A stretch of 11,916 nucleotides of DNA from a virus (lineage: Duplodnaviria > Heunggongvirae > Uroviricota > Caudoviricetes), in the IMG/VR virus record IMGVR_UViG_2547132488_000014, positions 1-11,916 of that record; one strand, given 5' to 3'. How positions within the stretch are numbered: position 1 is the stretch's first letter; the number at the start of each line of letters is the position of its first letter. The position numbers were made by a program, and so were the translations under genes. Below, in pieces: positions 1 through 11,916 of the stretch. The notes beneath the pieces were generated by a model that was not told where the DNA came from, did no database searches, and was given only the letters and a program-made list of their open reading frames with translations.

Positions 1-501
1 TTTTATTGTCTCAGGGTTGAGATTTTTTTCTTCAAATTGTTTAGCATCGCCAGATAAAAATTTATTAAACTTAGTTAGTTCGCCTGCAGGAACAGTTCTT
101 TGTATTTCTACATATACAACATTTCGCTCTGGGAAATTATCTCTGCGCCATTTCATCTGTTTAAATTTTGCAGTCCTGTTAATATTTTTATCTTTTGAAA
201 TAGGCTTGTCAGTCAATTCGAATCCAATTTCCCAATCACTCATTGAATCATCCCCATAAAATGATTTAGGGAAAAACTTGCTTGGCTTAACATTTTTATA
301 AGCGAGAGCTACAGCACCTAATATAGTCGACTTCCCTCCACCATTAGTCCCGATAAGAGCTGTAACTGGTGTTTTAAACTCCACAATTTCCTCATCAAAC
401 CCTCTGACATTTTTTAATGTGATACGTTTAACATATTGATTGAATTTATTATCTTGAACCTTACCCCTTTCTAACTTCAATTCTGCTGGAGATAATTTCA
501 T
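1..501 (-). CDS. P-loop NTPase with SMC/ABC-type Walker A motif; N-terminal 167 codons only, 3' end beyond the left window edge
   Basis: Manual minus-strand translation from ATG (499-501) is open to position 1: MKLSPAELKLERGKVQDNKFNQYVKRITLKNVRGFDEEIVEFKTPVTALIGTNGGGKSTILGAVALAYKN... Walker A GTNGGGKST. AAGGA Shine-Dalgarno about 6-8 nt upstream; in-frame stop immediately upstream (511-513). Absent from the ORF track because it has no stop inside the window. Visibly AT-rich compared with the tail genes. Confidence 0.65.
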   Translation of the reverse strand, partial: MKLSPAELKLERGKVQDNKFNQYVKRITLKNVRGFDEEIVEFKTPVTALIGTNGGGKSTILGAVALAYKNVKPSKFFPKSFYGDDSMSDWEIGFELTDKPISKDKNINRTAKFKQMKWRRDNFPERNVVYVEIQRTVPAGELTKFNKFLSGDAKQFEEKNLNPETIK

Positions 502-534
502 TTTAATTCCTTAGTTATAATCACAATAAACATC

Positions 535-579
535 AACTTCACACTAATAATTTCATTTAGAAATTATTAGTGTGAAGTT
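535..579. repeat. Perfect inverted repeat: 20-bp arms (535-554 and 560-579) around a 5-bp spacer
   Basis: AACTTCACACTAATAATTTC / attta / GAAATTATTAGTGTGAAGTT; arms are exact reverse complements. Lies 34-78 bp upstream of the ATPase start codon, so a candidate operator or insulating hairpin. Confidence 0.9.
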
Positions 580-596
580 TATAACCAAACAGACGT

Positions 597-668
597 TTCA
601 TCGCTTCATCGCTTCATCGCTTCATCGCTTCATCGCTTCATCGCTTCATCGCTTCATCGCTTCATCGC
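597..668. repeat. Tandem array of nine perfect copies of the octamer TTCATCGC (GCGATGAA on the - strand)
   Basis: Direct reading: units start at 597, 605, 613, 621, 629, 637, 645, 653, 661, with partial units on both flanks. Intergenic, 96-167 bp upstream of the ATPase start. No intervening spacers, so not a CRISPR array. Confidence 0.95.
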
Positions 669-887
669 TTACCAATATATGTCTTCTCGTTACATAAGAA
701 AAGCATCAGCTGAACGTAATGTCGGAAGCCCCATTGGAAAACCGTCACACCTAATAAATTCAGTACGTTATAAAACAGGGTTGTGATATTTTAAGCCAGT
801 ACCCATGCTAGTAAATATCTACTTAATACATTGATTTTTATGTGTTAAATAAAATCGTTGCCTACATATTGCCTCACTTCGACAGTA

Positions 888-907
888 AGCCCGCAACGTT
901 GCGGGCT
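888..907 (-). terminator. Palindromic GC-rich hairpin 5 nt downstream of the methyltransferase stop codon; putative terminator
   Basis: AGCCCGCAACGTTGCGGGCT is a perfect 20-bp palindrome. The U-tract is better in the + direction (TTTGTCTT) than in the - direction, so terminator function for the - strand operon is uncertain. Confidence 0.45.
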
Positions 908-912
908 TTGTC

Positions 913-1704
913 TTATGCTTCGATCGCCGTTTTGAGCCGTTGTGTTGCTACATCAAAATAATGATCACTGGTTTCTATACCAATAAATTTGCGTCCTGCT
1001 TTCAGCGCTGCAACACCCGTTGTTCCCGATCCCATAAAAGGATCAAGGACTGTTCCACCACTATTCGCAGTCCTGACCAGTTCTGCCATAAGTTCTTCTG
1101 GTTTTCCGGTCGGGTGCATTTTCTTTGATGGGATAACCGGGAACGTCATGCAGCCGTCGAACGGTCCCGAAGGCGATTTATCTAAATGGCCTTTACTGCC
1201 CCAGACGATGTATTCGCACTGATGCCGGAAATACCCCGTATGGGGTGTTCGTGACCCCCTTCCTTTGTTCCACGCAATGATGCCGCGCCATGTAAAGCCA
1301 CTGGCCTGAAACGCATCGGTTAAAGCTGGTAATTGTCGCCAGTCAGTAAATACCAGGGCATAACCGCCCGGCCTGACTGCGCGGTGTGCCTGTGCCATCC
1401 ATAATTGTGTCCAGTAAGCCCACGAACGGGCGTCCATGTTTTCACCCGCGAACCCATCAAAACGGTGAAGGCTCTCGCCGTTCAGATATTTTGCATGGCT
1501 GCCCTGGTTGGTGCGTCCGGCCTTGTGTGTCGCACCCGAACTGTAAGGCGGGTCAGTGATTAAGGCATCAATGCTTTCTGGCTCAATCAGCGGCAATATT
1601 TCCAGCGCATTCCCACGACAGAGCGTGGCATTGTCAGTCTGATAAACCTTAGTGTGTTCCGGTGTATGTGCTGGTTGGTGCTGGATTGCGATCCCCACGG
1701 TCAT
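913..1704 (-). CDS. DNA amino-methyltransferase, beta-class (N6-adenine or N4-cytosine), orphan: no cognate restriction gene in the window
   Basis: 263-aa ORF with motif IV DPPY (ITDPPYSS) N-terminal to motif I FxGxG (DPFMGSGTT), the circularly permuted order typical of beta-class N6A/N4C methyltransferases. ATG at 1702-1704. Confidence 0.88.
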   Translation of the reverse strand: MTVGIAIQHQPAHTPEHTKVYQTDNATLCRGNALEILPLIEPESIDALITDPPYSSGATHKAGRTNQGSHAKYLNGESLHRFDGFAGENMDARSWAYWTQLWMAQAHRAVRPGGYALVFTDWRQLPALTDAFQASGFTWRGIIAWNKGRGSRTPHTGYFRHQCEYIVWGSKGHLDKSPSGPFDGCMTFPVIPSKKMHPTGKPEELMAELVRTANSGGTVLDPFMGSGTTGVAALKAGRKFIGIETSDHYFDVATQRLKTAIEA

Positions 1705-1846
1705 AACTCCTCATGTGTGTGGGGTGCTCGATGGCTCTCGTTATCTGGTTAAGTGTTTTGCAGCGCGGACATTTTATTTCAATGTAGTGAAATGAGGCGC
1801 GGGCAAGTAGTTTGTTGCAATTTTTGCATCGTACATTTTGCGTCAT
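1649..1846 (-). CDS. com: Com-like zinc-finger protein (phage Mu Com family translational activator), overlapping the methyltransferase start
   Basis: Translation MTQNVRCKNCNKLLARASFHYIEIKCPRCKTLNQI... has a CxxC-N16-CxxC zinc ribbon closely resembling Mu Com as recalled (RCKNCNKLL...HIEI.CPRCK). ATG at 1844-1846 with AGAGG Shine-Dalgarno 8 nt upstream; an in-frame GTG at 1853-1855 is the alternative start. Stop at 1649-1651 is 55 nt inside the methyltransferase ORF, in a different frame. Confidence 0.7.
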   Translation of the reverse strand: MTQNVRCKNCNKLLARASFHYIEIKCPRCKTLNQITRAIEHPTHMRSYDRGDRNPAPTSTYTGTH

Positions 1847-1893
1847 TTGCGGCACCTCTTGTGTGGTTACTGCTGCCGATATGATAACAAATC

Positions 1894-1928
1894 GATCGTT
1901 TTTATCGATCGGATTTATTGCATCGATC
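1894..1928. promoter_or_regulatory. Cluster of three GATC (Dam) sites, each within ATCGATC, in the presumed promoter region of the com-methyltransferase operon
   Basis: GATC at 1894-1897, 1907-1910 and 1925-1928, embedded in aATCGATCg, tATCGATCg and cATCGATCt. Lies 50-80 bp upstream of the com start on the - strand. Resembles the three-GATC regulatory region upstream of the Mu mom promoter. Confidence 0.4.
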
Positions 1929-1976
1929 TGTTATGCCTATTGCTTATGTATGGTGCCCTCATTTGTGAGGGTAGCA

Positions 1977-2010
1977 AAAAGAAAACCCGCAGTTTTTACG
2001 CTGCGGGTTT
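1977..2010 (-). terminator. Rho-independent terminator downstream of the TM2-domain gene
   Basis: Stem 1985-1992 ACCCGCAG pairs with 2001-2008 CTGCGGGT, extendable by two A:T pairs. On the - strand it is followed by UCUUUUUG. Sits about 25 nt after the TM2 gene stop (2036). Confidence 0.7.
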
Positions 2011-2035
2011 GTTGTTCTGATTCGCCCACTAGGCA

Positions 2036-2332
2036 TTAGCCATATTTGCGGGCAAAGTCTTCATCAGAGGTGCATAGATAGATAAAAAACTCAATAAATG
2101 CCACGATTGCCGGAATGAATGTCCAGCAAAAAATAAGGTAAAGGAATCCTTGCCCCACTTTACCTAAATAAAATTTGTGTGCACCAAGACCACCTAAAAA
2201 GAAAGCCAGTAGTGCGGCTGTCATTCTGCTTTTTGAACTTGCTGTTCTTTGAGGTGCTCCACAATTGGGGCAGGATGTGGCATCTTTATGTATTTCCTTG
2301 CCGCATCCGCGACAAAATACCATTTCACTCAT
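2036..2332 (-). CDS. Small membrane protein with N-terminal zinc ribbon and TM2 domain
   Basis: 98-aa ORF: CRGCGKEIHKDATSCPNCGAP (two CxxC) followed by two hydrophobic helices and a GGLGAHKFYLG motif typical of TM2-domain proteins. AAAGGAAC Shine-Dalgarno upstream of ATG at 2330-2332. Confidence 0.8.
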   Translation of the reverse strand: MSEMVFCRGCGKEIHKDATSCPNCGAPQRTASSKSRMTAALLAFFLGGLGAHKFYLGKVGQGFLYLIFCWTFIPAIVAFIEFFIYLCTSDEDFARKYG

Positions 2333-2467
2333 AAAGAGTTCCTTTCAAATTTAAATAAGCGTTAAGCCCACCACTCTTACTGGTGGGCCTCAATTTAAAT
2401 TTGGGTGCCACTTCGACCATACCTTGGCAACCGATTGACGGGGGATTGCTCCCCCGTCGCGGTTTCC

Positions 2468-2608
2468 TTACTGCTTACACTGTAAGAACGCCGCAAACTC
2501 CGCTCCCCAGAAGCTCATCCGTATTTCACACAGCGAACCGTGTAGCATCCAGATGATGAGGATTACCGTCACGCAGAACGTGATGGCCGTAAGCGATTTT
2601 TGCGACAT
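2468..2608 (-). CDS. hok: Hok/Gef-family type I toxin (small membrane-active killer peptide), 46 aa
   Basis: Manual translation MSQKSLTAITFCVTVILIIWMLHGSLCEIRMSFWGAEFAAFLQCKQ: short polar N-terminus, one transmembrane helix, SLCEIR identical to plasmid R1 Hok, and AAFLxCK tail as in HokA. AAGGAG Shine-Dalgarno about 7 nt upstream of ATG (2606-2608); TAA stop at 2468-2470. Below the length cut-off of the ORF track. Confidence 0.7.
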   Translation of the reverse strand: MSQKSLTAITFCVTVILIIWMLHGSLCEIRMSFWGAEFAAFLQCKQ

Positions 2609-2799
2609 AGCGCTTGCTCCTTTGTTGGAGAGGCGCTAACCTATCACTTGCTTAAGGTAGATATGTTAGGGCCTCGGTTAAACAAAAATGTTTTCCGGGG
2701 CCTTTCCACATCTGGCCTTCGGGTATTCCCTCCGACCATCAGCCGAAAGGCACCCGCGCGTAATCTATCGCTTTTTTGTTACTCCGGCAATTCTGCCTG

Positions 2800-3060
2800 T
2801 TAATTCTGAGGTAAAGGCAAACTCATCTGATTGTTTCCCCTGTGTGAAGCTGGCAGTTCATGCCACGGGATACCTTCTGAAGAGTGAACGCCGGAGGCAT
2901 GTTTCGATGTGAATTTATGGAAAGCTTCCAGTGTTGAGAAGCATACGCCGCATTCCAGATTGTTACACTGGTAATACTTTTGCCGCACGGTGTTTGAATC
3001 ATTTTCCGGACGACTGGTGCGGATACGGGCAGATGCGCCACAAAGCGGACAACGGAACAT
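2800..3060 (-). CDS. ogr: Ogr/Delta-family zinc-finger transcriptional activator of phage late genes
   Basis: Begins MFRCPLCGASARIRTSR...YYQCNNLECGVCF, matching the N-terminus and Cys spacing of P2 Ogr as recalled (MFHCPLC...). Immediately downstream of gpD, as in P2. Confidence 0.85.
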   Translation of the reverse strand: MFRCPLCGASARIRTSRPENDSNTVRQKYYQCNNLECGVCFSTLEAFHKFTSKHASGVHSSEGIPWHELPASHRGNNQMSLPLPQN

Positions 3061-3102
3061 AGCGACCTCCCTTAACGTGGTGCTGCCGCTATTCTAAGTT
3101 GC

Positions 3103-4212
3103 TCACTCTGTTTCCGCTATCCATTCCGGGATTTTTGCCTCAAGCTCAAGCTGCGTGGTAAAGCCGCTGTTATCAATGGTGTGCTCGGCTTTTGCAATAA
3201 TCCAGTCCTGATTATCAATCTCGCTTTTAAATCCTGTTACCGTGCCATGCATTTCGGGGTAGAGTTCTGCACGTCCACGCGCCAGCGTGATGGAGAATGA
3301 TGCGGCTCCGCGTTGTAGCTGCTGCCACTTTGCCGCCGCTGCGCGTCTTGCTGCCTGCTCGTTCTGATAAGTCTTGCGTAACACAAACACATTGCCTTCC
3401 GCGCCTTCCATATAATCACCTTCACGGCTGCTGCTTTTCTCCTTTTTGGGCTTGGGCGGTTTGCGGCGTTTCACGCTGACTTTTTTCTTTTTCCCGTAAT
3501 TAAGATCAAGCCAGTAAGCGCGTACCCCCGTATACGCTTCGCGGTCAGCAATGCGGAACTGATGGCGATCGCCGCTGCTGCGTGTGATGGCAAACGATGG
3601 CAACGGCTGGCCCTGTGCGTTCACGCCGCCGCCGGGCATGATGAATAACAGATTACCGCTTTTTACCGTGGTGATTGCGCCCAGCATTTCCGCCATGCGC
3701 GTAAGGAAGGACATGTCGCTTTCTTCGGTCTGGTCGGCGTGGTCGATTTCGATATCCATCAGCATTTCGCTGATTTGCGGTTTCAGACCATACCGATGAG
3801 CGATGGCGGATACCACACGCTCAACGGTCACATCATGCCAGGACACCTCACGTTTAACGTTAAATTCATCCCGAAAATCTGCGCTTCTGGCTGAAACAGT
3901 CAGCCTGTCCGGCGGTCCTTCGTGAGCGATTTCATCAACAATGTAAGTGCCTTTTTCTGTCAGCGGTTCTCCCTTCCAGCCAATGAGAACCGTCAGGCGC
4001 GCGCCCCGTGGCGGTAGCTGCAACTGACCATCCGCATCATCCAGCATGATGGTGAGCTGGTCCGCCTCAAATCCCCGGTTGTCGGTCAGTGACAGGCTCA
4101 TCAGGCGCTCTGCCACGCCTGACAGCGTTTTACCCTCCGCGAGAATATCAAAATCCGGCATTTTCACGGGGTCTGTGCCCTGACTGAGCAATTGCATGGT
4201 GGTGTCGGTCAT
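3103..4212 (-). CDS. D: Tail protein gpD (P2 late control gene D family)
   Basis: Large ORF directly upstream of ogr on the same strand, about the size of P2 gpD. Start set at the internal ATG (4210-4212; MTDTTMQLL...), preceded by GGGAGGGAG. The ORF-track start at 4344 adds 44 residues with no ribosome-binding site. Confidence 0.85.
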   Translation of the reverse strand: MTDTTMQLLSQGTDPVKMPDFDILAEGKTLSGVAERLMSLSLTDNRGFEADQLTIMLDDADGQLQLPPRGARLTVLIGWKGEPLTEKGTYIVDEIAHEGPPDRLTVSARSADFRDEFNVKREVSWHDVTVERVVSAIAHRYGLKPQISEMLMDIEIDHADQTEESDMSFLTRMAEMLGAITTVKSGNLLFIMPGGGVNAQGQPLPSFAITRSSGDRHQFRIADREAYTGVRAYWLDLNYGKKKKVSVKRRKPPKPKKEKSSSREGDYMEGAEGNVFVLRKTYQNEQAARRAAAAKWQQLQRGAASFSITLARGRAELYPEMHGTVTGFKSEIDNQDWIIAKAEHTIDNSGFTTQLELEAKIPEWIAETE

Positions 4213-4369
4213 CTGCTCCCTCCCTGTGTGGCATGGTCGCATGTGCGTGCGGAGGGGGTTACTGCTTTTTGTTGTCGCCGTGGCGGGAGAATGGCGCAGG
4301 GGTGAGATTGCGCGCGTGGTGGGTGATGATTGTTGCCGAATCATTTAACGGATACAAGGGGCTGAAGCT

Positions 4370-5554
4370 ATGAGTGAAACTCGTTTTCATGGTGCCCGTG
4401 TTACGGAAAATACCGACCTGGTAACAGCGATTAACGATGTTGATTCCAGCGTTATCGGTATCGTGGCAACGGCGGATGATGCGGACGCGAAGCTGTTCCC
4501 GCTGAACAAGCCCACACTGCTGACCCGCGTCAATGACGTGCTGGGAAAATGCGGGACAACGGGGACGCTTTATCGTGCGCTTAAGGCCATCGCAGACCAG
4601 GTGAGCACAAAGGTGATCGTCGTTCGCGTGGCTGAACACAAAGAAGAAGACGGAAAAACGCAGGATCAACTGGTTATCGGTGGTTCTGAATCTGACGGCA
4701 GCTATACGGGGATGTATGCGCTGCTTGTTGCAGAGCAGGATGAAAGCATCGGATACCGTCCGCGTATTCTGGCCGCGCCGGAGCTGGACACGGAGGCGGT
4801 GACAAAATCCCTGTGCGTGATTGCGGGTAAACTGCGCGCGTTTGTGTATGCCTCATGTCACGGCTGTAACACGATGGCTGAGGCAATTACCTACCGCCAG
4901 AAATTCAACGAACGAGAGGTGATGCTCTTATGGCCGGACTTCATCGCCTACAACCCGAAAAGTGGCAAAAACGAAACGTTCCCCGCGCCTGCCTATGCGT
5001 GCGGCCTTCGTGCGTACATTGACCATGAACAGGGCTGGCACAAATCGCTGTCCAACGTTCCGGTTAAAAATGTGCTGGGGATGTCCGGGCATGTGTTCTG
5101 GTCGTTGCAGGCCGAAGACAGTGATGCCAACAGCCTCAACAACAAAGAAATCACGACCATTATTCGTCGCAACGGGTTCCGCTTCTGGGGCAACCGCACA
5201 CCGGAAACGAACGCCTACATCTTTGAGGTGTATACCCGAACCGCACAGGTGCTGGCTGATTCAATTGCGGAAGCGCAGTTTGAAACCATCGACAGTCCGC
5301 TGACGCCTGCGAACGTGAAGGATGTTATCAGCGCCATCAGGGCAAAACTGGATTCACTGGTGACTGCCGGGAAACTGATTGGGGCGTCGTGCTGGTATGA
5401 CGTGGTGGATAACGGCACCACGAATTTACGTCAGGGGCGCGTGCGTATTCGCTACAAATATACGCCAGTTCCCCCGCTGGAAGACATGGAGCTTTACCAG
5501 TCGTTTACTGATGAATTCTTTGGTCCCGCATTTGCGGTGCTGGGAGGTGCCTGA
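4370..5554 (+). CDS. FI: Contractile tail sheath protein (gpFI)
   Basis: 394 aa, first gene of a sheath-tube-chaperone-tape measure-gpU series; size and position as in the P2 FETUD operon. AAGGGG Shine-Dalgarno 9 nt upstream of the ATG. Confidence 0.88.
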   Translation: MSETRFHGARVTENTDLVTAINDVDSSVIGIVATADDADAKLFPLNKPTLLTRVNDVLGKCGTTGTLYRALKAIADQVSTKVIVVRVAEHKEEDGKTQDQLVIGGSESDGSYTGMYALLVAEQDESIGYRPRILAAPELDTEAVTKSLCVIAGKLRAFVYASCHGCNTMAEAITYRQKFNEREVMLLWPDFIAYNPKSGKNETFPAPAYACGLRAYIDHEQGWHKSLSNVPVKNVLGMSGHVFWSLQAEDSDANSLNNKEITTIIRRNGFRFWGNRTPETNAYIFEVYTRTAQVLADSIAEAQFETIDSPLTPANVKDVISAIRAKLDSLVTAGKLIGASCWYDVVDNGTTNLRQGRVRIRYKYTPVPPLEDMELYQSFTDEFFGPAFAVLGGA

Positions 5555-6066
5555 TGGCTGTACCAAAACATCTTCGCTTTTTTACGCTGTTTGTGGATGG
5601 TGAAAACGAAGTGGGTAAGGTGACGTCCGTCACCCTGCCTAAACTGACGCGCAAAACCGACAGCTACCGGGGTGGCGGCATGATGGGAGCGGTAAGTATT
5701 GATCTCGGCCTGGATGACTCCGCGCTTGATGCGAGCTTTGTCATGGGGGGCGCAGTTCGTGAGCTGTTCCTTAAGTATGGCGGCACGATTGACGGCACGC
5801 TGCTGCGTTTTGCGGGTGAATACTACACCGATGCAGAAAGCGACCTGTATGAAGTCGAAATGCGCGGACGTGTGACGGAAATTGATATGGGGGAAGCCAA
5901 ACAGGGCGAAGCCACATCACACACTTACGCCATTAAAAACACCTACTACAAGCTGAGTGTTAACGATCGCCCGTTGTGGGAGATTGACCTGCTGAACTTC
6001 ATCTACCGGAAGGACGGCAAGGACATTGTGCCTGACCGTATCCGTTCCGCGCTTGGGCTTGGCTGA
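5554..6066 (+). CDS. FII: Tail tube protein (gpFII)
   Basis: 170 aa directly after the sheath gene; its ATG overlaps the sheath stop (TGATG), indicating translational coupling; GGGAGGTG upstream. Confidence 0.85.
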   Translation: MAVPKHLRFFTLFVDGENEVGKVTSVTLPKLTRKTDSYRGGGMMGAVSIDLGLDDSALDASFVMGGAVRELFLKYGGTIDGTLLRFAGEYYTDAESDLYEVEMRGRVTEIDMGEAKQGEATSHTYAIKNTYYKLSVNDRPLWEIDLLNFIYRKDGKDIVPDRIRSALGLG

Positions 6067-6120
6067 TAAGTAATATGCAGGCGGCGCAGTGCGTCGCCTC
6101 TGACTGAAAGGAGTTTCCTG

Positions 6121-6486
6121 ATGAAAGAGACGAAAAACATCGATACCGAAAACACGGTAGTTACTGACACTGTGAAAGAAACCAGTGAGCGTGGCGTAAA
6201 ACTTACCCAACCCATTGAGCGAGGCGACGAAAAAATCACGTATGTGGAGATCACCGGGGCTATTGAGCAGGCTGGATCTCTGCGAGATTTGTCGCTGTCT
6301 GATGTGCTGAATCTGAAAGCGGAATCCATGTTTACGCTGCTGTCACGCGTGACATCACCGCGACTGGATGAAGTGACGATCAAAAAAATGGCATCCCGTG
6401 ACTTTATTCAGTTATGTGTGGTTGCCGTAAATTTTTTGAGCGGTGCGGACTCTGGCGGGAAGAACGAACAGGCGACGGAAGCCTGA
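6121..6486 (+). CDS. E: Tail assembly chaperone gpE (zero-frame product)
   Basis: 121-aa ORF between tube and tape measure genes; contains the slippery heptamer near its 3' end. Confidence 0.82.
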   Translation: MKETKNIDTENTVVTDTVKETSERGVKLTQPIERGDEKITYVEITGAIEQAGSLRDLSLSDVLNLKAESMFTLLSRVTSPRLDEVTIKKMASRDFIQLCVVAVNFLSGADSGGKNEQATEA

Positions 6487-6650
6487 TCACGGTTGTGTGC
6501 TTTGAGCACATAGAAGACTTTGTGGCAGATATTGCCGTTATTTTTAACTGGTCGCCCGCCGAAATCTTCATGATGACGCCCGGCGAAGTGGTTAGCTGGC
6601 GTGAGCGGGCGGCACTTCGCAGCGGGAGGGCAGACAATGAAGACTCTTGA
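6121..6650 (+). CDS. E': Tail assembly chaperone E+E', product of a programmed -1 ribosomal frameshift near 6432-6438
   Basis: The -1 frame ORF 6414-6650 overlaps the 3' end of E and ends at TGA 6648-6650, overlapping the tape measure start. The heptamer T TTT TTG sits in X XXY YYZ register in the E frame. Same architecture as P2 E/E'. Confidence 0.75.
6432..6438 (+). other. Slippery heptamer TTTTTTG (programmed -1 frameshift site for E/E')
   Basis: E-frame codons AAT TTT TTG place the heptamer in X XXY YYZ register; the -1 frame is open from this point to 6650. Confidence 0.75.
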
Positions 6651-9444
6651 TATCCGGGTCGCTTTCAGCGCCGTTGACAGGCTGACCCGGCCTGCCGAAA
6701 ACGCCCGCCGCCTGATGGGGCAGTTTGGTGACTCCATCCAGCGAACGCAGGGGGCGATCAAAAATCTCGAGCGTCAGGCGCGTTCATTTGAGCGCGCCCG
6801 CGACGCTGTCAGTAAAGCGGATGCGGGCATCGTGAAAGCACGACGCCAGCTTAACGCCCTTAATCAGTTACAACGCACGGGTACAGTGCTCAGCGAAAAA
6901 CAACAAAAGCTGATGCAGCAGTTAAGCACCCGGCTTGAACGCCTGAATGAATCGCGCACACGGGAAATTCAGAAAATGCGGGAACTTGGCGGAGAGCTGA
7001 AACGCCACGGCATTTCCCTGACAGGCAGCGATAACACCATCCAGCAGGCCATCAGACGCACCGAACAGTACAACAACCAGCTTGAACGCGAACGGCAGGC
7101 GCTTGCGCGTGTAACGCGGGCGCGTGAGCGGTATTCGCGCGCGCAGGAAACCGCGGGAAAACTGAAAACAGGTGGTGCGCTGGCAATTGGTGCGGCAGCG
7201 GCTGGCGGCTATGCTACCGGGCGTTTTTTGCAGCCTGCGATCGGGTTCGGGAAAGAGATGTCCCGCGTTCAGGCACTGACGCGAATCGACCAGAACAGCC
7301 CGCAGTTTAAGGCGCTGCGTGAGCAGGCGTTAAAACTTGGCTCTGAAACGCAGTTCACCGCAGGCGATGCCGCCAGTGGACAGGCATTTCTTGCAATGGC
7401 TGGCTTCACTCCACAGGCCATTCAGGCTGCGCTTCCCGGCGTGCTGAGCATGGCAACGGCTGGCGGTATGGATCTCGGCGAGACGGCAGATATTGGCTCA
7501 AATATCCTGACGCAGTTCGGCCTTTCTGCTGACCAGATGGACCGGGTCGGTGACACACTCACCGCAGCGTTTACCCGTACCAACACTGACCTTCGCGCAC
7601 TGGGCGAAACCATGAAATATGCAGGTCCGGTGGCGGGTAAGCTGGGAATATCGCTGGAGCAGGCCGCAGCGATGGCTGGCGTGCTGGCGAATATGGGCAT
7701 CAGAGGGAGTGATGCCGGGACGGCAATGCGTGCCAGCCTGGCTCGTCTGGCATCACCGCCAAAGGCGGCGGCAGAGGCGCTGAAAGAGCTTGGTGTGGCA
7801 GTTTCTGACGCGAACGGCAAAATGCGCCCGATGGAGGATGTGCTGGCCGACCTTTATAAAGCCACCCGCAAATACGGGGAAGTTGACCGGGTATCCTTCT
7901 TTAAGGACATCGCCGGGGAAGAGGCTTTCACATCGTTTATGGCGCTCGTTGATGCGGCAGGTGACGGTTCCTTACCCAAACTGAGAAAAGAACTTGAAGG
8001 CGCACGCGGTGAGGCTGAACGCACGGCAAAGGTTATGGCCAACAACCTTGATGGCGATCTGAAATCACTCGGCAGTGCATGGGAAGGGTTGCGCATCCGC
8101 ATTGCAGATCTGATTGACGGCCCGCTGCGTTCTGTCACGCAGTGGCTCACGCGGGTGGTATCAAGGGTGACGGCGCTGGCGCAGGCCCATCCGGCACTGA
8201 CGCGCCAGTTACTGATAGCAGGCGGTGCGTTGCTGGCAATGACTGCAACGATTGGCTCGTTGTCGCTGGTTATTGGCGTGCTTCACGGGAAACTGGCCAC
8301 GTTACGTCTTGGTTTTTCTCTCCTGACCGGATCAATGAATGTCGTCAGGGTGCTGCCAGCACTATGGGGAATGGTAACAGGTTCCATCTCGTTGCTGGGT
8401 GGCGCTATCGGGGCGCTGTTCAGTCCGGTCGGATTGATTGTTGCCGCGTTTGTGGCTGCGGCGGTTCTCATCTGGAAATACTGGGAACCCATCAAGGCGT
8501 TTTATGCCGGGGTGTTCAGTGGGATTATGGAACGGCTGGCTCCGTTGCGCGAAACCTTTGAACGGTTTGGTCCTGTTTTTGATGTCGTGCGCGATGGGAT
8601 TATTCAGCTCTTTAACTGGTTTAAATCGCTGCTGTCACCGATGGAGTCCAGCAAGGAAACGCTGGATAAATGTACCAGTGCTGGCGAGATATTCGGTAAC
8701 GTTCTTGGTGGCGCGCTACAGCTTGTTCTGACGCCTGCAAAAATGCTGCTGGATACGCTGGCGTGGATACTTGAAAAACTCGGTGTGCTTCCGGATGAAG
8801 CGGAAAGGGCGAGAAAGAAAATCGAAGACGCACAGCGTGCGGCCATTCTTCAGGACAAGGTTGCCTTGCTTCAGGGGGACCTGGCGAAAATCAATCCGCC
8901 GAAGCCTGTGGAAAATGGCAATGGCACCGGAGGTGATAAACCCAAAGACAATAAACCGCTCACAGACAGCAACACCGGAACGCTACGCAGGCTCAGCAAA
9001 ATTGCTGATAACACAGGTAAGCTGGTTGATGAGACGAAAAAACGCATTGGCCCCGGCGATATTGTCTTTAAGAACCTGCCCCGCGCACTTGCTGTTCGTG
9101 GGGAGTGGCAGGAGCGGAAGATTGCGCAGGTCAGTAAGCCTGCCCCCGCAATTAATATCCCCCCCGTGGTCCCGGCTCCGCTGCCTCCGGCGCTGGTCCC
9201 TGTTGTTGCGGCCAGCTCCCGCCCGGTGGCGGAGGCCATACGATCGCCAGTGGCATCAGTTCCTGTAACTTCCCGTAACCGGGAGCCTGTTGCCTCCGGA
9301 TTTGGTGGTGAAATTCATGTTCATCTGCATAACGTTGTTACGCAGAATCCCCGCGAACTGGCGAAACTGGTCGGTGAAATGGTCAGGGCAGAAATGGAAC
9401 GGCGCGCCCGTGCCGGGCGTGGCAGTTTTTACGATAAAGATTGA
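6637..9444 (+). CDS. T: Tail tape measure protein (gpT)
   Basis: Largest ORF in the window. N-terminal coiled-coil-like region, central Gly/Ala-rich hydrophobic segments, Pro/Ala-rich C-terminal region. Start set at ATG 6637 (MKTLDIRV...), preceded by GGGAGGG, rather than the GTG at 6601. Confidence 0.9.
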   Translation: MKTLDIRVAFSAVDRLTRPAENARRLMGQFGDSIQRTQGAIKNLERQARSFERARDAVSKADAGIVKARRQLNALNQLQRTGTVLSEKQQKLMQQLSTRLERLNESRTREIQKMRELGGELKRHGISLTGSDNTIQQAIRRTEQYNNQLERERQALARVTRARERYSRAQETAGKLKTGGALAIGAAAAGGYATGRFLQPAIGFGKEMSRVQALTRIDQNSPQFKALREQALKLGSETQFTAGDAASGQAFLAMAGFTPQAIQAALPGVLSMATAGGMDLGETADIGSNILTQFGLSADQMDRVGDTLTAAFTRTNTDLRALGETMKYAGPVAGKLGISLEQAAAMAGVLANMGIRGSDAGTAMRASLARLASPPKAAAEALKELGVAVSDANGKMRPMEDVLADLYKATRKYGEVDRVSFFKDIAGEEAFTSFMALVDAAGDGSLPKLRKELEGARGEAERTAKVMANNLDGDLKSLGSAWEGLRIRIADLIDGPLRSVTQWLTRVVSRVTALAQAHPALTRQLLIAGGALLAMTATIGSLSLVIGVLHGKLATLRLGFSLLTGSMNVVRVLPALWGMVTGSISLLGGAIGALFSPVGLIVAAFVAAAVLIWKYWEPIKAFYAGVFSGIMERLAPLRETFERFGPVFDVVRDGIIQLFNWFKSLLSPMESSKETLDKCTSAGEIFGNVLGGALQLVLTPAKMLLDTLAWILEKLGVLPDEAERARKKIEDAQRAAILQDKVALLQGDLAKINPPKPVENGNGTGGDKPKDNKPLTDSNTGTLRRLSKIADNTGKLVDETKKRIGPGDIVFKNLPRALAVRGEWQERKIAQVSKPAPAINIPPVVPAPLPPALVPVVAASSRPVAEAIRSPVASVPVTSRNREPVASGFGGEIHVHLHNVVTQNPRELAKLVGEMVRAEMERRARAGRGSFYDKD

Positions 9445-9450
9445 GGAGTC

Positions 9451-9945
9451 ATGGCCATGATGATGATCTACGGCATGTTTGTTTTTGAGCTGCGCACGTT
9501 GCCGCATCAGCAGTTACAGCAAAACAAAAGCTGGCGGCATGTGAAAAATGAACGCGTTAACCGTTCAGCAAGCTGGCAGTATATCGGGGCAGGCGATGAT
9601 CGCATCGTTCTTTCTGGTGTGCTTTATCCTGAAATTACAGGTGGCGAAGTGTCGCTTTCGTTGCTGACCACACAGGCATATACAGGACGCCCCTGGCCTC
9701 TGATTGATGGTGTCGGGCAGATTTACGGCATGTATGTCCTGACCGGAACGAATACGACCCATTCCGAGTTTGATCGCTACGGTAAGGCGAAAAAGATAGA
9801 ATTTTCACTGACCCTTGAACGCTGTGATGAGGATTTGCGGGGGCGCCTGCAATCCTCATCGTTCAGCGATATGCTGTCCGGCTTCAAAGATAAGGTGACA
9901 GCATCCATTAACAACGCGGCCAGTTCAGTTAAAGGGCTGTTCTGA
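9451..9945 (+). CDS. U: Tail protein gpU
   Basis: 164-aa ORF directly after the tape measure gene, GAGGAG upstream. Start is ambiguous among ATGs at 9451, 9457, 9460 and 9463 (MAMMMIYGMFVFELRT...). Confidence 0.78.
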   Translation: MAMMMIYGMFVFELRTLPHQQLQQNKSWRHVKNERVNRSASWQYIGAGDDRIVLSGVLYPEITGGEVSLSLLTTQAYTGRPWPLIDGVGQIYGMYVLTGTNTTHSEFDRYGKAKKIEFSLTLERCDEDLRGRLQSSSFSDMLSGFKDKVTASINNAASSVKGLF

Positions 9946-9946
9946 T

Positions 9947-10159
9947 TTGGAAGAGCAGAGGCAGCAGGCGGAAAATGAAAAGCAAAGCCTGCTACAGCTC
10001 GTCAGGGATAAAACCCAGCTATGGGACTCACAGCTACGGCTGGGCATCATTTCCGACGAGAATAAACAAAAATTAACCGAGTGGATGCTCTATGCGCAGA
10101 AGGTCGAATCCACAGACACCTCCAGCCTGCCAGTAACGTTTCCAGAACAACCAGAATGA
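9947..10159 (+). pseudogene. Truncated tail fiber assembly protein (Tfa) C-terminal fragment, no ATG start
   Basis: The 70-residue reading frame (..QQAENEKQSLLQLVRDKTQLWDSQLRLGIISDENKQKLTEWMLYAQKVESTDTSSLPVTFPEQPE) aligns with the C-terminus of the intact Tfa on the other strand (..[63 protein letters not shown]). Frame is open only from 9899, has no ATG (first candidate is TTG at 9947, 1 nt after the gpU stop), and lacks the N-terminal two thirds. Confidence 0.6.
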
Positions 10160-10162
10160 AAC

Positions 10163-10189
10163 AAGGCCCGCTATCGGGCCTTAATTTTT
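10163..10189. terminator. Bidirectional Rho-independent terminator between the convergent Tfa fragment and Tfa
   Basis: Perfect 8-bp stem AAGGCCCG / CGGGCCTT with loop CTAT, followed on the + strand by AATTTTTATT. Lies 3 nt after the + strand stop and 5 nt after the Tfa stop on the - strand. Confidence 0.7.
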
Positions 10190-10715
10190 ATTCAGGCTTT
10201 TGTGGCCATTCAGGATTTGCCGTATCCACACGGCTGACCAGAACGCTGTAGCGTTCCCATGCTTCCAGTCGTGTGCGTTCCTCGTCTGTTGCCATATTCA
10301 GCCTGACAGCGCGTTCCAGCGGCTGGATGACTGATTCAGCTTCGGAAATCAACGCGGCCTTTTGTGATTCGGCCTGTTGTTGCTGTTCGTCAGCCGTATA
10401 AATCCGCTTAATCACAGCACCATCCTTAAACATCCATTTACCTGAGTCATCAGCACGTCGGTTGGCGGTAATATCAGGAACCTCGACAACGCTAAAACCT
10501 TCAGGGTTAAGCGTGGAGGCATCTTTGGTGATGGCGACAATAATATTATTTTCGTCGTATACAATCTTTATGGTGTCGTCCTGAAAGTTATTTACTTCCT
10601 CATACCAGTTTTTACCGTCTTCTGTATATAACCAGATAACATCAAAATTCTTTGTTAGCTGACATTGCTCTTTTGTTTTTGGATTTCCTGACTTAATATT
10701 TTTTAAATGCTGCAT
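10188..10715 (-). CDS. G: Tail fiber assembly protein (Tfa; P2 gpG / Mu U family)
   Basis: 175 aa with the conserved Tfa C-terminus (...[27 protein letters not shown]). ATG 3 nt after the tail fiber stop (TAA ATT ATG), AGGTG upstream. Confidence 0.88.
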
Positions 10716-10718
10716 AAT

Positions 10719-11916
10719 TTACACCTGTGCGACGTTATACCATGTGCCATTGATGTATTTTTGTATTGGTCTGAAGATGGCTTCATCATCGCCATCTACT
10801 TCACCAATGATTCTTAATCCGGTAATTGCGTGTCCGGCTTTTTCATAACGACCACCACGCGCCATCAATTGAACAACACGCGTACCCAGGCGAACATCTT
10901 TCACATAACGGGAATCAAAGTTACCGTAATCCGAGGGGTTAACACGCCCTGTAATATTTATGGTTTTATTACTTTGAATGCTGCCGGAGACAAAGCGCAT
11001 AACATGGACGTTATTAGCATAAACGTCCAGATTACCGTCGCCATTTTGTTTAAAGCCCGTGTCATTATCACCCAAAACAATCGAGTTACCGCCAAGAGCA
11101 CTGGATGTTCCGATACCCAGTGCACCATTCAATTGACCACCAGATAATGACAACGCCCCAACATCAGCAGCAGTCGGTTTTATGTGCGAACTGTAAATTA
11201 CATATACAGTCCCATCTGTCAGGCCTGTCGGTTTATTCGCTGTATAAGTTGGTGATGTATGAATTTGTACAGTGGCATCCTTTGTATAATCCCACTGGAT
11301 ATTAACACCCGTGGCGTAATTACCTATTTCTACATAAATGTCATAGGTATCACCGGATGTATTCACCCATGCAAAATTAGTAAATCCAACCGAGGTCCGT
11401 CGCCATAATGCACCAGTAATACCCTTTGGATTTCCATTTCCGGCACGCAGAACCAGCTCAGAGATGCCTGCTTGCTGCGGGGAGCCAACGTTATACCCTG
11501 CACCACCAATCAGACTTATGTAAACCACGGAACTGGCTTGTGGCATTGTTACAGTTGCCAGTTTGAACCATCCAGCACCACCACTAAAAGACATGGTTGT
11601 TGAATTTGTTGTGCCGATATTACGCAGGAATAGTTTTTTATCGGGAATATCTGCGCCGTTCTGGTTTTTCTGTAATGCGCCAGAAGCCTGATTTACCGTT
11701 TCCTGTAAACCGAGGTATTCGATAACGGCGGCAACGGTCGATTTCGCAAGAATATCCCGCCCTACTTTTGTCAGAGTTGCCAGGCTGGCGACATCATTCC
11801 CCGTAAAATACGGAAACCTGTCTGCCGCAGTAGCAAGCCCGGCCAGCGCCGTCAGGGTGGCATCTTTCGGTTGCTTACCCGCAAGCGCGTTAGTCATGGT
11901 GGTCGCAAAATTCGGG
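10719..11916 (-). CDS. H: Tail fiber protein (P2 gpH-like), C-terminal part; 5' end lies beyond the right window edge
   Basis: Frame is open to the window edge with no stop upstream of the listed Met at 11897, so the gene is 5'-truncated by the window. Contains the tail-fiber junction motif ...LTALAGLATAADRFPYFTGNDVASLATLTKVGRDILAKSTVAAVIEYLGLQET... followed by a Gly/Ser/Thr/Asn-rich distal region. Directly upstream of Tfa. Confidence 0.85.
   Translation of the reverse strand, partial: PNFATTMTNALAGKQPKDATLTALAGLATAADRFPYFTGNDVASLATLTKVGRDILAKSTVAAVIEYLGLQETVNQASGALQKNQNGADIPDKKLFLRNIGTTNSTTMSFSGGAGWFKLATVTMPQASSVVYISLIGGAGYNVGSPQQAGISELVLRAGNGNPKGITGALWRRTSVGFTNFAWVNTSGDTYDIYVEIGNYATGVNIQWDYTKDATVQIHTSPTYTANKPTGLTDGTVYVIYSSHIKPTAADVGALSLSGGQLNGALGIGTSSALGGNSIVLGDNDTGFKQNGDGNLDVYANNVHVMRFVSGSIQSNKTINITGRVNPSDYGNFDSRYVKDVRLGTRVVQLMARGGRYEKAGHAITGLRIIGEVDGDDEAIFRPIQKYINGTWYNVAQV
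11700..11725. other. gix/cix/pix-like 26-bp sequence (candidate Gin/Pin-family DNA invertase crossover site) inside the tail fiber gene
   Basis: TTCCTGTAAACC GA GGTATTCGATAA compared with the Mu gix site as recalled (TTCCTGTAAACC GA GGTTTTGGATAA): 24 of 26 identical. Encodes the IEYLGLQE junction of the fiber protein. Confidence 0.45.

Follow-up and report, generated by a model that had tools for sequence, protein, structure and literature searches.

A probable single-protein ATPase–Toprim anti-phage gene of the HEC-04 family, carried as cargo at the ogr–attP end of a P2-like prophage

Background: ATPase–Toprim defences

HEC-04 (Hma-embedded candidate 4) was discovered inside Hma (helicase–methylase–ATPase) systems (bioRxiv 10.1101/2024.01.29.577857). 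Cloned from E. coli MOD1-EC5853, it lowered the plating of several coliphages and was toxic upon IPTG induction, and its defence activity was lost in K62A and E319A/D375A/D377A mutants; its metal site has been compared with that of the DNA-cleaving Burkholderia OLD (bioRxiv 10.1101/2024.01.29.577857). HEC-04 acts on T4, T5 and other coliphages, whereas T7 and lambda lie outside its range (PMC12111858). HEC-04 is also related to the plasmid protein IbfA, which aborts infection by a P22-like phage and is reported to alter phage transcription without an obvious nuclease phenotype (PMC12111858).

ATPase and Toprim modules are also found together in several other described systems. Class 1 OLD proteins, for which the Thermus scotoductus enzyme provides an example structure (PDB 6p74), carry an ABC ATPase and a Toprim domain with an E...DxD site on one chain, and tRNA cleavage has been reported for the OLD protein of phage P2. 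Gabija combines GajA, an ABC ATPase plus Toprim nuclease, with GajB, a UvrD-like helicase. PARIS consists of two proteins, AriA and AriB, in a large complex, and AriB is reported to cleave tRNA. On triggering, AriB is released.

Here, we describe a gene whose 5′ third lies at the left edge of an 11,916-nucleotide stretch of viral DNA (hereafter the window). We consider it highly probable that positions 501 to 1 are the start of a 489-codon gene for an HEC-04 single-protein ATPase–Toprim defence, carried as cargo by a P2-like prophage. Through this locus, a defence family validated experimentally only once gains a naturally prophage-borne member, whose one-protein ATPase–Toprim solution is that of P2 old, reached in a different sequence family. 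The interest that remains lies in a prophage setting parallel to that of P2 old and in a hypervariable repeat upstream of the gene; otherwise this is a largely ordinary find.

The reading frame at the window edge

The first-pass annotation had placed a minus-strand reading frame of 167 residues between an ATG at 499–501 and position 1, and translation bears this out. The ATG at 501–499 is followed by sense codons, 167 in all, that stay open to position 1. An in-frame TAA lies 12 nt 5′ of this ATG, which makes it the earliest start available (Table 1). The frame is missing from the program-made list of open reading frames only because it runs past the window edge.

A Walker A motif, GTNGGGKST, occupies residues 51–59, with its lysine at K57, and a Q-loop-like motif, EIQRTVPAGE, follows at residues 132–141. 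The 167-residue fragment alone matches Pfam AAA_23 (E = 2.8e-11) and AAA_15 (E = 6.2e-10), scores well above chance. Searched against the PADLOC library, the fragment is matched by HEC-04 at E = 7.9e-69, versus only ~1e-9 to 1e-11 for PtuA, AriA and GajA.

The base composition around the gene is also distinctive. GC content is 0.33–0.35 across window positions 1–800, as against about 0.50–0.60 across the tail genes. The ATPase frame has GC 0.339 and GC3 0.257. The methyltransferase, gpD, FI, FII, T and U genes range over GC 0.50–0.57 and GC3 0.50–0.62, and the gene for tail-fibre assembly falls below them (GC 0.44, GC3 0.43). The AT-richness remarked on at first sight is therefore real relative to most of the neighbouring phage genes.

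Table 1. Features read in the left part of the window
Feature	Position	Strand	Remarks
HEC-04-family gene, 5′ third, codons 1–167 of 489	1..501	−	Walker A and part of ABC head
Ribosome-binding site AAGGAA	507..512	−	5 nt upstream of ATG; direct sequence reading
Perfect inverted repeat, 20-bp arms, 5-nt loop, 45 bp	535..579	.	Ends 33 nt upstream of ATG
Perfect octanucleotide tandem repeat, GCGATGAA on gene strand, CATCGCTT on + strand, 9.2 copies	597..670	−	96 nt 5′ of ATG
Sigma-70 promoter-like site TTTACT-16-TAAAAT	788..815	−	Upstream of repeat; weak consensus match only
Junction segment, 86 bp, right-hand limit of cassette	797..882	.	Recurs in related prophages without the ATPase gene
Terminator-like hairpin	887..908	+	3′ of intact com–methyltransferase operon
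N6_N4 DNA methyltransferase	913-1704	−	PHROGs/Pfam
Com-type zinc-ribbon gene	1649-1855	−	PHROGs/Pfam; overlaps methyltransferase start by 56 nt

The full-length gene in other genomes

Positions 1–900 of the window are 100% identical in five complete E. coli chromosomes and 96–99.9% identical in twelve more. The cassette that holds the gene is thus carried by 17 of 5426 complete E. coli genomes, always on the chromosome and in one copy per genome. A megablast search of positions 1–900 against 50,697 phage records returned no match. No complete E. coli genome matches the entire window exactly, the closest reaching 97.9% over 1–9948, so the gene was reconstructed past position 1 from the genomes that are identical over 1–900. 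In strain EC361, the frame runs on to 489 codons (1470 bp) and its product is annotated as an ‘ATP-dependent nuclease’ (WP_032167339.1). The 1470-bp frame is intact in each of the eight alleles examined, which differ at 0–4 nucleotides, mostly synonymously. An in-frame disruption just beyond the window edge, which the first-pass annotation had named as grounds for calling the gene a pseudogene, is absent from all eight.

An HEC-04 protein with an OLD-like architecture

The full protein matches the PADLOC HEC-04 model (PDLC04149) almost end to end, with residues 2–488 aligned to model positions 5–488 of 494 (E = 1.8e-203, 675 bits). The next matches in that library, to AriA, NsnB, AbiLi, GajA and Old, are restricted to the ATPase part. 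Pfam places AAA_15 and AAA_21 at residues ~24–270. These profile searches agree with both parts of the earlier proposal: the ATPase is of the AAA_15/AAA_21 type, and the suggested defence role is matched by a full-length hit to a family that has been named and tested experimentally.

Residues ~20–290 model as an ABC ATPase of the SMC/Rad50/OLD-like kind, and the C-terminal 190 residues (~300–489) model as a Toprim domain that is nearest to PARIS AriB and the OLD nucleases. The best structural matches of the protein include GajA and OLD nucleases. Pfam assigns no domain to residues ~290–489 of the full protein, and a profile search of PDB sequences with the C-terminal domain returned only noise (E > 0.6). 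When the C-terminal domains of 21 homologues were compared with Pfam, the only matches were sub-threshold ones to DUF4435, in six members (E 0.014–0.11); the DUF4435 score of 12.6 bits lies below the cutoff of 27. The Toprim call thus draws on the predicted fold and the E...DxD motif. As modelled, the effector is this Toprim domain, on the same chain as the ATPase, so no partner gene need be sought.

Conservation was assessed in an alignment of 44 homologues that are 43–78% identical. Invariant positions in the N-terminal part include K57 of Walker A, a signature-like SQFHFGAGE, a pair of glutamates at 235–236 that we read from the sequence as the Walker B region, and H269. E316, H357, N360, D372-G-D374, Q417-R418 and D442/H444 are also invariant.

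Comparison with the experimentally tested HEC-04 protein made use of the first ~400 residues of the latter, taken from supplementary table 2 (bioRxiv 10.1101/2024.01.29.577857). The two are 42% identical over 378 residues, and K57, E316, D372 and D374 align exactly with the mutated K62, E319, D375 and D377. Both are single chains of ~490 residues in which an N-terminal ABC ATPase is fused to a C-terminal Toprim domain and the residues required for defence are kept. Together with the full-length profile match, these features place the protein in HEC-04, a family already catalogued and experimentally validated once. The settings differ: the tested gene is embedded in Hma, whereas the gene described here is cargo at the ogr–attP end of a P2-like prophage and follows an upstream region of its own that carries a 45-bp palindrome and an 8-bp repeat of variable copy number. 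Because 58% of the aligned positions differ, the phage specificity of the two proteins may differ as well.

Similarity to P2 Old is far more restricted. BLASTP aligns only two short ATPase segments (E = 4e-4), one in the Walker A region and one just ahead of the H-loop, and P2 Old is the longer protein by ~100 residues. On the PADLOC Old model the protein described here reaches 52 bits, in the ATPase part only, versus 712 bits for P2 Old itself, and HEC-04 is absent among the top matches listed for P2 Old. An ABC ATPase and a Toprim domain on one chain, with an E...DxD site, is the architecture of class 1 OLD, a likeness at the superfamily level; by sequence, neither the Old profile nor an OLD-type Toprim extends the resemblance over both domains. 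The model scores and the two-segment alignment point to HEC-04 membership and away from Old orthology. Judged by its sequence, then, the protein is an HEC-04 member with an OLD-like architecture and not an Old orthologue.

IbfA of the IncI1 plasmids R64 and pUA1135 is another single ATPase–Toprim protein, of ~518 residues, and it causes an abortive-like interference with P22-like and other phages (PMC12111858). Unlike the gene described here, it is plasmid-borne (IncI), and the proteins are 29% identical over 318 residues; its best PADLOC match is also HEC-04, but at 141 bits versus 675.

The two proteins of PARIS correspond to modules that are fused here. We found neither a separate AriA with a DUF4435-type AriB nor a match to the AriAB profile: the AriA match is partial, and the fused AriAB PADLOC model is absent among the best 25 matches listed for the protein. 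Likewise, GajA is accompanied in Gabija by a helicase gene, and the neighbours here are a methyltransferase gene and a methyltransferase remnant, with no helicase. A Gabija- or PARIS-like two-gene system with its partner past the window edge was discarded because the next features in that direction are a terminator region, the methyltransferase remnant and attL.

A variable cargo locus in a P2-like prophage

PHROGs and Pfam identify the window as a P2-type late region. Besides the genes in Table 1, it encodes a TM2-domain protein, ogr, gpD, the tail sheath FI, the tube FII, a tape-measure protein, gpU and a tail-fibre assembly protein. The pairing of a Mu Com-like gene with a methyltransferase resembles com–mom of phage Mu, with a modification enzyme of a different type.

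The corresponding prophage in EC361 is complete and P2-like, extending from the integrase to the ATPase region between raiA and pheL. A 20-bp direct repeat, CCTTCGGGCGCGTTTTTTGT, flanks it beside raiA and before pheL; this sequence is the raiA terminator and probably also the att core. The ATPase gene lies within the att boundaries, at a distance of about 650 bp from the raiA-side att core. Its description as phage cargo is upheld by this position, and that of a horizontally acquired gene by the same location within a prophage together with the strongly deviant composition.

The gene is part of a low-GC cassette of ~2.0 kb (GC 0.35) between ogr and the attachment site, which extends from the methyltransferase remnant to about window position 796. 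Depending on the strain, the 797–882 segment stands after the methyltransferase, the TM2 gene or hok. The left limit of the cassette is outside the window, ~1.2 kb past position 1, at the remnant. This remnant is the 300-bp 3′ end of a second N6_N4 DNA methyltransferase gene, located between the ATPase gene and the att core (L001, the EC361 locus, 12485–12784); it lies ~1.2–1.5 kb left of position 1 and is 90% identical to window positions 935–1194. A terminator-like hairpin nearly identical to that at 887–908 trails the remnant, on the opposite side of the cassette. The cassette looks as if recombination between diverged P2-like phages had swapped it in, and the 797–882 segment behaves like the conserved boundary of a variable ogr–attP cargo locus.

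Related prophages show several layouts of this region: ogr–hok–TM2–com–methyltransferase–att, ogr–hok–TM2–att and ogr–hok–cassette–remnant–att. In other strains, the cassette and remnant lie beside raiA and adjoin a different element, which encodes a YafO toxin. Matches to the window's P2-like tail region occur in 2785 genomes, as against 17 for the cassette. These varied layouts and counts indicate that ogr–attP is a variable cargo locus and that the cassette is a rare swapped-in module. Such variability agrees with the ‘swap’ dynamics shown by P2/P4 defence hotspots, which in P2 comprise gpA–gpQ, the int–att interval, the int–primase interval and the tail genes (PMC13586616).

Three further observations concern the prophage. 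A hok/gef-family toxin gene lies at window positions ~2468–2608, by annotation of the identical EC361 sequence; a search of the whole window with Rfam at gathering score yielded no Sok-like RNA. In the EC361 prophage, ParM-like and partition/stability genes (L004 28104–29379) occupy the gpA–gpQ hotspot, which in P2 holds tin and old. The tail block FI–FII–E–T–U (4370–9945) is on the strand opposite gpD/ogr (3103–4344) and the tail-fibre genes (10188–11897). On the P2 map, the tail block, gpD/ogr and the tail-fibre genes are all co-directional, and so the block appears inverted here; the arrangement is common to all the related prophages examined.

Homologues elsewhere

HEC-04-type homologues are widespread in Proteobacteria, with 2199 matches, of which the best 120 are mostly 480–500 residues long. 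At the Enterobacter, Xanthomonas and Pantoea loci, the homologues are solo genes without a common neighbour, and no partner gene is conserved beside them. The islands that contain homologues hold, for example, an Mrr-like nuclease, ParD and RhuM, or conjugation genes. The homologues are much lower in GC than their flanks: 0.37 against 0.56–0.58, 0.43 against 0.65–0.67 and 0.36 against 0.47–0.59.

Other P2-like phages carry the gene elsewhere. A 78%-identical homologue is found in the gpA–portal interval of another P2-like phage, the same place as tin/old in P2. In the Burkholderia P2-like phage phiE094, a frameshift has divided the homologue beside the integrase into gp49 and gp48 (L007 2328–5677). 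This split homologue is followed by a cytidine/deoxycytidylate deaminase-family protein of 571 residues. Solo low-GC homologues, together with P2-like phage homologues at gpA–portal and at the integrase, support a one-gene mobile defence module that has been reused by P2-like phages. The family is thus carried by these phages at no fewer than two cargo loci, at least ogr–attP here and gpA–gpQ elsewhere.

Proposed mechanism and alternative readings

Because the gene lies inside the prophage, at its ogr–attP end, it would be expressed from the lysogen and would exclude other phages. In the mechanism that we propose, the ABC head would act as the sensor of a phage cue and, within an oligomer, would hold the Toprim site closed. 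The cue, together with ATP binding or hydrolysis, would open this site, and the Mg-dependent Toprim nuclease would then cut nucleic acid and stop the infection, probably abortively. As the substrate, we tentatively favour host tRNA, an analogy that may or may not hold: PARIS AriB and P2 OLD are both reported to cut tRNA, and AriB is the closest fold to the C-terminal domain. With one gene and a defined native upstream region, the locus offers a compact test case for the question of whether fused ATPase–Toprim defences cut tRNA.

A possible but somewhat unlikely variant is that the activated Toprim domain of the same protein nicks or cleaves phage or host DNA instead of tRNA. Gabija GajA and classical OLD nuclease biochemistry, both represented among the best structural matches, argue for DNA, as does the comparison of the HEC-04 metal site with the Burkholderia enzyme (bioRxiv 10.1101/2024.01.29.577857); the closeness of the C-terminal fold to AriB argues for tRNA.

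We regard as improbable a role in which the gene aids the prophage otherwise, as an addiction-like stabilisation module or as an anti-plasmid or anti-satellite weapon. The toxicity of the tested HEC-04 when induced (bioRxiv 10.1101/2024.01.29.577857) would fit such a role, as would the hok/gef gene of the cargo locus, the YafO toxin that adjoins in other strains and the persistence of the cassette by raiA where the neighbouring element differs. However, homologues have no conserved antitoxin-like partner, phage resistance is the phenotype of both the tested homologue and IbfA, and a close homologue occupies a P2 defence hotspot.

That the genome from which the window derives has the gene only as a truncated or decayed relic, encoding nothing functional, is very improbable. 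The window does stop within the gene and has no exact whole-length match, a methyltransferase pseudogene remnant adjoins the gene in related genomes, and the phiE094 homologue is broken. Yet all 900 bases that are present are identical to those of five genomes with an intact gene, and the eight alleles examined are intact and near-identical.

Least credible of all, and discarded, is a housekeeping or phage-replication ATPase of the SMC/RecF/RecN/Rad50 type without a defence role, the identity that the first-pass annotation had set against its own proposal: NCBIfam scores are confined to the P-loop region and far under the curated whole-protein cutoffs (RecF 26 bits vs 172, Rad50 29 vs 700, MukB 20 vs 699), the protein has a Toprim domain and no coiled coil, and the gene is of foreign composition and present in just 17 of 5426 E. 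coli genomes.

A hypervariable repeat and a palindrome upstream

The ATPase gene is preceded by an octanucleotide tandem repeat and a perfect palindrome (Table 1). Eight other E. coli alleles have 7, 8, 8, 9, 9, 9, 10 and 13 copies of the repeat; EC361, like the window, has nine. Alleles that differ in copy number have coding sequences no more than four bases apart, and alleles with 100% identical flanks have either 9 or 13 copies. Such a spread among near-identical alleles is a signature of slipped-strand mutation, and the sequence comparison suggests that the repeat is hypermutable by slipped-strand events.

The palindrome does not vary among the E. coli alleles examined, and its arm has no second copy in the 43-kb prophage locus. 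It contains a promoter-like TTCACA-18-AATTAT and dominates the predicted fold of the leader (z = −4.45 versus shuffles). The element may be an operator, an attenuator, a 5′-leader hairpin or an insulating hairpin. At gathering score, Rfam assigned no RNA family to any part of the window; for positions 1–1000, a threshold of E ≤ 1 gave only noise.

Palindrome and repeat are both absent upstream of the Enterobacter, Pantoea, Xanthomonas and phiE094 homologues, and also upstream of the 94%-identical Salmonella and 78%-identical P2-like phage alleles. They are thus not a regulatory feature of the family as a whole. It is conceivable, although we think it doubtful, that the GCGATGAA repeat and the palindrome form a contingency switch that sets the expression of a toxic Abi nuclease, so that lysogens would vary in the strength of their defence. 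To our knowledge, few repeat-based switches are known in E. coli. If the switch were real, a defence gene carried by an E. coli prophage would be under phase-variable control. The locus also offers a test case for asking whether a simple-sequence repeat tunes the expression of a toxic immunity gene.

The region upstream of the Salmonella allele (L020 1700–2170) contains about ten GTGA(C/T)GGT / ACC(G/A)TCAC motifs in both orientations. These motifs may be binding sites for a regulator. The window retains a single copy, GGTGTGACGGTTTTCC, at positions ~730–745.

Follow-up and report, generated by a model that had tools for sequence, protein, structure and literature searches.

The block downstream of ogr in a P88-like prophage of E. 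coli as a probable variable cargo slot beside attR

In phage P2, ogr is the last of the late genes, about 100 bp separate it from the core of attP, and int follows, with the int-C-cox genes lying across the attachment site. What does it mean when a P2-like element instead carries a block of accessory genes after ogr? We examined this question in a stretch of 11,916 bp, hereafter the window, which is a whole draft contig (APZX01000030.1, GCA_000357685.2) whose left end falls within a HEC-04 gene and whose right end falls within a tail-fibre gene. The original prediction proposed that the block takes the place of attP and int, and that the element either carries an accessory island or has lost its integration module. 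Very probably, positions 502-2800 form the cargo arm next to attR in a temperate P88-like phage (Xuanwuvirus, P2 family) that has integrated into E. coli, and the cassettes of this arm are separate morons. The ogr-adjacent block is real and would be ordinary, corresponding to the normal, highly variable cargo slot of P88-like E. coli phages.

Gene content downstream of ogr

Domain matches, which are too strong to be due to chance, confirmed the gene order first read from the sequence: ogr is followed on the minus strand by hok, a zinc-ribbon/TM2 gene, com overlapping a methyltransferase gene, and an AT-rich ATPase gene. The genes of the arm and its conserved flank are the following:

3103-4212, minus strand: gpD tail/baseplate hub gene (369-aa call; Pfam Phage_GPD), conserved flank of the arm
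2800-3060, minus strand: ogr, late-gene activator (Pfam Ogr_Delta, E 5e-14)
2598-2755, minus strand: candidate hok mRNA leader/sok antisense region (Rfam RF01794)
2468-2608, minus strand: hok, 46-aa Hok/Gef membrane toxin (Pfam HOK_GEF, PF01848)
2036-2332, minus strand: membrane protein of 98 aa with an N-terminal zinc ribbon and a TM2 domain of two TM helices (Pfam TM2, E 5e-19)
1649-1846 (alternative end 1855), minus strand: com, Mu-type zinc-finger translational activator (Pfam Zn_ribbon_Com, PF10122, E 1e-11)
913-1704, minus strand: orphan beta-class (DPPY) DNA amino-methyltransferase (Pfam N6_N4_Mtase, PF01555, E 3e-33)
1-501, minus strand: first 167 codons of a HEC-04-type ABC-ATPase/TOPRIM defence nuclease, running off the contig end

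Pfam domains for the P2-type late tail genes FI, FII, E/E', T, U and D were found in the window together with ogr, which is the last core late gene ahead of the cargo arm, as it is in P2. All late genes within the window are open. Positions 2403-9948 are collinear with phage P88 at 96.6% nucleotide identity, and identity to the Xuanwuvirus phages P88, Chuche and P884B11 reaches 95-98% over D-ogr-hok and the tail operon. Unlike in P2, the FI-U operon runs opposite to D-ogr and H-G, as in the layout of P88 and Xuanwuvirus; the att site is the raiA terminator; and the short P2 interval between ogr and the attP core contrasts with about 4.4 kb of cargo here. The GC content is 33-35% across positions 1-800, against 50-58% in the phage genes.

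The hok product matches PF01848 (E 4e-7; 30.1 bits for a gathering cut-off of 22) and PHROG 251, 'MokW-like host killing' (E 2.5e-23), and the locus is 82-85% identical in nucleotides to hok loci of Stx-converting phages. As in the hok/sok systems of plasmid R1 and Stx phages, the Hok/Gef toxin ORF is accompanied by a leader matching the Rfam hok/sok model. Unlike in those systems, the leader scores below the gathering threshold of RF01794 (47.6 bits, E 1e-8, for a gathering score of 59), and no mok frame overlapping hok was found: the single ORF upstream (2644-2739, 31 aa) terminates 36 nt short of the hok AUG. On these two counts the module is incomplete by the textbook definition of hok/sok. 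The adjacent TM2 protein matches PHROG families of unknown function; its gene is absent from Chuche, P88 and minimal arms, and a single coliphage homologue was found (57% identical).

The integration module in complete relatives

As first noted, the window contains no tRNA (ARAGORN), no integrase domain among its ORFs and no att site. Since the window is an entire, short contig of a fragmented assembly, these absences are uninformative about the element itself. Capsid and replication genes, att repeats and int, which it had been suggested to look for outside of the window, are all present in complete genomes that share the arm. The first 4.4 kb of the window are identical in seven complete E. 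coli genomes, which hold a complete-looking prophage of about 37.5 kb. In these genomes the attachment sites are 27-bp direct repeats (26/27 identical), one at the raiA terminator and one beside pheL, and the site reconstructed without the prophage is found uninterrupted in 5273 of 5426 genomes. Going left from window position 1, the attR core is reached after 1.6 kb, while int lies about 37 kb from the arm, beside pheL at the far end of the prophage. The repeats enclose the gene set int-C-cox-A...Q-P-O-N-M-L...H-G, and every identical-arm complete genome inspected has full early, head, lysis and tail gene sets in addition to att repeats and int. The right half of the window is only 97.9% identical to these proxies. 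For the source strain itself, int and att would, judging from the complete relatives, lie beyond the contig end.

An integrated P2-type prophage has ogr at its attR end and int at its attL end, so adjacency of the two was never to be expected. The free or annotated phages Chuche, P884B11 and P88 are all ordered D-ogr-hok-[cargo]-int, and in Chuche (D-ogr-hok-com-MTase-int) int comes directly after the methyltransferase gene (MTase).

These observations bear on the reading of the element as a degraded, domesticated P2-like remnant in which attP and int were lost and replaced by the block. Besides the lack of int and att in the window, some features do recall erosion. Relative to P88, a deletion has removed the tail-fibre invertase and a portion of the invertible segment, leaving a 70-codon tail-fibre-assembly fragment at 9947-10159, and a methyltransferase pseudogene fragment adjoins attR in the identical loci. 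Given the tail-fibre deletion, some prophage decay is possible. However, the open late genes, the complete gene sets with att repeats and int in all inspected identical-arm genomes, the nature of the window as a short contig and the P2 map itself make the loss of the integration module very unlikely, and the complete relatives and Chuche support neither the proposal that the block substitutes for attP and int nor that of a lost module.

Slot contents and cassette joints

The proposal of an accessory island after ogr, on the other hand, was borne out by a census of 5426 complete E. coli genomes. An ogr-hok arm is present in 1179 of them; TM2-com-MTase occurs in 82 of these (7%), the HEC-04 ATPase module in 17 (1.4%), and ogr-hok, TM2-com-MTase and HEC-04 are found all together in 7-8 genomes. 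When arms were evenly sampled, five out of five stopped right after hok. Other slot contents were seen in P884B11 (five other genes), 500465-2, ST69 (hok-HEC-04 without TM2 or com) and minimal arms, and strain A2 combines a different phage body with the same int and HEC-04 arm. The TM2 cassette and the HEC-04 module were found in this slot in no sequenced phage of the collection searched. The arm thus has conserved flanks and differing cargo in relatives, as accessory hotspots do.

Could these genes instead be a conserved, syntenic core of the P88 lineage? The original prediction had itself raised this case, with attP and int located elsewhere, and part of it stands: attP and int are elsewhere, and hok is near-core in the lineage, the ogr-hok pair being found in the 1179 genomes and in all of the P88-like phage records that were inspected. 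The order of TM2, com and MTase is also invariant wherever they are present. The case fails for the other genes. Only hok is near-core; the remaining genes occur at the low frequencies given above and in none of the five sampled arms, other phages hold unrelated genes in the slot, and the HEC-04 module has a GC content some 20 points below that of the phage. We consider it very unlikely that the block as a whole is core, and the content past hok is variable cargo.

Accessory and defence hotspots with conserved flanks and swappable cargo, including anti-phage genes, have been described in P2-like phages (Rousset 2022, PMC9122126; Egorov & Atkinson 2024, bioRxiv 10.1101/2024.10.15.618418; NAR 2026, PMC13586616). 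A cargo hotspot between a P2 tail gene and the repressor has already been reported, and this arm is a further case of it. The slot, between ogr/hok and attP, is distinct from both classical P2 hotspots, gpA-portal (with old/tin) and Z/fun (between G and FI). None of PMC9122126, 10.1101/2024.10.15.618418 and PMC13586616 describes the hok anchor, the terminator joints or this cargo set; the word 'ogr' is absent from the main text of the two hotspot papers searched for it, as are 'hok', 'methyltransferase' and 'HEC' from PMC13586616.

The joints between cassettes coincide with hairpins, none of which is assigned to a strand:

2436-2459: hairpin at the 3' end of the hok transcript
1983-2010: bidirectional terminator T1, a conserved joint directly after hok in minimal arms
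887-908: terminator hairpin T2, ending the com-MTase cassette and marking its joint with the HEC-04 module

The arm shared across P88-like phages begins at 2403, where all P88-like phage matches start. T1 comes right after the 3' end of hok in P88, EPEC, AZ146, 23CRST047 and ST69, and the hairpins at 2436-2459 and 1983-2010 lie side by side in each of the cargo-free arms that were compared. The TM2 cassette (2018-2402) is an insertion that separates the hok 3' end from T1. On the other side, similarity to Chuche and other arms ends at 884-935, around T2, and the EPEC arm, which is free of cargo, also has a T2-like copy. The block consists of independent cassettes stacked one after another and set apart by terminators.

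The com-methyltransferase and HEC-04 cassettes

Com is 60% identical to Mu Com and matches the PHROG family 'gpCom control of modification'. Its gene overlaps that of the methyltransferase by 56 nt, and the latter likely starts at AUG 1704 or at the in-frame GUG 1698. The enzyme matches PADLOC MTase_II (E 6e-63), and the nearest solved structures are DpnA and CcrM. No restriction endonuclease gene adjoins it, its neighbours being com and, in a small number of genomes, HEC-04; in the majority it lies directly against attR. We therefore regard it as an orphan phage methyltransferase. Chuche has this com-MTase cassette too, at 96% identity. The following elements precede the methyltransferase gene:

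1881-1928, minus strand: com promoter region, with promoter-like hexamers (1881-1908) and three GATC sites
1727-1734, minus strand: putative Com target motif CCAUCGAG, from the alignment with Mu com-mom
1693-1724, minus strand: hairpin CCCCAC...GUGGGG, from RNA folding, enclosing the methyltransferase SD (GAGGAG), AUG 1704 and GUG 1698

The GATC sites (1894, 1907 and 1925; spacing of 13 and 18 bp) align with the trio of the Mu mom promoter (18 and 14 bp) and fit the published Dam/OxyR control of Pmom; one relative (L026) has lost two of the three. The Com target and the hairpin fit, at the level of sequence, the published model in which Com recognizes CC(N)2-3GAG next to a translation-inhibition structure (TIS; PMC6483171), of which the hairpin at 1693-1724 would be the counterpart. 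As in Mu com-mom, com overlaps the modification gene, three GATC sites at similar spacing lie upstream, and a CC(N)3GAG Com site is followed by an SD/start-codon hairpin with a GUG within its 3' stem. The cassette appears in this way to retain the control elements of Mu mom, namely the three GATC sites, the Com RNA site and the start-codon hairpin.

There are also differences with Mu. The carrier is a P2-like rather than a transposable phage, and the part of the Mu promoter that carries the C-activator site has no counterpart in the com promoter in the alignment with Mu com-mom; no Ogr-type box was found. The enzyme is a beta-class SAM methyltransferase (PF01555) and not Mom (PF25680), which Mu and Apirhabdus carry. 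Elsewhere in bacteria, Com pairs with Mom or with D12 methyltransferases, the latter in Azonexus and Acinetobacter loci. The Mu-like prophage methyltransferases Hia5, Hin1523 and Nma1821, which have a Com homologue upstream and stand in the place of mom, perform m6A modification of broad or no specificity and act in anti-restriction (Drozdz 2012, PMC3299994). Those enzymes are Dam-related (D12 class), unlike the DpnA/CcrM-like beta-class enzyme of the window.

The AT-rich foreign module carrying HEC-04 covers positions 1 to about 883. The full-length copy in an identical locus (L001:19032-20501) matches the PADLOC HEC-04 model PDLC04149 over residues 2-488 of 489 (E 1.8e-203), as well as Pfam AAA_15/AAA_21; its TOPRIM domain was not detected by Pfam. 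It has a Walker A motif GTNGGGKS (K57), E316 and D372/D374, which correspond to K62, E319 and D375/D377 of the assayed protein by motif and near-constant offset rather than by residue-level alignment. HEC-04 was first found embedded in methylase-containing Hma systems; a representative defends alone against phage, and its Walker A and TOPRIM mutants lose defence (Payne et al., bioRxiv 10.1101/2024.01.29.577857). The protein encoded here is expected to be an anti-phage nuclease by analogy with that representative, to which the known activity belongs. Like P2 Old and the OLD family, HEC-04 combines an ABC ATPase and a C-terminal TOPRIM in one protein, and its gene, like P2 old, is carried by a prophage as a putative defence gene. 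It resembles P2 Old and plasmid IbfA only distantly (about 28% identity), and unlike old, the gene lies in the ogr-att arm and not at the old/tin position, with a variable 8-bp repeat upstream.

The adjacency of a methyltransferase and a nuclease on the same strand, the presence of a second methyltransferase fragment flanking HEC-04 and the discovery of HEC-04 within Hma systems could suggest that the block is a single functional system, in which, for example, the methyltransferase shields the host from the nuclease, and TM2 and hok are accessory effectors. Characterizing the cargo as one unit had indeed been proposed. Yet com-MTase is found without HEC-04 in about 75 genomes and in Chuche, while in ST69 and A2 HEC-04 is accompanied only by a methyltransferase pseudogene fragment. 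Each part has its own terminator, the published HEC-04 defends alone, and Com-type control predicts that the methyltransferase is silent in the lysogen, precisely where a protective methylase would be needed. We found nothing to show that the block works as a unit, and a single system seems very unlikely.

We favor instead a stack of separate morons. In this lineage D and ogr lead into a near-universal hok/sok-type toxin module, then a variable slot, attP and int, and integration brings ogr and the cargo to attR and int to the other end, attL. Here the slot holds three stacked cassettes, each with its own terminator: the TM2 protein, the com-MTase operon and HEC-04. For the cargo genes we infer the following expression and function. 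Transcription of com-MTase may be gated through the three GATC sites by Dam/OxyR-type control, and the SD/start-codon hairpin would prevent translation of the methyltransferase as long as Com has not bound the neighbouring CC(N)3GAG hairpin. Production of the enzyme would then be confined to the lytic cycle, where it would methylate the DNA of progeny and so guard it against restriction by the host. HEC-04, probably a recent acquisition, would be active in the lysogen, with expression from there, and protect the host from other phages. Individual cassettes would be gained and lost by recombination at the conserved terminator joints, rather than forming one system.

Two repeats, neither assigned to a strand, lie upstream of HEC-04:

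535-579: perfect inverted repeat (arms of 20 bp, loop of 5 bp) that overlaps promoter-like hexamers a short way upstream of the start of HEC-04
597-668: 8-bp tandem repeat TTCATCGC in nine copies, 96-167 bp upstream of the HEC-04 start codon

The inverted repeat is conserved in all HEC-04 loci compared and is a candidate operator or leader hairpin. The tandem repeat was recovered by TRF with a period of 8, 9.2 copies and a 100% match, and its copy number differs between strains (7, 8, 8, 9, 9, 9, 9, 11, 11 and 13 in ten loci).

Location of the cargo arm relative to the attachment site

The original prediction described a run of genes downstream of ogr and on its strand, comprising hok, a zinc-ribbon/TM2 gene, com, a DNA methyltransferase and an AT-rich ATPase. 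We recovered all of them in that place (hereafter the arm), on the minus strand, and GC content falls to 33-35% over 1-800, in line with the AT-rich ATPase end described there.

Features of the window
1-501, minus strand: ABC-type ATPase, first 167 codons
887-908: terminator-like hairpin T2
913-1704, minus strand: beta-class DNA methyltransferase (MTase), overlapping com by 56 nt
1649-1846, minus strand: com
1983-2010: terminator-like hairpin T1
2036-2332, minus strand: zinc ribbon plus TM2 (two transmembrane helices), 98 aa
2436-2459: terminator-like hairpin at the hok 3' end
2468-2608, minus strand: hok (HOK_GEF, above the gathering score)
2800-3060, minus strand: ogr, P2-type
3103-4212, minus strand: gpD, P2-type
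4370-5554, plus strand: sheath FI, P2-type tail gene
plus strand: tube FII, E/E' and U, P2-type tail genes
6637-9444, plus strand: tape measure, P2-type tail gene
right end of the window: two tail-fibre genes, the fibre ORF continuing past the contig end

As also predicted, the window carries neither a tRNA nor an integrase domain, which had left two readings: an accessory island after ogr, or a degraded element without its integration module. The window is one complete contig (APZX01000030.1) of the draft assembly GCA_000357685.2, and the absence of int and att is therefore uninformative about the element itself. Its first 4.4 kb are 100% identical to several complete E. coli chromosomes, and it is in these loci that boundaries, att repeats and int could be sought. 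In ETEC1749, the ATPase gene is completed in the sequence leftward from the window; a 300-bp fragment of a methyltransferase pseudogene comes next, and raiA follows. Local alignment revealed a 27-bp repeat, CAACGCGCCTTCGGGCGCGTTTTTTGT, which is the raiA terminator and lies 1.6 kb left of window position 1 in the identical loci. A second copy (26/27) is found about 37.5 kb away, adjoining a phage integrase beside pheL. The interval between the copies contains int, C, cox, A, portal, terminase, capsid, lysis, baseplate and tail genes, a P2-type set that looks complete and that includes the capsid and replication genes to be looked for outside the window. The reconstructed empty site, raiA-core-pheL, is unbroken in 5273 of 5426 complete E. 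coli genomes. A tRNA-type att was rejected, the window being devoid of tRNA and the phage using the raiA terminator; sister prophages are flanked by leuZ, ihfA or serS.

In P2, ogr is followed by a terminator, the attP core 100 bp further on, and then int. Those records of related phages that continue beyond hok place the arm within this order: Chuche reads D-ogr-hok-com-MTase-int-C-cox, P884B11 reads D-ogr-hok-five ORFs-int, and the circular P88 record has hok and one small ORF directly ahead of int at the record start. It is established P2 biology that int comes to lie at the opposite prophage end after integration. The block occupies the stretch that separates attP from the last late gene. 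It is thus an accessory island, as one reading held, inserted before attP and not in place of attP and int; the apparent loss of the integration module is very probably an artefact of the short contig, as att repeats and int are present in the identical complete-genome loci. When int is missing from a draft contig, prophage decay is not the conclusion to draw.

Variability and joints of the arm

Of the same 5426 complete E. coli genomes, 1179 carry the ogr-hok unit (2403-3060) at a coverage of at least 80%, 82 carry the TM2-com-MTase segment (913-2332), 17 the ATPase module, and 7-8 the full set together. Five arms sampled at even steps of the ranking all end 0.3-1 kb past hok, next to leuZ (three arms), ihfA or serS. 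Other arms vary in content: that of E2855 reads hok-TM2-com-MTase-attR, that of ST69 reads hok-ATPase-MTase fragment-attR, and unrelated genes occupy the slot in 500465-2 and P884B11. From these counts and variants it follows that hok is near-core for the lineage and that all genes distal to it are cargo, so that the alternative of a block made of conserved core genes holds for hok and fails for everything beyond. In the strain A2 prophage the structural genes differ while the integrase protein and the ATPase-fragment-attR arm are the same, which argues that att-proximal cargo travels with the attP/int module.

The A2 locus (NZ_CP028772.1, 1300024-1337000) is a prophage of the P2 family whose head and tail genes are quite different and whose ogr adjoins the portal gene. 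It shares the early region and the HEC-04/attR arm with the window-type phage, their integrases are identical, and a YafO-type toxin adjoins its HEC-04 gene. The two types of phage appear to swap modules at one shared att site.

The joints between cassettes can be placed by comparison with cargo-free arms. There, the hok 3' end directly adjoins T1, and the TM2 cassette (2018-2402) consequently lies between these two elements; the cargo-free EPEC arm also has a T2-like copy. The com-MTase cassette (909-1965) is bounded by T1 and T2, and the AT-rich module starts left of 884. Past the HEC-04 module of the identical loci, 28 bp of the hok 3' hairpin region recur, joined to a second copy of the MTase 3' end that spans 260 bp at 90% identity (18485-18808 in locus L001), adjoining attR and 1.2-1.5 kb left of window position 1. 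This fusion looks like a recombination scar and indicates that alternative arms exchanged sequence and that the HEC-04 module entered in this way.

Two hotspots are classical in P2, gpA-portal (old/tin) and Z/fun, and minor defence hotspots adjoining int/att have already been counted (Rousset 2022, PMC9122126; Egorov and Atkinson 2024, bioRxiv 10.1101/2024.10.15.618418; NAR 2026, PMC13586616). Every gene family in the arm is likewise known, and current concepts are left unchanged by our findings. What is new is only the combination and the anatomy: the hok anchor, the terminator joints, a Mu-type chassis driving a beta-class MTase in a P2-like phage, and a variable repeat upstream of HEC-04. 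The arm gives a concrete anatomy for the lesser-known third cargo hotspot of P2-family phages, with an ogr-hok anchor, conserved terminator hairpins as joints, and cassettes stacked between these joints and attP, whose cargo moves in part with the int/attP module among phages of different structural genes. Three things become testable: whether a beta-class methyltransferase of a P2-like phage is under Mu-type Com control, what the small TM2 membrane protein does, and the repeat-length polymorphism that precedes a defence gene of a validated type.

Other cargo positions were seen in relatives. Some carry an extra gene between gpD and ogr, an alpha/beta hydrolase or hypotheticals (L015, 7010-7768; L016, 6807-7472; L010, 5849-6871), making this gap a second small cargo slot, which is empty in the window (42 bp, 3061-3102). 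In P88-like phages, the interval from replication gene A to the portal gene, which is the classical P2 old/tin hotspot, encodes a plasmid partition pair of ParM/ParR type (L002, 18126-19401; L003, 8856-10131). A few arm matches fall on records labelled plasmid (18 places).

Genes and control elements of the cargo

Window Com is 60% identical to Mu Com, and the sequence between the promoter and the start of the MTase can be aligned with Mu com-mom, including three GATC sites at 1894, 1907 and 1925 (spacing 13 and 18 bp) that match the three of Mu; the Mu promoter segment with the C site is missing from the window cassette. The motif CCAUCGAG is consistent with the SELEX-defined Com site CC(N)2-3GAG. 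Beyond it, a hairpin CCCCAC...GUGGGG (1693-1724) holds GAGGAG, the AUG at 1704 and an in-frame GUG at 1698; its Mu counterpart, CCCAC-GGAG-...-GUGGG, has the GUG start within the stem. OxyR cannot repress in Mu once Dam has methylated the GATC sites. The inhibitory hairpin of Mu is melted by Com (PMC6483171). The enzyme differs, being a PF01555 methyltransferase in the window and Mom in Mu. Its nearest solved structures are DpnA and CcrM, and no restriction gene accompanies it. Com homologues elsewhere stand upstream of Mom (Apirhabdus) or of D12 Dam-like MTases (Azonexus, Acinetobacter), and Com with non-specific m6A MTases is documented in Mu-like prophages (PMC3299994). By analogy, the window MTase would be a late-expressed, Com-gated orphan that shields progeny DNA from restriction.

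The search for an Ogr-type box (TGT-N12-ACA) upstream of com or TM2 gave two chance-level matches, neither at a promoter. M.EcoGII, the silent prophage MTase with non-specific adenine activity, was considered as the identity of the enzyme and discarded, as it has 349 aa and no com described, and DpnA and CcrM are nearest here. Our collection scan for Com relatives yielded six loci, too few and too diverged for a hairpin covariation test. In one contig labelled Vagococcus sp. WN89Y (L026, 2870-3934), a com-MTase cassette with 92% identity to its enterobacterial counterpart stands in a Firmicute assembly, probably by contamination or mislabelling; recombination between GATCGAT repeats has removed two of its three GATC sites.

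The TM2 protein matches PHROG families of unknown function and no PADLOC family, and one coliphage homologue (57% identical) was found. The literature search found no role for TM2-domain proteins in prophages; a membrane moron, for example a superinfection-exclusion factor, would be our guess. The hok locus is 82-85% identical to Stx-phage hok loci, and its leader matches the Rfam hok/sok model under the gathering score (E 1e-8). A mok-like ORF (2644-2739, minus strand) stops 36 nt ahead of the hok start without overlap, so the usual mok-hok translational coupling may not apply here. The locus is conserved in more than 1000 genomes despite this arrangement. It likely acts as a type I toxin-antitoxin system, stabilising the prophage or aborting infection.

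In the identical loci, the full-length ATPase (489 aa) matches PADLOC HEC-04 end to end (E 1.8e-203) and also AAA_15 and AAA_21; its PDB relatives, the OLD and PtuA ATPases, match at the N terminus only. HEC-04 combines an ABC ATPase and a TOPRIM nuclease in one fusion protein and defends E. coli against phages that include T4 and T5; defence is lost in Walker A (K62A) and TOPRIM (E319, D375, D377) mutants (Payne et al., bioRxiv 10.1101/2024.01.29.577857). K57, E316 and D372/D374 are present in the protein studied here. MTase and HEC-04 are distributed independently, which argues against a restriction-modification-like pair. Close kinship to plasmid IbfA was rejected (only about 28% identity), as was an Hma embedding of HEC-04, the flanking MTase pieces matching generic type II MTase models and not Hma among the best 25 of 71 PADLOC families.

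Upstream of HEC-04 (intergenic region 502-912), nine copies of the 8-bp unit TTCATCGC at 597-668 immediately precede a perfect inverted repeat with 20-bp arms (535-579), which lies between them and the HEC-04 start. This palindrome overlaps promoter-like hexamers, symmetric on both strands, and is a candidate operator or leader hairpin. Ten loci, otherwise 98.4-100% identical across the HEC-04 module, have 7, 8, 8, 9, 9, 9, 9, 11, 11 and 13 copies (the variable repeat is carried at window 597-668, L001 20597-20668, L007, L008 and L019-L023). All length differences are whole repeat units, a pattern typical of slipped-strand mispairing. That such slippage switches HEC-04 as a phase-variable contingency locus seems to us unlikely. 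If true, such switching would be out of the ordinary both for E. coli and for the defence cargo of phages, and its neighbour would be a control chassis of the Mu Dam/OxyR/Com type that has been moved into a P2-like phage, where it drives a different MTase class.

Phage identity and tail region

Window 2403-9948 is 96.6% identical to Escherichia phage P88 (Xuanwuvirus, Peduoviridae). In P2, FI-FII-E-T-U, D-ogr and the fibre genes all run in one direction, whereas in the window FI-FII-E-T-U is opposite to D-ogr and the fibre genes (3103-10159), as in the Xuanwuvirus/P88 layout, where D-ogr and H-G run opposite to the FI-U operon. No record among complete E. coli genomes spans the entire window at >98% identity, and the window is therefore a mosaic variant.

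D and FI diverge from a single 150-bp intergenic region (4213-4369). At 9947-10159 (plus strand), a second tail-fibre assembly gene survives as a 70-codon C-terminal piece pointing towards the intact gene at 10188-10715 (minus strand). Compared with P88, about 2 kb are absent from the tail-fibre region, including a DNA invertase and an alternative fibre tip, which implies that the invertible tail-fibre switch is deleted and the host range locked. The gpD frame is open over 413 codons (3103-4344). On identical sequence, RefSeq has in its place only a 266-aa 'VgrG/Pvc8 family' protein and a spurious antisense pseudogene; the gene is intact: another gene caller gives it 369 aa, and its length in related phages is about 366-369 aa.

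Follow-up and report, generated by a model that had tools for sequence, protein, structure and literature searches.

The DNA analysed here, a stretch of 11,916 nucleotides hereafter called the window, is part of a P2-like prophage. Genes for the sheath, tube and tape-measure proteins and for GpU lie on its plus strand, and those for GpD, Ogr, hok/sok, a TM2 protein, Com and a DNA methylase on its minus strand. Phage Chuche has the same gene order, and its methylase gene abuts attP and the integrase gene. The raiA-proximal end of the prophage is formed by a minus-strand gene for a HEC-04 defence nuclease, which extends beyond the window start; 3' to this gene are a truncated methylase fragment and then the host genes raiA, bamD and clpB. 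The features discussed below are collected in Table 1.

The 489-residue product of the complete gene matched the PADLOC HEC-04 model end to end (residues 2-488), in which it resembles the HEC-04 and OLD-family nucleases of P2-like prophage cargo regions, and also matched Pfam AAA_15 and AAA_21. In complete genomes it is annotated as 'ATP-dependent nuclease'. The TOPRIM assignment was taken from the published description (bioRxiv 10.1101/2024.01.29.577857), not from our Pfam search. HEC-04, in which an ABC-ATPase is joined to a TOPRIM nuclease domain, protects E. coli against T4 and T5, and this defence depends on Walker A and metal-binding residues (bioRxiv 10.1101/2024.01.29.577857; PMC12111858). 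The HEC-04 assays were run without inducer 'due to apparent toxicity' (bioRxiv 10.1101/2024.01.29.577857). IbfA of R64 was considered as a close comparator and rejected at 28% identity over 60% of the protein.

Window positions 1-882, that is the gene start and 382 bp upstream, constitute one module, which was found in 17 of 5,426 complete E. coli genomes and always beside raiA. Its upstream neighbour differs between strains and is Com/methylase, hok or a yafO toxin pair. Outside the distal 60 bp, the E. coli variants of the module diverge by about 1%.

Table 1. Features at and upstream of the HEC-04 gene start, in window coordinates.
Feature	Position	Strand	Basis or remarks
HEC-04 ABC-ATPase/TOPRIM defence nuclease, first 167 codons of 489 aa	1-501	minus	PADLOC HEC-04, E = 1.8e-203
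Shine-Dalgarno AAGGAA	507-512	minus	5 nt before ATG; outside hairpin; unpaired in centroid fold
Extended palindrome, 23-bp arms, 1 mismatch (C534 opposite T580)	532-582		repeat finder
Perfect palindrome, 45 bp	535-579		arms 535-554 AACTTCACACTAATAATTTC and 560-579 GAAATTATTAGTGTGAAGTT; spacer ATTTA 555-559; mismatches = 0
Best sigma-70-like site: -35 TTCACA 576..571, 18-nt spacer, TG 555..554, -10 AATTAT 552..547	547-576	minus	consensus match only
Tandem octamer array (ATGAAGCG)n in gene sense, 9 units plus partial unit to 670	594-670	minus	repeat finder, strain comparison
Upstream blocks common to E. coli and Salmonella-type loci, including GTGTGACGG at 750..742	688-794	minus	79-86% identity
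Distal boundary of shared ATPase module, including GC-rich hairpin 887-908	883-912		homology stops at 882

The sequence-only reading described a palindrome with 20-bp arms, no mismatches and a 5-bp spacer, lying 34-78 nt upstream of the ATPase ATG (501..499, minus strand), and both the geometry and the location were borne out by the sequence and the repeat finder. In the extended form the 23-nt arms (532-554 and 560-582) are 96% complementary. The same reading held the repeat to be far beyond chance, and with this we agree: the longest perfect arm (loop of at most 12 nt) was 11 nt in 30 shuffles of the whole window and again 11 nt in 300 shuffles of its AT-rich first 900 bases. For an 18-nt arm, allowing up to 3 mismatches, the expected number of occurrences in the window is 0.01; two were found, and these are the palindrome's own arms. 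RNA folding, which had been proposed as a check, gave a stable gene-sense hairpin of -27.2 kcal/mol (z = -8.0), equalled by none of 200 dinucleotide shuffles; the corresponding DNA hairpin has an energy of -19.4 kcal/mol (z = -11). Thus, whether computed for the RNA of either strand or for DNA, the hairpin energy lies 8 to 11 SD below that of dinucleotide shuffles. The hairpin was still present in a 331-nt fold and dominates the ensemble fold. Since 16 E. coli copies, each fetched independently, have the identical palindrome, as do short-read assemblies, an assembly artefact is ruled out. The palindrome is real and far beyond chance, yet chance is the wrong null.

In each of the 17 carrier genomes among the 5,426 complete E. 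coli genomes the palindrome occupies a single locus; the two hits obtained per genome record represent one palindrome matching both strands. No other occurrence was found in the E. coli genomes, viral contigs, plasmids or phage records searched. A dispersed repeat or the end of a mobile element (REP/BIME, MITE or IS ends) was therefore rejected, there being one locus, no viral-contig match, and a spacer region that matches no plasmid or phage. The palindrome is invariant in all 16 fetched E. coli copies, but because the modules differ by only about 1%, its invariance is uninformative on selection, and an argument for selection on this ground was rejected.

More divergent loci were informative. 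Salmonella-type loci contain an intact 490-aa gene (94% protein identity) in the same raiA neighbourhood, and fall into a type A (L055, L057, L059, L060) and a type B (L056, L058). Their upstream region is collinear with that of E. coli, but the palindrome and the octamer array are both missing from it; at the array site the Salmonella types have GGTAAGAGAGAAAATGATGTAAG, whereas E. coli has GGTAAGCG(ATGAAGCG)n. The sequence-only reading had stated that it would be refuted by otherwise identical loci with a missing palindrome and unchanged expression. The sequence half of that statement describes what was found at the Salmonella-type orthologous loci, where the palindrome is absent and the gene is intact; the comparison bears on this half. 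The Salmonella-type leaders form no comparable hairpin, their folds (z = -0.7 and +0.8) being no better than those of shuffles, and a conserved RNA structure was rejected on these grounds. Homologues with about 77% identity were found in Enterobacter, in Pectobacterium and in another P2-like prophage, where a 78% identical HEC-04 homologue occupies the tin/old hotspot of P2, between replication gene A and the portal gene. No comparable inverted repeat was detected upstream of these homologues of about 77% identity or of 20 more distant HEC-04 loci. A family-wide regulatory motif was likewise rejected: in the 200 nt upstream of 23 homologues (41-94% identity) the best perfect arms were 4-7 nt, the exceptions being two unrelated G+C-rich hairpins located further upstream. 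The palindrome is thus dispensable for retention of the gene and is not a feature of the HEC-04 family, since orthologues and homologues do without a comparable repeat. No cis-regulatory palindrome has been described for HEC-04, and the other HEC-04 genes examined here do not have one.

A number of minor observations were made on the Salmonella-type sequences. The approximately 1.1 kb upstream of the gene, in which no ORF was called (L055 1700-2000, also L056-L059), is dense in iteron-like motifs in both orientations, such as CATCACA at an 11-bp period and GTGTGAYGG/CCGTCAC; in E. coli a single GTGTGACGG remains of these (window 742-750). Many Salmonella draft contigs (L051-L055) start or stop inside the nuclease gene, and the protein clusters P0015 and P0078 (the latter with 243 members) are partial. 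This hints that a repeat or an insertion breaks the draft assemblies inside the gene.

When the E. coli sequence was aligned with the two Salmonella-type lineages, conservation was found to be unequal across the palindrome (left and right are given here on the gene-sense strand). Of the 20 nt 5' of the palindrome, 15 are identical; the left arm matches at 8-9/20 positions (40-45%), the right arm at 13-14/20 (about 68%) and the 33-nt 3' flank at 23-24/33. The right arm thus resembles the flanks, which are about 73-75% identical overall, and there has been no net change in length. With the flanks and the right arm conserved, the left arm low in identity and the length unchanged, the left arm appears to have been overwritten by the exact complement of the right arm. 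In addition, the 16 E. coli copies show a single SNP in the proximal 92 bp, from the ATG to the array: C534A, carried by strain A_5, which makes the 23-bp arms perfect and yields a 51-bp palindrome; only 2 of the 276 possible substitutions in this 92-bp stretch can do so. The asymmetry of the arms and the perfecting SNP are therefore a signature of quasipalindrome template switching, in which one arm is ancestral and the other its complement and polymorphism raises complementarity. Such template switching is documented in E. coli (PMC7202029), as is the perfection of inverted repeats (PMC7202029; PMC5941160), and it has been proposed as the reason why long perfect inverted repeats are in excess, and persist, between the genes of proteobacteria; in the K-12 part of that survey every repeat detected had arms shorter than 20 bp (PMC5941160).

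We consider the case for a template-switch origin of the palindrome to be strong, as judged from the aligned sequences. The palindrome would be an inverted duplication of recent date, confined to the E. coli lineage and formed in situ, in which intrastrand template switching (quasipalindrome correction) overwrote the distal arm (left, gene-sense 5') with the complement of the proximal arm. The readings offered earlier for this element had left out a mutational origin, and the comparative data favour template switching. In common with the described quasipalindrome systems (PMC7202029; PMC5941160), an imperfect repeat seems to have been made perfect by copying one arm, a single-base change (here in one strain) perfects flanking pairs, and long perfect arms are over-represented by mutation and not by selection. 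There are also differences: classic quasipalindrome reporters change one or a few bases, whereas here about 20 bp were apparently overwritten, and the event is deduced from the Salmonella-type comparison and not observed as in the reporters.

If the palindrome is a template-switch product, it could be a neutral by-product, a footprint in a dispensable AT-rich spacer that has no selected effect and persists because 45 bp with a 5-nt spacer are short enough for stability. The restriction of the palindrome to one lineage and its absence from orthologues with intact genes agree with this, as do the match of arm asymmetry and perfecting SNP to mutational bias, conservation that is no greater than the module divergence of about 1% predicts, and the position next to an unstable tandem array. 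Nevertheless, the palindrome lies on the -34 to -78 segment, where a change of structure or sequence should alter promoter or leader function, and it has been kept unchanged in three upstream contexts and in hosts from four continents. On balance we regard neutrality as an unlikely but serious alternative.

The position of the palindrome relative to possible promoter sequences was then considered. In two scans of the 140 nt preceding the ATG, the top sigma-70-like score fell inside the palindrome. Initiation from this site is predicted near position 540, which would give a 39-nt leader. A mirror-image sigma-70-like site is present on the plus strand (538-567), and the TG-N-(A/T)ATTA core is the same in all three aligned lineages. 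Promoter-like sites as such are not enriched, 4 having been found against 2.3 +/- 1.5 expected from shuffles. These sequence matches weakly suggest that the gene may have a weak promoter of its own inside the palindrome. It should be noted that a 12-nt sequence, AAATGAAATTAT in gene sense, occurs twice here: the copy at window 547-558 covers the palindrome loop and right arm, and at 493-504 it forms the start of translation of the nuclease gene. The loop ATG does not vary in the alignment with the Salmonella types, and in each of the three lineages a mini-ORF of 5-7 codons begins with it. Another mini-ORF, MFIVIITKELK, has at its end an ATGA that overlaps the start codon of the nuclease.

The sequence-only reading had proposed an operator for a dimeric repressor. 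Here a dimeric or tetrameric repressor encoded elsewhere, or the nuclease itself, would bind the dyad and occlude the embedded promoter. As in the palindromic operators that overlie promoters (lac, LexA, phage repressor), the dyad overlaps the predicted -35 and -10 of the best promoter-like site, although that promoter is a consensus match only, and a toxic product would gain from repression. In addition, type B has a weaker dyad with the same centre (TAGTACC-GTAT-GGTATTA), while type A has CCATATGG there. Against these points, a search of related genomes for the palindrome and an adjacent regulator, which had been proposed as a check, gave no support: no regulator gene is linked to the palindrome in the three upstream contexts (Com/methylase, hok and yafO), which have no neighbour in common, and the palindrome is absent from the Salmonella types. 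Nor does the 412-bp spacer contain a conserved small ORF; a hidden small regulator there was rejected, the ORFs of 25-41 aa being without ribosome-binding sites and not kept in the Salmonella types. No second copy of the arm was found in the window or in the 5,426 E. coli genomes. CRP (TGTGA-N6-TCACA), LexA, Fur and the Ogr box (TGT-N12-ACA) were rejected on spacing, which was checked by eye. Furthermore, 45 fully paired bp far exceed what protein recognition needs, being two to three times the usual operator length, and a newly templated arm would need to fit a pre-existing protein. The operator is thus unsupported by a linked regulator, a second site, a match to a known operator, or conservation at the Salmonella types and 23 more distant HEC-04 loci, and we consider it improbable.

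A terminator scan flagged the palindrome on the gene-sense (minus) strand. It has the stable stem and short loop of a terminator (20 bp and 5 nt, where 3-8 nt is usual for the loop), but the stem is not G+C-rich: only 5 of its 20 pairs are G-C, and the base reads A-U, A-U, C-G, U-A, U-A. The tail 3' of the stem, GAUGUUUAUU, is an interrupted U-tract with scores of -2.3 to -3.6 by a TransTermHP-style formula. The plus strand scores similarly, and an asymmetric U-tract was therefore rejected as proof of a terminator. Among background 15-mers of this AT-rich stretch, 4-8% score as well as the tail, and 36% as well as the tail of the 20-bp stem. It was thus fair to say, as had been done from the sequence alone, that this is not a standard intrinsic terminator, given so few G-C pairs and so marginal a tail. 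The arrangement resembles the intrinsic terminators and attenuators found between co-oriented genes, in that a stable hairpin followed by a U-rich segment precedes, in gene sense, a gene that needs low expression. Typical terminator stems are, however, 5-14 bp and G+C-rich, whereas this one is 20-23 bp and 75% A+U with an interrupted U-tract, and the alternative antiterminator pairing and conserved leader peptide of attenuators are missing. Leader-peptide attenuation was rejected, as a 14-codon ORF running into the left arm is found only in window-type copies; in the yafO-type copies ATG TAA stands in its place, this replacement being present in half of the E. coli copies, and in the Salmonella types ATG ATG TAA. 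A known RNA family was rejected as well, since Rfam at E up to 1 gave only sok, elsewhere in the window.

The reading that we put forward, tentatively and at somewhat less than even confidence, is that the palindrome is a structure-forming element of templated origin that damps or insulates a toxic gene, with a promoter possibly inside the repeat. The element would sit on the core promoter and leader of the toxic HEC-04 gene, and because of this location any function that it has is likely to be structure-based and to require no partner protein. A transcript begun further upstream, at the methylase, hok or yafO genes or at a distal promoter, would fold here into a hairpin of 20-23 bp (-27 kcal/mol), after which comes a U-rich stretch. 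This hairpin would cause leaky termination or pausing, or be processed as double-stranded RNA, and would thereby uncouple the nuclease gene from upstream transcription. With the promoter inside the palindrome, the hairpin would be absent from the gene's own mRNA. The apparent toxicity of HEC-04, which implies a need for low expression, argues for such damping, whereas the A-U-rich stem base, the interrupted U-tract and the orthologues that have an intact gene and no hairpin argue against it. The insulating effect itself is only weakly indicated.

A more specific role for the RNA is as an RNase III site. This enzyme needs roughly two helical turns of stem, a length that the hairpin reaches, and the hairpin dominates the ensemble fold; cleavage of the 20-23 bp perfect stem in read-through or long-leader transcripts would then set the stability of the nuclease mRNA. 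The stem is not conserved in relatives, and we think this role very improbable. If the palindrome does damp or insulate the gene, a toxic defence gene carried as prophage cargo would have gained cis-control in one mutational step and without a dedicated regulator.

The octamer array lies upstream of the palindrome. Its full units (594-665) are nine copies of CGYTTCAT on the plus strand, or ATGAAGCG on the gene-sense strand. Across E. coli strains the copy number is 7, 8, 9 or 13 (window 594-670, L001-L008 and L061-L067 were compared). As at a contingency locus, repeat number differs between close strains: ETEC1717 has 7 units and ETEC1718, from the same study and with nearly identical locus coordinates, has 8. 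The array would have arisen by slippage in the same E. coli lineage as the palindrome, and such slippage, evident right beside the palindrome, supports a mutational origin for the latter. In gene sense the octamers read ATG AAG CGA TGA, a mini-ORF of three codons with a stop that overlaps the ATG of the following unit, and short-read assemblies (L071, L072) break within the array.

It is conceivable that the palindrome acts as a switch at the level of DNA, either by extruding a cruciform under negative supercoiling or by presenting two mirror-image, mutually exclusive promoters. Nuclease expression would then follow supercoiling or phage-induced topology, with phase or spacing determined by the variable octamer array. 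Mirror-image promoter-like sites on both strands, a stable DNA hairpin and the variability of the octamer copy number are consistent with this, and in the window-type context a plus-strand terminator (887-908, followed by TTTGTCTTAT) could end a divergent transcript. That terminator is missing from the hok and yafO contexts, though, the promoter-like sites are no more numerous than in shuffles, no Rfam family matches, and the proposal is purely a sequence inference; we judge it quite improbable. Further still, array and palindrome might together form an evolvable expression switch for the toxic defence nuclease, in which each 8-bp step of the array would turn the elements upstream with respect to the palindrome, and in which the output of a cruciform or of two exclusive promoters follows supercoiling or phage-induced topology. 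We give this joint reading very little credence; if it is true, anti-phage immunity in E. coli would here be under the control of a simple-sequence contingency locus.

The order of parts, namely tandem repeats, a hairpin and a toxic defence gene, is also that of type III toxin-antitoxin systems (ToxIN-like). In those systems, however, the repeat unit is about 34-45 nt as against 8 nt here, and the toxin is a ToxN/AbiQ endoribonuclease and not an ABC-ATPase/TOPRIM nuclease (AAA_15/AAA_21/HEC-04); moreover, the octamer array is absent from close orthologues. A type III system was rejected on the shortness of the repeat unit, the identity of the protein and the lack of an Rfam hit, and a retron was rejected for want of a reverse transcriptase.

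The kind of element seen at this locus is already known, while this instance is undescribed. Its general significance is small, because a few E. coli strains alone carry the element and orthologous loci do without it. Any influence on expression would be local at most. It does provide a clean natural case in which template switching appears to have built, and to be still extending, a long perfect palindrome, and it serves as a caution that a perfect palindrome need not be an operator.

Several observations concern the neighbouring genes. The GC-rich hairpin at 887-908 lies just beyond the methylase stop codon and has its T-tract (TTTGTCTTAT) on the plus strand; it would terminate transcripts antisense to the methylase gene and not those of the gene itself. 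Where hok or yafO lies upstream, another hairpin is found at the module boundary, with a compensatory change (GTTACCCTC/GAGGGTAAC versus GCTACCCT/AGGGTAGC). At window 913-1855, on the minus strand, the gene for a Com zinc-ribbon protein runs into the beginning of one for an N6/N4 DNA methylase, an arrangement of overlapping genes that resembles com/mom of Mu, although the methylase family differs; in strain A_5 this methylase gene is frameshifted. Between the nuclease gene and raiA, every E. coli copy has a methylase fragment lacking the N-terminus (L001 4485-4784), and the nuclease module in window-type strains therefore lies between a full methylase gene and a remnant of one. This suggests that com and the 5' part of the methylase gene were replaced in an older prophage, and that recombination or a second integration followed. 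Finally, an Rfam match to sok at 2598-2755 on the minus strand (47.6 bits, below the gathering score of 59, E = 7.7e-9) lies beside an annotated Hok/Gef gene, which indicates a putative hok/sok module between ogr and the TM2/Com/methylase genes.

Follow-up and report, generated by a model that had tools for sequence, protein, structure and literature searches.

The stretch of DNA analysed here (the window) comprises 11,916 nucleotides, positions 1 to 11,916 of IMG/VR record IMGVR_UViG_2547132488_000014 (Caudoviricetes), and is the end of a P2-like (P88/Xuanwuvirus-like) E. coli prophage. E. coli strain EC361 is identical to the window over positions 1–1000 and carries its prophage between raiA and pheL, with the integrase gene at the pheL end. 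A 20-bp direct repeat, CCTTCGGGCGCGTTTTTTGT, marks the two ends of the prophage there; it coincides with the raiA terminator and is the att core (copies at 7363–7382 of locus L001 and 25578–25597 of locus L217). The genes and features run in the order ogr, hok, TM2, com, methyltransferase, array, nuclease, att. Because the att repeats bound the prophage, the tandem array and the nuclease gene lie inside it, in an accessory region opposite the integrase end.

The left end of the window holds the 5′ part of the nuclease gene (1–501, minus strand; ATG at 501–499), of which the first 167 codons are present before the gene exits the window. A Shine-Dalgarno-like AAGGA (508–512, minus strand) precedes the ATG by 6 nt and is conserved in the Salmonella and IMG/VR relatives described below. 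The full gene, read from locus L001, encodes 489 amino acids and matches the PADLOC HEC-04 profile with an E-value of 1.8e-203, residues 2–488 aligning with profile positions 5–488 of 494. Pfam matches are to the ABC-type ATPase domains AAA_15 and AAA_21. All 19 homologues compared have the Walker A motif (G54-G55-G56-K57-S58-T59), E316/D317, and D372/D374 unchanged; K57, E316, D372, and D374 sit three to five residues before the tested HEC-04 residues K62, E319, D375, and D377, a correspondence drawn from position. Judged by its sequence, the gene is a full-length HEC-04/IbfA-type ABC-ATPase and TOPRIM anti-phage nuclease. The label of ATPase gene given in the initial annotation was therefore correct but incomplete, the 489-aa product being an ABC-ATPase joined to a TOPRIM nuclease of the HEC-04/IbfA defence family.

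HEC-04, in which an ABC ATPase is fused to a TOPRIM nuclease domain, defends E. coli against phages that include T4 and T5. Defence requires the Walker A lysine and the TOPRIM acidic residues, and the system was assayed without inducer owing to apparent toxicity. Its plasmid homologue, ibfA, causes abortive infection. Phage resistance is established for the HEC-04 representative and for IbfA, and is predicted for the window allele by family membership. The gene is annotated as intact in 17/17 complete genomes that carry it.

Upstream of this gene lies an array of nine head-to-tail TTCATCGC units at 597–668, without a single mismatch and followed by TT; on the strand of the downstream gene the unit reads GCGATGAA. 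The array stands 96–167 bp from the ATG of the nuclease, the only gene it precedes. Tandem Repeats Finder reports an array at 597–670 with period 8, 9.2 copies, 100% matches, 0% indels, and consensus TTCATCGC, and this is the sole array in the window scoring above 50. The raw sequence and the program thus agree with the initial description of nine perfect units 96–167 bp before the gene start. Such an array of nine perfect 8-bp units, joined head to tail, has the purity expected of a simple-sequence-repeat contingency locus. A given 72-base periodic string is expected about 1e-35 times in 11.9 kb by simple arithmetic, which excludes a chance origin. The array recurs in 17 independent complete E. 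coli assemblies, and two contigs assembled from short reads by k-mers (Logan; L149 and L150, positions 1–31) also enter it, so it is no assembly artefact. Both Logan contigs stop ~31 bases into the repeat. This indicates that the array breaks k-mer assemblies and that only long-read assemblies are informative on copy number; in most draft genomes the array is invisible and its copy number unreadable. A literature search with the repeat sequence returned no paper.

The nuclease gene and its upstream DNA form a cassette that is mosaic cargo. In other genomes the cassette adjoins hok-ogr or a YafO toxin–antitoxin pair. Beyond it in the window lies a DNA methyltransferase gene (913–1704, minus strand, 263 aa) with a Com-family gene upstream, and just past the methyltransferase stop codon a GC-rich hairpin is followed by a T run (887–908, plus strand). 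A near copy of this hairpin occurs beyond the nuclease gene, outside the window. The cassette lies between direct-repeat copies of the methyltransferase 3′ end (260 bp, 90% identical) together with the terminator (L001 7472–7781 versus window 899–1194), suggesting that it was acquired through recombination between related phages with different cargo. The upstream DNA itself is composite. The region at 669–796, which contains one TGTGACGG motif at 742–749, belongs to the cassette side, and its 739–795 part also adjoins a different cargo gene, an acyltransferase, in other prophages. The segment at 797–883 is prophage backbone common to a related cassette-free prophage: together with the methyltransferase module it is shared with the prophage of strain E423, which lies next to prpB without the nuclease cassette. 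We considered 739–796 as an attachment site and rejected it, as the real att core, CCTTCGGGCGCGTTTTTTGT, is found ~2.2 kb to the left and again beside the integrase gene. The cassette was not found in searches of plasmid and phage collections.

Annotations elsewhere in these prophages bear on their integrity. The methyltransferase of strain A_5 (L003 3445–4237) is full-length but annotated as frameshifted, and in EC361 (L001 12103–12956) and several other strains the annotation shows a shortened late-control D gene next to a pseudogene fragment. Some of the prophages could thus be defective.

Copy number and origin of the array

The cassette is present in 17 of 5,426 complete E. coli genomes, and all 17 carry the array. 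We fetched each of these genomes and counted units. Two genomes have 7 units, three have 8, six have 9 (as does the window), two have 11, and four have 13, so that array length is 56, 64, 72, 88, or 104 bp, invariably a whole multiple of 8 bp, with 7 as the minimum among the cassette-bearing complete genomes. These are assembly-level counts, taken from assemblies rather than reads, although whole-unit errors in long-read assemblies are unlikely.

Sequence around the array is far more stable. Across the 17 genomes, 2,331 bp of flanking DNA contain at most 21 substitutions and resolve into eight haplotypes. The three haplotypes with more than one member have copy numbers of 9/13/13/13/9/9, 9/8/8, and 9/8/7, and nine-unit arrays are found in four haplotypes. 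Copy number differs even where longer flanks match perfectly: ETEC1716, ETEC1718, and ETEC1717 have 9, 8, and 7 units with 0 mismatches in 5,814 bp, rl0044 and ETEC1749 have 13 and 9 units with 0 mismatches in 5,928 bp, and S1-CHI-01-A and ST69 have 9 and 8 units with 0 mismatches in 5,810 bp. Differences between strains with mismatch-free flanks make the array the fastest-changing feature of the locus. We conclude with near certainty that it is a hypermutable repeat whose gain and loss of whole 8-bp units far outpaces the accumulation of point changes in its flanks. The comparison across related genomes proposed in the initial annotation thus yielded a range of 7–13 units, varying even where flanks are identical, and upheld its suggestion of length change by slipped-strand mispairing. 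Whole-unit differences in copy number between close strains, as seen among these 17 genomes, are also expected of a contingency locus.

The distribution of imperfect units fits a repeat homogenised by slippage. Variant units (TACATCGC, TACATCTC, TTCATCTC, and TTCATCGT) are nearly confined to the gene-proximal edge of the array, the one interior exception being unit 4 of strain A_5. By arithmetic, the observed copy numbers 7, 8, 9, 11, and 13 share no helical phase; this fits both an array that tunes expression and a neutral repeat.

Comparison with relatives of the nuclease indicates when the array arose. Nucleases 93–94% identical to that of the window are encoded on one Salmonella contig and four from IMG/VR; on these contigs the DNA upstream of the gene aligns with the window up to the ATG at ~75% identity. 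At the array site they have only AAGAGAGAAAATGATGTAAG, about two degenerate units. The array itself is confined to copies of the cassette that are <1% diverged. It is therefore a recent, lineage-specific expansion, and the recent origin proposed initially is borne out by these close relatives with merely about two degenerate units at the homologous site. More distant homologues (73–78% identity) have unrelated upstream DNA. We scanned 52 regions upstream of HEC-04 relatives for tandem repeats (48 IMG/VR loci and 4 others, including the E. coli locus L148 as a positive control), and a comparable array was found only in the L148 control. With no convergent array upstream of HEC-04 homologues, the array is not a conserved or recurrent design of this family.

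A scan of a genome collection for four tandem units recovered TTCATCGC arrays of 4–16 copies in 35 unrelated genomes (L014–L048) from Arthrobacter, Bacteroidales, Planctomycetes, Paraburkholderia, and others. These arrays occupy mixed coding and non-coding positions, some within long open frames. None of the genomes is enterobacterial and nothing ties them to the window locus, so they are uninformative on function. A metagenome scan with the 18-base left flank, TATAACCAAACAGACGTT, gave only chance matches in an unrelated conserved gene, none of them with an array.

Candidate promoters, palindrome, and leader

Three promoter candidates on the minus strand would place the array in different positions relative to transcription. 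P1 (547–576; TTCACA, 18 nt, AATTAT, with an upstream TG) lies between the array and the nuclease gene, inside a palindrome, and if used would put the array at about −57 to −128. P3 (674–702; TTTTCT, 17 nt, TATATT) would start transcription from the first repeat unit and make the array the 5′ end of the leader; its −10-like hexamer aligns with TATCTT in the relatives. P2 (788–815; TTTACT, 16 nt, TAAAAT) would place the array inside a 5′ UTR of ~280 nt, and the mosaic junction at 796/797 falls within P2. In consensus and weight-matrix scans for promoters the best scores were 7.1 and 6.7, below the mean best score of 7.5 for shuffled sequence. As the scores of P1, P2, and P3 do not rise above shuffles, no promoter call is justified from sequence. 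The Salmonella relative has promoter-like sites both upstream of the proto-repeat position and between the proto-repeat and the ATG, with the best-scoring one upstream.

Whichever candidate is used, the array is too long to act as the initial annotation proposed, by changing promoter spacing in the classic sense. An array of 56–104 bp cannot lie between −35 and −10 elements, which are separated by a spacer of 16–19 bp, and no pair of hexamers brackets it. A spacer-type switch is thereby excluded, and the array can alter only the distance from far-upstream DNA to the core promoter or the length of the 5′ UTR.

The palindrome occupies 532–582, between the array and the ATG, with 23-nt arms that are 96% complementary around a 5-nt centre. 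It carries the promoter-like TTCACA-18-AATTAT on both strands. Its RNA is predicted to form a 20-bp hairpin (z = −5.5) followed by a U-rich stretch. The 93–94% identical relatives are without this long palindrome; at its site in the Salmonella relative, where it is absent, z is −0.07. This palindrome, specific to the E. coli form of the cassette, may serve as an insulating terminator, as an operator, or as a target of RNase III. The 12 bases around the nuclease start codon (492–503), AAATGAAATTAT on the minus strand, recur in its centre and right arm (547–558), and part of the palindrome may thus derive from a duplicated gene start.

The repeats contribute little to predicted RNA structure. 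In the predicted fold of a 316-nt minus-strand leader (z = −1.7) they are mostly unpaired and form no long helix. The strong hairpin at this locus is formed by the separate palindrome at 532–582 and not, as in the hmw type discussed below, by the repeats. An Rfam search of 400–1000 on both strands produced no hit approaching a family threshold. On the minus strand every unit contains an ATG that overlaps a TGA, and the last ATG in the window opens a 14-codon ORF that ends in the hairpin loop. Attenuation by the corresponding leader peptide (MKRLFGYKLHTNNF*) was considered and rejected, the last unit reading ATG-TAA in 7 of the 17 genomes. A small protein encoded across the array by the plus-strand ORF at 572–697 was likewise discarded; this ORF has neither a ribosome-binding site nor a counterpart in the relatives.

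Array length and nuclease expression

The array is an intergenic simple-sequence repeat of a known type in an unusual place, the defence cargo of a temperate phage in E. coli. Among its closest parallels are loci where intergenic repeats modulate expression. In Haemophilus influenzae, the (ATCTTTC)n repeats of hmw1A and hmw2A are transcribed and form the left arm of a hairpin cut by RNase III, and output is graded, in inverse proportion to repeat length (PMC12721329). Like the window array, the hmw repeats have a multi-base unit (7 versus 8 bp), form a long intergenic array directly upstream of the gene, and vary between isolates, and both loci have a long hairpin in the leader region. However, the hmw repeats are part of that hairpin, whereas in the window little pairing is predicted for the repeats and a distinct palindrome forms the hairpin. 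The genes also differ, an adhesin as against a defence nuclease, and the host of the former is rich in such loci, unlike E. coli. In Helicobacter pylori, the length of a promoter-proximal T-tract immediately upstream of the −35 element of sabA shifts upstream DNA relative to the core promoter and produces multiphasic output; it works without a trans-acting factor and affects contact with an UP-like element (PMC4081817). This is the mechanism that would apply to the window array if P1 is used. The sabA tract is, however, a homopolymer that changes in one-base steps beside the −35, whereas the window array changes in 8-bp steps and leaves promoter-adjacent DNA unchanged. In Neisseria meningitidis, a TAAA tract lies upstream of the nadA core promoter, and the number of its units tunes expression by altering how upstream sites are placed, an effect that relies on defined regulator and IHF sites on either side of it. 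The nadA tract shares a multi-base repeat with the window array, at which no regulator or IHF sites were identified.

Other parallels concern the kind of gene or genome. Phase-variable mod and hsd restriction–modification genes usually have their repeats in the coding sequence and switch by frame-shift (PMC7383803). These are likewise hypermutable repeats on anti-phage genes, and they give mixed populations of defended and undefended cells; the window array differs in being intergenic and in preceding an ATPase-TOPRIM nuclease. Homopolymer tracts of at least 6 bases, mostly within ORFs, were recently reported in the lytic coliphages T2 and T4 and proposed to serve bet-hedging (PMC12633550). 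They too are slippage-prone phage repeats, whereas the window array is an intergenic 8-mer on the defence cargo of a temperate phage. The VNTR loci used for MLVA typing of E. coli have short units, are often found in prophages or intergenic DNA, vary between close strains, and are treated as neutral markers. The window array resembles them in variability; no link to defence genes is claimed for MLVA loci. Repeat-based contingency loci are generally considered scarce in E. coli.

We tentatively propose, at somewhat less than an even chance, that copy number matters for nuclease expression through graded, rheostat-like tuning, with the array acting either ahead of the promoter or as part of the 5′ UTR. 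On this reading, the array that grew out of about two degenerate units in the control region before the prophage nuclease gene would adjust expression by degrees as its length changes, with no clean on/off switch. Such changes could shift distant upstream DNA with respect to a core promoter within the last 96 bp, or could alter a transcribed leader ending in the 20-bp hairpin. The graded control exerted by intergenic repeats at hmw1A and sabA provides precedents for this reading. Against it, no promoter candidate outscores shuffled sequence, promoter-adjacent DNA would stay constant under P1 with only far-upstream DNA moving, the copy numbers have no helical phase in common, the repeats are mostly unpaired in the predicted leader, and other HEC-04 relatives have no comparable array upstream. 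A neutral variable-number tandem repeat is almost as likely. Here a chance near-duplication in AT-rich cargo would have crossed the threshold for slippage, and array length would since have drifted without meaningful effect. Restriction of the array to a cassette <1% diverged, with none in close relatives or upstream of other homologues, agrees with such an origin, as do the tolerance of 7 to 13 units with no common helical phase and the occurrence of TTCATCGC arrays in mixed contexts in 35 unrelated genomes. Neither a supported promoter nor a supported RNA structure involves the array. Neutrality is harder to reconcile with a location 96 bp before the start codon of a toxic gene, at which expression often responds to 8–48 bp changes in the upstream DNA or leader, and with the lack of any cassette-bearing complete genome below 7 units and the recurrence of nine units in four flank haplotypes.

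Three further explanations appear far less probable. The initial annotation had offered iterated regulator sites as an alternative, in which a protein regulating the nuclease promoter would bind each 8-bp unit or pair of units. Regulator sites are often arranged as direct repeats ahead of a gene, and a separate cluster of TGTGAYGG motifs exists upstream in relatives, but a head-to-tail period of 8 bp rotates successive sites by ~270 degrees around the helix, copy number is unfixed at 7–13, and the homologous upstream DNA of the relatives is without the units. Perfect identity among units is a signature of slippage rather than of selection on sites, and we regard this explanation as very improbable. 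Equally hard to credit is an on/off switch acting through a −35/−10 spacer or through frame-shift of a small ORF running through the array (572–697 on the plus strand, or mini-ORFs on the minus strand). In its favour, all three plus-strand frames are open through the array, a 41-codon GTG ORF spans it, and each minus-strand unit supplies an ATG. However, the array far exceeds any promoter spacer, the plus-strand ORF has the deficiencies given above, the 14-codon ORF is not conserved, and copy numbers show no bias toward one frame. The array might also be the 5′ part of a plus-strand non-coding RNA running from the palindromic promoter-like site at 538–567 to the terminator at 887–908, since the palindrome presents identical promoter-like hexamers on both strands and the 887–908 hairpin is oriented as a plus-strand terminator. 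This terminator is, however, phage backbone that is present in cassette-free prophages, and with no Rfam match and a promoter score not above shuffles, such an RNA is scarcely to be expected.

If graded tuning does operate, a population of lysogens would hold cells with differing levels of a costly defence. It is conceivable, though on balance we think it unlikely, that lysogens include both strongly defended cells that poison themselves and fit cells with weak defence, a phage-encoded bet-hedging of an abortive-infection-type gene. To our knowledge, how prophages restrain toxic anti-phage nucleases of the HEC-04 type is largely unknown. Should the repeat set expression, it would provide a simple example of stochastic defence-gene dosing in E. 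coli on a mobile element, and would extend repeat-based phase variation beyond the restriction–modification genes of Haemophilus, Neisseria, Helicobacter, and Campylobacter. Whatever its function, the array is a high-resolution length marker for lineages carrying the prophage.

Other repeats in the accessory region

Additional repeated motifs were observed upstream of related cargo genes. In the Salmonella relative (L162 1719–1985), eight TGTGAYGG motifs in both orientations occur within 270 bp upstream of the nuclease, where 0.14 are expected, accompanied by 11-bp and 9-bp repeats. The window has one copy, at 742–749. E. coli NT1F10 and phage ESSI2_ev239 have the same cluster beside the acyltransferase cargo gene. 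The cluster looks like a candidate set of binding sites for some protein. It does not consist of integrase arm sites, which read ATCCACA/TGTCCACA and lie beside the att core. In the same accessory region, NT1F10 has three tandem copies of TGTGATGCTCT (L156 ~3560–3600), and ESSI2_ev239 has one copy together with two diverged ones (L157 ~3060–3090); TGTGATGCTCT may be a second length-variable repeat of this part of the prophage.

Follow-up and report, generated by a model that had tools for sequence, protein, structure and literature searches.

A Mu com/mom-like control region preceding a predicted DNA adenine methyltransferase gene in a P2-like Escherichia coli prophage

Introduction

Regulation of the phage Mu com-mom operon by Com, by Dam and OxyR, and by the activator C has been described (PMC3378877, PMC6483171, PMC4461284). 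A preliminary description of the DNA considered here, an 11,916-nucleotide stretch analyzed in its entirety (the window), proposed that the same logic drives a DNA methyltransferase in place of Mom. The question raised by the locus is how much of the Mu control system is present, and what it would control. The two genes concerned form a minus-strand cassette in the variable cargo region next to att in an E. coli prophage that is P88-like (Xuanwuvirus, P2-like); their neighbors there encode a Hok toxin and a TM2-domain protein. Among 5,426 complete E. coli genomes, 182 (about 3%) carry the cassette, and it has already been annotated by PGAP. It is likely a self-contained, controlled DNA-modification cassette in which transcription would be gated by Dam and OxyR and translation by Com. 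This view is based on the family assignment of both proteins, on the homology to Mu, at the DNA level, of the elements that control RNA and DNA steps, on their conservation, and on covariation within the operator hairpin. Features are collected in Table 1.

Table 1. Features of the com-methyltransferase cassette and its control region (window coordinates)
Feature	Position	Strand	Basis and detail
Beta-class N6-adenine-type DNA methyltransferase, 263 aa	913..1704	-	PF01555, motif order
com, 65-aa four-cysteine zinc-ribbon protein, predicted RNA-binding translational activator	1846..1649	-	ATG 1846, PGAP start
Predicted translation-inhibiting hairpin	1693..1724	-	CCCCAC 1724-1719 pairs with GUGGGG 1698-1693
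Com RNA operator GAGAGCC-AUC-GAGCACC-CC, within com coding sequence	1721..1739	-	Aligns with Mu 19-mer target GAAUGCCUGCGAGCAUCCC
9-mer TAACCACAC, collinear with C-site/-35 part of Mu Pmom	1861..1869	-	Alignment; Pmom oligonucleotide in PMC4461284
Predicted sigma-70 promoter	1881..1908	-	-35 TCGATA 1908-1903, 16-bp spacer, TG 1889-1888, -10 TATCAT 1886-1881
Putative OxyR operator with three Dam sites	1891..1940	-	Mu-identical spacing, OxyR consensus, invariant GATC cores
G+C-rich strong hairpin followed by T-run	1983..2010	-	10-11 bp stem, 6 GC pairs, flagged on both strands

The com and methyltransferase genes

In a profile search the com product was assigned to Pfam family PF10122 (Zn_ribbon_Com) at 44.5 bits against a cut-off of 22.9 (E=1.1e-11), and over 42 aa it shares 60% of its residues with Mu Com. 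The N-terminal zinc ribbon of the family (CxxC-N15/16-CxxC) is present with the segments RCKNCNKLL and IEIKCPRCK, and all residues invariant in an alignment of 18 Com sequences (R6, C7, C10, K12, L13, L14, E23, C26, R28, C29 and K30) are retained. The small ORF had been described as Com-like with a CxxC-N16-CxxC spacing; the family assignment is thus confirmed by profile, but the actual spacing is C7-x2-C10-x15-C26-x2-C29, the x16 form being that of Mu Com. The translation start at ATG 1846 lies 8 nt after the Shine-Dalgarno sequence AAGAGG (1860-1855), and the GTG at 1855 given in the ORF listing (1855..1649) was rejected as a start because it falls inside that sequence. As proposed, com overlaps the beginning of the methyltransferase gene, by 56 nt for the 263-aa ORF 1704..913 (50-56 nt, depending on which start is used).

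The downstream gene belongs to PF01555 (N6_N4_Mtase; profile search, E=3e-33). Its DPPY motif at residue 51 precedes FMGSG at residue 223, the order of the beta class (motif IV N-terminal to the AdoMet motif I, FxGxG), and its relatives in the PDB are all beta-class, in agreement with the class first proposed. DPPY rather than SPPY favors adenine as the methylated base, and adenine N6 would accordingly be the position modified, as judged from the motif. Two start codons are available after the Shine-Dalgarno sequence GAGGAG (1712-1707): ATG 1704 is only 2 nt downstream, whereas GTG 1698-1696 is 8 nt downstream and at the position of the mom GUG. The ATG is the less likely start, given this spacing and its absence from one variant (L136) in which GTGGGG is kept; Com-linked C5 methyltransferases likewise begin at this GTG. 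The best relative of solved structure is M1.HpyAVI (PDB 5HEK/5HFJ), a small beta-class N6-adenine methyltransferase matching over nearly the full length (E=9e-21), with the same motif order and compact size. It belongs, however, to a Helicobacter system rather than a phage and is a distant relative, so its recognition sequence is not transferable. A search among PDB, phage and plasmid relatives for target specificity found no characterized close relative, all being too distant or uncharacterized. Methylome papers on E. coli ST131, O145 and O111 and on Salmonella LT2 make no mention of this methyltransferase, nor does the M.EcoGII paper mention Com. PADLOC matched the methyltransferase to generic Type II and orphan methyltransferase models only, and gave no defense-system model for Com or the TM2 protein.

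A methyltransferase "instead of Mom" is less of an oddity than was first thought. PF01555 membership of the downstream gene bears out the substitution itself, but among 45 genes downstream of Com homologues 31 encode DNA methyltransferases and only four encode Mom (PF25680), so that methyltransferases are the usual Com partners and Mom the minority (see also PMC3299994). Published pairs of Com with a methyltransferase include those of FluMu, Pnm1 and B3 (PMC3299994) and of the P2-like phage KS5 (PMC3091744).

The GATC block and the predicted promoter

Three GATC sites, as previously noted, are clustered upstream of com: GATC-I at 1928-1925, GATC-II at 1910-1907 and GATC-III at 1897-1894, each within GATCGAT. 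Their spacing of 18 and 13 bp is exactly that of the Mu Pmom region (19 and 13 bp in agn43). By count alone the cluster is mildly unusual, with 28 GATCs in 11.9 kb and a probability of about 0.06 for three within 35 bp anywhere in the window. The six best matches to the OxyR consensus in the 11.9-kb window all fall at 1891-1940, with scores of 14-15 of 20; on the same scale the validated OxyR sites of Mu and agn43 score 13 and 14. The block is a putative OxyR operator. Searched across 2.9 million viral contigs of IMG/VR, the exact spaced-GATC pattern was found 54 times, in 50 cases a short distance upstream of either a DNA-modification gene or a com gene that itself precedes one; 47 of the matches precede com and three precede a Dam-like methyltransferase gene.

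The predicted sigma-70 promoter is the only promoter-like site between 1600 and 2100, by consensus match only. GATC-II overlaps its -35 element and GATC-III lies in the spacer. As in a Dam/OxyR switch, at least three GATCs are therefore inside an OxyR-consensus site that overlaps or abuts the promoter, the position of the promoter being predicted. Transcription would be expected to start near 1874. The TGnTATCAT sequence is conserved in phage Chuche, in L136 and in the E. coli copies, and a Citrobacter copy has TATACT at the same position. Farther upstream, the hairpin at 1983..2010 is predicted to be the terminator of the TM2-domain gene and may insulate the com operon from read-through.

Aligned with Mu com-mom, the window DNA is homologous from the GATC block across com and the Com target and on through the hairpin as far as GTGGG, beyond which the two sequences diverge. 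The likeness thus includes the 18/13 bp GATC spacing, the related Com protein, the bipartite Com RNA site, the hairpin with GUG in its 3' arm and the overlap of com with the next gene. The two loci differ in the gene controlled, which in the window encodes a PF01555 beta-class methyltransferase and in Mu encodes Mom (PF25680); in the element, P2-like here and transposable in Mu; and in a mismatch in the Com operator hairpin of the window. They differ also in the promoter. Pmom in Mu has a C-binding site, a T-run and a -10 element that are missing from the window, where the 9-mer of Table 1 probably survives from a Mu-type promoter; in Mu the 9-mer is followed by 43 nt (T-run, -10 and leader) that are absent from the window alignment, and the components of a weak C-activator-dependent promoter (C site, T6 run, 19-bp spacer) were likewise not found in that alignment. 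When Mu C and Mor were searched by tblastn against the window and the complete genome of phage Chuche, no hit was better than E=1. Matches to the Ogr-type box TGT-N12-ACA numbered only two in the window, neither placed for the com promoter, and an Ogr-activated late promoter was set aside for want of a suitably placed box, although P88-type boxes may differ.

The OxyR site of Mu, as outlined in reviews, is positioned upstream of a promoter that requires an activator. The Mu promoter is thus downstream of the operator, and the predicted sigma-70 promoter of the window is inside it; because this geometry differs, the analogy is not exact. The transcriptional logic is similar to that of Mu but not the same, since the C-activated weak promoter is absent. 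The proposal of a Mu-like control system consequently stands as to the Com family, the DNA homology, the Com RNA target, the hairpin and the GATC/OxyR-consensus block, but not as to the C-activated promoter layer.

A promoter that needs no phage activator and is situated inside a Dam/OxyR operator makes heritable flipping in lysogens possible. The cassette could then be a phase-variable lysogenic-conversion switch, as are agn43 and gtr, with a heritable OFF state (OxyR-bound, unmethylated GATCs) and an ON state (methylated), and subpopulations of lysogens would differ in methylome. The missing C/Mor homologue in the complete Chuche genome, the lack of an Ogr-type box serving com, the conserved TG-extended -10 and the overlap of the operator with the -35 and spacer, as direct repression would predict, are all consistent with such a switch, as are the setting in a P2-like cargo region beside hok and TM2-domain genes and the near identity of the operator to the agn43 site. 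The same operator directly precedes a Dam-like methyltransferase gene in the three IMG/VR phages mentioned above, and this fits a further idea: if the switch exists and the enzyme methylates GATC adenines, its own promoter would be locked ON in a self-reinforcing manner. However, the same operator gives no phase variation in Mu, the E. coli prophage methyltransferases that have been studied are usually silent in lysogens (PMC5778455, PMC4659465), methylome support was not found in the papers searched, and Com gating together with likely toxicity points to late lytic use. Phase variation is considered unlikely, and so is the broader reading in which a heritable ON/OFF methyltransferase switch in E. 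coli and Salmonella lysogens follows from the replacement of the C-dependent promoter of Mu by an activator-independent sigma-70 promoter within the Dam/OxyR operator.

The GATC block might alternatively be an inherited relic with no regulatory role, so that the cassette is under the control of Com and of the promoter's own drivers alone. With the C-dependent part of the Mu promoter gone, decay could extend to the other parts as well; in one assembly (L006) a 32-bp deletion has removed all GATCs but one, L007 and L085 keep only two, and the count statistic given above is weak. Against this, among eight operator variants none of the 12 GATC-core positions varies, whereas 22 of the 26 neighboring positions do (Fisher p=7e-7). 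All three sites are present at the same spacing even where the methyltransferase of a variant has diverged to 74% identity, and the three GATCs are kept in each of five E. coli copies retrieved by BLAST. Decay without function thus appears quite improbable, and a working Dam/OxyR operator remains the preferred interpretation of the block.

The Com RNA operator and the hairpin

The Com RNA operator fits the published Com SELEX motif NGAGNNCC(N)2-3GAGNNCCNN (PMC6483171). The bipartite motif was found at 34 of 44 Com loci, and in the operator hairpin, over 32 distinct operators, 123 of 128 cells are paired; the pairs formed by the NN positions covary, with 59 of 64 paired as compared to 39 +/- 2.7 in shuffles. 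In an enterobacterial subgroup that includes the window, one of the four pairs of the operator hairpin is mismatched (A.A or C.A), and Com affinity could therefore differ.

Situated just 3' of this GAGNNCC operator, with its one mismatched pair of four, is the hairpin predicted to hide the methyltransferase start. Its inner stem is CAUGA/UUAUG and its loop is part of the Shine-Dalgarno sequence (GGAG); both candidate start codons are base-paired, and the Mu sequence folds alike. Relative to shuffled sequences the folding energy is weak and not significant (z = -0.8 for the window and -1.25 for Mu), and comparative evidence was therefore relied on. The CCCCAC...GUGGGG pairing is invariant in five diverged cassettes, and a start codon in the 3' arm of a hairpin downstream of the operator was found at Enterobacteria, Haemophilus, Vreelandella, Marinomonas and Eikenella loci. 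These features suggest that translation of the methyltransferase would depend on Com. A search of the whole window against Rfam at gathering thresholds matched no family, neither the Com operator nor hok/sok being detected.

Since com reads through the hairpin, ribosome coupling could add to, or replace, opening by Com. With coupling in place of Com binding, ribosomes finishing com, which ends 47 nt beyond the GUG, would melt the hairpin and turn on methyltransferase translation, leaving Com with another role or none; the com ORF does span the entire hairpin and overlap the methyltransferase gene by the 50-56 nt noted above. Yet Mom translation in Mu requires mRNA-bound Com, according to literature cited in PMC3378877 and PMC6483171; covariation of operator sequence and hairpin is seen in 32 lineages and would not be needed for coupling alone; and at Haemophilus loci operator and hairpin are still kept although a gap of 10-56 nt separates the end of com from the methyltransferase gene. 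It is highly unlikely that coupling substitutes for Com. A DNA-binding transcription factor, as the PGAP name "Com family DNA-binding transcriptional regulator" would have it, is hardly tenable, the RefSeq product name being the sole support and a conserved, covarying RNA hairpin operator lying exactly at the Mu target position; the name is probably misleading.

A model for the cassette

In the preferred interpretation, combined Dam/OxyR and Com control, the sigma-70 promoter with its TG-extended -10 lies inside an OxyR operator with three Dam sites. OxyR would bind when the GATCs are unmethylated, or perhaps hemimethylated, and occlude the promoter; full Dam methylation would keep OxyR off and allow transcription of the com-methyltransferase bicistron. 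com would be translated freely, with the methyltransferase Shine-Dalgarno sequence and GUG/AUG locked in the hairpin. Com would then bind GAGNNCC-N3-GAGNNCC, which overlaps the 5' arm of the hairpin, and thereby open it and permit initiation. The enzyme would N6-methylate adenines in replicating phage DNA, so that progeny would escape restriction in the next host.

Relation to other systems

Com directly upstream of an adenine methyltransferase at the mom position is known for FluMu Hin1523, Hia5, Pnm1 Nme1821 and B3 ORF47/48 (Drozdz et al. 2012, PMC3299994), where the layout of operator and hairpin is also conserved and an anti-restriction role is presumed. Those loci are in Mu-like elements and, instead of a triple GATC operator, have 0-1 GATC within 150 bp upstream, and Hin1523, Hia5 and Nme1821 are Dam-related enzymes (D12-class, PF02086), as distinct from the beta-class PF01555 enzyme of the window. 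Closer in element and enzyme family are the overlapping com-methyltransferase pairs of the P2-like phages Burkholderia KS5 (gp21/gp20; PMC3091744) and Stenotrophomonas Smp131, both of the N6_N4 family, the Smp131 methyltransferase being 46% identical to that of the window. These pairs are known from annotation only, with control regions not described, and the KS5 cassette is between tail genes whereas that of the window adjoins att.

For the operator the nearest counterparts are agn43/flu and the Salmonella gtr loci (PMC3688519), with three GATCs within an OxyR site, at 19/13 bp in agn43. The agn43 24-mer CGATCGTTTATATCGATCGATAAG differs little from the com operator of Citrobacter, and the window can be aligned with the block; the gene that immediately follows the agn43 operator, however, encodes an outer-membrane autotransporter (flu). 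The agn43 operator, that of an established Dam/OxyR switch, lies downstream of the transcription start.

Implications

A methyltransferase under Com control is not a new arrangement but a familiar kind of phage anti-restriction module, and the concept of such enzymes replacing Mom is some 20 years old; the cassette refines existing knowledge and opens no new ground. What it brings out is the portability of the Mu com/mom control region as a module, in which the Dam/OxyR operator is combined with com, with the RNA operator of Com and with the hairpin ending at the GUG-GGN start. At the same GTGGGG this module is joined to Mom, to C5-cytosine methyltransferases (in L007 and L085) and to the beta-class adenine methyltransferase, so that in Enterobacteria at least three DNA-modifying enzymes unrelated to one another have been fused to it at an identical codon. 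The module also moves between Mu-like and P2-like phages.

Such tight gating suggests that the enzyme is harmful to the host, and the harm, by analogy, is probably due to a short or relaxed specificity, relaxed specificity itself being a guess. Non-specific enzymes such as Hia5 and M.EcoGII have proved useful as tools. The cassette thus marks a tightly gated, probably host-toxic methyltransferase, which could be a broad anti-restriction enzyme like those two.

Organization of the cassette and homology to phage Mu

Preliminary description of the cassette inferred a Com-like zinc-finger ORF overlapping the start of a beta-class methyltransferase, and profile searches bore this out: the small ORF lies above the cut-off for the Com family (Pfam PF10122, E=1.1e-11), the downstream gene is a PF01555 methyltransferase (E=3e-33), and its DPPY motif (residue 51) precedes FMGSG (residue 223), as in the beta class. 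The three clustered upstream GATC sites are likewise present. The cysteine spacing, however, had been misread as x16; it is x15 in the window Com, and x16 in that of Mu. The table below summarizes the layout.

Features of the com-methyltransferase cassette, in order of transcription
Feature	Position	Strand	Remark
Terminator, strong	2010-1983	minus	ends upstream TM2-domain gene
Three GATCGAT repeats	GATC at 1928-1925, 1910-1907, 1897-1894	minus	3' of terminator
Predicted promoter	-35 TCGATA 1908-1903; TG-extended -10 TATCAT 1886-1881	minus	prediction
Shine-Dalgarno AAGAGG		minus	followed by com ATG at 1846
com	ATG 1846 to stop 1649	minus	65 aa
Methyltransferase ORF	annotated ATG 1704 to end 913	minus	263 aa

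Pairwise DNA alignment of the window with Mu 35.6-36.0 kb revealed colinear similarity through four elements (the GATC block, the com coding sequence, the Com RNA target and the translation-inhibiting hairpin), and the com/mom-like reading of the architecture is thus right from the GATC block to the GUG where similarity ends. The Mu GATC sites (360, 378 and 391 of L003) are spaced by 18 and 13 bp, identical to the window. The Com RNA target is GAAUGCCUGCGAGCAUCCC in Mu and GAGAGCCAUCGAGCACCCC in the window (1739-1721), the latter a perfect fit to the SELEX-derived Com motif NGAGNNCC(N)2-3GAGNNCCNN (PMC6483171). The hairpin stem is UCCCACGG...UUGUGGGA in Mu and CCCCAC...GUGGGG in the window (1724-1693), where the loop holds the Shine-Dalgarno sequence and the 3' arm contains the start codon. 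Enterobacterial cassettes from Citrobacter braakii (L007) and from a Mu-like phage that sits within Stx phages (L085) share this operator and hairpin, with C5-cytosine methyltransferases fused at the identical GTGGGG, and a variant cassette with a 74%-identical beta-class enzyme (L136) keeps GTGGGG without the window's ATG at 1704. From these fusions, the L136 variant and the end of similarity at GUG, we conclude that the true methyltransferase start is likely GTG at 1698, 8 nt past GAGGAG, rather than ATG 1704. We further conclude that the control region is a module that recombination has joined, at the start codon, to various modification genes.

Conservation of the Com RNA operator

Among 80 collected genomic loci encoding Com relatives, 44 were examined for the operator, and 34 of these have a bipartite GA[G/A]NNCC-N2-4-GAGNN[C/T]C motif about 100 nt into com. 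Across 32 distinct operators the complementary motif halves form Watson-Crick or GU pairs in 123 of 128 pair cells, with six pair types at one position, and the two free NN pairs score 59/64 versus 39 +/- 2.7 in shuffles (0 of 2,000 as high). In the enterobacterial subgroup (window 1739-1723; L005, L007, L085, L136) one of the four operator pairs is always mismatched (A.A, C.A or A.C). A second hairpin trapping the downstream start codon follows the operator in many lineages. Hairpin energies were not significantly lower than those of shuffles, so the case for a functional RNA rests on conservation and covariation. In E. coli PE15 (L144), loss of 2 nt from the (CA)n run on the hairpin's 5' side, equivalent to window ~1715-1720, causes a com frameshift that shortens Com to 47 aa, leaving the zinc ribbon and methyltransferase intact.

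The GATC block as a putative OxyR operator

By count alone the GATC cluster is weak (p about 0.06). GATC is rarer than expected in the whole window (28 observed versus 38.7 +/- 5.6, with at least 28 in 198 of 200 shuffles), and against this scarcity across the prophage the triplet stands out. The block aligns with two textbook Dam/OxyR sites, those of Mu Pmom and agn43 (19/13 bp). The OxyR consensus reportedly defined by Toledano and colleagues in 1994, ATAGnTnnnAnCTAT-N7-ATAGnTnnnAnCTAT, was scanned over the whole window, and the six top matches (14-15/20) all fall at 1891-1940; by the same measure, the validated sites reach 13 (Mu) and 14 (agn43). In eight operator variants, one from a GATC-containing pattern search and the others from BLAST or Com-protein searches, the GATC-core positions are invariant and other positions vary at 22/26 (p=7e-7). 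All three GATCs are retained in 5/5 E. coli copies taken at descending ranks among the BLAST hits.

A search of 2.9 million viral contigs for the spaced pattern GATCGA-N12-GATCG-N8-GATCGAT gave 54 occurrences: 27 upstream of com and a window-type methyltransferase, 19 upstream of com-mom, 3 directly upstream of a Dam-like methyltransferase, 1 at a truncated Mu end, and 4 in unrelated GC-rich sequences. GATC triplets occur only in enterobacterial Com loci, with none or one in Neisseria, Acinetobacter, Methylophaga and other genera. A near-identical enterobacterial cassette in an assembly labelled Vagococcus sp. (L006 2350-2510), where the Firmicute label probably reflects contamination, has a single GATC owing to a 32-bp deletion between the first and third GATCGAT repeats.

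The same triple-GATC operator, with 18/13 spacing, is found in three IMG/VR contigs (L098 1044-1081, L099 3515-3552, L109 605-642). In L098 and L099 it precedes a D12 Dam-like methyltransferase (PWxGGKR...DPPY) by ~16-30 nt, and com is absent; the L109 flank, compared at the nucleotide level, is nearly the same as that of L098. Positive feedback is suggested by this placement of a GATC-methylating enzyme after a GATC-sensitive operator.

Genes paired with Com and possible role of the methyltransferase

That the cassette has METHYLTRANSFERASE instead of Mom is not unusual. Among 45 genes downstream of Com homologues (Pfam threshold E<=1e-5), D12-class adenine methyltransferases account for 23, PF01555 methyltransferases for 5, C5 methyltransferases for 3 and Mom for only 4, with 10 lacking a Pfam match at that threshold. 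Com with a methyltransferase was already described for FluMu, Pnm1, H. aegyptius (Hia5) and phage B3, together with possible Com sites at hin1523 (PMC3299994), and Com with an N4/N6 methylase for the P2-like Burkholderia phage KS5 (PMC3091744). P2-like phage Smp131 has the same gene pair.

The nearest solved relative of the window methyltransferase is M1.HpyAVI, and the closest in phages are Bordetella BPP-1 Bpm (53%) and the Smp131 (46% identical) and mycobacteriophage (about 46%) methylases; plasmid leading-region methylases are 28-29% identical. No characterised close relative was found among these solved, phage and plasmid relatives. The DPPY motif favours N6-adenine, and Mom is toxic to the host. 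Characterised Com-linked enzymes are non-specific (PMC3299994). From the latter two points we infer that the specificity of the window enzyme may be short or relaxed and that it may act against restriction.

Prophage context and distribution

The window corresponds to the end of a P88-like (Xuanwuvirus, P2-like) E. coli prophage where the tail and cargo genes lie; gpD, ogr and genes for the tail sheath, tube, tape measure and fibre are present. Beside the attachment site the order is ogr, hok, (TM2), com, methyltransferase; in free phage Chuche, integrase comes after the methyltransferase. The cassette was found in 182 of 5,426 complete E. coli genomes, where PGAP labels read 'Com family...' and 'DNA-methyltransferase'; Chuche's depositors named the genes 'gpCom control of modification' and 'DNA methyltransferase'.

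Several neighbouring features were also observed. Between ogr and com is a hok/gef-family toxin ORF (PF01848; 2468-2608, minus), for which no Rfam sok/hok RNA family reached its gathering score. A 98-aa membrane protein with zinc-ribbon and TM2 domain (PF05154; 2036-2332, minus) has its own terminator and is missing from Chuche at the matching position, and is thus variable cargo. The gpD-like ORF (3103-4344, minus) has 413 aa, versus 370 aa in Chuche; on identical sequence PGAP calls only an 801-nt gene and a partial pseudogene, so a wrong call or a rearrangement may affect the N-terminal region. A perfect 8-bp tandem repeat, TTCATCGC x9.2 (597-670), lies ~96 nt upstream of an AAA_15/AAA_21 ATPase gene (ATG at 501, minus) that continues past the window start and matches the PADLOC candidate defence gene HEC-04 (E=1.8e-203); repeat slippage could alter its promoter spacing. 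Beyond the HEC-04 gene and outside the window, adjoining raiA, a 99-aa C-terminal methyltransferase fragment (L001 1686-1985; 87% identity with the window enzyme) resembles a scar left here by a previous prophage of this type.

Departure from Mu at the promoter

Mu Pmom is a weak promoter needing the phage activator C (PMC3378877, PMC4461284). In contrast to Mu, 43 nt with the T-run, -10 and leader are absent from the window, and only TAACCACAC (1869-1861) is left. No C or Mor homologue was found in the complete Chuche genome, and the window has no Ogr-type TGT-N12-ACA box for the com promoter. A predicted extended -10, TGnTATCAT, lies 8 bp past GATC-III; Chuche, L136 and the E. coli copies all keep it, and Citrobacter has TATACT there; given its position close behind GATC-III, OxyR on the operator would directly occlude the predicted promoter.

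In summary, the cassette is a well-preserved, probably Com-gated phage DNA-modification module of already known type. Its one variant feature relative to that type is the predicted C-independent promoter inside the putative Dam/OxyR operator, which gives a modest chance of phase-variable expression of the cassette in lysogens.

Follow-up and report, generated by a model that had tools for sequence, protein, structure and literature searches.

The DNA analysed here, an 11,916-nt stretch of viral sequence referred to below as the window, very probably carries an intact hok/sok-type type I toxin-antitoxin locus of about 390 bp, which is located on the minus strand (2790..2403) as cargo downstream of the ogr gene. 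The host element is a P2-like (Xuanwuvirus P88-like) prophage, with the cassette at its attR-proximal end, and the cassette is ordinary except that the Mok leader peptide is missing in its subfamily. It is quite possible, if somewhat short of probable, that the 46-aa HokA-like cassettes of cluster 72 represent a naturally mok-less hok/sok branch, where the switch described for plasmid R1 has been rewired onto the hok ribosome-binding site and Sok re-closes this site via the dcb element. A mok-less subfamily that keeps all other regulatory elements of R1, backed by covariation, would provide a natural test of hok control without leader-peptide coupling.

The toxin gene and its prophage setting

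The hok ORF runs along the minus strand from the ATG at 2608 to the TAA stop at 2470-2468 (2608..2468; 46 codons plus TAA) and encodes a 46-aa peptide, MSQKSLTAITFCVTVILIIWMLHGSLCEIRMSFWGAEFAAFLQCKQ. The peptide has a short polar N-terminus (MSQKS), a single hydrophobic stretch LTAITFCVTVILIIWML, in which the uninterrupted hydrophobic run was read as residues 6-22, the SLCEIR motif at residues 25-30 and AAFLQCK at residues 39-45. On inspection, it fits the usual Hok layout, in which about 45-55 aa make up a single transmembrane helix near the N-terminus and a polar tail at the C-terminus. A Shine-Dalgarno sequence, AAGGAG (2617..2622 on the minus strand, read as 2622-2617), is found 8 nt 5′ of the ATG, and its GGAG is kept across the family. 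An earlier sequence-only reading of this DNA had listed these hallmarks (polar N-terminus, one hydrophobic stretch, SLCEIR, an AAFLxCK-like tail and AAGGAG) without giving the strand, and all of them are present.

The profile search suggested in that reading gave a significant match of the peptide to Pfam PF01848 HOK_GEF (30.1 bits, with the gathering score set at 22; E 3.7e-7; residues 7-44), and PHROG 251 matched it over the full length (82.8 bits; E 2.5e-23). The residues M1, C12, T14, L26, C27, E28 and E37 are all found in the peptide with a spacing identical to that of the logo positions M1, C16, T18, L30, C31, E32 and E41, which over 80% of Hok peptides share (10.1101/2025.08.07.668861). 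These seven residues were invariant or nearly so in an alignment of 25 sequences, and C44 is the equivalent of logo position 48.

The comparison with hok loci of related prophages, likewise suggested earlier, was made on 32 diverged copies taken from contigs encoding divergent Hok peptides; an alignment-based search of the genome collection gave 7 loci only, and the viral contigs gave 80 near-identical copies of little use for covariation. The hok ORF was intact in all 32 copies, down to 61% amino-acid identity, and its variability was highest at the third codon position and lowest at the second (entropy 0.56, 0.34 and 0.19 for the third, first and second positions, respectively), which indicates a coding-type substitution pattern. 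The matches to PF01848 and PHROG 251, along with the intact ORFs and their codon-biased variability, place the Hok features far beyond chance, and we take the ORF 2608..2468, as predicted, to be a genuine Hok/Gef-family toxin gene.

The ogr gene (3060..2800; PF04606) lies directly upstream on the same strand, and the proposal that a Hok/Gef toxin gene occupies the cargo region downstream of ogr is borne out by PF01848, PHROG 251 and the P2-like prophage context. The earlier description of the gene as unannotated holds for that reader's own ORF track only and fails for the public records: RefSeq annotates WP_000078920.1 on identical DNA under the label “Hok/Gef family protein”, and phage P88 carries the gene as gp52, annotated and adjoining ogr as in RefSeq. 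The exact Hok peptide is entry 1628, cluster 72, in the supplementary FASTA of Escalera-Maurer et al., and the tested homologs in their Table S2 include 72_1621, which differs from the window Hok only at V16A, as well as the Stx-phage copy 72_1589 (10.1101/2025.08.07.668861). The text of this preprint names three other sequences as the sole non-toxic ones, by which the one-residue variant would rank as toxic, and its Hok catalogue comes without an analysis of Mok, Sok or mRNA structure (10.1101/2025.08.07.668861). No difference at the protein level was found between the window gene and cluster 72, WP_000078920.1 or P88 gp52. What is on record already covers the gene and its family, its occurrence in P2-like and Stx prophages, the catalogued peptide and toxicity testing of the peptide cluster; in this respect our finding changes little, and the novelty implied by the earlier reading was not confirmed.

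The cassette is widespread, with 1331 of 5426 complete E. coli genomes matching at least 80% of a 461-nt query. It has moved as a unit between P2-like, lambdoid/Stx and plasmid contexts, and its boundaries are precise: the homology to copies in other contexts begins at about 2776/2783 and ends at 2403. One copy (L095) is truly decayed, having its 5′ end replaced, and looks unlike the window copy.

The role of the cassette is likely prophage addiction and/or abortive infection or release. In E. coli and Salmonella, it may also influence how stably a P2-like prophage is retained together with its cargo. The identity of the locus would be the same if its main role belonged to the lytic cycle or superinfection, as a lysis/release helper or an abortive-infection trigger, rather than to prophage addiction; we regard this as conceivable but are inclined to doubt it. 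The hokW-sokW locus of prophage Sp5 has been reported to aid phage release (PMC8621323), and PMC8621323 cites its reference 27 for an involvement of R1 hok/sok in defence against phages. The neighbours of the cassette also look like cargo, comprising a TM2 protein and a Com-controlled DNA methyltransferase, together with an ATP-dependent nuclease in the identical RefSeq locus; against such a role, no PADLOC model matched the Hok peptide. PADLOC also gave no match for the TM2 protein or Com. The phage-defence work on R1 hok/sok reportedly concerned the exclusion of T4.

The hok mRNA and the Sok antisense RNA

A hok promoter is predicted by inspection on the minus strand at 2762..2790 (−35 TTGCCG, 2790-2785; 17-nt spacer; −10 TAGATT, 2767-2762), and its −35 element begins 10 nt past the ogr stop codon. 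The −10 element (TAGATT/TAGAAT/TAAATT) is kept 6 nt before an invariant GGGTGCC in nearly all compared copies, and the −35 element varies with context. Since the consensus promoter scan reported neither this promoter (8 of 12 consensus positions at a threshold of 9) nor the Sok promoter described below, which also fell under the threshold, both promoter calls rest on conservation.

If transcription begins at the putative +1 G (2755) and runs as far as the end of fbi (2403), the full-length hok mRNA would have 353 nt (2403..2755, minus strand). Its predicted fold has a minimum free energy of −159.5 kcal/mol (z = −7.6 vs. shuffles), with the 5′ and 3′ ends paired: the tac element at the 5′ end, GGGUGCCUUUCGGCU (2741..2755), forms a 15-pair helix in the minimum-energy fold with the fbi element, GGUCGAAGUGGCACCC (2403..2418), where the conserved cassette stops. 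In the 32 copies, 92.9% of the alignment cells of this helix were paired and 4 pairs showed compensatory change; tac columns 10-13 covaried with fbi (UA>CG, CG>GC and GC>AU, 12 sequences each), and the fbi variants GGCGCCC, GGCACUC and GGCAUCC retained pairing via G.U. In the 3′-trimmed, “open” mRNA, the predicted alternative partner of tac is a ucb-equivalent in the GGAAAGGCCCC region (2697..2706), and this helix belongs to the consensus structure of the Rfam sok model RF01794. It was paired in 98.7% of cells with 2 compensatory pairs, and tac columns 10-11 covaried with both partners, i.e., with fbi in 12 sequences and with ucb in 11. When the partners were slid as a control, only 27-56% of cells were paired vs. 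90-93% with the real partners, and the covariation score was reached by none of 500 shuffles. For the truncated RNA, the tac-ucb stem is already the fold of lowest energy in 20 of the 32 copies; in the window copy it comes at a cost of 0.9 kcal/mol.

The open mRNA is also predicted to form the Sok-target hairpin (GAGGC...GCCUC; 2630..2675), which is a consensus hairpin of RF01794. Its 5′ arm contains the conserved GAGG that serves as the mok Shine-Dalgarno sequence in R1, and its 3′ arm, equivalent to dcb, overlaps the Sok −10 element. The pairing was kept in 85% of cells with 3 compensatory pairs, and one arm changes from AUAUC/GAUAG in E. coli to CUUCUA/UAGAAG in the Salmonella copies. The loop contains CUUA (2656-2653), and a YUNR tetramer, the U-turn motif, was found in every inspected copy, which in a 14-nt loop amounts to chance-level information. 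In the predicted fold of the full-length mRNA, a 3′ element (2420..2435) masks this loop by long-range pairing with 2659-2643 (84.7% of cells paired, 6 pairs with compensatory change), and a closed hairpin (2608..2638; UAGCGC/GCGCUA plus CUCC/GGAG) covers the hok ribosome-binding site, with 92.9% of cells paired in the 32 copies.

Just 3′ of the hok stop codon, the fold contains a stable stem-loop (2429..2464) presumed to be the stop point for 3′ exonucleolytic trimming; pairing across its alignment columns (301-337) is kept by compensatory changes, among them GC>CG (9 sequences) and GC>AU (5 sequences), and in R1 it is the equivalent stem-loop that shields the truncated hok mRNA (PMC9841398). 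Further downstream, outside the conserved cassette, a context-specific hairpin 3′ of fbi (2364..2390) was recognized by eye as a possible terminator; it is common only to same-context copies such as L019, and the terminator scan reported no minus-strand terminator, the T-run of this hairpin being too weak. The earlier suggestion that the locus may be decayed does not agree with these data: the window has both tac helices (tac/fbi and tac/ucb) as well as the Sok-target hairpin and the 3′ stem-loop, and their pairing is kept by compensatory changes among the 32 copies.

RF01794 matched the leader at 2755..2598 with an E-value of 2.9e-8 and 47.6 bits, below the gathering score of 59, as was the case for every copy scanned; the model lies in the hok sense orientation, which we checked on the annotated hokW/sokW locus of phage 933W. 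On the plus strand, a Sok promoter is predicted at 2614..2642 (−35 TTGCTC, 2614-2619; 17-nt spacer; −10 TAACCT, 2637-2642), with the −35 element sitting opposite the hok Shine-Dalgarno sequence. This promoter is kept in all copies (−10 TAACCT/TATCCT, −35 TTGCTC/TTTACT, the spacer always being 17 nt), and its relative position is that of the annotated sokW in 933W. The predicted Sok RNA extends from about 2650 to about 2710 on the plus strand (approximately 55-63 nt, with estimated ends). A 19-nt tail, GCUUAAGGUAGAUAUGUUA, is left single-stranded at its 5′ end, and behind this tail come a GC-rich hairpin (2668-2704) and a short stretch rich in U; the fold energy of the RNA is −28 kcal/mol (z = −5.0). 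Among 28 distinct sequences, the terminator hairpin was kept with compensatory pairs, and the 5′ tail was hypervariable. The invariant U.G and G.U pairs of this hairpin exist on the antisense strand only and are mismatches on the sense strand.

Taking the RF01794 match, the conserved plus-strand promoter and the conserved terminator hairpin as its marks, we predict a plus-strand Sok antisense gene complementary to the hok leader at the place where the sequence-only reading had seen no clear Sok-like gene. For the Sok of this abundant 46-aa subfamily, no entry was found among the RefSeq features at the one identical locus examined, and the scanned copies all scored below the Rfam gathering score.

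Control of hok translation without mok

Upstream of hok, no start codon, including CTG, ATT, ATC and ATA, was found in the window in any frame open across the hok ATG, as the earlier reading had also noticed when it looked for an overlapping mok-like frame; the same scan, as a positive control, recovered mokW in phage 933W. Nor was there a conserved start among the 32 copies, where the candidates scatter over nt 3, 17, 19, 45, 100, 106 and 113 and 21 copies have none. An in-frame extension of the MokW/MokC type was considered and rejected: 27 nt upstream, the hok frame meets a stop, TAG, which belongs to the Sok −10 element. Two candidates for a mok substitute, the GUG-AUA-GGU-UAG mini-ORF (2647..2636) and a 31-codon ORF starting from the ATG at mRNA nt 17 (ATG17; 2739..2644), were rejected as not conserved. 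By all appearances, mok is missing throughout the 46-aa Hok subfamily, and a literature search over freely accessible papers found no relevant work on a mok-less hok. The lack of a mok leader ORF in the subfamily implies that the control of hok translation must be direct and not translationally coupled.

In the mechanism that we propose, Sok acts on the hok ribosome-binding site itself via an RNA switch, backed by RNase III decay. A weak promoter would give rise to a stable hok mRNA of 353 nt with its 5′ tac paired to the 3′ fbi, and in this closed form the 3′ element would mask the Sok-target loop while the local hairpin would lock the hok ribosome-binding site. Slow 3′ trimming back to the stem-loop behind the stop codon would strip off fbi, tac would then switch to ucb, and the Sok-target hairpin would form. 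This open form would loosen the hok ribosome-binding site, because the dcb arm of the target hairpin is also the arm that closes the ribosome-binding-site hairpin. As long as the short-lived Sok is supplied from its conserved promoter on the opposite strand, it would bind the target via its 19-nt tail and free dcb, so that the hok ribosome-binding site closes again; the duplex with Sok would also be committed to RNase III cleavage, by analogy with R1. Once the supply of Sok stops, which could happen because the prophage is lost or because an infecting phage shuts off transcription, the trimmed hok mRNA would be translated, and the 46-aa Hok would insert into the inner membrane, with the cell being killed or arrested. 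The closed/open switch, 3′ trimming and RNase III decay have been described for R1 (PMC9841398).

To open the hok ribosome-binding site, the modelling predicts a median cost over the 32 copies of 13.0 kcal/mol in the full-length form, 9.9 kcal/mol in the open form and 14.3 kcal/mol in the Sok-bound form, and in 28 of the 32 copies the Sok-bound form was 2 kcal/mol or more above the open form. The open form itself still costs about 10 kcal/mol, and the unpaired probability of its Shine-Dalgarno sequence is only about 0.1, falling to approximately 0 in the full-length and Sok-bound states. The modelling backs a direct switch in direction only, not in magnitude. A simpler scheme, where 3′ trimming merely exposes the hok Shine-Dalgarno sequence, is unsupported, as the unpaired probabilities leave this sequence mostly paired in all states. 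The comparison of opening energies was the only one to show the direction expected of a switch.

In R1, hok translation strictly requires the translation of mok (PMC9841398), from which it follows that a mok-less cassette could translate poorly or rely on a non-conserved upstream ORF. The latter would amount to canonical hok/mok/sok control, in which a non-conserved or non-canonical leader ORF unwinds the ribosome-binding-site hairpin and Sok blocks the leader ORF; the candidates here are the 31-codon ORF and the mini-ORF mentioned above. We consider this unlikely. It is true that R1 mok needs to be translated only as far as the hok Shine-Dalgarno sequence (PMC9841398), that the frame opened in the window by ATG17 stops at nt 110-112, about 22 nt before that sequence, and that in 4 of the 32 copies (L022, L043, L074 and L085) ATG17 opens a 71-codon mok-like frame overlapping hok. 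However, a leader-ORF start is never conserved, given the scattered candidates and the 21 copies with none; ATG17 has no Shine-Dalgarno sequence and is missing from the Salmonella and Klebsiella copies, and these cassettes have AUA or CGU where R1 has its mok AUG. The mok Shine-Dalgarno equivalent, GAGG (2675-2672), is invariant, but the Sok terminator stem also explains its conservation.

That the cassette is a translationally silent relic, a neutral cargo whose RNA elements persist and whose toxin, without mok, is effectively never made, would fit the paired Shine-Dalgarno sequence predicted in every state, the inactivity of the chromosomal hok loci of E. coli K-12 (PMC1635323) and the splitting of K-12 hokA by IS150, but it is highly improbable in view of the 32 intact ORFs with their third-position-biased substitutions, the compensatory changes that keep both RNA conformations, the diversification of the Sok 5′ tail with the hairpin kept (the pattern expected if cross-talk matters), the mobility of the cassette as a precise unit across P2-like, lambdoid/Stx and plasmid contexts, and the different look of the truly decayed copy.

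Relation to known systems

The cassette bears close resemblance to hok/mok/sok (parB) of plasmid R1 in its Hok-family peptide with the SLCEIR core, in the predicted stable mRNA closed by tac/fbi end-pairing with an alternative tac/ucb stem after 3′ trimming, in the Sok-target hairpin (GAGGC...GCCUC), where dcb, as the 3′ arm, overlaps the promoter of Sok, and in Sok as a short antisense RNA encoded in cis, its 5′ tail single-stranded and its terminator a hairpin, as well as in the protective 3′ stem-loop. It differs from R1 in its shorter Hok of 46 aa, the R1 Hok being longer, in its mRNA of 353 nt vs. 398 nt, in a leader scoring below the Rfam gathering score, and in being carried by a prophage and not by a plasmid. 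It also differs in having no mok: the R1 mok comprises 70 codons, and its start codon (nt 116-118) precedes that of hok by 58 nt (PMC9841398), whereas the window mRNA has no start there and all three of its frames are closed at nt 102-120.

The tisB/istR-1 system can be compared with the window cassette only in the way it works, as the two are unrelated in sequence. There, the toxin mRNA is structured and processed and has no coupled leader ORF, and its translation is controlled by an antisense RNA that binds well upstream of the Shine-Dalgarno sequence of the toxin; this RNA, IstR-1, is encoded in trans and acts by blocking a standby site for ribosomes.

Among the NCBIfam models, the best match of the peptide was HokA NF007290 (E 6.1e-9), and its identity as HokA was rejected, since the score of 35.8 bits is far under the equivalog cut-off of 89. 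The peptide shares with HokA of the E. coli K-12 hokA/mokA/sokA locus the MxQK N-terminus, SLCEL/IR and AAFLxCK; unlike the window Hok, K-12 HokA is 50 aa long and has an annotated in-frame mokA.

The hokW/mokW/sokW locus of the Stx2 phage 933W / Sakai prophage 5 is likewise a prophage-borne cassette with the same overall leader architecture; RF01794 matches both leaders, and PHROG 251, “MokW-like host killing”, covers both peptides. In contrast to the window Hok, the 933W HokW has 51 aa, resembles HokC/Gef and is extended in frame by the 19 codons of MokW, and the hokW leader scores 113.5 bits, above the gathering score, and occupies a different place in the phage. Phage 933W also has an unannotated copy of the 46-aa type, which is located downstream of lom.

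The hok gene downstream of ogr and its known relatives

The 46-codon ORF on the minus strand (ATG at 2608, TAA at 2470-2468; peptide read from the sequence as MSQKSLTAITFCVTVILIIWMLHGSLCEIRMSFWGAEFAAFLQCKQ), preceded by an AAGGAG Shine-Dalgarno (SD) sequence at 2622-2617, 8 nt 5′ of the ATG, had been proposed to be an unannotated hok/gef toxin gene. The profile searches bear this out: the 46-aa peptide significantly matched Pfam HOK_GEF (30.1 bits, E 3.7e-7; gathering score 22) and, over its whole length, PHROG 251 'MokW-like host killing' (82.8 bits, E 2.5e-23), and all seven positions conserved in >80% of Hok peptides are present with the correct spacing. The nearest named subfamily is the NCBIfam HokA model, yet the score (35.8 bits) lies far under its cut-off of 89. 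The profile matches thus indicate that the assignment to Hok/Gef is correct. The proposed placement as cargo downstream of ogr is correct as well, since gpD (4344..3103, PF05954) and, directly adjacent, Ogr (3060..2800, PF04606) lie upstream of hok on the same minus strand and the remainder of the window consists of P2-type tail genes.

The hok gene itself is already known. When 5426 complete E. coli genomes were compared with a 461-nt query around it, 1545 gave a match, 1331 of them across 80% or more of the query, with up to seven matching places in one genome. In two chromosomes the query matched throughout at 100% identity; there, RefSeq labels the gene 'Hok/Gef family protein' and its neighbour 'ogr/Delta-like zinc finger family protein'. 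The copy in phage P88 (Peduoviridae, Xuanwuvirus; 98.2% identity) is annotated 'MokW-like host killing / hok/gef family protein', many Stx2 phages carry an 83%-identical copy 3′ of lom, and plasmids hold further cassette copies. The protein search revealed a compact 46-aa family in E. coli, Shigella, Salmonella and Klebsiella, with a lowest identity of 61%. Among the 32,532 hok loci catalogued in the preprint 10.1101/2025.08.07.668861, which puts the enrichment of hok in prophages at about four-fold, the exact peptide of the window is entry 1628; its cluster mates 72_1589 and 72_1621, the latter differing from the window peptide by V16A, are among the toxicity-tested homologs (Table S2), and only three of the 45 tested, all differently named from these two, were non-toxic.

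The mRNA switch and the Sok antisense gene

Rfam RF01794 ('sok') matched 2755..2598 on the hok strand with 47.6 bits (E 2.9e-8), under the gathering score of 59. In the 933W control the match fell on the hokW strand, with the annotated sokW on the other strand; the model therefore represents the sense strand of the hok leader, to which the sok gene is complementary. Diverged copies were reduced to 34 at <97% identity, two were left out (one with Ns, one with a replaced 5′ end), and the remaining 32 full-length cassettes were aligned. The conserved block begins at a −10-like TAGATT/TAGAAT, 6 nt 5′ of an invariant GGGTGCC, and stops exactly past GGCACCC at 2403. Copies from Stx phages and plasmids have identical homology boundaries, and the mobile unit therefore spans approximately 2790..2403.

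The predicted full-length mRNA of 353 nt (2755-2403) folds with −159.5 kcal/mol (z = −7.6); tac, the first 15 nt (2755..2741), is paired with fbi, the last 16 (2418..2403), which corresponds to the tac/fbi 'fold-back' of plasmid R1 hok mRNA (PMC9841398). Columns 10-13 of tac co-change with fbi (UA>CG, CG>GC, GC>AU) in 12 of the 32 sequences, and three single variants in fbi still pair via G.U; columns 10-11 also covary, in 11 sequences, with mRNA nt 50-51 in the second partner of tac, the ucb-equivalent (2706..2697). Across the 32 copies, 90-93% pairing is found for both forms: the closed one, which combines tac/fbi with a hairpin at the hok ribosome-binding site and with a 3′ element that masks the Sok-target loop, and the open one, made up of tac/ucb and a GAGGC...GCCUC target hairpin and matching the Rfam consensus. 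The covariation score was reached by none of 500 shuffles, and sliding the partners by 1-3 columns lowered the pairing to 27-56%, so that the covariation evidence for both RNA forms is strong. Without fbi, 20/32 copies have tac/ucb pairing in their minimum-energy structure, and in the window copy this fold lies at most 0.9 kcal/mol above the minimum. A stable stem-loop just 3′ of the stop codon (2464-2429), with compensatory changes, is the counterpart of the R1 element that halts 3′ trimming (PMC9841398).

The sequence-only reading saw no clear Sok-like gene and considered the locus perhaps decayed. Neither suggestion holds: pairing in the switch is kept by covariation, and the plus strand carries a conserved antisense hairpin and a predicted promoter conserved in all copies (−35 TTGCTC at 2614-2619, 17-nt spacer, −10 TAACCT at 2637-2642). 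The −10 alternates solely between TAACCT and TATCCT, and the −35, which faces the hok SD, between TTGCTC and TTTACT; as in R1, the −10 lies within dcb, the 3′ arm of the Sok-target hairpin (PMC9841398). The predicted Sok RNA (−28 kcal/mol, z = −5.0) would start near G2650 and has a 5′ tail of 19 unstructured nt in addition to its GC-rich hairpin (2668-2704). In 28 distinct sequences this hairpin is kept by compensatory pairs and by invariant U.G and G.U pairs; on the hok strand, the latter would turn into A.C mismatches, which argues that selection here acts on the antisense RNA. The 5′ tail is hypervariable, the pattern expected of a specificity determinant where several cassettes share a cell. 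At the locus of identical DNA, RefSeq does not annotate Sok, probably because the scores of this subfamily against the Rfam model are only 30-57 bits.

A decayed cassette is exemplified by a Salmonella locus past tail-fibre genes (L095, about 1300-1710), where the hok ORF is intact and unrelated sequence replaces the promoter and tac.

Absence of mok and translational control

The absence of an overlapping mok frame, noted before for the window, stands and extends to the whole subfamily. No upstream start codon, even with CTG, ATT, ATC and ATA allowed, was found in any of the three frames that run open across the hok ATG in the window, and all three leader frames are closed by stops at mRNA nt 102-120. 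An in-frame TAG 27 nt 5′ of the ATG complements the Sok −10 and is conserved for that reason. Just 3′ of the Sok start, UAA, UGA, UAG and UAG are packed in 19 nt (2636-2654, minus strand), covering all three frames; as judged from these stops, a ribosome reading the leader would halt 14-30 nt before the hok SD. Of the 32 copies, 21 lack a candidate mok start, and in the remainder the starts occupy seven scattered positions; the same scan recovered the annotated mokW ATG of 933W, 57 nt 5′ of hokW, a spacing that matches R1 (mok AUG nt 116-118, hok AUG nt 174-176; PMC9841398). GAGG, the mok SD in R1, is invariant in the subfamily (2675-2672), with AUA or CGU after it in place of the R1 AUG. With no start in the window and none conserved in the family, the lack of mok is a subfamily trait rather than damage to this copy. 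While the gene is already on record and its overall interest is thus low, this natural mok-less hok/sok branch retaining the full R1-type RNA switch is the one point of moderate interest.

From the structure of the switch and of the Sok gene we infer how Sok might control translation. A single stretch (mRNA nt 118-126; 2638-2630) serves both as 3′ arm of the Sok-target hairpin and as 5′ arm of a hairpin at 2638-2608 in which the hok SD and AUG are sequestered; these two hairpins are mutually exclusive. Across the 32 copies, opening the 20-nt hok ribosome-binding site has a computed median cost of 13.0 kcal/mol for the full-length RNA, 9.9 for the open truncated form and 14.3 with the Sok-complementary stretch blocked, the last exceeding the open form by at least 2 kcal/mol in 28 copies. 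In the proposed scheme, 3′ trimming would loosen the site for synthesis of the putative killer peptide, and Sok binding would release dcb and re-close it, with presumed RNase III cleavage and decay as a second layer. The computed costs fit such a direct switch, their support being directional only. In the open form the SD is still predicted to be largely paired, and a non-conserved upstream ORF may serve as a surrogate mok.

Possible role, further cassettes and neighbouring genes

Distinct Salmonella P2-like prophages also carry diverged copies directly after ogr, near host genes, and in lambdoid-type phage regions other copies have tail-fibre or lom genes close by; as far as gene order can tell, this position would suit an addiction module penalising element loss. 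A role in phage release has a precedent in hokW-sokW, and phage exclusion has one in R1 hok/sok (PMC8621323). The Hok peptide had no hit in PADLOC.

Phage 933W contains a second 46-aa-type hok cassette between lom and ST933Wp67 (L004:5512-5866; NC_000924 about 45511-45865), which its RefSeq record leaves unannotated, hokW/mokW/sokW elsewhere being the only annotated set. Two Salmonella loci (L092:1354-2201, L093:1355-2201) hold two diverged cassettes in tandem, about 490 nt apart, with differing Sok 5′ tails. Contigs labelled Planococcaceae MAG (L005), Vagococcus sp. (L006) and Xanthomonas pisi (L009) bear E. coli-type cassettes (peptide identity 100%, 100% and 74%), probably through assembly contamination. 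Just past another Salmonella cassette (L098:1795-1992, minus strand), a strong Rfam match (171.6 bits) to the enterobacterial sRNA STnc540 adjoins an HU/IHF-family (PF00216) gene, presumably host sequence at the prophage boundary.

In the window, a ATTTAAATT direct repeat flanks a hairpin (2390-2364) between the cassette end and the next gene (2351-2402, minus strand) and may mark the scar of an insertion or the arrival of a small hairpin element. The product of that gene (2332..2036, minus strand) is 98 aa long, combines an N-terminal zinc ribbon with a TM2 domain, matches PHROGs of unknown function and had no hit in PADLOC. Beyond it, the ORF of a Com zinc ribbon (1855..1649, PF10122) shares 56 nt with the N6/N4 DNA methyltransferase gene that begins inside it (1704..913), both on the minus strand. 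The arrangement (913-1855) looks like Mu com/mom, but here Com is paired with a methyltransferase of the ordinary type II-like or orphan kind. In the region 3103-11897, sheath, tube, E, tape measure and U form a plus-strand tail block (4370-9945) opposite to gpD/ogr and the tail-fibre genes (all minus), which differs from the P2 gene order; the RefSeq locus of identical DNA has the same inverted arrangement.

Follow-up and report, generated by a model that had tools for sequence, protein, structure and literature searches.

The analysed window, an 11,916-nt stretch of viral DNA, is very probably the tail end of a Xuanwuvirus-type (P88-like) prophage of the Peduoviridae, combining an F-operon inversion fixed throughout its clade, a proposed D promoter (PD) sharing the predicted Ogr-binding dyad of the FI promoter (PF), and a private deletion of about 1.97 kb. 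The layout of the tail block is ordinary, and special to this sequence is only the roughly 2-kb deletion that removes the tail-fibre switching enzyme. Open reading frames, Pfam matches, and a terminator scan gave the following layout.

2036-2332: TM2-domain gene
2800-3060, minus strand: ogr/delta-type zinc-finger late activator (Pfam Ogr_Delta, E = 5e-14)
3103-4212, minus strand: gpD, baseplate hub/late control D (Pfam Phage_GPD)
4213-4369: D-FI intergenic region, 157 bp, predicted bidirectional late promoter PD/PF
4370-5554, plus strand: FI, tail sheath (Pfam Phage_sheath_1, Gp18_domIII_N, and Phage_sheath_1C)
5554-6066, plus strand: FII, tail tube (Pfam Phage_tube, E = 7.5e-47)
6121-6486, plus strand: E, with E+E' reaching 6650 via a -1 frameshift
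6432-6438, plus strand: E/E' slippery site TTTTTTG, read in the sequence
6637-9444, plus strand: T, tape measure (Pfam PhageMin_Tail, E = 2e-58)
9451-9945, plus strand: U, tail protein (Pfam Phage_P2_GpU, E = 7e-39)
9949-10159 (ORF from 9947), plus strand: C-terminal remnant tfa' (Pfam Caudo_TAP, profile positions 62-131 of 131)
10163-10182, both strands: bidirectional intrinsic terminator between tfa' and tfa
10188-10715, minus strand: full-length Tfa, a G/U-type tail-fibre assembly protein (Pfam Caudo_TAP, E = 4.6e-37)
10719-11916, minus strand: H tail fibre, C-terminal 398 codons, frame open to the window end (equivalent to P88 gp39)

The strand pattern reported in an earlier sequence-only reading of this DNA, with FI-FII-E/E'-T-U on the plus strand and ogr/D and Tfa/H on the minus strand, was thus confirmed, as were its 157-bp D-FI spacer (4213-4369), its hairpin terminator at 10163-10182 (scan of both strands), and, from the P2 record, the co-directionality of H, G, FI, FII, E, T, U, D, and ogr in P2. 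The right-hand junction, which that reading had set at the terminator, was misplaced: the block inverted relative to P2 stops just past U, at about 9948 and not at 10187, and the Tfa fragment that had been counted into the block belongs to a tail-fibre cassette (9949-10187) according to the P88 alignment.

By Pfam, the Peduoviridae tail/late gene set is complete (FI, FII, E/E', T, U, D, and ogr), Phage_P2_GpE matching the -1 frame ORF at 6414-6650. The window proteins are 36 to 49% identical to those of P2 (tblastn), and gpD shares 98 to 99% identity with its Xuanwuvirus counterparts and 49% with that of P2. The P2-style single co-directional FI..U-D-ogr operon is not found in the window. The T start agrees with the annotations of P88 and of Escherichia coli ETEC1749, and ogr lies 42 nt downstream of D, its ETEC1749 counterpart being annotated as an ogr/Delta-like protein. 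D starts at the ATG at 4212, preceded by the Shine-Dalgarno sequence GGAGGG (reverse complement of 4219-4224); an in-frame upstream ATG at 4242 was rejected as the start, since 4212 has the Shine-Dalgarno sequence and agrees with the P88 annotation and the clade alignment. One edge of the window falls inside H and the other inside a nuclease gene, and any head genes would lie outside.

We then compared the gene order with that of relatives. Over positions 2403-9948, the DNA is 94 to 97% identical to Xuanwuvirus phages, P88 and P884B11 among them, a figure drawn from within the 11.9-kb window. Common to all of these is the layout D(-) / FI..U(+) / invertase(-) / Sv'-tfa'(+) / tfa-H-I-J-W-V(-); the window keeps the layout D(-) / FI..U(+) / tail-fibre cassette / H(-), the only difference being the cassette deletion. 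The same arrangement is annotated in Xuanwuvirus (P88 and PhiSM), Reginaelenavirus, Senquatrovirus, and Serratia phage KSP20, and it is common to Salmonella SEN5 (gpD 63% identical), Klebsiella Kp4871-3 (70%), and KSP20. P88 (PMC5285337) and PhiSM (PMC6456863) are both inducible, plaque-forming phages. The close relatives of the window are complete phages.

FI was divergent from D in 80 of 80 IMG/VR loci, and of 5,426 complete E. coli genomes, 1,358 had the D/FI junction (3900-4700) as one contiguous stretch, with identity up to 100%. In species-representative genomes, where the best 80 of 340 hits were classified and the sample is biased towards close relatives, the order was inverted in all 59 loci with gpD 61 to 99% identical, spanning about 27 named Enterobacterales genera, and of the P2 type in all 20 classifiable loci with gpD 47 to 54% identical. 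The nearest gpD matches among these best 80 of 340 came from E. coli, a "Salmonella enterica s1" record, and a "Vagococcus" contig, the last probably a contamination. Since P2, Wadgaonvirus 500465-1, SopEPhi, phiCTX, KL3, and Mannheimia 535AP1 are all co-directional, the P2 order is considered ancestral. Judged from this distribution, the FI-U inversion is old and fixed, probably a single event, and not a recent one in this genome.

The sequence-only reading had offered, as one of three options, an undescribed architecture of the lineage in which D and FI have their own promoters, and had held that many functional relatives with an identical organisation would make it the lineage norm. This is what the relatives displayed: the lineage part of the option stands, with the layout annotated in genera recognised by the ICTV, while "undescribed" does not. 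The inverted layout is documented in annotated records; we found no statement on FI-U orientation in the literature on P88, PhiSM, SEN4/SEN5, and global P2-like diversity, nor in the Xenorhabdus tailocin literature or tailocin reviews.

The D-FI spacer measures about 145 to 161 bp in nearly all inverted-clade loci, and its conservation is confined to a predicted dyad and two predicted -10 elements, placed in the window as follows.

4233-4241, minus strand: predicted extended -10 element of PD, TGcGACCAT, with a predicted start at about 4225-4227
4273-4290: predicted Ogr-binding dyad TGTCGCCGTGGCGGGAGA (TGT-N12-AGA), centre 4281.5
4325-4330, plus strand: predicted PF -10 hexamer GATGAT, with a predicted start at about 4337-4339

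The window dyad has one mismatch to the P2 consensus TGT-N12-ACA, as has that of the nearest subclade, and no exact match was found in the window's D-FI spacer. At the dyad position, 37 of 62 inverted-clade loci have the exact consensus and 19 a one-mismatch site. One-mismatch matches occur at chance frequency across the whole window; the window dyad is credible because its position is conserved in a comparative, position-anchored analysis. From the dyad centre to the FI ATG, the distance is 74 to 88 nt in the inverted clade versus 83 nt for P2 PF.

On the FI side, the conserved positions, counted from the dyad centre, are A at +44.5, A at +47.5, and T at +48.5; each is kept in 96% of the 59 distinct inverted-clade sequences and in 92% of 13 P2-order controls. 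In P2 PF, the corresponding hexamer reads GAAAAT, and the start has been mapped 57 to 58 nt from the site centre (P2 record). The predicted PD -10 mirrors the PF hexamer in the inverted clade (T at -44.5, 94%; T at -47.5, 74%; A at -48.5, 91%). Read on the D strand, C at -41.5 (89%) together with A at -40.5 (61%) forms the TG that makes it an extended -10; this D-side element was not conserved in the 13 P2-order controls (30 to 46%). The predicted hexamers thus occupy +43.5 to +48.5 and, mirrored, -43.5 to -48.5, and spacer conservation is highest at the key sigma-70 positions (A-11, T-7, and TG). In the P2 record, a single activator site serves both PP and PO, whose mapped starts lie 56 and 55 nt away. 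On these grounds we think it rather likely that the inverted clade gained a second bidirectional late promoter (PD/PF) via the opposite face of the symmetric Ogr site. The existence of PD, the position of its start, and its dependence on Ogr are predicted from conservation and geometry. The promoter geometry is conserved clade-wide and therefore points to long-standing selection.

A GC-alternating tract, CAYGCGCGCGCG (window 4239-4251), is conserved in the inverted clade only and on the D side only. It falls outside what a shared-dyad promoter explains, and it might add a further layer of control on D and ogr. This tract could also speak for D being transcribed from an Ogr-independent promoter, or under a second regulator acting through the tract, with the PF activator site not shared. 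The extended -10 (TGn) of the predicted PD, a type able to work without an activator, and the early promoter that ogr has of its own in P2 (P2 record) would suit such an arrangement. It is opposed by the exact mirror distance of the D-side hexamer, a spacing kept across otherwise unalignable sequences, by the two divergent late promoters that P2 already serves from one site, and by the nature of D, a structural late protein for which co-regulation with the tail genes is expected. We regard an independent D promoter as unlikely, if deserving some weight, and favour the PD/PF promoter sharing one dyad.

Collinearity with all relatives breaks exactly at 9948/9949, where about 1,970 bp of P88 have no counterpart in the pairwise alignment, the gap being clean. 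Two features describe the damage to the tail-fibre cassette.

9946-9949: deletion scar (9948/9949), about 1.97 kb missing relative to P88 (pairwise alignment)
11700-11725: gix/cix-type crossover site, the sole survivor, inside H at the constant/variable boundary

What P88 has here and the window has lost comprises the terminator of the F operon, the invertase gene, one of the two crossover sites, Sv', and codons 1 to 108 of tfa'. Of the second Sv-tfa cassette, the window accordingly holds only the last 69 codons of tfa' and no Sv'. The remnant is of the U' type, aligns to the 3' end of P88 gp41, and over 9949-10050 is 100% identical to PhiR68_1 gene U and 96 to 97% identical to Mu and P1 U'. 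The terminator at 10163-10182 has an identical counterpart within the invertible segment of P88, and through the deletion it has become the first one met downstream of U. A serine DNA invertase beside the cassette is absent from the window and present at the corresponding place in P88. Only the site at 11700-11725 matched the P88 crossover sequence (2 mismatches, 0 matches expected by chance), and no second crossover site was found in the window; P88 has two, as 65-nt inverted repeats about 3 kb apart. The Tfa fragment is thus a relic of a Gin/Cin-type invertible tail-fibre cassette, and the switch is dead in the window. The 9948/9949 junction was not found in any collection searched, IMG/VR loci among them, and the exact 38-nt junction had no match in species-representative genomes, so far as these collections go a deletion private to this genome, with a junction known from one sequence alone. 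Because no microhomology is evident at the endpoints in the P88 alignment, the deletion is called illegitimate and not site-specific.

A junction found in no other sequence of the collections searched would also be compatible with an assembly artefact, another option of the sequence-only reading, here a contig mis-joined or flipped at repeats, and assemblers are known to struggle with invertible tail-fibre regions. The D/FI junction, however, recurs at up to 100% identity in finished genomes; the U-side junction is not at a repeat or crossover site, and both its flanks are collinear with P88; nearby repeats are only 72 to 78% similar, too divergent to collapse; and complete genomes include natural variants that lack the invertase and have U converging on tfa, e.g., ETEC1749. 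For the orientation of the block, an artefact is rejected by the 1,358 complete E. coli genomes with the same junction, and we consider it very improbable as an account of the window.

The remaining option was a fixed inversion in a prophage or tailocin-like remnant, considered here as a recent event in this prophage or in a remnant derived from a P2-order phage. The order is indeed unlike that of P2, and there is some decay in the window (no invertase and a truncated tfa'), but the same orientation and junction occur in the plaque-forming P88 and PhiSM as well as in those complete E. coli genomes, every one of the 59 loci with gpD at least 61% identical is inverted across about 27 genera (best 80 of 340), the intergenic promoter geometry is conserved clade-wide, and no inverted repeats or gix-like sites were found bracketing 4213-10187. 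As an explanation of block orientation it is rejected, and we give it hardly any credence. That the FI-U block is a programmed invertible segment, the adjacent serine invertase switching tail gene expression, can be practically dismissed: the invertase adjoins the U end in P88-type genomes and the FI end in the P2-order Wadgaonvirus, and is therefore located at the inversion breakpoint, but the orientation is invariant in about 140 inverted-clade loci examined (IMG/VR plus the species-representative best 80 of 340), neither gix-like sites nor inverted repeats were found bracketing it, and many members are without an invertase (e.g., SEN5, ETEC1749, and most species-representative loci among the best 80 of 340). 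The invertase may at most have been the catalyst of the inversion when it first arose.

The history we propose would begin with a single old inversion of the P2 F operon minus D, setting FI-U between the V-W-J-I-H-G operon and D-ogr and bringing PF and its Ogr-binding dyad beside the D start. D, and probably ogr after it, would most likely be transcribed from the second late promoter PD, using the opposite face of the PF dyad as the divergent P2 promoters PP and PO share one activator site. The ancestor of the prophage would have had a P88-like invertible tail-fibre cassette of the Gin/Cin/Pin type between U and H, and the illegitimate deletion would have locked the tail fibre in one form, leaving the F operon to end at the internal bidirectional terminator of the cassette.

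A gene order unlike that of textbook P2 is not, then, evidence of rearrangement or mis-assembly; the inverted layout is the norm of a clade present in a quarter of complete E. coli genomes. Among the best 80 of 340 species-representative hits, FI-U orientation splits the Enterobacterales Peduoviridae at about 55 to 60% gpD identity and is a convenient synapomorphy for classifying them. In the D-FI spacer there is a second, testable case of a bidirectional Ogr promoter with a shared site and, if true, a clean natural example of how a symmetric activator site lets an inversion break an operon while co-regulation is kept. The private deletion illustrates one route to locking a phase-variable host-range switch.

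Among known systems, the Xuanwuvirus phages P88 and PhiSM are identical to the window in the order and strands of ogr-D / FI-FII-E-E'-T-U / tfa-H and have the same D-FI spacer and the same terminator inside the tail-fibre cassette. The window differs from them in the lost 1.97 kb (U terminator, DNA invertase, one crossover site, Sv', and two thirds of tfa') and in having the TM2-domain gene and a com/methylase/nuclease arm. P2 has the same tail/late-control gene set with ogr after D, an annotated T6G -1 frameshift in E/E', and a PF whose dyad lies about 83 nt from the FI ATG and whose.A..AT -10 hexamer lies about 49 to 50 nt from the centre, whereas in the window FI-U is inverted and D cut off from the F operon, and in this comparison the proteins share only 42 to 49% identity. 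P2 PP/PO likewise has one dyad midway between two divergent late operons, with starts 55 to 56 nt from the dyad on either side and 111 bp apart, compared with about 55 to 57 nt and about 112 bp predicted for the window; the window site differs in lying between D and FI instead of P and O, in its one mismatch, and in that its starts are predicted. The tail-fibre cassette is likened to the Mu G, P1/P7 C, and e14 P segments (Gin/Cin/Pin), with tfa and tfa' 93 to 97% identical to the U/U' genes of Mu, P1, and P7, a gix-type site at the constant/variable boundary of H, and tfa/tfa' convergent around a shared terminator; unlike these switches, it lacks an invertase and Sv', its tfa' is truncated, and a single crossover site is left. 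Wadgaonvirus 500465-1 and SopEPhi, finally, have H-tfa / tfa'-Sv' / invertase followed by FI...U-D-ogr, all co-directional. Their gpD is only about 53% identical to that of the window, their F operon is uninverted with D inside it, and their order is likely the pre-inversion state.

We called the genes of the window from a six-frame ORF list and Pfam scans, which gave the layout below.

Genes and other features of the window (coordinates, strand, feature)
913-1704, minus, N6/N4 methylase
1649-1855, minus, Com-like zinc ribbon
2036-2332, minus, TM2/zinc-ribbon protein
2800-3060, minus, ogr
3103-4212, minus, gpD (start at 4212, with a GGAGGG ribosome-binding site)
between the D start at 4212 and FI at 4370, D-FI spacer of 157 bp
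4370-5554, plus, FI sheath
5554-6066, plus, FII tube
6121-6486, plus, E (GpE-domain ORF in the -1 frame, ending at 6650)
6637-9444, plus, T tape measure
9451-9945, plus, U
9947-10159, plus, Tfa fragment (70-codon ORF; Caudo_TAP profile, C-terminal half only)
10163-10182, both strands, bidirectional hairpin terminator
10188-10715, minus, full-length Tfa
10719-11916, minus, H (C-terminal 398 codons, frame open to the window end)

The opposition of FI-U to D-ogr and to Tfa/H, noted in the sequence-only reading, was borne out by the ORFs, the Pfam matches, and the P2 record, in which H, G, FI, FII, E, E', T, U, D, and ogr share one orientation; the D start, the spacer, and the hairpin were likewise as that reading had described them. 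The window does not follow the P2 gene order. Both its sequence and its layout match the genus Xuanwuvirus, and by these measures the element is a Xuanwuvirus-type prophage.

In a megablast search against deposited phages, the genus matched the window at 94 to 97% identity (P88, P884B11, Citrobacter phage PhiSM, Chuche, PhiR44_2, 520873, 500465-2, and 503458). As annotated, P88 and PhiSM read D (minus), FI-FII-E-E'-T-U (plus), invertase (minus), Sv'-tfa' (plus), and tfa-H-I-J-W-V (minus). P88 can be induced with mitomycin, makes plaques, and shows a contractile tail by electron microscopy (PMC5285337); PhiSM, which is released spontaneously, also makes plaques and lysogenizes K-12 (PMC6456863). 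FI was divergent from D in all 80 loci that the gpD of the window retrieved from IMG/VR, and of 5,426 complete E. coli genomes, 1,358 carried the D/FI junction as one contiguous match (801-bp probe, 3900-4700), with 100% identity to the probe in four. Three explanations had been proposed for the orientation, namely, an assembly artifact, a rearrangement in a prophage or remnant, and a lineage architecture. The first is excluded for the block orientation by the occurrence of the D/FI layout in functional phages and many genomes. A fixed rearrangement does not stand either, since the comparison of gene order in the nearest relatives, suggested at the time as a check, found the same layout in functional P88 and PhiSM, as well as in the IMG/VR loci and the E. 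coli genomes. The layout is a lineage architecture. It is also an already known one, plain in many annotated public records; in the literature searched, no paper was found to remark on the FI-U orientation. Two otherwise close Xuanwuvirus relatives, NC_049344 (520873) and NC_049341 (503458), carry IS100/IS21-family insertions in the tail region. A P88-type prophage with a gpD 98% identical to that of the window also lies on a 226-kb contig labeled as a Firmicute (locus L088, NZ_JBQPOM010000071.1, 'Vagococcus sp. WN89Y'), which is probably enterobacterial contamination or a mislabeled assembly.

Among deposited phages, the inverted arrangement extended to Klebsiella phage Kp4871-3 (Reginaelenavirus; gpD 70% identical), Salmonella phage SEN5 (Senquatrovirus; 63%), and, in a partial record, Serratia phage KSP20. 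The P2 order was kept in Wadgaonvirus 500465-1 (gpD 53% identical), SopEPhi (53%), and P2 (49%), and also in phiCTX, Burkholderia phage KL3, and Mannheimia phage 535AP1. We then scanned one genome per species with the gpD alignment as the query and classified the loci by tblastn. Among the best 80 of 340 hits, all 59 loci with a gpD 61 to 99% identical were inverted (about 27 genus names, among them Salmonella, Klebsiella, Enterobacter, Xenorhabdus, Photorhabdus, Providencia, and Morganella), all 20 classifiable loci with a gpD 47 to 54% identical were in P2 order, and one further locus could be assigned to neither. The P2 order is ancestral, because it is common to phages of beta-proteobacteria and Pasteurellaceae, and the inversion appears to be one old event that defines a clade of Enterobacterales Peduoviridae, a single origin being what the best 80 of 340 hits suggest. 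In Wadgaonvirus and SopEPhi, an invertase or invertase fragment lies directly upstream of FI, which is likely the starting state before the inversion: compared with these phages, P88 keeps the place and direction of the invertase relative to H, while the FI-U block between the invertase and D is flipped. Today the block in the window is flanked by neither crossover-like sites nor inverted repeats. The inverted Xenorhabdus and Photorhabdus loci with a gpD 62 to 66% identical (L120, L123, L125, L130, L133-L136, and L139) may be the xenorhabdicin- or photorhabdicin-type tailocin clusters of the literature.

Beyond ogr lies an arm of the prophage. Positions 1-501 (minus; GC content, about 34%) encode the N terminus of an 'ATP-dependent nuclease' whose gene runs off the window, as seen by comparison with E. 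coli ETEC1749, and this looks like a low-GC, defense-type accessory gene. Between the nuclease and methylase genes, a near-perfect AT-rich hairpin of 20 to 23 bp (532-582) has a terminator-like score on the minus strand. The com-like gene overlaps the start of the methyltransferase gene, an arrangement resembling com-mom of Mu, although the window's enzyme comes from another family. Within genes, an exact TGT-N12-ACA occurs only once, in com (1754-1771), a frequency as expected by chance. The segment 2018-2402, with the TM2 gene, is present in ETEC1749 and had no blastn match in most close relatives compared, P88 and PhiSM included. The position corresponding to about 2468-2608 (minus) carries an annotated Hok/Gef-family toxin gene.

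The right-hand end of the block had been placed at the terminator (10163-10182), which pairwise alignment with P88 showed to be misplaced. The two sequences are near-identical through the U stop plus three bases (TGATTT), after which about 1,970 bp of P88 are cleanly absent, and near-identity resumes from inside tfa', through the terminator, and into tfa. Since the gap ends inside tfa', the Tfa fragment lies outside the inverted block, whose true boundary is at about 9948. The DNA missing relative to P88 comprises the F-operon terminator, the serine invertase, one crossover site (recognizable as TTATCTAAAACCTCGGTTTACAGGAA), Sv', and the first 108 codons of tfa'. In P88, inverted repeats of 65 nt, separated by about 3 kb, flank the invertible segment; the only copy of the crossover site in the window is inside H (11700-11725). 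Measured against an active Gin/Cin/Pin switch, the window lacks all three defining features, so that, judged from its parts, its tail-fiber switch is dead, and F-operon transcripts would have to continue across the tfa' relic as far as the bidirectional terminator.

Every relative lost collinearity with the window exactly at 9948/9949. The 9948|9949 junction showed no microhomology or repeat and had no match in 5,426 complete E. coli genomes, 50,697 phage records, the species-representative genomes, or the 80 IMG/VR loci. Several alternative modules begin right after TGATTT(AA) in this lineage, and natural invertase-less versions exist, such as ETEC1749, which makes this point a recombination or module boundary. 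At least three unrelated modules directly follow the U stop (window 9946-9948) among the compared loci L001-L083 and L167: terminator plus invertase, a 'TGCTGGCCACTCATACC' module, and terminator then tfa directly. Formally, this one junction could be an assembly error; the simplest reading is a real, private deletion of about 1,970 bp.

After the inversion, D is no longer part of the F operon. The D-FI spacer was about 145 to 161 bp in nearly all inverted-clade loci and held a single TGT-N12-ACA-type dyad near its middle, exact in 37 of 62 loci and with one mismatch in 19, the window included. We aligned the spacer of 58 distinct sequences (57 inverted-clade loci and the window) and afterward re-anchored all the sequences ungapped on the best TGT-N12-ACA match 69 to 91 nt upstream of the FI ATG.

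Predicted elements of the D-FI spacer (coordinates, strand, element)
4233-4241 (reverse complement), minus, predicted PD (late promoter facing D) element, TGcGACCAT
4273-4290, predicted Ogr-binding dyad, TGT-N12-AGA, one mismatch to TGT-N12-ACA
4325-4330, plus, predicted PF (late promoter facing FI) -10, GATGAT

On the FI side, an.A..AT hexamer lies at +43.5 to +48.5 from the dyad center, its key A, A, and T each kept in 96% of 59 distinct sequences and at 92% in 13 P2-order controls; P2 PF has GAAAAT at the equivalent position, with a mapped start 57 to 58 nt from the site center (P2 record). The D side of the inverted clade carries the exact mirror image (T -44.5, 94%; T -47.5, 74%; A -48.5, 91%; C -41.5, 89%; A -40.5, 61%), which on the D strand reads TGn(A/G)A..AT, an extended -10 whose conservation maxima are the sigma-70 key positions (TG, A-11, and T-7). 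The controls showed only background there (30 to 46%). The predicted starts lie near 4338 (plus) and 4226 (minus), about 112 bp apart.

The D side alone, between the dyad and the predicted PD -10, also has an alternating purine-pyrimidine tract, CAYGCGCGCGCG, at 4239-4251 (CATGTGCGTGCG). It is conserved at 57 to 72% per position across the inverted clade (equivalent position in loci L089-L143) and absent from P2-order relatives. The tract might reflect a constraint on the spacer, bind a second regulator, or be prone to form Z-DNA; the shared-dyad model has no explanation for it inside the predicted PD spacer, which leaves room for additional or alternative control of D.

PD and PF most likely form a shared-site, bidirectional, Ogr-dependent late promoter, and we lean toward the view that the dyad brought next to D by the inversion was captured for it. 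This mechanism is suggested by the observed conservation and geometry of the elements together with a precedent in P2, whose record gives one activator site (3057-3087) for PP (start 3016, minus) and PO (start 3127, plus), with the site center 56 and 55 nt from starts that are 111 bp apart. One dyad between D and FI would thus direct Ogr-dependent late transcription both ways, a second shared-site case besides PP/PO and a new example of a mechanism already known from P2.

Follow-up and report, generated by a model that had tools for sequence, protein, structure and literature searches.

The Mu G-segment (gin) and the e14 P-segment (pin) are made up of a constant fibre N-terminus, two alternative fibre C-termini, each accompanied by its own tail fibre assembly protein (Tfa), and a serine invertase. 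The C-segment of P1 and P7 contains cin, the crossover sites cixL and cixR, and the gene pairs Sv/U and Sv'/U'. A segment of this kind also resides in the P2-family phages P88 and P88_4B11, in Citrobacter phage Shae_phiSM and in hundreds of Escherichia coli prophages, where gpU is followed by a serine invertase, a second variable fibre part (Hv') and a full-length Tfa' of 177 aa. Tfa' and Tfa-H are arranged tail-to-tail, and the segment is delimited by inverted cix/gix-like sites. More precisely, the DNA between gpU and Tfa in P88, P88_4B11 and E. coli FDN-11, TUM13881 and EC21Z-048 consists of a short terminator hairpin, the invertase gene, Hv' and Tfa'. The invertase comprises 199 aa with Resolvase and HTH_7 domains and is encoded on the opposite strand, and Hv' is a promoterless fibre C-terminus. 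In E. coli EC21Z-048, two inverted 30-nt sites are located 2.8 kb apart, one beside the invertase gene and one inside H, and both align with the annotated P7 sites cixL and cixR. The segment of the relatives is a classical host-range switch of the Mu-G / P1-C type.

Here, we describe a prophage locus in which only part of such a segment is present. A sequence-only reading of this DNA had taken two tail-to-tail Tfa genes as the sign of an invertible host-range segment. The relatives bear this out, because they possess both the invertase and the inverted cix/gix-like sites. The full second fibre/Tfa cassette with an adjacent invertase, sought in related genomes, was found in P88, P88_4B11 and hundreds of prophages. 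At the very locus considered here, full segments are present in P88, P88_4B11 and the E. coli genomes FDN-11, TUM13881 and EC21Z-048.

Genomic context of the locus

The window, i.e. the whole stretch of DNA analysed (positions 1-11916), corresponds to the full length of contig APZX01000030.1 (11,916 bp) in draft assembly GCA_000357685.2. Judged from gene order and nucleotide identity, it represents the tail region of a P88-like prophage (Xuanwuvirus, Peduoviridae; P2 family). Up to its end inside H, the window follows the gene order that defines Xuanwuvirus, D-ogr on the minus strand, FI-FII-E-E'-T-U on the plus strand and Tfa-H-I-J on the minus strand, and it is colinear with P88_4B11 as well as with numerous E. 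coli prophages (94-98% nucleotide identity). Minus-strand genes in the left part encode an ATP-dependent nuclease (start of the gene only), a DNA methyltransferase, a Com-like zinc-ribbon protein, a TM2-domain protein, a Hok/Gef-like ORF, ogr and gpD. They are followed on the plus strand by FI, FII, E/E', T and U, a 70-codon frame and a hairpin, and at the right, again on the minus strand, by an intact Tfa gene and the 3' part of H, which exits through the window end. The right end of the contig lies inside H, 190 nt beyond a cix-like site, and was probably caused by a repeat-induced assembly break. The FI-U block is inverted relative to P2. This inversion was considered as part of the rearrangement and rejected, since the order is native in P88 and all relatives.

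The left part of the window contains a perfect 8-nt tandem repeat, TTCATCGC (GCGATGAA when read on the minus strand), in 9.2 copies at positions 597-670. It precedes the nuclease start (about position 501, minus strand) by 96-170 nt. The nuclease gene encodes AAA_15/AAA_21 domains and runs out of the left window end. Copy number of the repeat varies among near-identical prophages (9.2 in ETEC1749, 13.2 in HCP5S3_I2), and the tract could modulate expression of the prophage nuclease gene, possibly a defence gene, through slipped-strand changes. The Com-like zinc-ribbon ORF (1649-1855, minus strand, GTG start, very weak Shine-Dalgarno (SD) sequence) overlaps the start of the N6/N4 DNA methyltransferase gene (913-1704, minus strand). 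This layout resembles Mu com-mom, with the methyltransferase replacing Mom. A Hok/Gef-type toxin ORF of 46 aa is located at 2468-2608 (minus strand) and is annotated as Hok/Gef or MokW-like in relatives. An Rfam scan of the window at gathering threshold returned no match, and hence neither Sok nor a hok-mRNA family.

The gpU tail gene (9457..9945, plus strand) encodes a protein of 162 aa from ATG 9457, in agreement with the gene call, while the ORF lister places the start at 9451. The protein matches Pfam Phage_P2_GpU with E=7.4e-39, is intact and has the same length as in the relatives, and its gene is the last one of the FI-FII-E-T-U operon. Further downstream, a bidirectional intrinsic-terminator-like hairpin (10163..10182, both strands) separates the convergent 70-codon frame and the Tfa gene. 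It is flanked by the stop codons of the two frames (10157-10159 and 10188-10190), is accompanied by T-runs on both strands and scores terminator-like in both directions. With a predicted RNA folding energy of -21.9 kcal/mol (z=-4.68) it is more stable than any of 200 shuffled sequences, and it is conserved in the relatives. The notion that two Tfa C-termini converge on a common hairpin is therefore well founded.

On the far side of the hairpin, the intact Tfa gene (10188..10715, minus strand) encodes 175 aa that match Pfam Caudo_TAP over profile positions 2-131 (E=4.6e-37). At the nucleotide level it is 99.6% identical to its counterpart in Yersinia phage vB_YpM_39, and its product is an expressed chaperone. 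Next to it, the variable C-terminal part of H, Hv (10719..11699, minus strand), is fused in frame to the constant part, Hc (11726..11916, minus strand), which is an open frame to the window end and is 99.5% identical to P88_4B11. An orphan cix/gix-like crossover site, TTATCGAATACCTCGGTTTACAGGAA (11700..11725, minus strand), marks the boundary between constant and variable part. The Hv reading frame, 98.4% identical to the vB_YpM_39 fibre, is unbroken through this site to the window end. The site is the single match in the window, where none is expected by chance, and it aligns with annotated P7 cixR and with both EC21Z-048 sites. No inverted-repeat partner was detected within positions 9400-11916, whereas the relatives have two sites 2.8 kb apart.

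The Tfa of the window (10188-10715) and Tfa' of EC21Z-048 (4678-5211), which represent the two paralogues of one invertible segment, show 71% identity in their N-terminal 107 residues and only about 32% in the C-terminal 69. This is the opposite of the generalisation made in the literature, according to which the N-domain of Tfa is variable and the C-domain conserved (PMC9608196). Two classes of C-domain can be distinguished, '...LGIISD...LPVTFPEQPE' and '...LNMATDEE...PEWPQKPE'.

The 70-codon frame is a remnant of a second tfa gene

The open reading frame at 9947-10159 (plus strand) spans 70 codons, starts with TTG and lacks an ATG. Its first base follows the gpU stop codon (TGA, 9943-9945) after 1 nt, such that the frame directly follows gpU, just as the sequence-only reading had described it. 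BLASTP aligned residues 2-70 with the C-terminal residues 109-175 of Tfa at 32% identity and 58% positives (E=4e-9), and the frame is a member of Pfam Caudo_TAP (PF02413) with E=5.7e-22 and 78.7 bits, compared with a cutoff of 22.1. Both the proposed homology to the Tfa C-terminus and the relatedness to Tfa on profile comparison are thereby substantiated. Coverage of the profile is confined to positions 62-131 of 131, in line with the statement that the N-terminal part of Tfa is missing along with an ATG.

The origin of the stub became apparent from the relatives. Its 69 residues are all identical to residues 109-177 of the intact Tfa' in EC21Z-048, and the corresponding DNA differs by one synonymous substitution in 242 nt. 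Positions 9949..10159 (plus strand) thus comprise codons 109-177 and the stop codon of a 177-codon Tfa' gene, encoding the C-terminal helical domain only. The full two-domain Caudo_TAP architecture is absent, as the stub lacks residues 1-108 of its 177-aa parent. Among the missing parts is the N-terminal domain by which Tfa of Mu binds the fibre (PMC9608196). Neither an ATG with an SD sequence of its own nor a cognate fibre gene directly upstream is present; the upstream neighbour is gpU.

When compared with the segment of P88 and other Xuanwuvirus members, the window shares the genus-level backbone (94-98% nucleotide identity), the locus, the shared hairpin, the crossover site in H and a Tfa' sequence that is 95-99.5% identical. 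It differs in the absence of the invertase, the second site, Hv' and Tfa' codons 1-108, and is a dead derivative of that segment. The likeness extends to the C-segment of P7: positions 9949-10928 of the window are 93.5% identical to it, all 69 residues of the stub are identical to residues 15-83 of gpUb, the chaperone genes are tail-to-tail, and the site in H aligns with annotated cixR. P1, however, is a plasmid prophage and the window belongs to a P2-family myovirus prophage that has neither a cin homologue nor a second cix site. Likewise, in contrast to the Mu G- and e14 P-segments, the window keeps only one cassette and one site. The chaperone gene of P7 C(+) (positions 3178-3711 of record L012) is annotated as two ORFs, Ua with 93 aa and Ub with 83 aa, and not as one 177-aa Tfa.

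Expression of the remnant

Gene callers list the stub as a 70-aa 'tail fiber assembly protein'. The only start codon available to it is the TTG created by the junction, and the SD-like pairing upstream amounts to -4.4 kcal/mol, a value matched at 30% of random positions, whereas the true tail genes in the window reach -8 to -14 kcal/mol. A C-terminal extension of gpU, which the sequence-only reading had named as speaking against a vestige, was rejected. The stub frame (9947) is out of frame with gpU (9451/9457), which makes an extension impossible, and read-through of the gpU TGA would add just 10 residues up to a TGA at 9976-9978. The native gpU terminator of the relatives is missing from the window. 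For this reason, the late FI-U transcript probably includes the stub at its 3' end, where it probably forms an untranslated or barely translated 3' UTR.

It is conceivable that ribosomes terminating on gpU reinitiate at the TTG and yield a free 70-aa C-terminal (oligomerisation) domain of Tfa, which might modulate fibre assembly by mixing with the resident Tfa or titrating it, similar to the split gpUa/gpUb of P7. All 70 codons are indeed open, the TTG is separated from the gpU TGA by 1 nt, the late mRNA probably extends over the stub now that the gpU terminator is lost, and in P7 the same sequence is annotated as an 83-aa ORF of its own, gpUb, beside gpUa. On the other hand, the start codon arose by chance at the junction and its SD sequence is weak, the fibre-binding N-terminal domain (PMC9608196) and a cognate Hv' are lacking, identity between the stub and the C-domain of the resident Tfa is as low as 32%, and the junction is private to one contig. 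In addition, an independently formed stub in phage PhiR44_2 and E. coli M00057, described below, carries a premature stop codon, which argues that the coding capacity is not under selection. We thus regard a functional mini-protein as very improbable and as the least likely reading of the locus.

A blunt junction next to gpU

By blastn and alignments with relatives including FDN-11 and EC21Z-048, the breakpoint was placed at 9948|9949, 3 nt after the gpU stop codon. The left side consists of the gpU stop and TTT, and the right side begins with the last base of Tfa' codon 108. Both T residues of the stub's TTG therefore belong to the gpU part, and within the frame Tfa' DNA is confined to 9949-10159. 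Among E. coli sequences, all of the best matches to positions 1-9948 of the window stop at 9948. A likely recombination breakpoint beside gpU had been proposed from the sequence alone, and the alignments place it to the nucleotide. The DNA missing from the window amounts to 1,726 bp when compared with EC21Z-048 and 1,770 bp when compared with FDN-11, and includes the gpU terminator, the invertase gene, one crossover site, Hv' and Tfa' codons 1-108. Searches of the whole 11.9-kb window with tblastn retrieved no match for the EC21Z-048 invertase (best E=0.2) and no Hv', and a query with the Tfa' N-terminus matched solely the resident intact Tfa and nothing in the flanking regions. The second cassette is truncated as suspected, with Tfa' reduced to 69 codons and Hv' and the invertase gone. 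The window retains the tail-to-tail geometry of the Tfa' remnant and Tfa. It does not contain two fibre C-termini each with its own tail-to-tail Tfa, as Hv and Tfa are complete and Hv' is absent, nor are an adjacent serine invertase and two inverted 26-bp sites found in it.

Two mechanisms can be dismissed for the origin of this junction. An invertase-mediated deletion was rejected on the grounds that neither breakpoint is located at a crossover site (3950-3979 and 6774-6803 in EC21Z-048), and a microhomology-mediated deletion because the two parental sequences have 0 nt in common at the junction. From the alignments, the deletion appears to be a blunt illegitimate event that is not site-specific. 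It also appears to be recent, given that the stub is undecayed, with the single synonymous base in 242 relative to EC21Z-048. Taken together, we consider it highly probable that the stub is a non-functional pseudogene, left when one illegitimate deletion of about 1.7 kb hit the invertible segment of a P88-like prophage.

The junction 22-mer, CTGTTCTGATTTGGAAGAGCAG, had 0 matches each in the species-representative genomes (185k), IMG/VR and the JGI metagenomes, and the junction was found in 0 of 5,426 complete E. coli genomes. The window is one draft-assembly contig and the junction is private to it, such that the deletion stands without independent support. This raises the question of whether the real genome contains the full invertible segment and a chimeric read or assembly path joined gpU to the middle of Tfa'. 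The uniqueness of the junction across every collection searched, the complete lack of decay in the stub and the fact that the window is a whole draft contig with its end in H, 190 nt beyond the crossover site, would all fit such an artefact. However, assemblers join at shared sequence and the parents share none at this junction, the contig passes unbroken through the cix-like site, and natural deletions of the same module occur in complete genomes and in a cultured phage. An assembly artefact is therefore judged quite unlikely.

Another explanation starts from a P88-like backbone without an invertible segment, resembling ETEC1749, that gained a block of Tfa' 3' end, Tfa and Hv from another phage by an illegitimate crossover just after gpU and a homologous crossover in H. 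In this case, the stub would have come along as a passenger of the exchange. Window positions 1-9948 are most similar (97.9%) to prophages without the segment, positions 9949-11916 are most similar (98.8%) to the cassette of the unrelated 49-kb Yersinia phage vB_YpM_39, and fibre modules are highly mosaic. Yet import demands two crossovers where deletion demands one, gpU is equally close (96-98%) to gpU of invertase-bearing prophages, and the TGATTT after gpU is common to all relatives. Note that the relatives are mosaic, that identities of the backbone taken segment by segment fit a simple deletion and cassette import alike, and that the exact ancestor, i.e. the window backbone with the window cassette and an invertase, is absent among the relatives examined. 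We consider import quite unlikely; under deletion and import alike, the stub is the vestige of an alternative cassette.

Parallel losses of the invertible module

A different deletion of the invertible module is found in phage PhiR44_2 and in 13 complete E. coli genomes (e.g. M00057). The locus is the same as in the window, the invertase, Hv' and the 5' end of Tfa' are likewise lost, and a 3' stub of Tfa' and the shared hairpin are left. The breakpoints, however, are independent of those in the window. In the PhiR44_2-type deletion, the gpU terminator is retained together with 59 nt from the 3' part of the invertase gene, the sequence resumes at Tfa' codon 132, and the junction shows 3 nt of microhomology. 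The resulting stub is shorter and contains a premature TAG. RefSeq treats it as a pseudogene ('tail fiber assembly protein, incomplete, missing N-terminus'). A further state is represented by ETEC1749-type prophages, in which gpU is followed by a single Tfa and H without any trace of the module; these prophages provide the closest match to window positions 1-9948 (97.9%). In FDN-11, the invertase gene is a pseudogene whose product lacks the C-terminus (9962-10378 of record L001), while both fibre cassettes are intact. FDN-11 has reached a locked switch by a third independent route.

Configuration counts were taken over the 5,426 complete E. coli genomes. A P88-type gpU 3' end is present in about 1,330-1,360 of them, and gpU adjoins an invertase gene in at least 631. 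The ETEC1749 type, with gpU followed by a single Tfa, occurs in 18 genomes, the PhiR44_2-type stub in 13 and the junction of the window, as stated above, in none. The phenomenon of the stub, its gene family and its sibling stubs are already known and annotated, and the stub is an ordinary decay product.

Proposed history and consequences

According to the history that we favour, a single deletion in an invertible segment, the ancestor would have been a P88-like prophage with the order gpU, terminator, serine invertase, crossover site, Hv', Tfa', shared terminator, Tfa, Hv, crossover site and Hc. One blunt, homology-free deletion of about 1.7 kb would have removed the gpU terminator, the invertase gene with its enhancer, one site, Hv' and Tfa' codons 1-108 and joined the gpU stop plus 3 nt to Tfa' codon 109. 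The fibre would thereby be locked as Hc-Hv with Tfa, and with a single site left, inversion is predicted to be impossible, even if an invertase were supplied in trans. The late FI-U transcript would cross the stub and end at the shared hairpin (10163-10182). Survival of the stub can be explained by the expectation that a longer deletion would destroy this terminator and the essential Tfa; it would not be kept for any function.

With regard to annotation, the stub is better marked as a pseudogene than as a 70-aa 'tail fiber assembly protein'. For the prophage, the loss of the invertase, with one cassette and one crossover site remaining, means that its host range is no longer switchable. It may be speculated that the lone cix-like site could still recombine with sites of other prophages if the cell contains an invertase. 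Together, the window, the PhiR44_2-type deletions, FDN-11 and the ETEC1749-type prophages indicate that the invertible module of P88-like prophages has been lost repeatedly and by different routes.

Follow-up and report, generated by a model that had tools for sequence, protein, structure and literature searches.

A bixL invertase crossover site in the tail-fibre gene of a P88-like prophage, probably stranded by a recent deletion

Background

In recombination systems of the Gin and Hin type a Fis-dependent enhancer lies within the 5' part of the invertase gene, and recombination requires supercoiled DNA that carries both the crossover sites and the enhancer in cis. One Din invertase can stand in for another. 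Invertase dimers at two sites synapse as a tetramer, are activated by Fis, and exchange strands at the core dinucleotide (PMC3575834). The sites bixL and bixR belong to the B segment and PinB invertase of Shigella (GenBank D00660; Tominaga et al. 1991, via PMC3241671). The B segment, the Mu G segment with Gin, the fibre gene H of P2, and the fibre cassettes of P88-like phages are the described systems closest to the locus reported here. The locus lies in a window of 11,916 nucleotides (the whole stretch of DNA that was analysed) comprising the tail region of a P2-type prophage with a gene order as in phage P88 and the genus Xuanwuvirus.

The comparison with the Shigella B segment is by sites alone: the window carries bixL and the partner site of its relatives is bixR, each at 26 of 26 positions and with the core GA. 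The window keeps only bixL, whereas the invertase gene, bixR and one of the two tips have been deleted. The intact relatives of the window share the layout of the Mu G segment (Sc-site-Sv-U / U'-Sv'-site-gin), and the catalytic domain of their invertase is almost the same as that of Gin. However, the site in the window differs from gix at 2 of 26 positions, the fibre belongs to a P2-type (Xuanwuvirus) prophage and not to Mu, its constant part resembles that of P2 H, and the switch in the window is deleted and apparently locked.

The window resembles P2 in having a single coding 26-mer of crossover type at the constant/variable joint, one tfa gene (G in P2) and a fixed fibre. P2 has neither a remnant of a second chaperone gene nor a partner for the repeat arm, whereas the orphan state of the window is demonstrably recent and was produced by deletion. 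The lone P2 site, TTCCTGTAAACCGAGATATTCGATAA (L016, 3009-3034), is identical to the H-side sites of 2020N21-110 (L006, 5586-5611; L007, 13780-13805). Since this site recombines in 2020N21-110, the P2 orphan is also competent by its sequence.

In Escherichia phage P88 / Xuanwuvirus P88_4B11 and Citrobacter phage phiSM, D and ogr lie on one strand and FI-FII-E-T-U on the other, followed by the invertase gene and then the cassette. The DNA identity of these P88-like phages to window positions 9400-11916 (gpU to H) is 94.8% over the 70% that aligns. Unlike the window, these phages keep the invertase and both sites, with TTCTCGTAAACCGAGGTTTTAAATAA as the partner. The system described here is a known one, with a published bixL, a switch of Gin/PinB type and a known genus; only this particular deletion is new.

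Results and Discussion

The crossover site

We identified a 26-mer, TTCCTGTAAACCGAGGTATTCGATAA, present as a single copy in the window at 11700-11725 on the plus strand. It has the architecture of Din crossover sites, a 26-bp imperfect palindrome of two 12-bp half-sites around a 2-bp core, and reads TTCCTGTAAACC-GA-GGTATTCGATAA. The curated table of Din-family sites gives bixL as TTCCTGTAAACC GA GGTATTCGATAA (PMC3241671). The match to bixL is therefore complete (26/26), and that to Mu gix is 24/26. Against the other sites in the same table (PMC3241671) the window 26-mer has two mismatches to bixR, two to gixL/gixR, five to cixR and, among the more distant sites, five to hixL, eight to pixL and nine to cixL, compared with none to bixL. 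The central dinucleotide GA (11712-11713) is common to gix, bix and the window site. The gix 26-mers in the Mu record are centred on features annotated 'G-segment boundary', which verifies the curated sites against a real record. The preliminary description called the 26-mer gix-like; alignment with the curated sites bears this out in essence and identifies the exact match as bix.

Using a half-site weight matrix built from nine curated sites, the window site scores 29.0 bits, compared with maxima in shuffled sequence that average 7.4 and reach 15.9 at the highest. Neither the window 26-mer nor Mu gix was produced in 200 dinucleotide-preserving shuffles of the window, even when up to three mismatches were allowed. 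An exact scan for the 26-mer in a species-representative genome collection (one genome per species) gave no match. By its sequence and position, we consider the 26-mer to be a true crossover site of the Din invertase family. The features of the fibre locus are as follows.

Positions 11700 to 11725, plus strand: orphan crossover site, identical to the published bixL, with the core GA at 11712-11713; the minus strand codes for IEYLGLQE of H.
Positions 11644 to 11729, no strand assigned: surviving left arm of a former inverted repeat, 86 nt, consisting of the site and 56 nt shared by both tips.
Positions 10719 to 11916, minus strand: 3' portion of the tail-fibre gene H, which runs off the end of the contig.
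Positions 10188 to 10715, minus strand: intact tfa, 175 aa, Caudo_TAP, the partner of the expressed tip.

The variable tip Hv occupies 10719-11699 and is fused in frame through the site to a P2-like constant part above about 11726. Homology to P2 gene H spans 11692-11916, and homology to Mu and to the Mu-like prophage of E. coli SE11 extends from 9949/11644 to 11728/11732. Because P2 H homology on one side and Mu-like homology on the other meet at the site, it lies exactly at the constant/variable joint of the fibre gene, where the preliminary description had placed it. The 86-nt arm matches both repeat arms of the intact relatives as well as the Mu G-segment boundary repeat (95%).

The Mu-like similarity stops at window position 11732, at most 7 nt from the outer edge of the site, and the mosaic joint therefore coincides with the site. 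At this joint, Mu-like and P2-like phages have evidently traded whole fibre cassettes. The locus is a further case in which a fibre-module mosaic joint between unrelated phages coincides with an invertase crossover site. The stretch consisting of Hv, tfa and the remnant of a second chaperone gene, tfa' (9949-11732), is 98.4-98.8% identical to the cassette of the Mu-like SE11 prophage (L008) and to that of Yersinia phage vB_YpM_39 (L004), and the Tfa protein of the window is identical to Tfa of the SE11 prophage.

The contig ends at 11916, within the sequence for the constant part of H and 191 nt from the site. A break at this place suggests that the source genome holds a further copy of the upstream H sequence, possibly as part of a second P2-like prophage, perhaps with an invertase of its own.

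The window lacks a partner site and an invertase

No second site was found in the window at six or fewer mismatches. The next best position in the weight-matrix scan scores 7.5 bits, which is within the noise of the shuffles, and we conclude that the window has no partner site. The Pfam Resolvase domain is absent from the window ORFs tested, and a tblastn search of the window with the invertase of a relative returned only noise (E >= 0.19). When the stretch that is missing relative to the intact relatives was searched against the window by blastn, its matches were confined to the repeat arm and to tfa, a paralogue (70%). The matrix, Pfam and tblastn searches, none of which gave a match above noise in the window, agree with the earlier observation that neither an invertase nor a partner site is present. 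A switch of this kind has two tips, each with a chaperone gene. Here the only intact pair is Hv with tfa; Hv' is missing, and of tfa' the last 70 codons remain. Since the partner site, the invertase and the second tip were each looked for in the window and found missing, the locus is not classed as a functional invertible switch of the G, C, P or B segment type.

Intact relatives and inversion at the site

Relatives that are 98.6-99% identical to the window carry an invertase gene, an inverted partner site, Hv' and a full tfa' between gpU and tfa. We identified this arrangement in E. coli VCSW5 (L001), EC21Z-048 (L003), phage P88_4B11 (L005) and contigs L009, L010, L013 and L015. The gene order in these relatives is H - tfa - tfa' - Hv' - bixR - invertase - gpU, which is as anticipated in the preliminary description, where the partner was expected beyond the second Tfa at the place now taken by gpU. 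The partner site in L001, L009, L010 and L015 is an exact bixR (26/26). The recombinase is 195-199 aa in length with Resolvase and HTH_7 domains, and it matches the Mu Gin structures 4m6f and 3uj3 with E of about 1e-100. The 5' region of its gene is 94% identical in nucleotide sequence to Mu gin.

Several comparisons among relatives bear on the use of the site. L010 has the cassette in the orientation of the window, and L009, L013 and L015 have the same cassette inverted, at 99% identity. The orientation among these four switches at the position equivalent to window 11729, which is 4 nt past the site. When the L001 cassette was flipped in silico at both core dinucleotides, H stayed in frame, and the computed flipped junction is contiguous in 126 complete E. 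coli genomes. The isogenic pair 2020N21-110 and its derivative 2020N21-110-15 differ by a 3.1-kb inversion with flanks that are 100% identical, and the two 38-bp overlaps at its breakpoints contain the two 26-mers. Culture experiments have shown that fibre segments of P2-like prophages flip (PMC4272514). Taken together, these genome comparisons show that the site serves as an inversion breakpoint in the relatives.

The deletion

The features that adjoin the deletion are as follows.

Positions 9451 to 9945, plus strand: tail gene gpU, which adjoins the tfa' remnant here and is followed by the invertase gene in the intact relatives.
Positions 9946 to 9951, no strand assigned: deletion junction between 9948 and 9949, with TGATTT on the left and GGAAGAGC on the right and no microhomology.
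Positions about 9949 to 10159 (ORF from 9947), plus strand: 3' remnant of tfa', the second, oppositely oriented chaperone gene, 70 codons.

Compared with the intact relatives the window is missing 1,975-1,977 bp, which hold the invertase gene, bixR, Hv' and the 5' approximately 323 nt (about 60%) of tfa'. The window is collinear with L010, with 98.6% identity up to 9948 and 99.1% from 9956 on, and positions 10761-12737 of L010 (1,977 bp) have no counterpart in it. On one side the junction falls 3 nt past the gpU stop, and on the other about 323 nt into tfa', so that the remnant covers only positions 62-131 of the 131 in Pfam Caudo_TAP. The missing stretch is 94% identical at the DNA level to Mu U'-S'-gixR and the first approximately 390 nt of gin. 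By these alignments the window arrangement is a deletion and not the ancestral state. Gain of the cassette by insertion into a window-like ancestor is implausible, because it would need a half-domain fragment of tfa' as the ancestral form.

The exact junction recurs in GCA_036016415.1 (L012), an unrelated assembly that is 99.3% identical to the window (22 substitutions in 3,093 nt) and carries a full-length H of 712 aa. Its presence in an independent assembly shows that the deletion is real and inherited and not an assembly artefact. The intact junction between gpU and the invertase gene is present in 621 of 5,426 complete E. coli genomes, and the exact junction of the window in none of the complete E. 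coli genomes. Nor was it matched in an exact scan of the species-representative collection (one genome per species) or in a scan of viral contigs. The deletion in the window is rare.

In thirteen complete genomes (including E. coli SK1144, L002, 6190-6450) gpU also adjoins a tfa' remnant, with other end points. The deletion in these genomes keeps about 50 nt of the 3' end of the invertase gene and only 87 nt of tfa'. The fibre gene in the thirteen genomes is a different mosaic with no crossover site at all. Together with the window, this makes at least two independent losses of the invertase module by deletion. An origin of the window's deletion by the action of the invertase itself was considered and ruled out, as the end points are not at bixR or at a pseudo-site and the junction has no microhomology.

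A proposed history of the locus

We are confident that the site is the bixL of a Gin/PinB-type cassette in a P88-like (Xuanwuvirus) prophage of P2 type, stranded by a recent deletion of 1,977 bp. Where the element is complete, bixL is paired by a Gin-like serine invertase with the inverted bixR about 3 kb away. Inversion then flips Hv-tfa and tfa'-Hv', and the constant part of H thereby receives one tip or the other. In the lineage of the window, the deletion was illegitimate and extended over 1,977 bp, from 3 nt past the gpU stop to the middle of tfa', taking the invertase gene, bixR, Hv' and the 5' approximately 60% of tfa'. The recombinational enhancer was presumably lost as well, since the invertase region, whose 5' part in the relatives is so similar to Mu gin, is wholly missing. 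With the invertase gene, bixR, Hv' and most of tfa' deleted the switch would be dead, and the site is expected to be silent in the window's own genome. The fibre would be locked as the constant part joined to Hv, together with its cognate tfa, in function like H-G of P2, and we infer a single fixed host range for the prophage.

The remnant of tfa' has kept 99-99.5% identity to the corresponding 3' end in intact copies of the gene, which argues that the deletion is recent. The orphan site would persist because the deletion is recent and because the site encodes the conserved IEYLGLQE. Orphan sites can also be old, given that P2 gene H has a near-identical orphan site with no cassette remnant. 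The loss of the host-range switch means that the prophage makes one fixed tail fibre. This is ordinary decay and mostly of value for annotation, in that a lone 'gix-like' sequence in the fibre gene of a P2-type phage is best annotated as a coding remnant if it comes without a partner site and an invertase. To users of such prophages or tailocins, the deletion variant offers a naturally phase-locked fibre.

Alternative explanations

A broader reading can be placed on the orphan sites, namely that they are docking points for Din invertases supplied in trans, or for site-targeted swaps of cassettes between Mu-like and P2-like phages, and that loss of the invertase half is a recurrent, selected 'phase-locking'. 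The mosaic joint within 7 nt of the site and the two or more independent module deletions allow this reading, which we nevertheless regard as rather unlikely.

It is less likely still that the orphan site in the window remains in use, with a Din invertase encoded elsewhere (in a P2-like or Mu-like prophage or in e14) acting on it and on a distant partner and causing large inversions or cassette exchange. In favour of such use, the 26-mer matches a functional site at every position, the nearly identical P2-type variant works as the H-side site in 2020N21-110, and the mosaic joint that Hv-tfa-tfa' shares with Mu-like prophages coincides with the site. However, for inversion of the Gin type a tetramer must bring two sites into synapsis with activation by Fis (PMC3575834), while in the window no partner site rises above noise and nothing matches the DNA of the invertase gene, which is the place of the enhancer. 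The mosaic joint could also have come from homologous recombination in the conserved flanks. The preliminary description had raised the possibility of a site still usable in trans. The intact site speaks for that suggestion and the lack of a partner in the window against it, and the direct cause of the orphan state is in our reading the deletion.

The preliminary description also suggested that the site is a relic of common descent within coding sequence, on the model of P2 H. In its pure form, in which the lineage never had an invertase and the 26-mer is preserved solely for coding IEYLGLQE, this explanation is highly improbable. The 26-mer is indeed coding, and P2 gene H has its counterpart of the site with one synonymous difference and neither an invertase nor a second tip. 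However, a second chaperone gene, truncated and oppositely oriented, survives in the window together with the 86-nt repeat arm, and the flanks, which are 98.6-99% identical in the relatives, enclose a full cassette there. What stands of the suggestion is that the site is coding and apparently non-functional now; its direct cause is better sought in the recent 1,977-bp deletion than in ancestry.

There is an equally slight chance that a draft assembly collapsed or mis-joined an invertible region and that the cassette is complete in the true genome: the window makes up an entire draft contig of 11,916 bp (GCA_000357685.2, APZX01000030.1) that ends within H shortly past the site, and assemblies often break at invertible regions and repeated fibre genes, but no repeat boundary coincides with the junction at 9948/9949, the independent assembly GCA_036016415.1, with its 22 substitutions, has the identical junction, and thirteen complete genomes have a second, different deletion of the same module.

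Other features of the window

On the minus strand the window encodes a DNA methyltransferase, a Com-like zinc ribbon protein, a TM2 protein, ogr and gpD, and on the plus strand FI, FII, E, T and gpU. The FI-FII-E-T-U block (3103-9945) is inverted relative to the order in P2, with gpD and ogr on the opposite strand and divergent from FI. This inverted block is common to P88-like (Xuanwuvirus) phages and is therefore a trait of the genus and not a rearrangement in the window.

The ORF for the Com-like zinc ribbon (1649-1855, minus strand) overlaps the start of an N6/N4 DNA methyltransferase gene (913-1704, minus strand). The pair recalls com-mom of Mu, with the methyltransferase in the place of Mom.

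A gene for a 46-aa Hok/Gef-like toxin, at about 2468-2608 on the minus strand, is among the gene calls of the source contig and appears in the annotation of relatives. It adjoins a gene for a TM2-domain protein with an N-terminal zinc ribbon (2036-2332, minus strand). An Rfam scan of the window gave no match, including no Sok-type RNA at the gathering threshold.

The first 501 nt of the window encode, on the minus strand and running off the contig start, the first 167 aa of an AAA-type ATPase. Its best match is to HEC-04, a candidate defence family of PADLOC (E 7.9e-69), with weaker matches of PtuA-, AriA- and GajA-like type. Based on these matches, the gene is probably anti-phage cargo at the end of the prophage.
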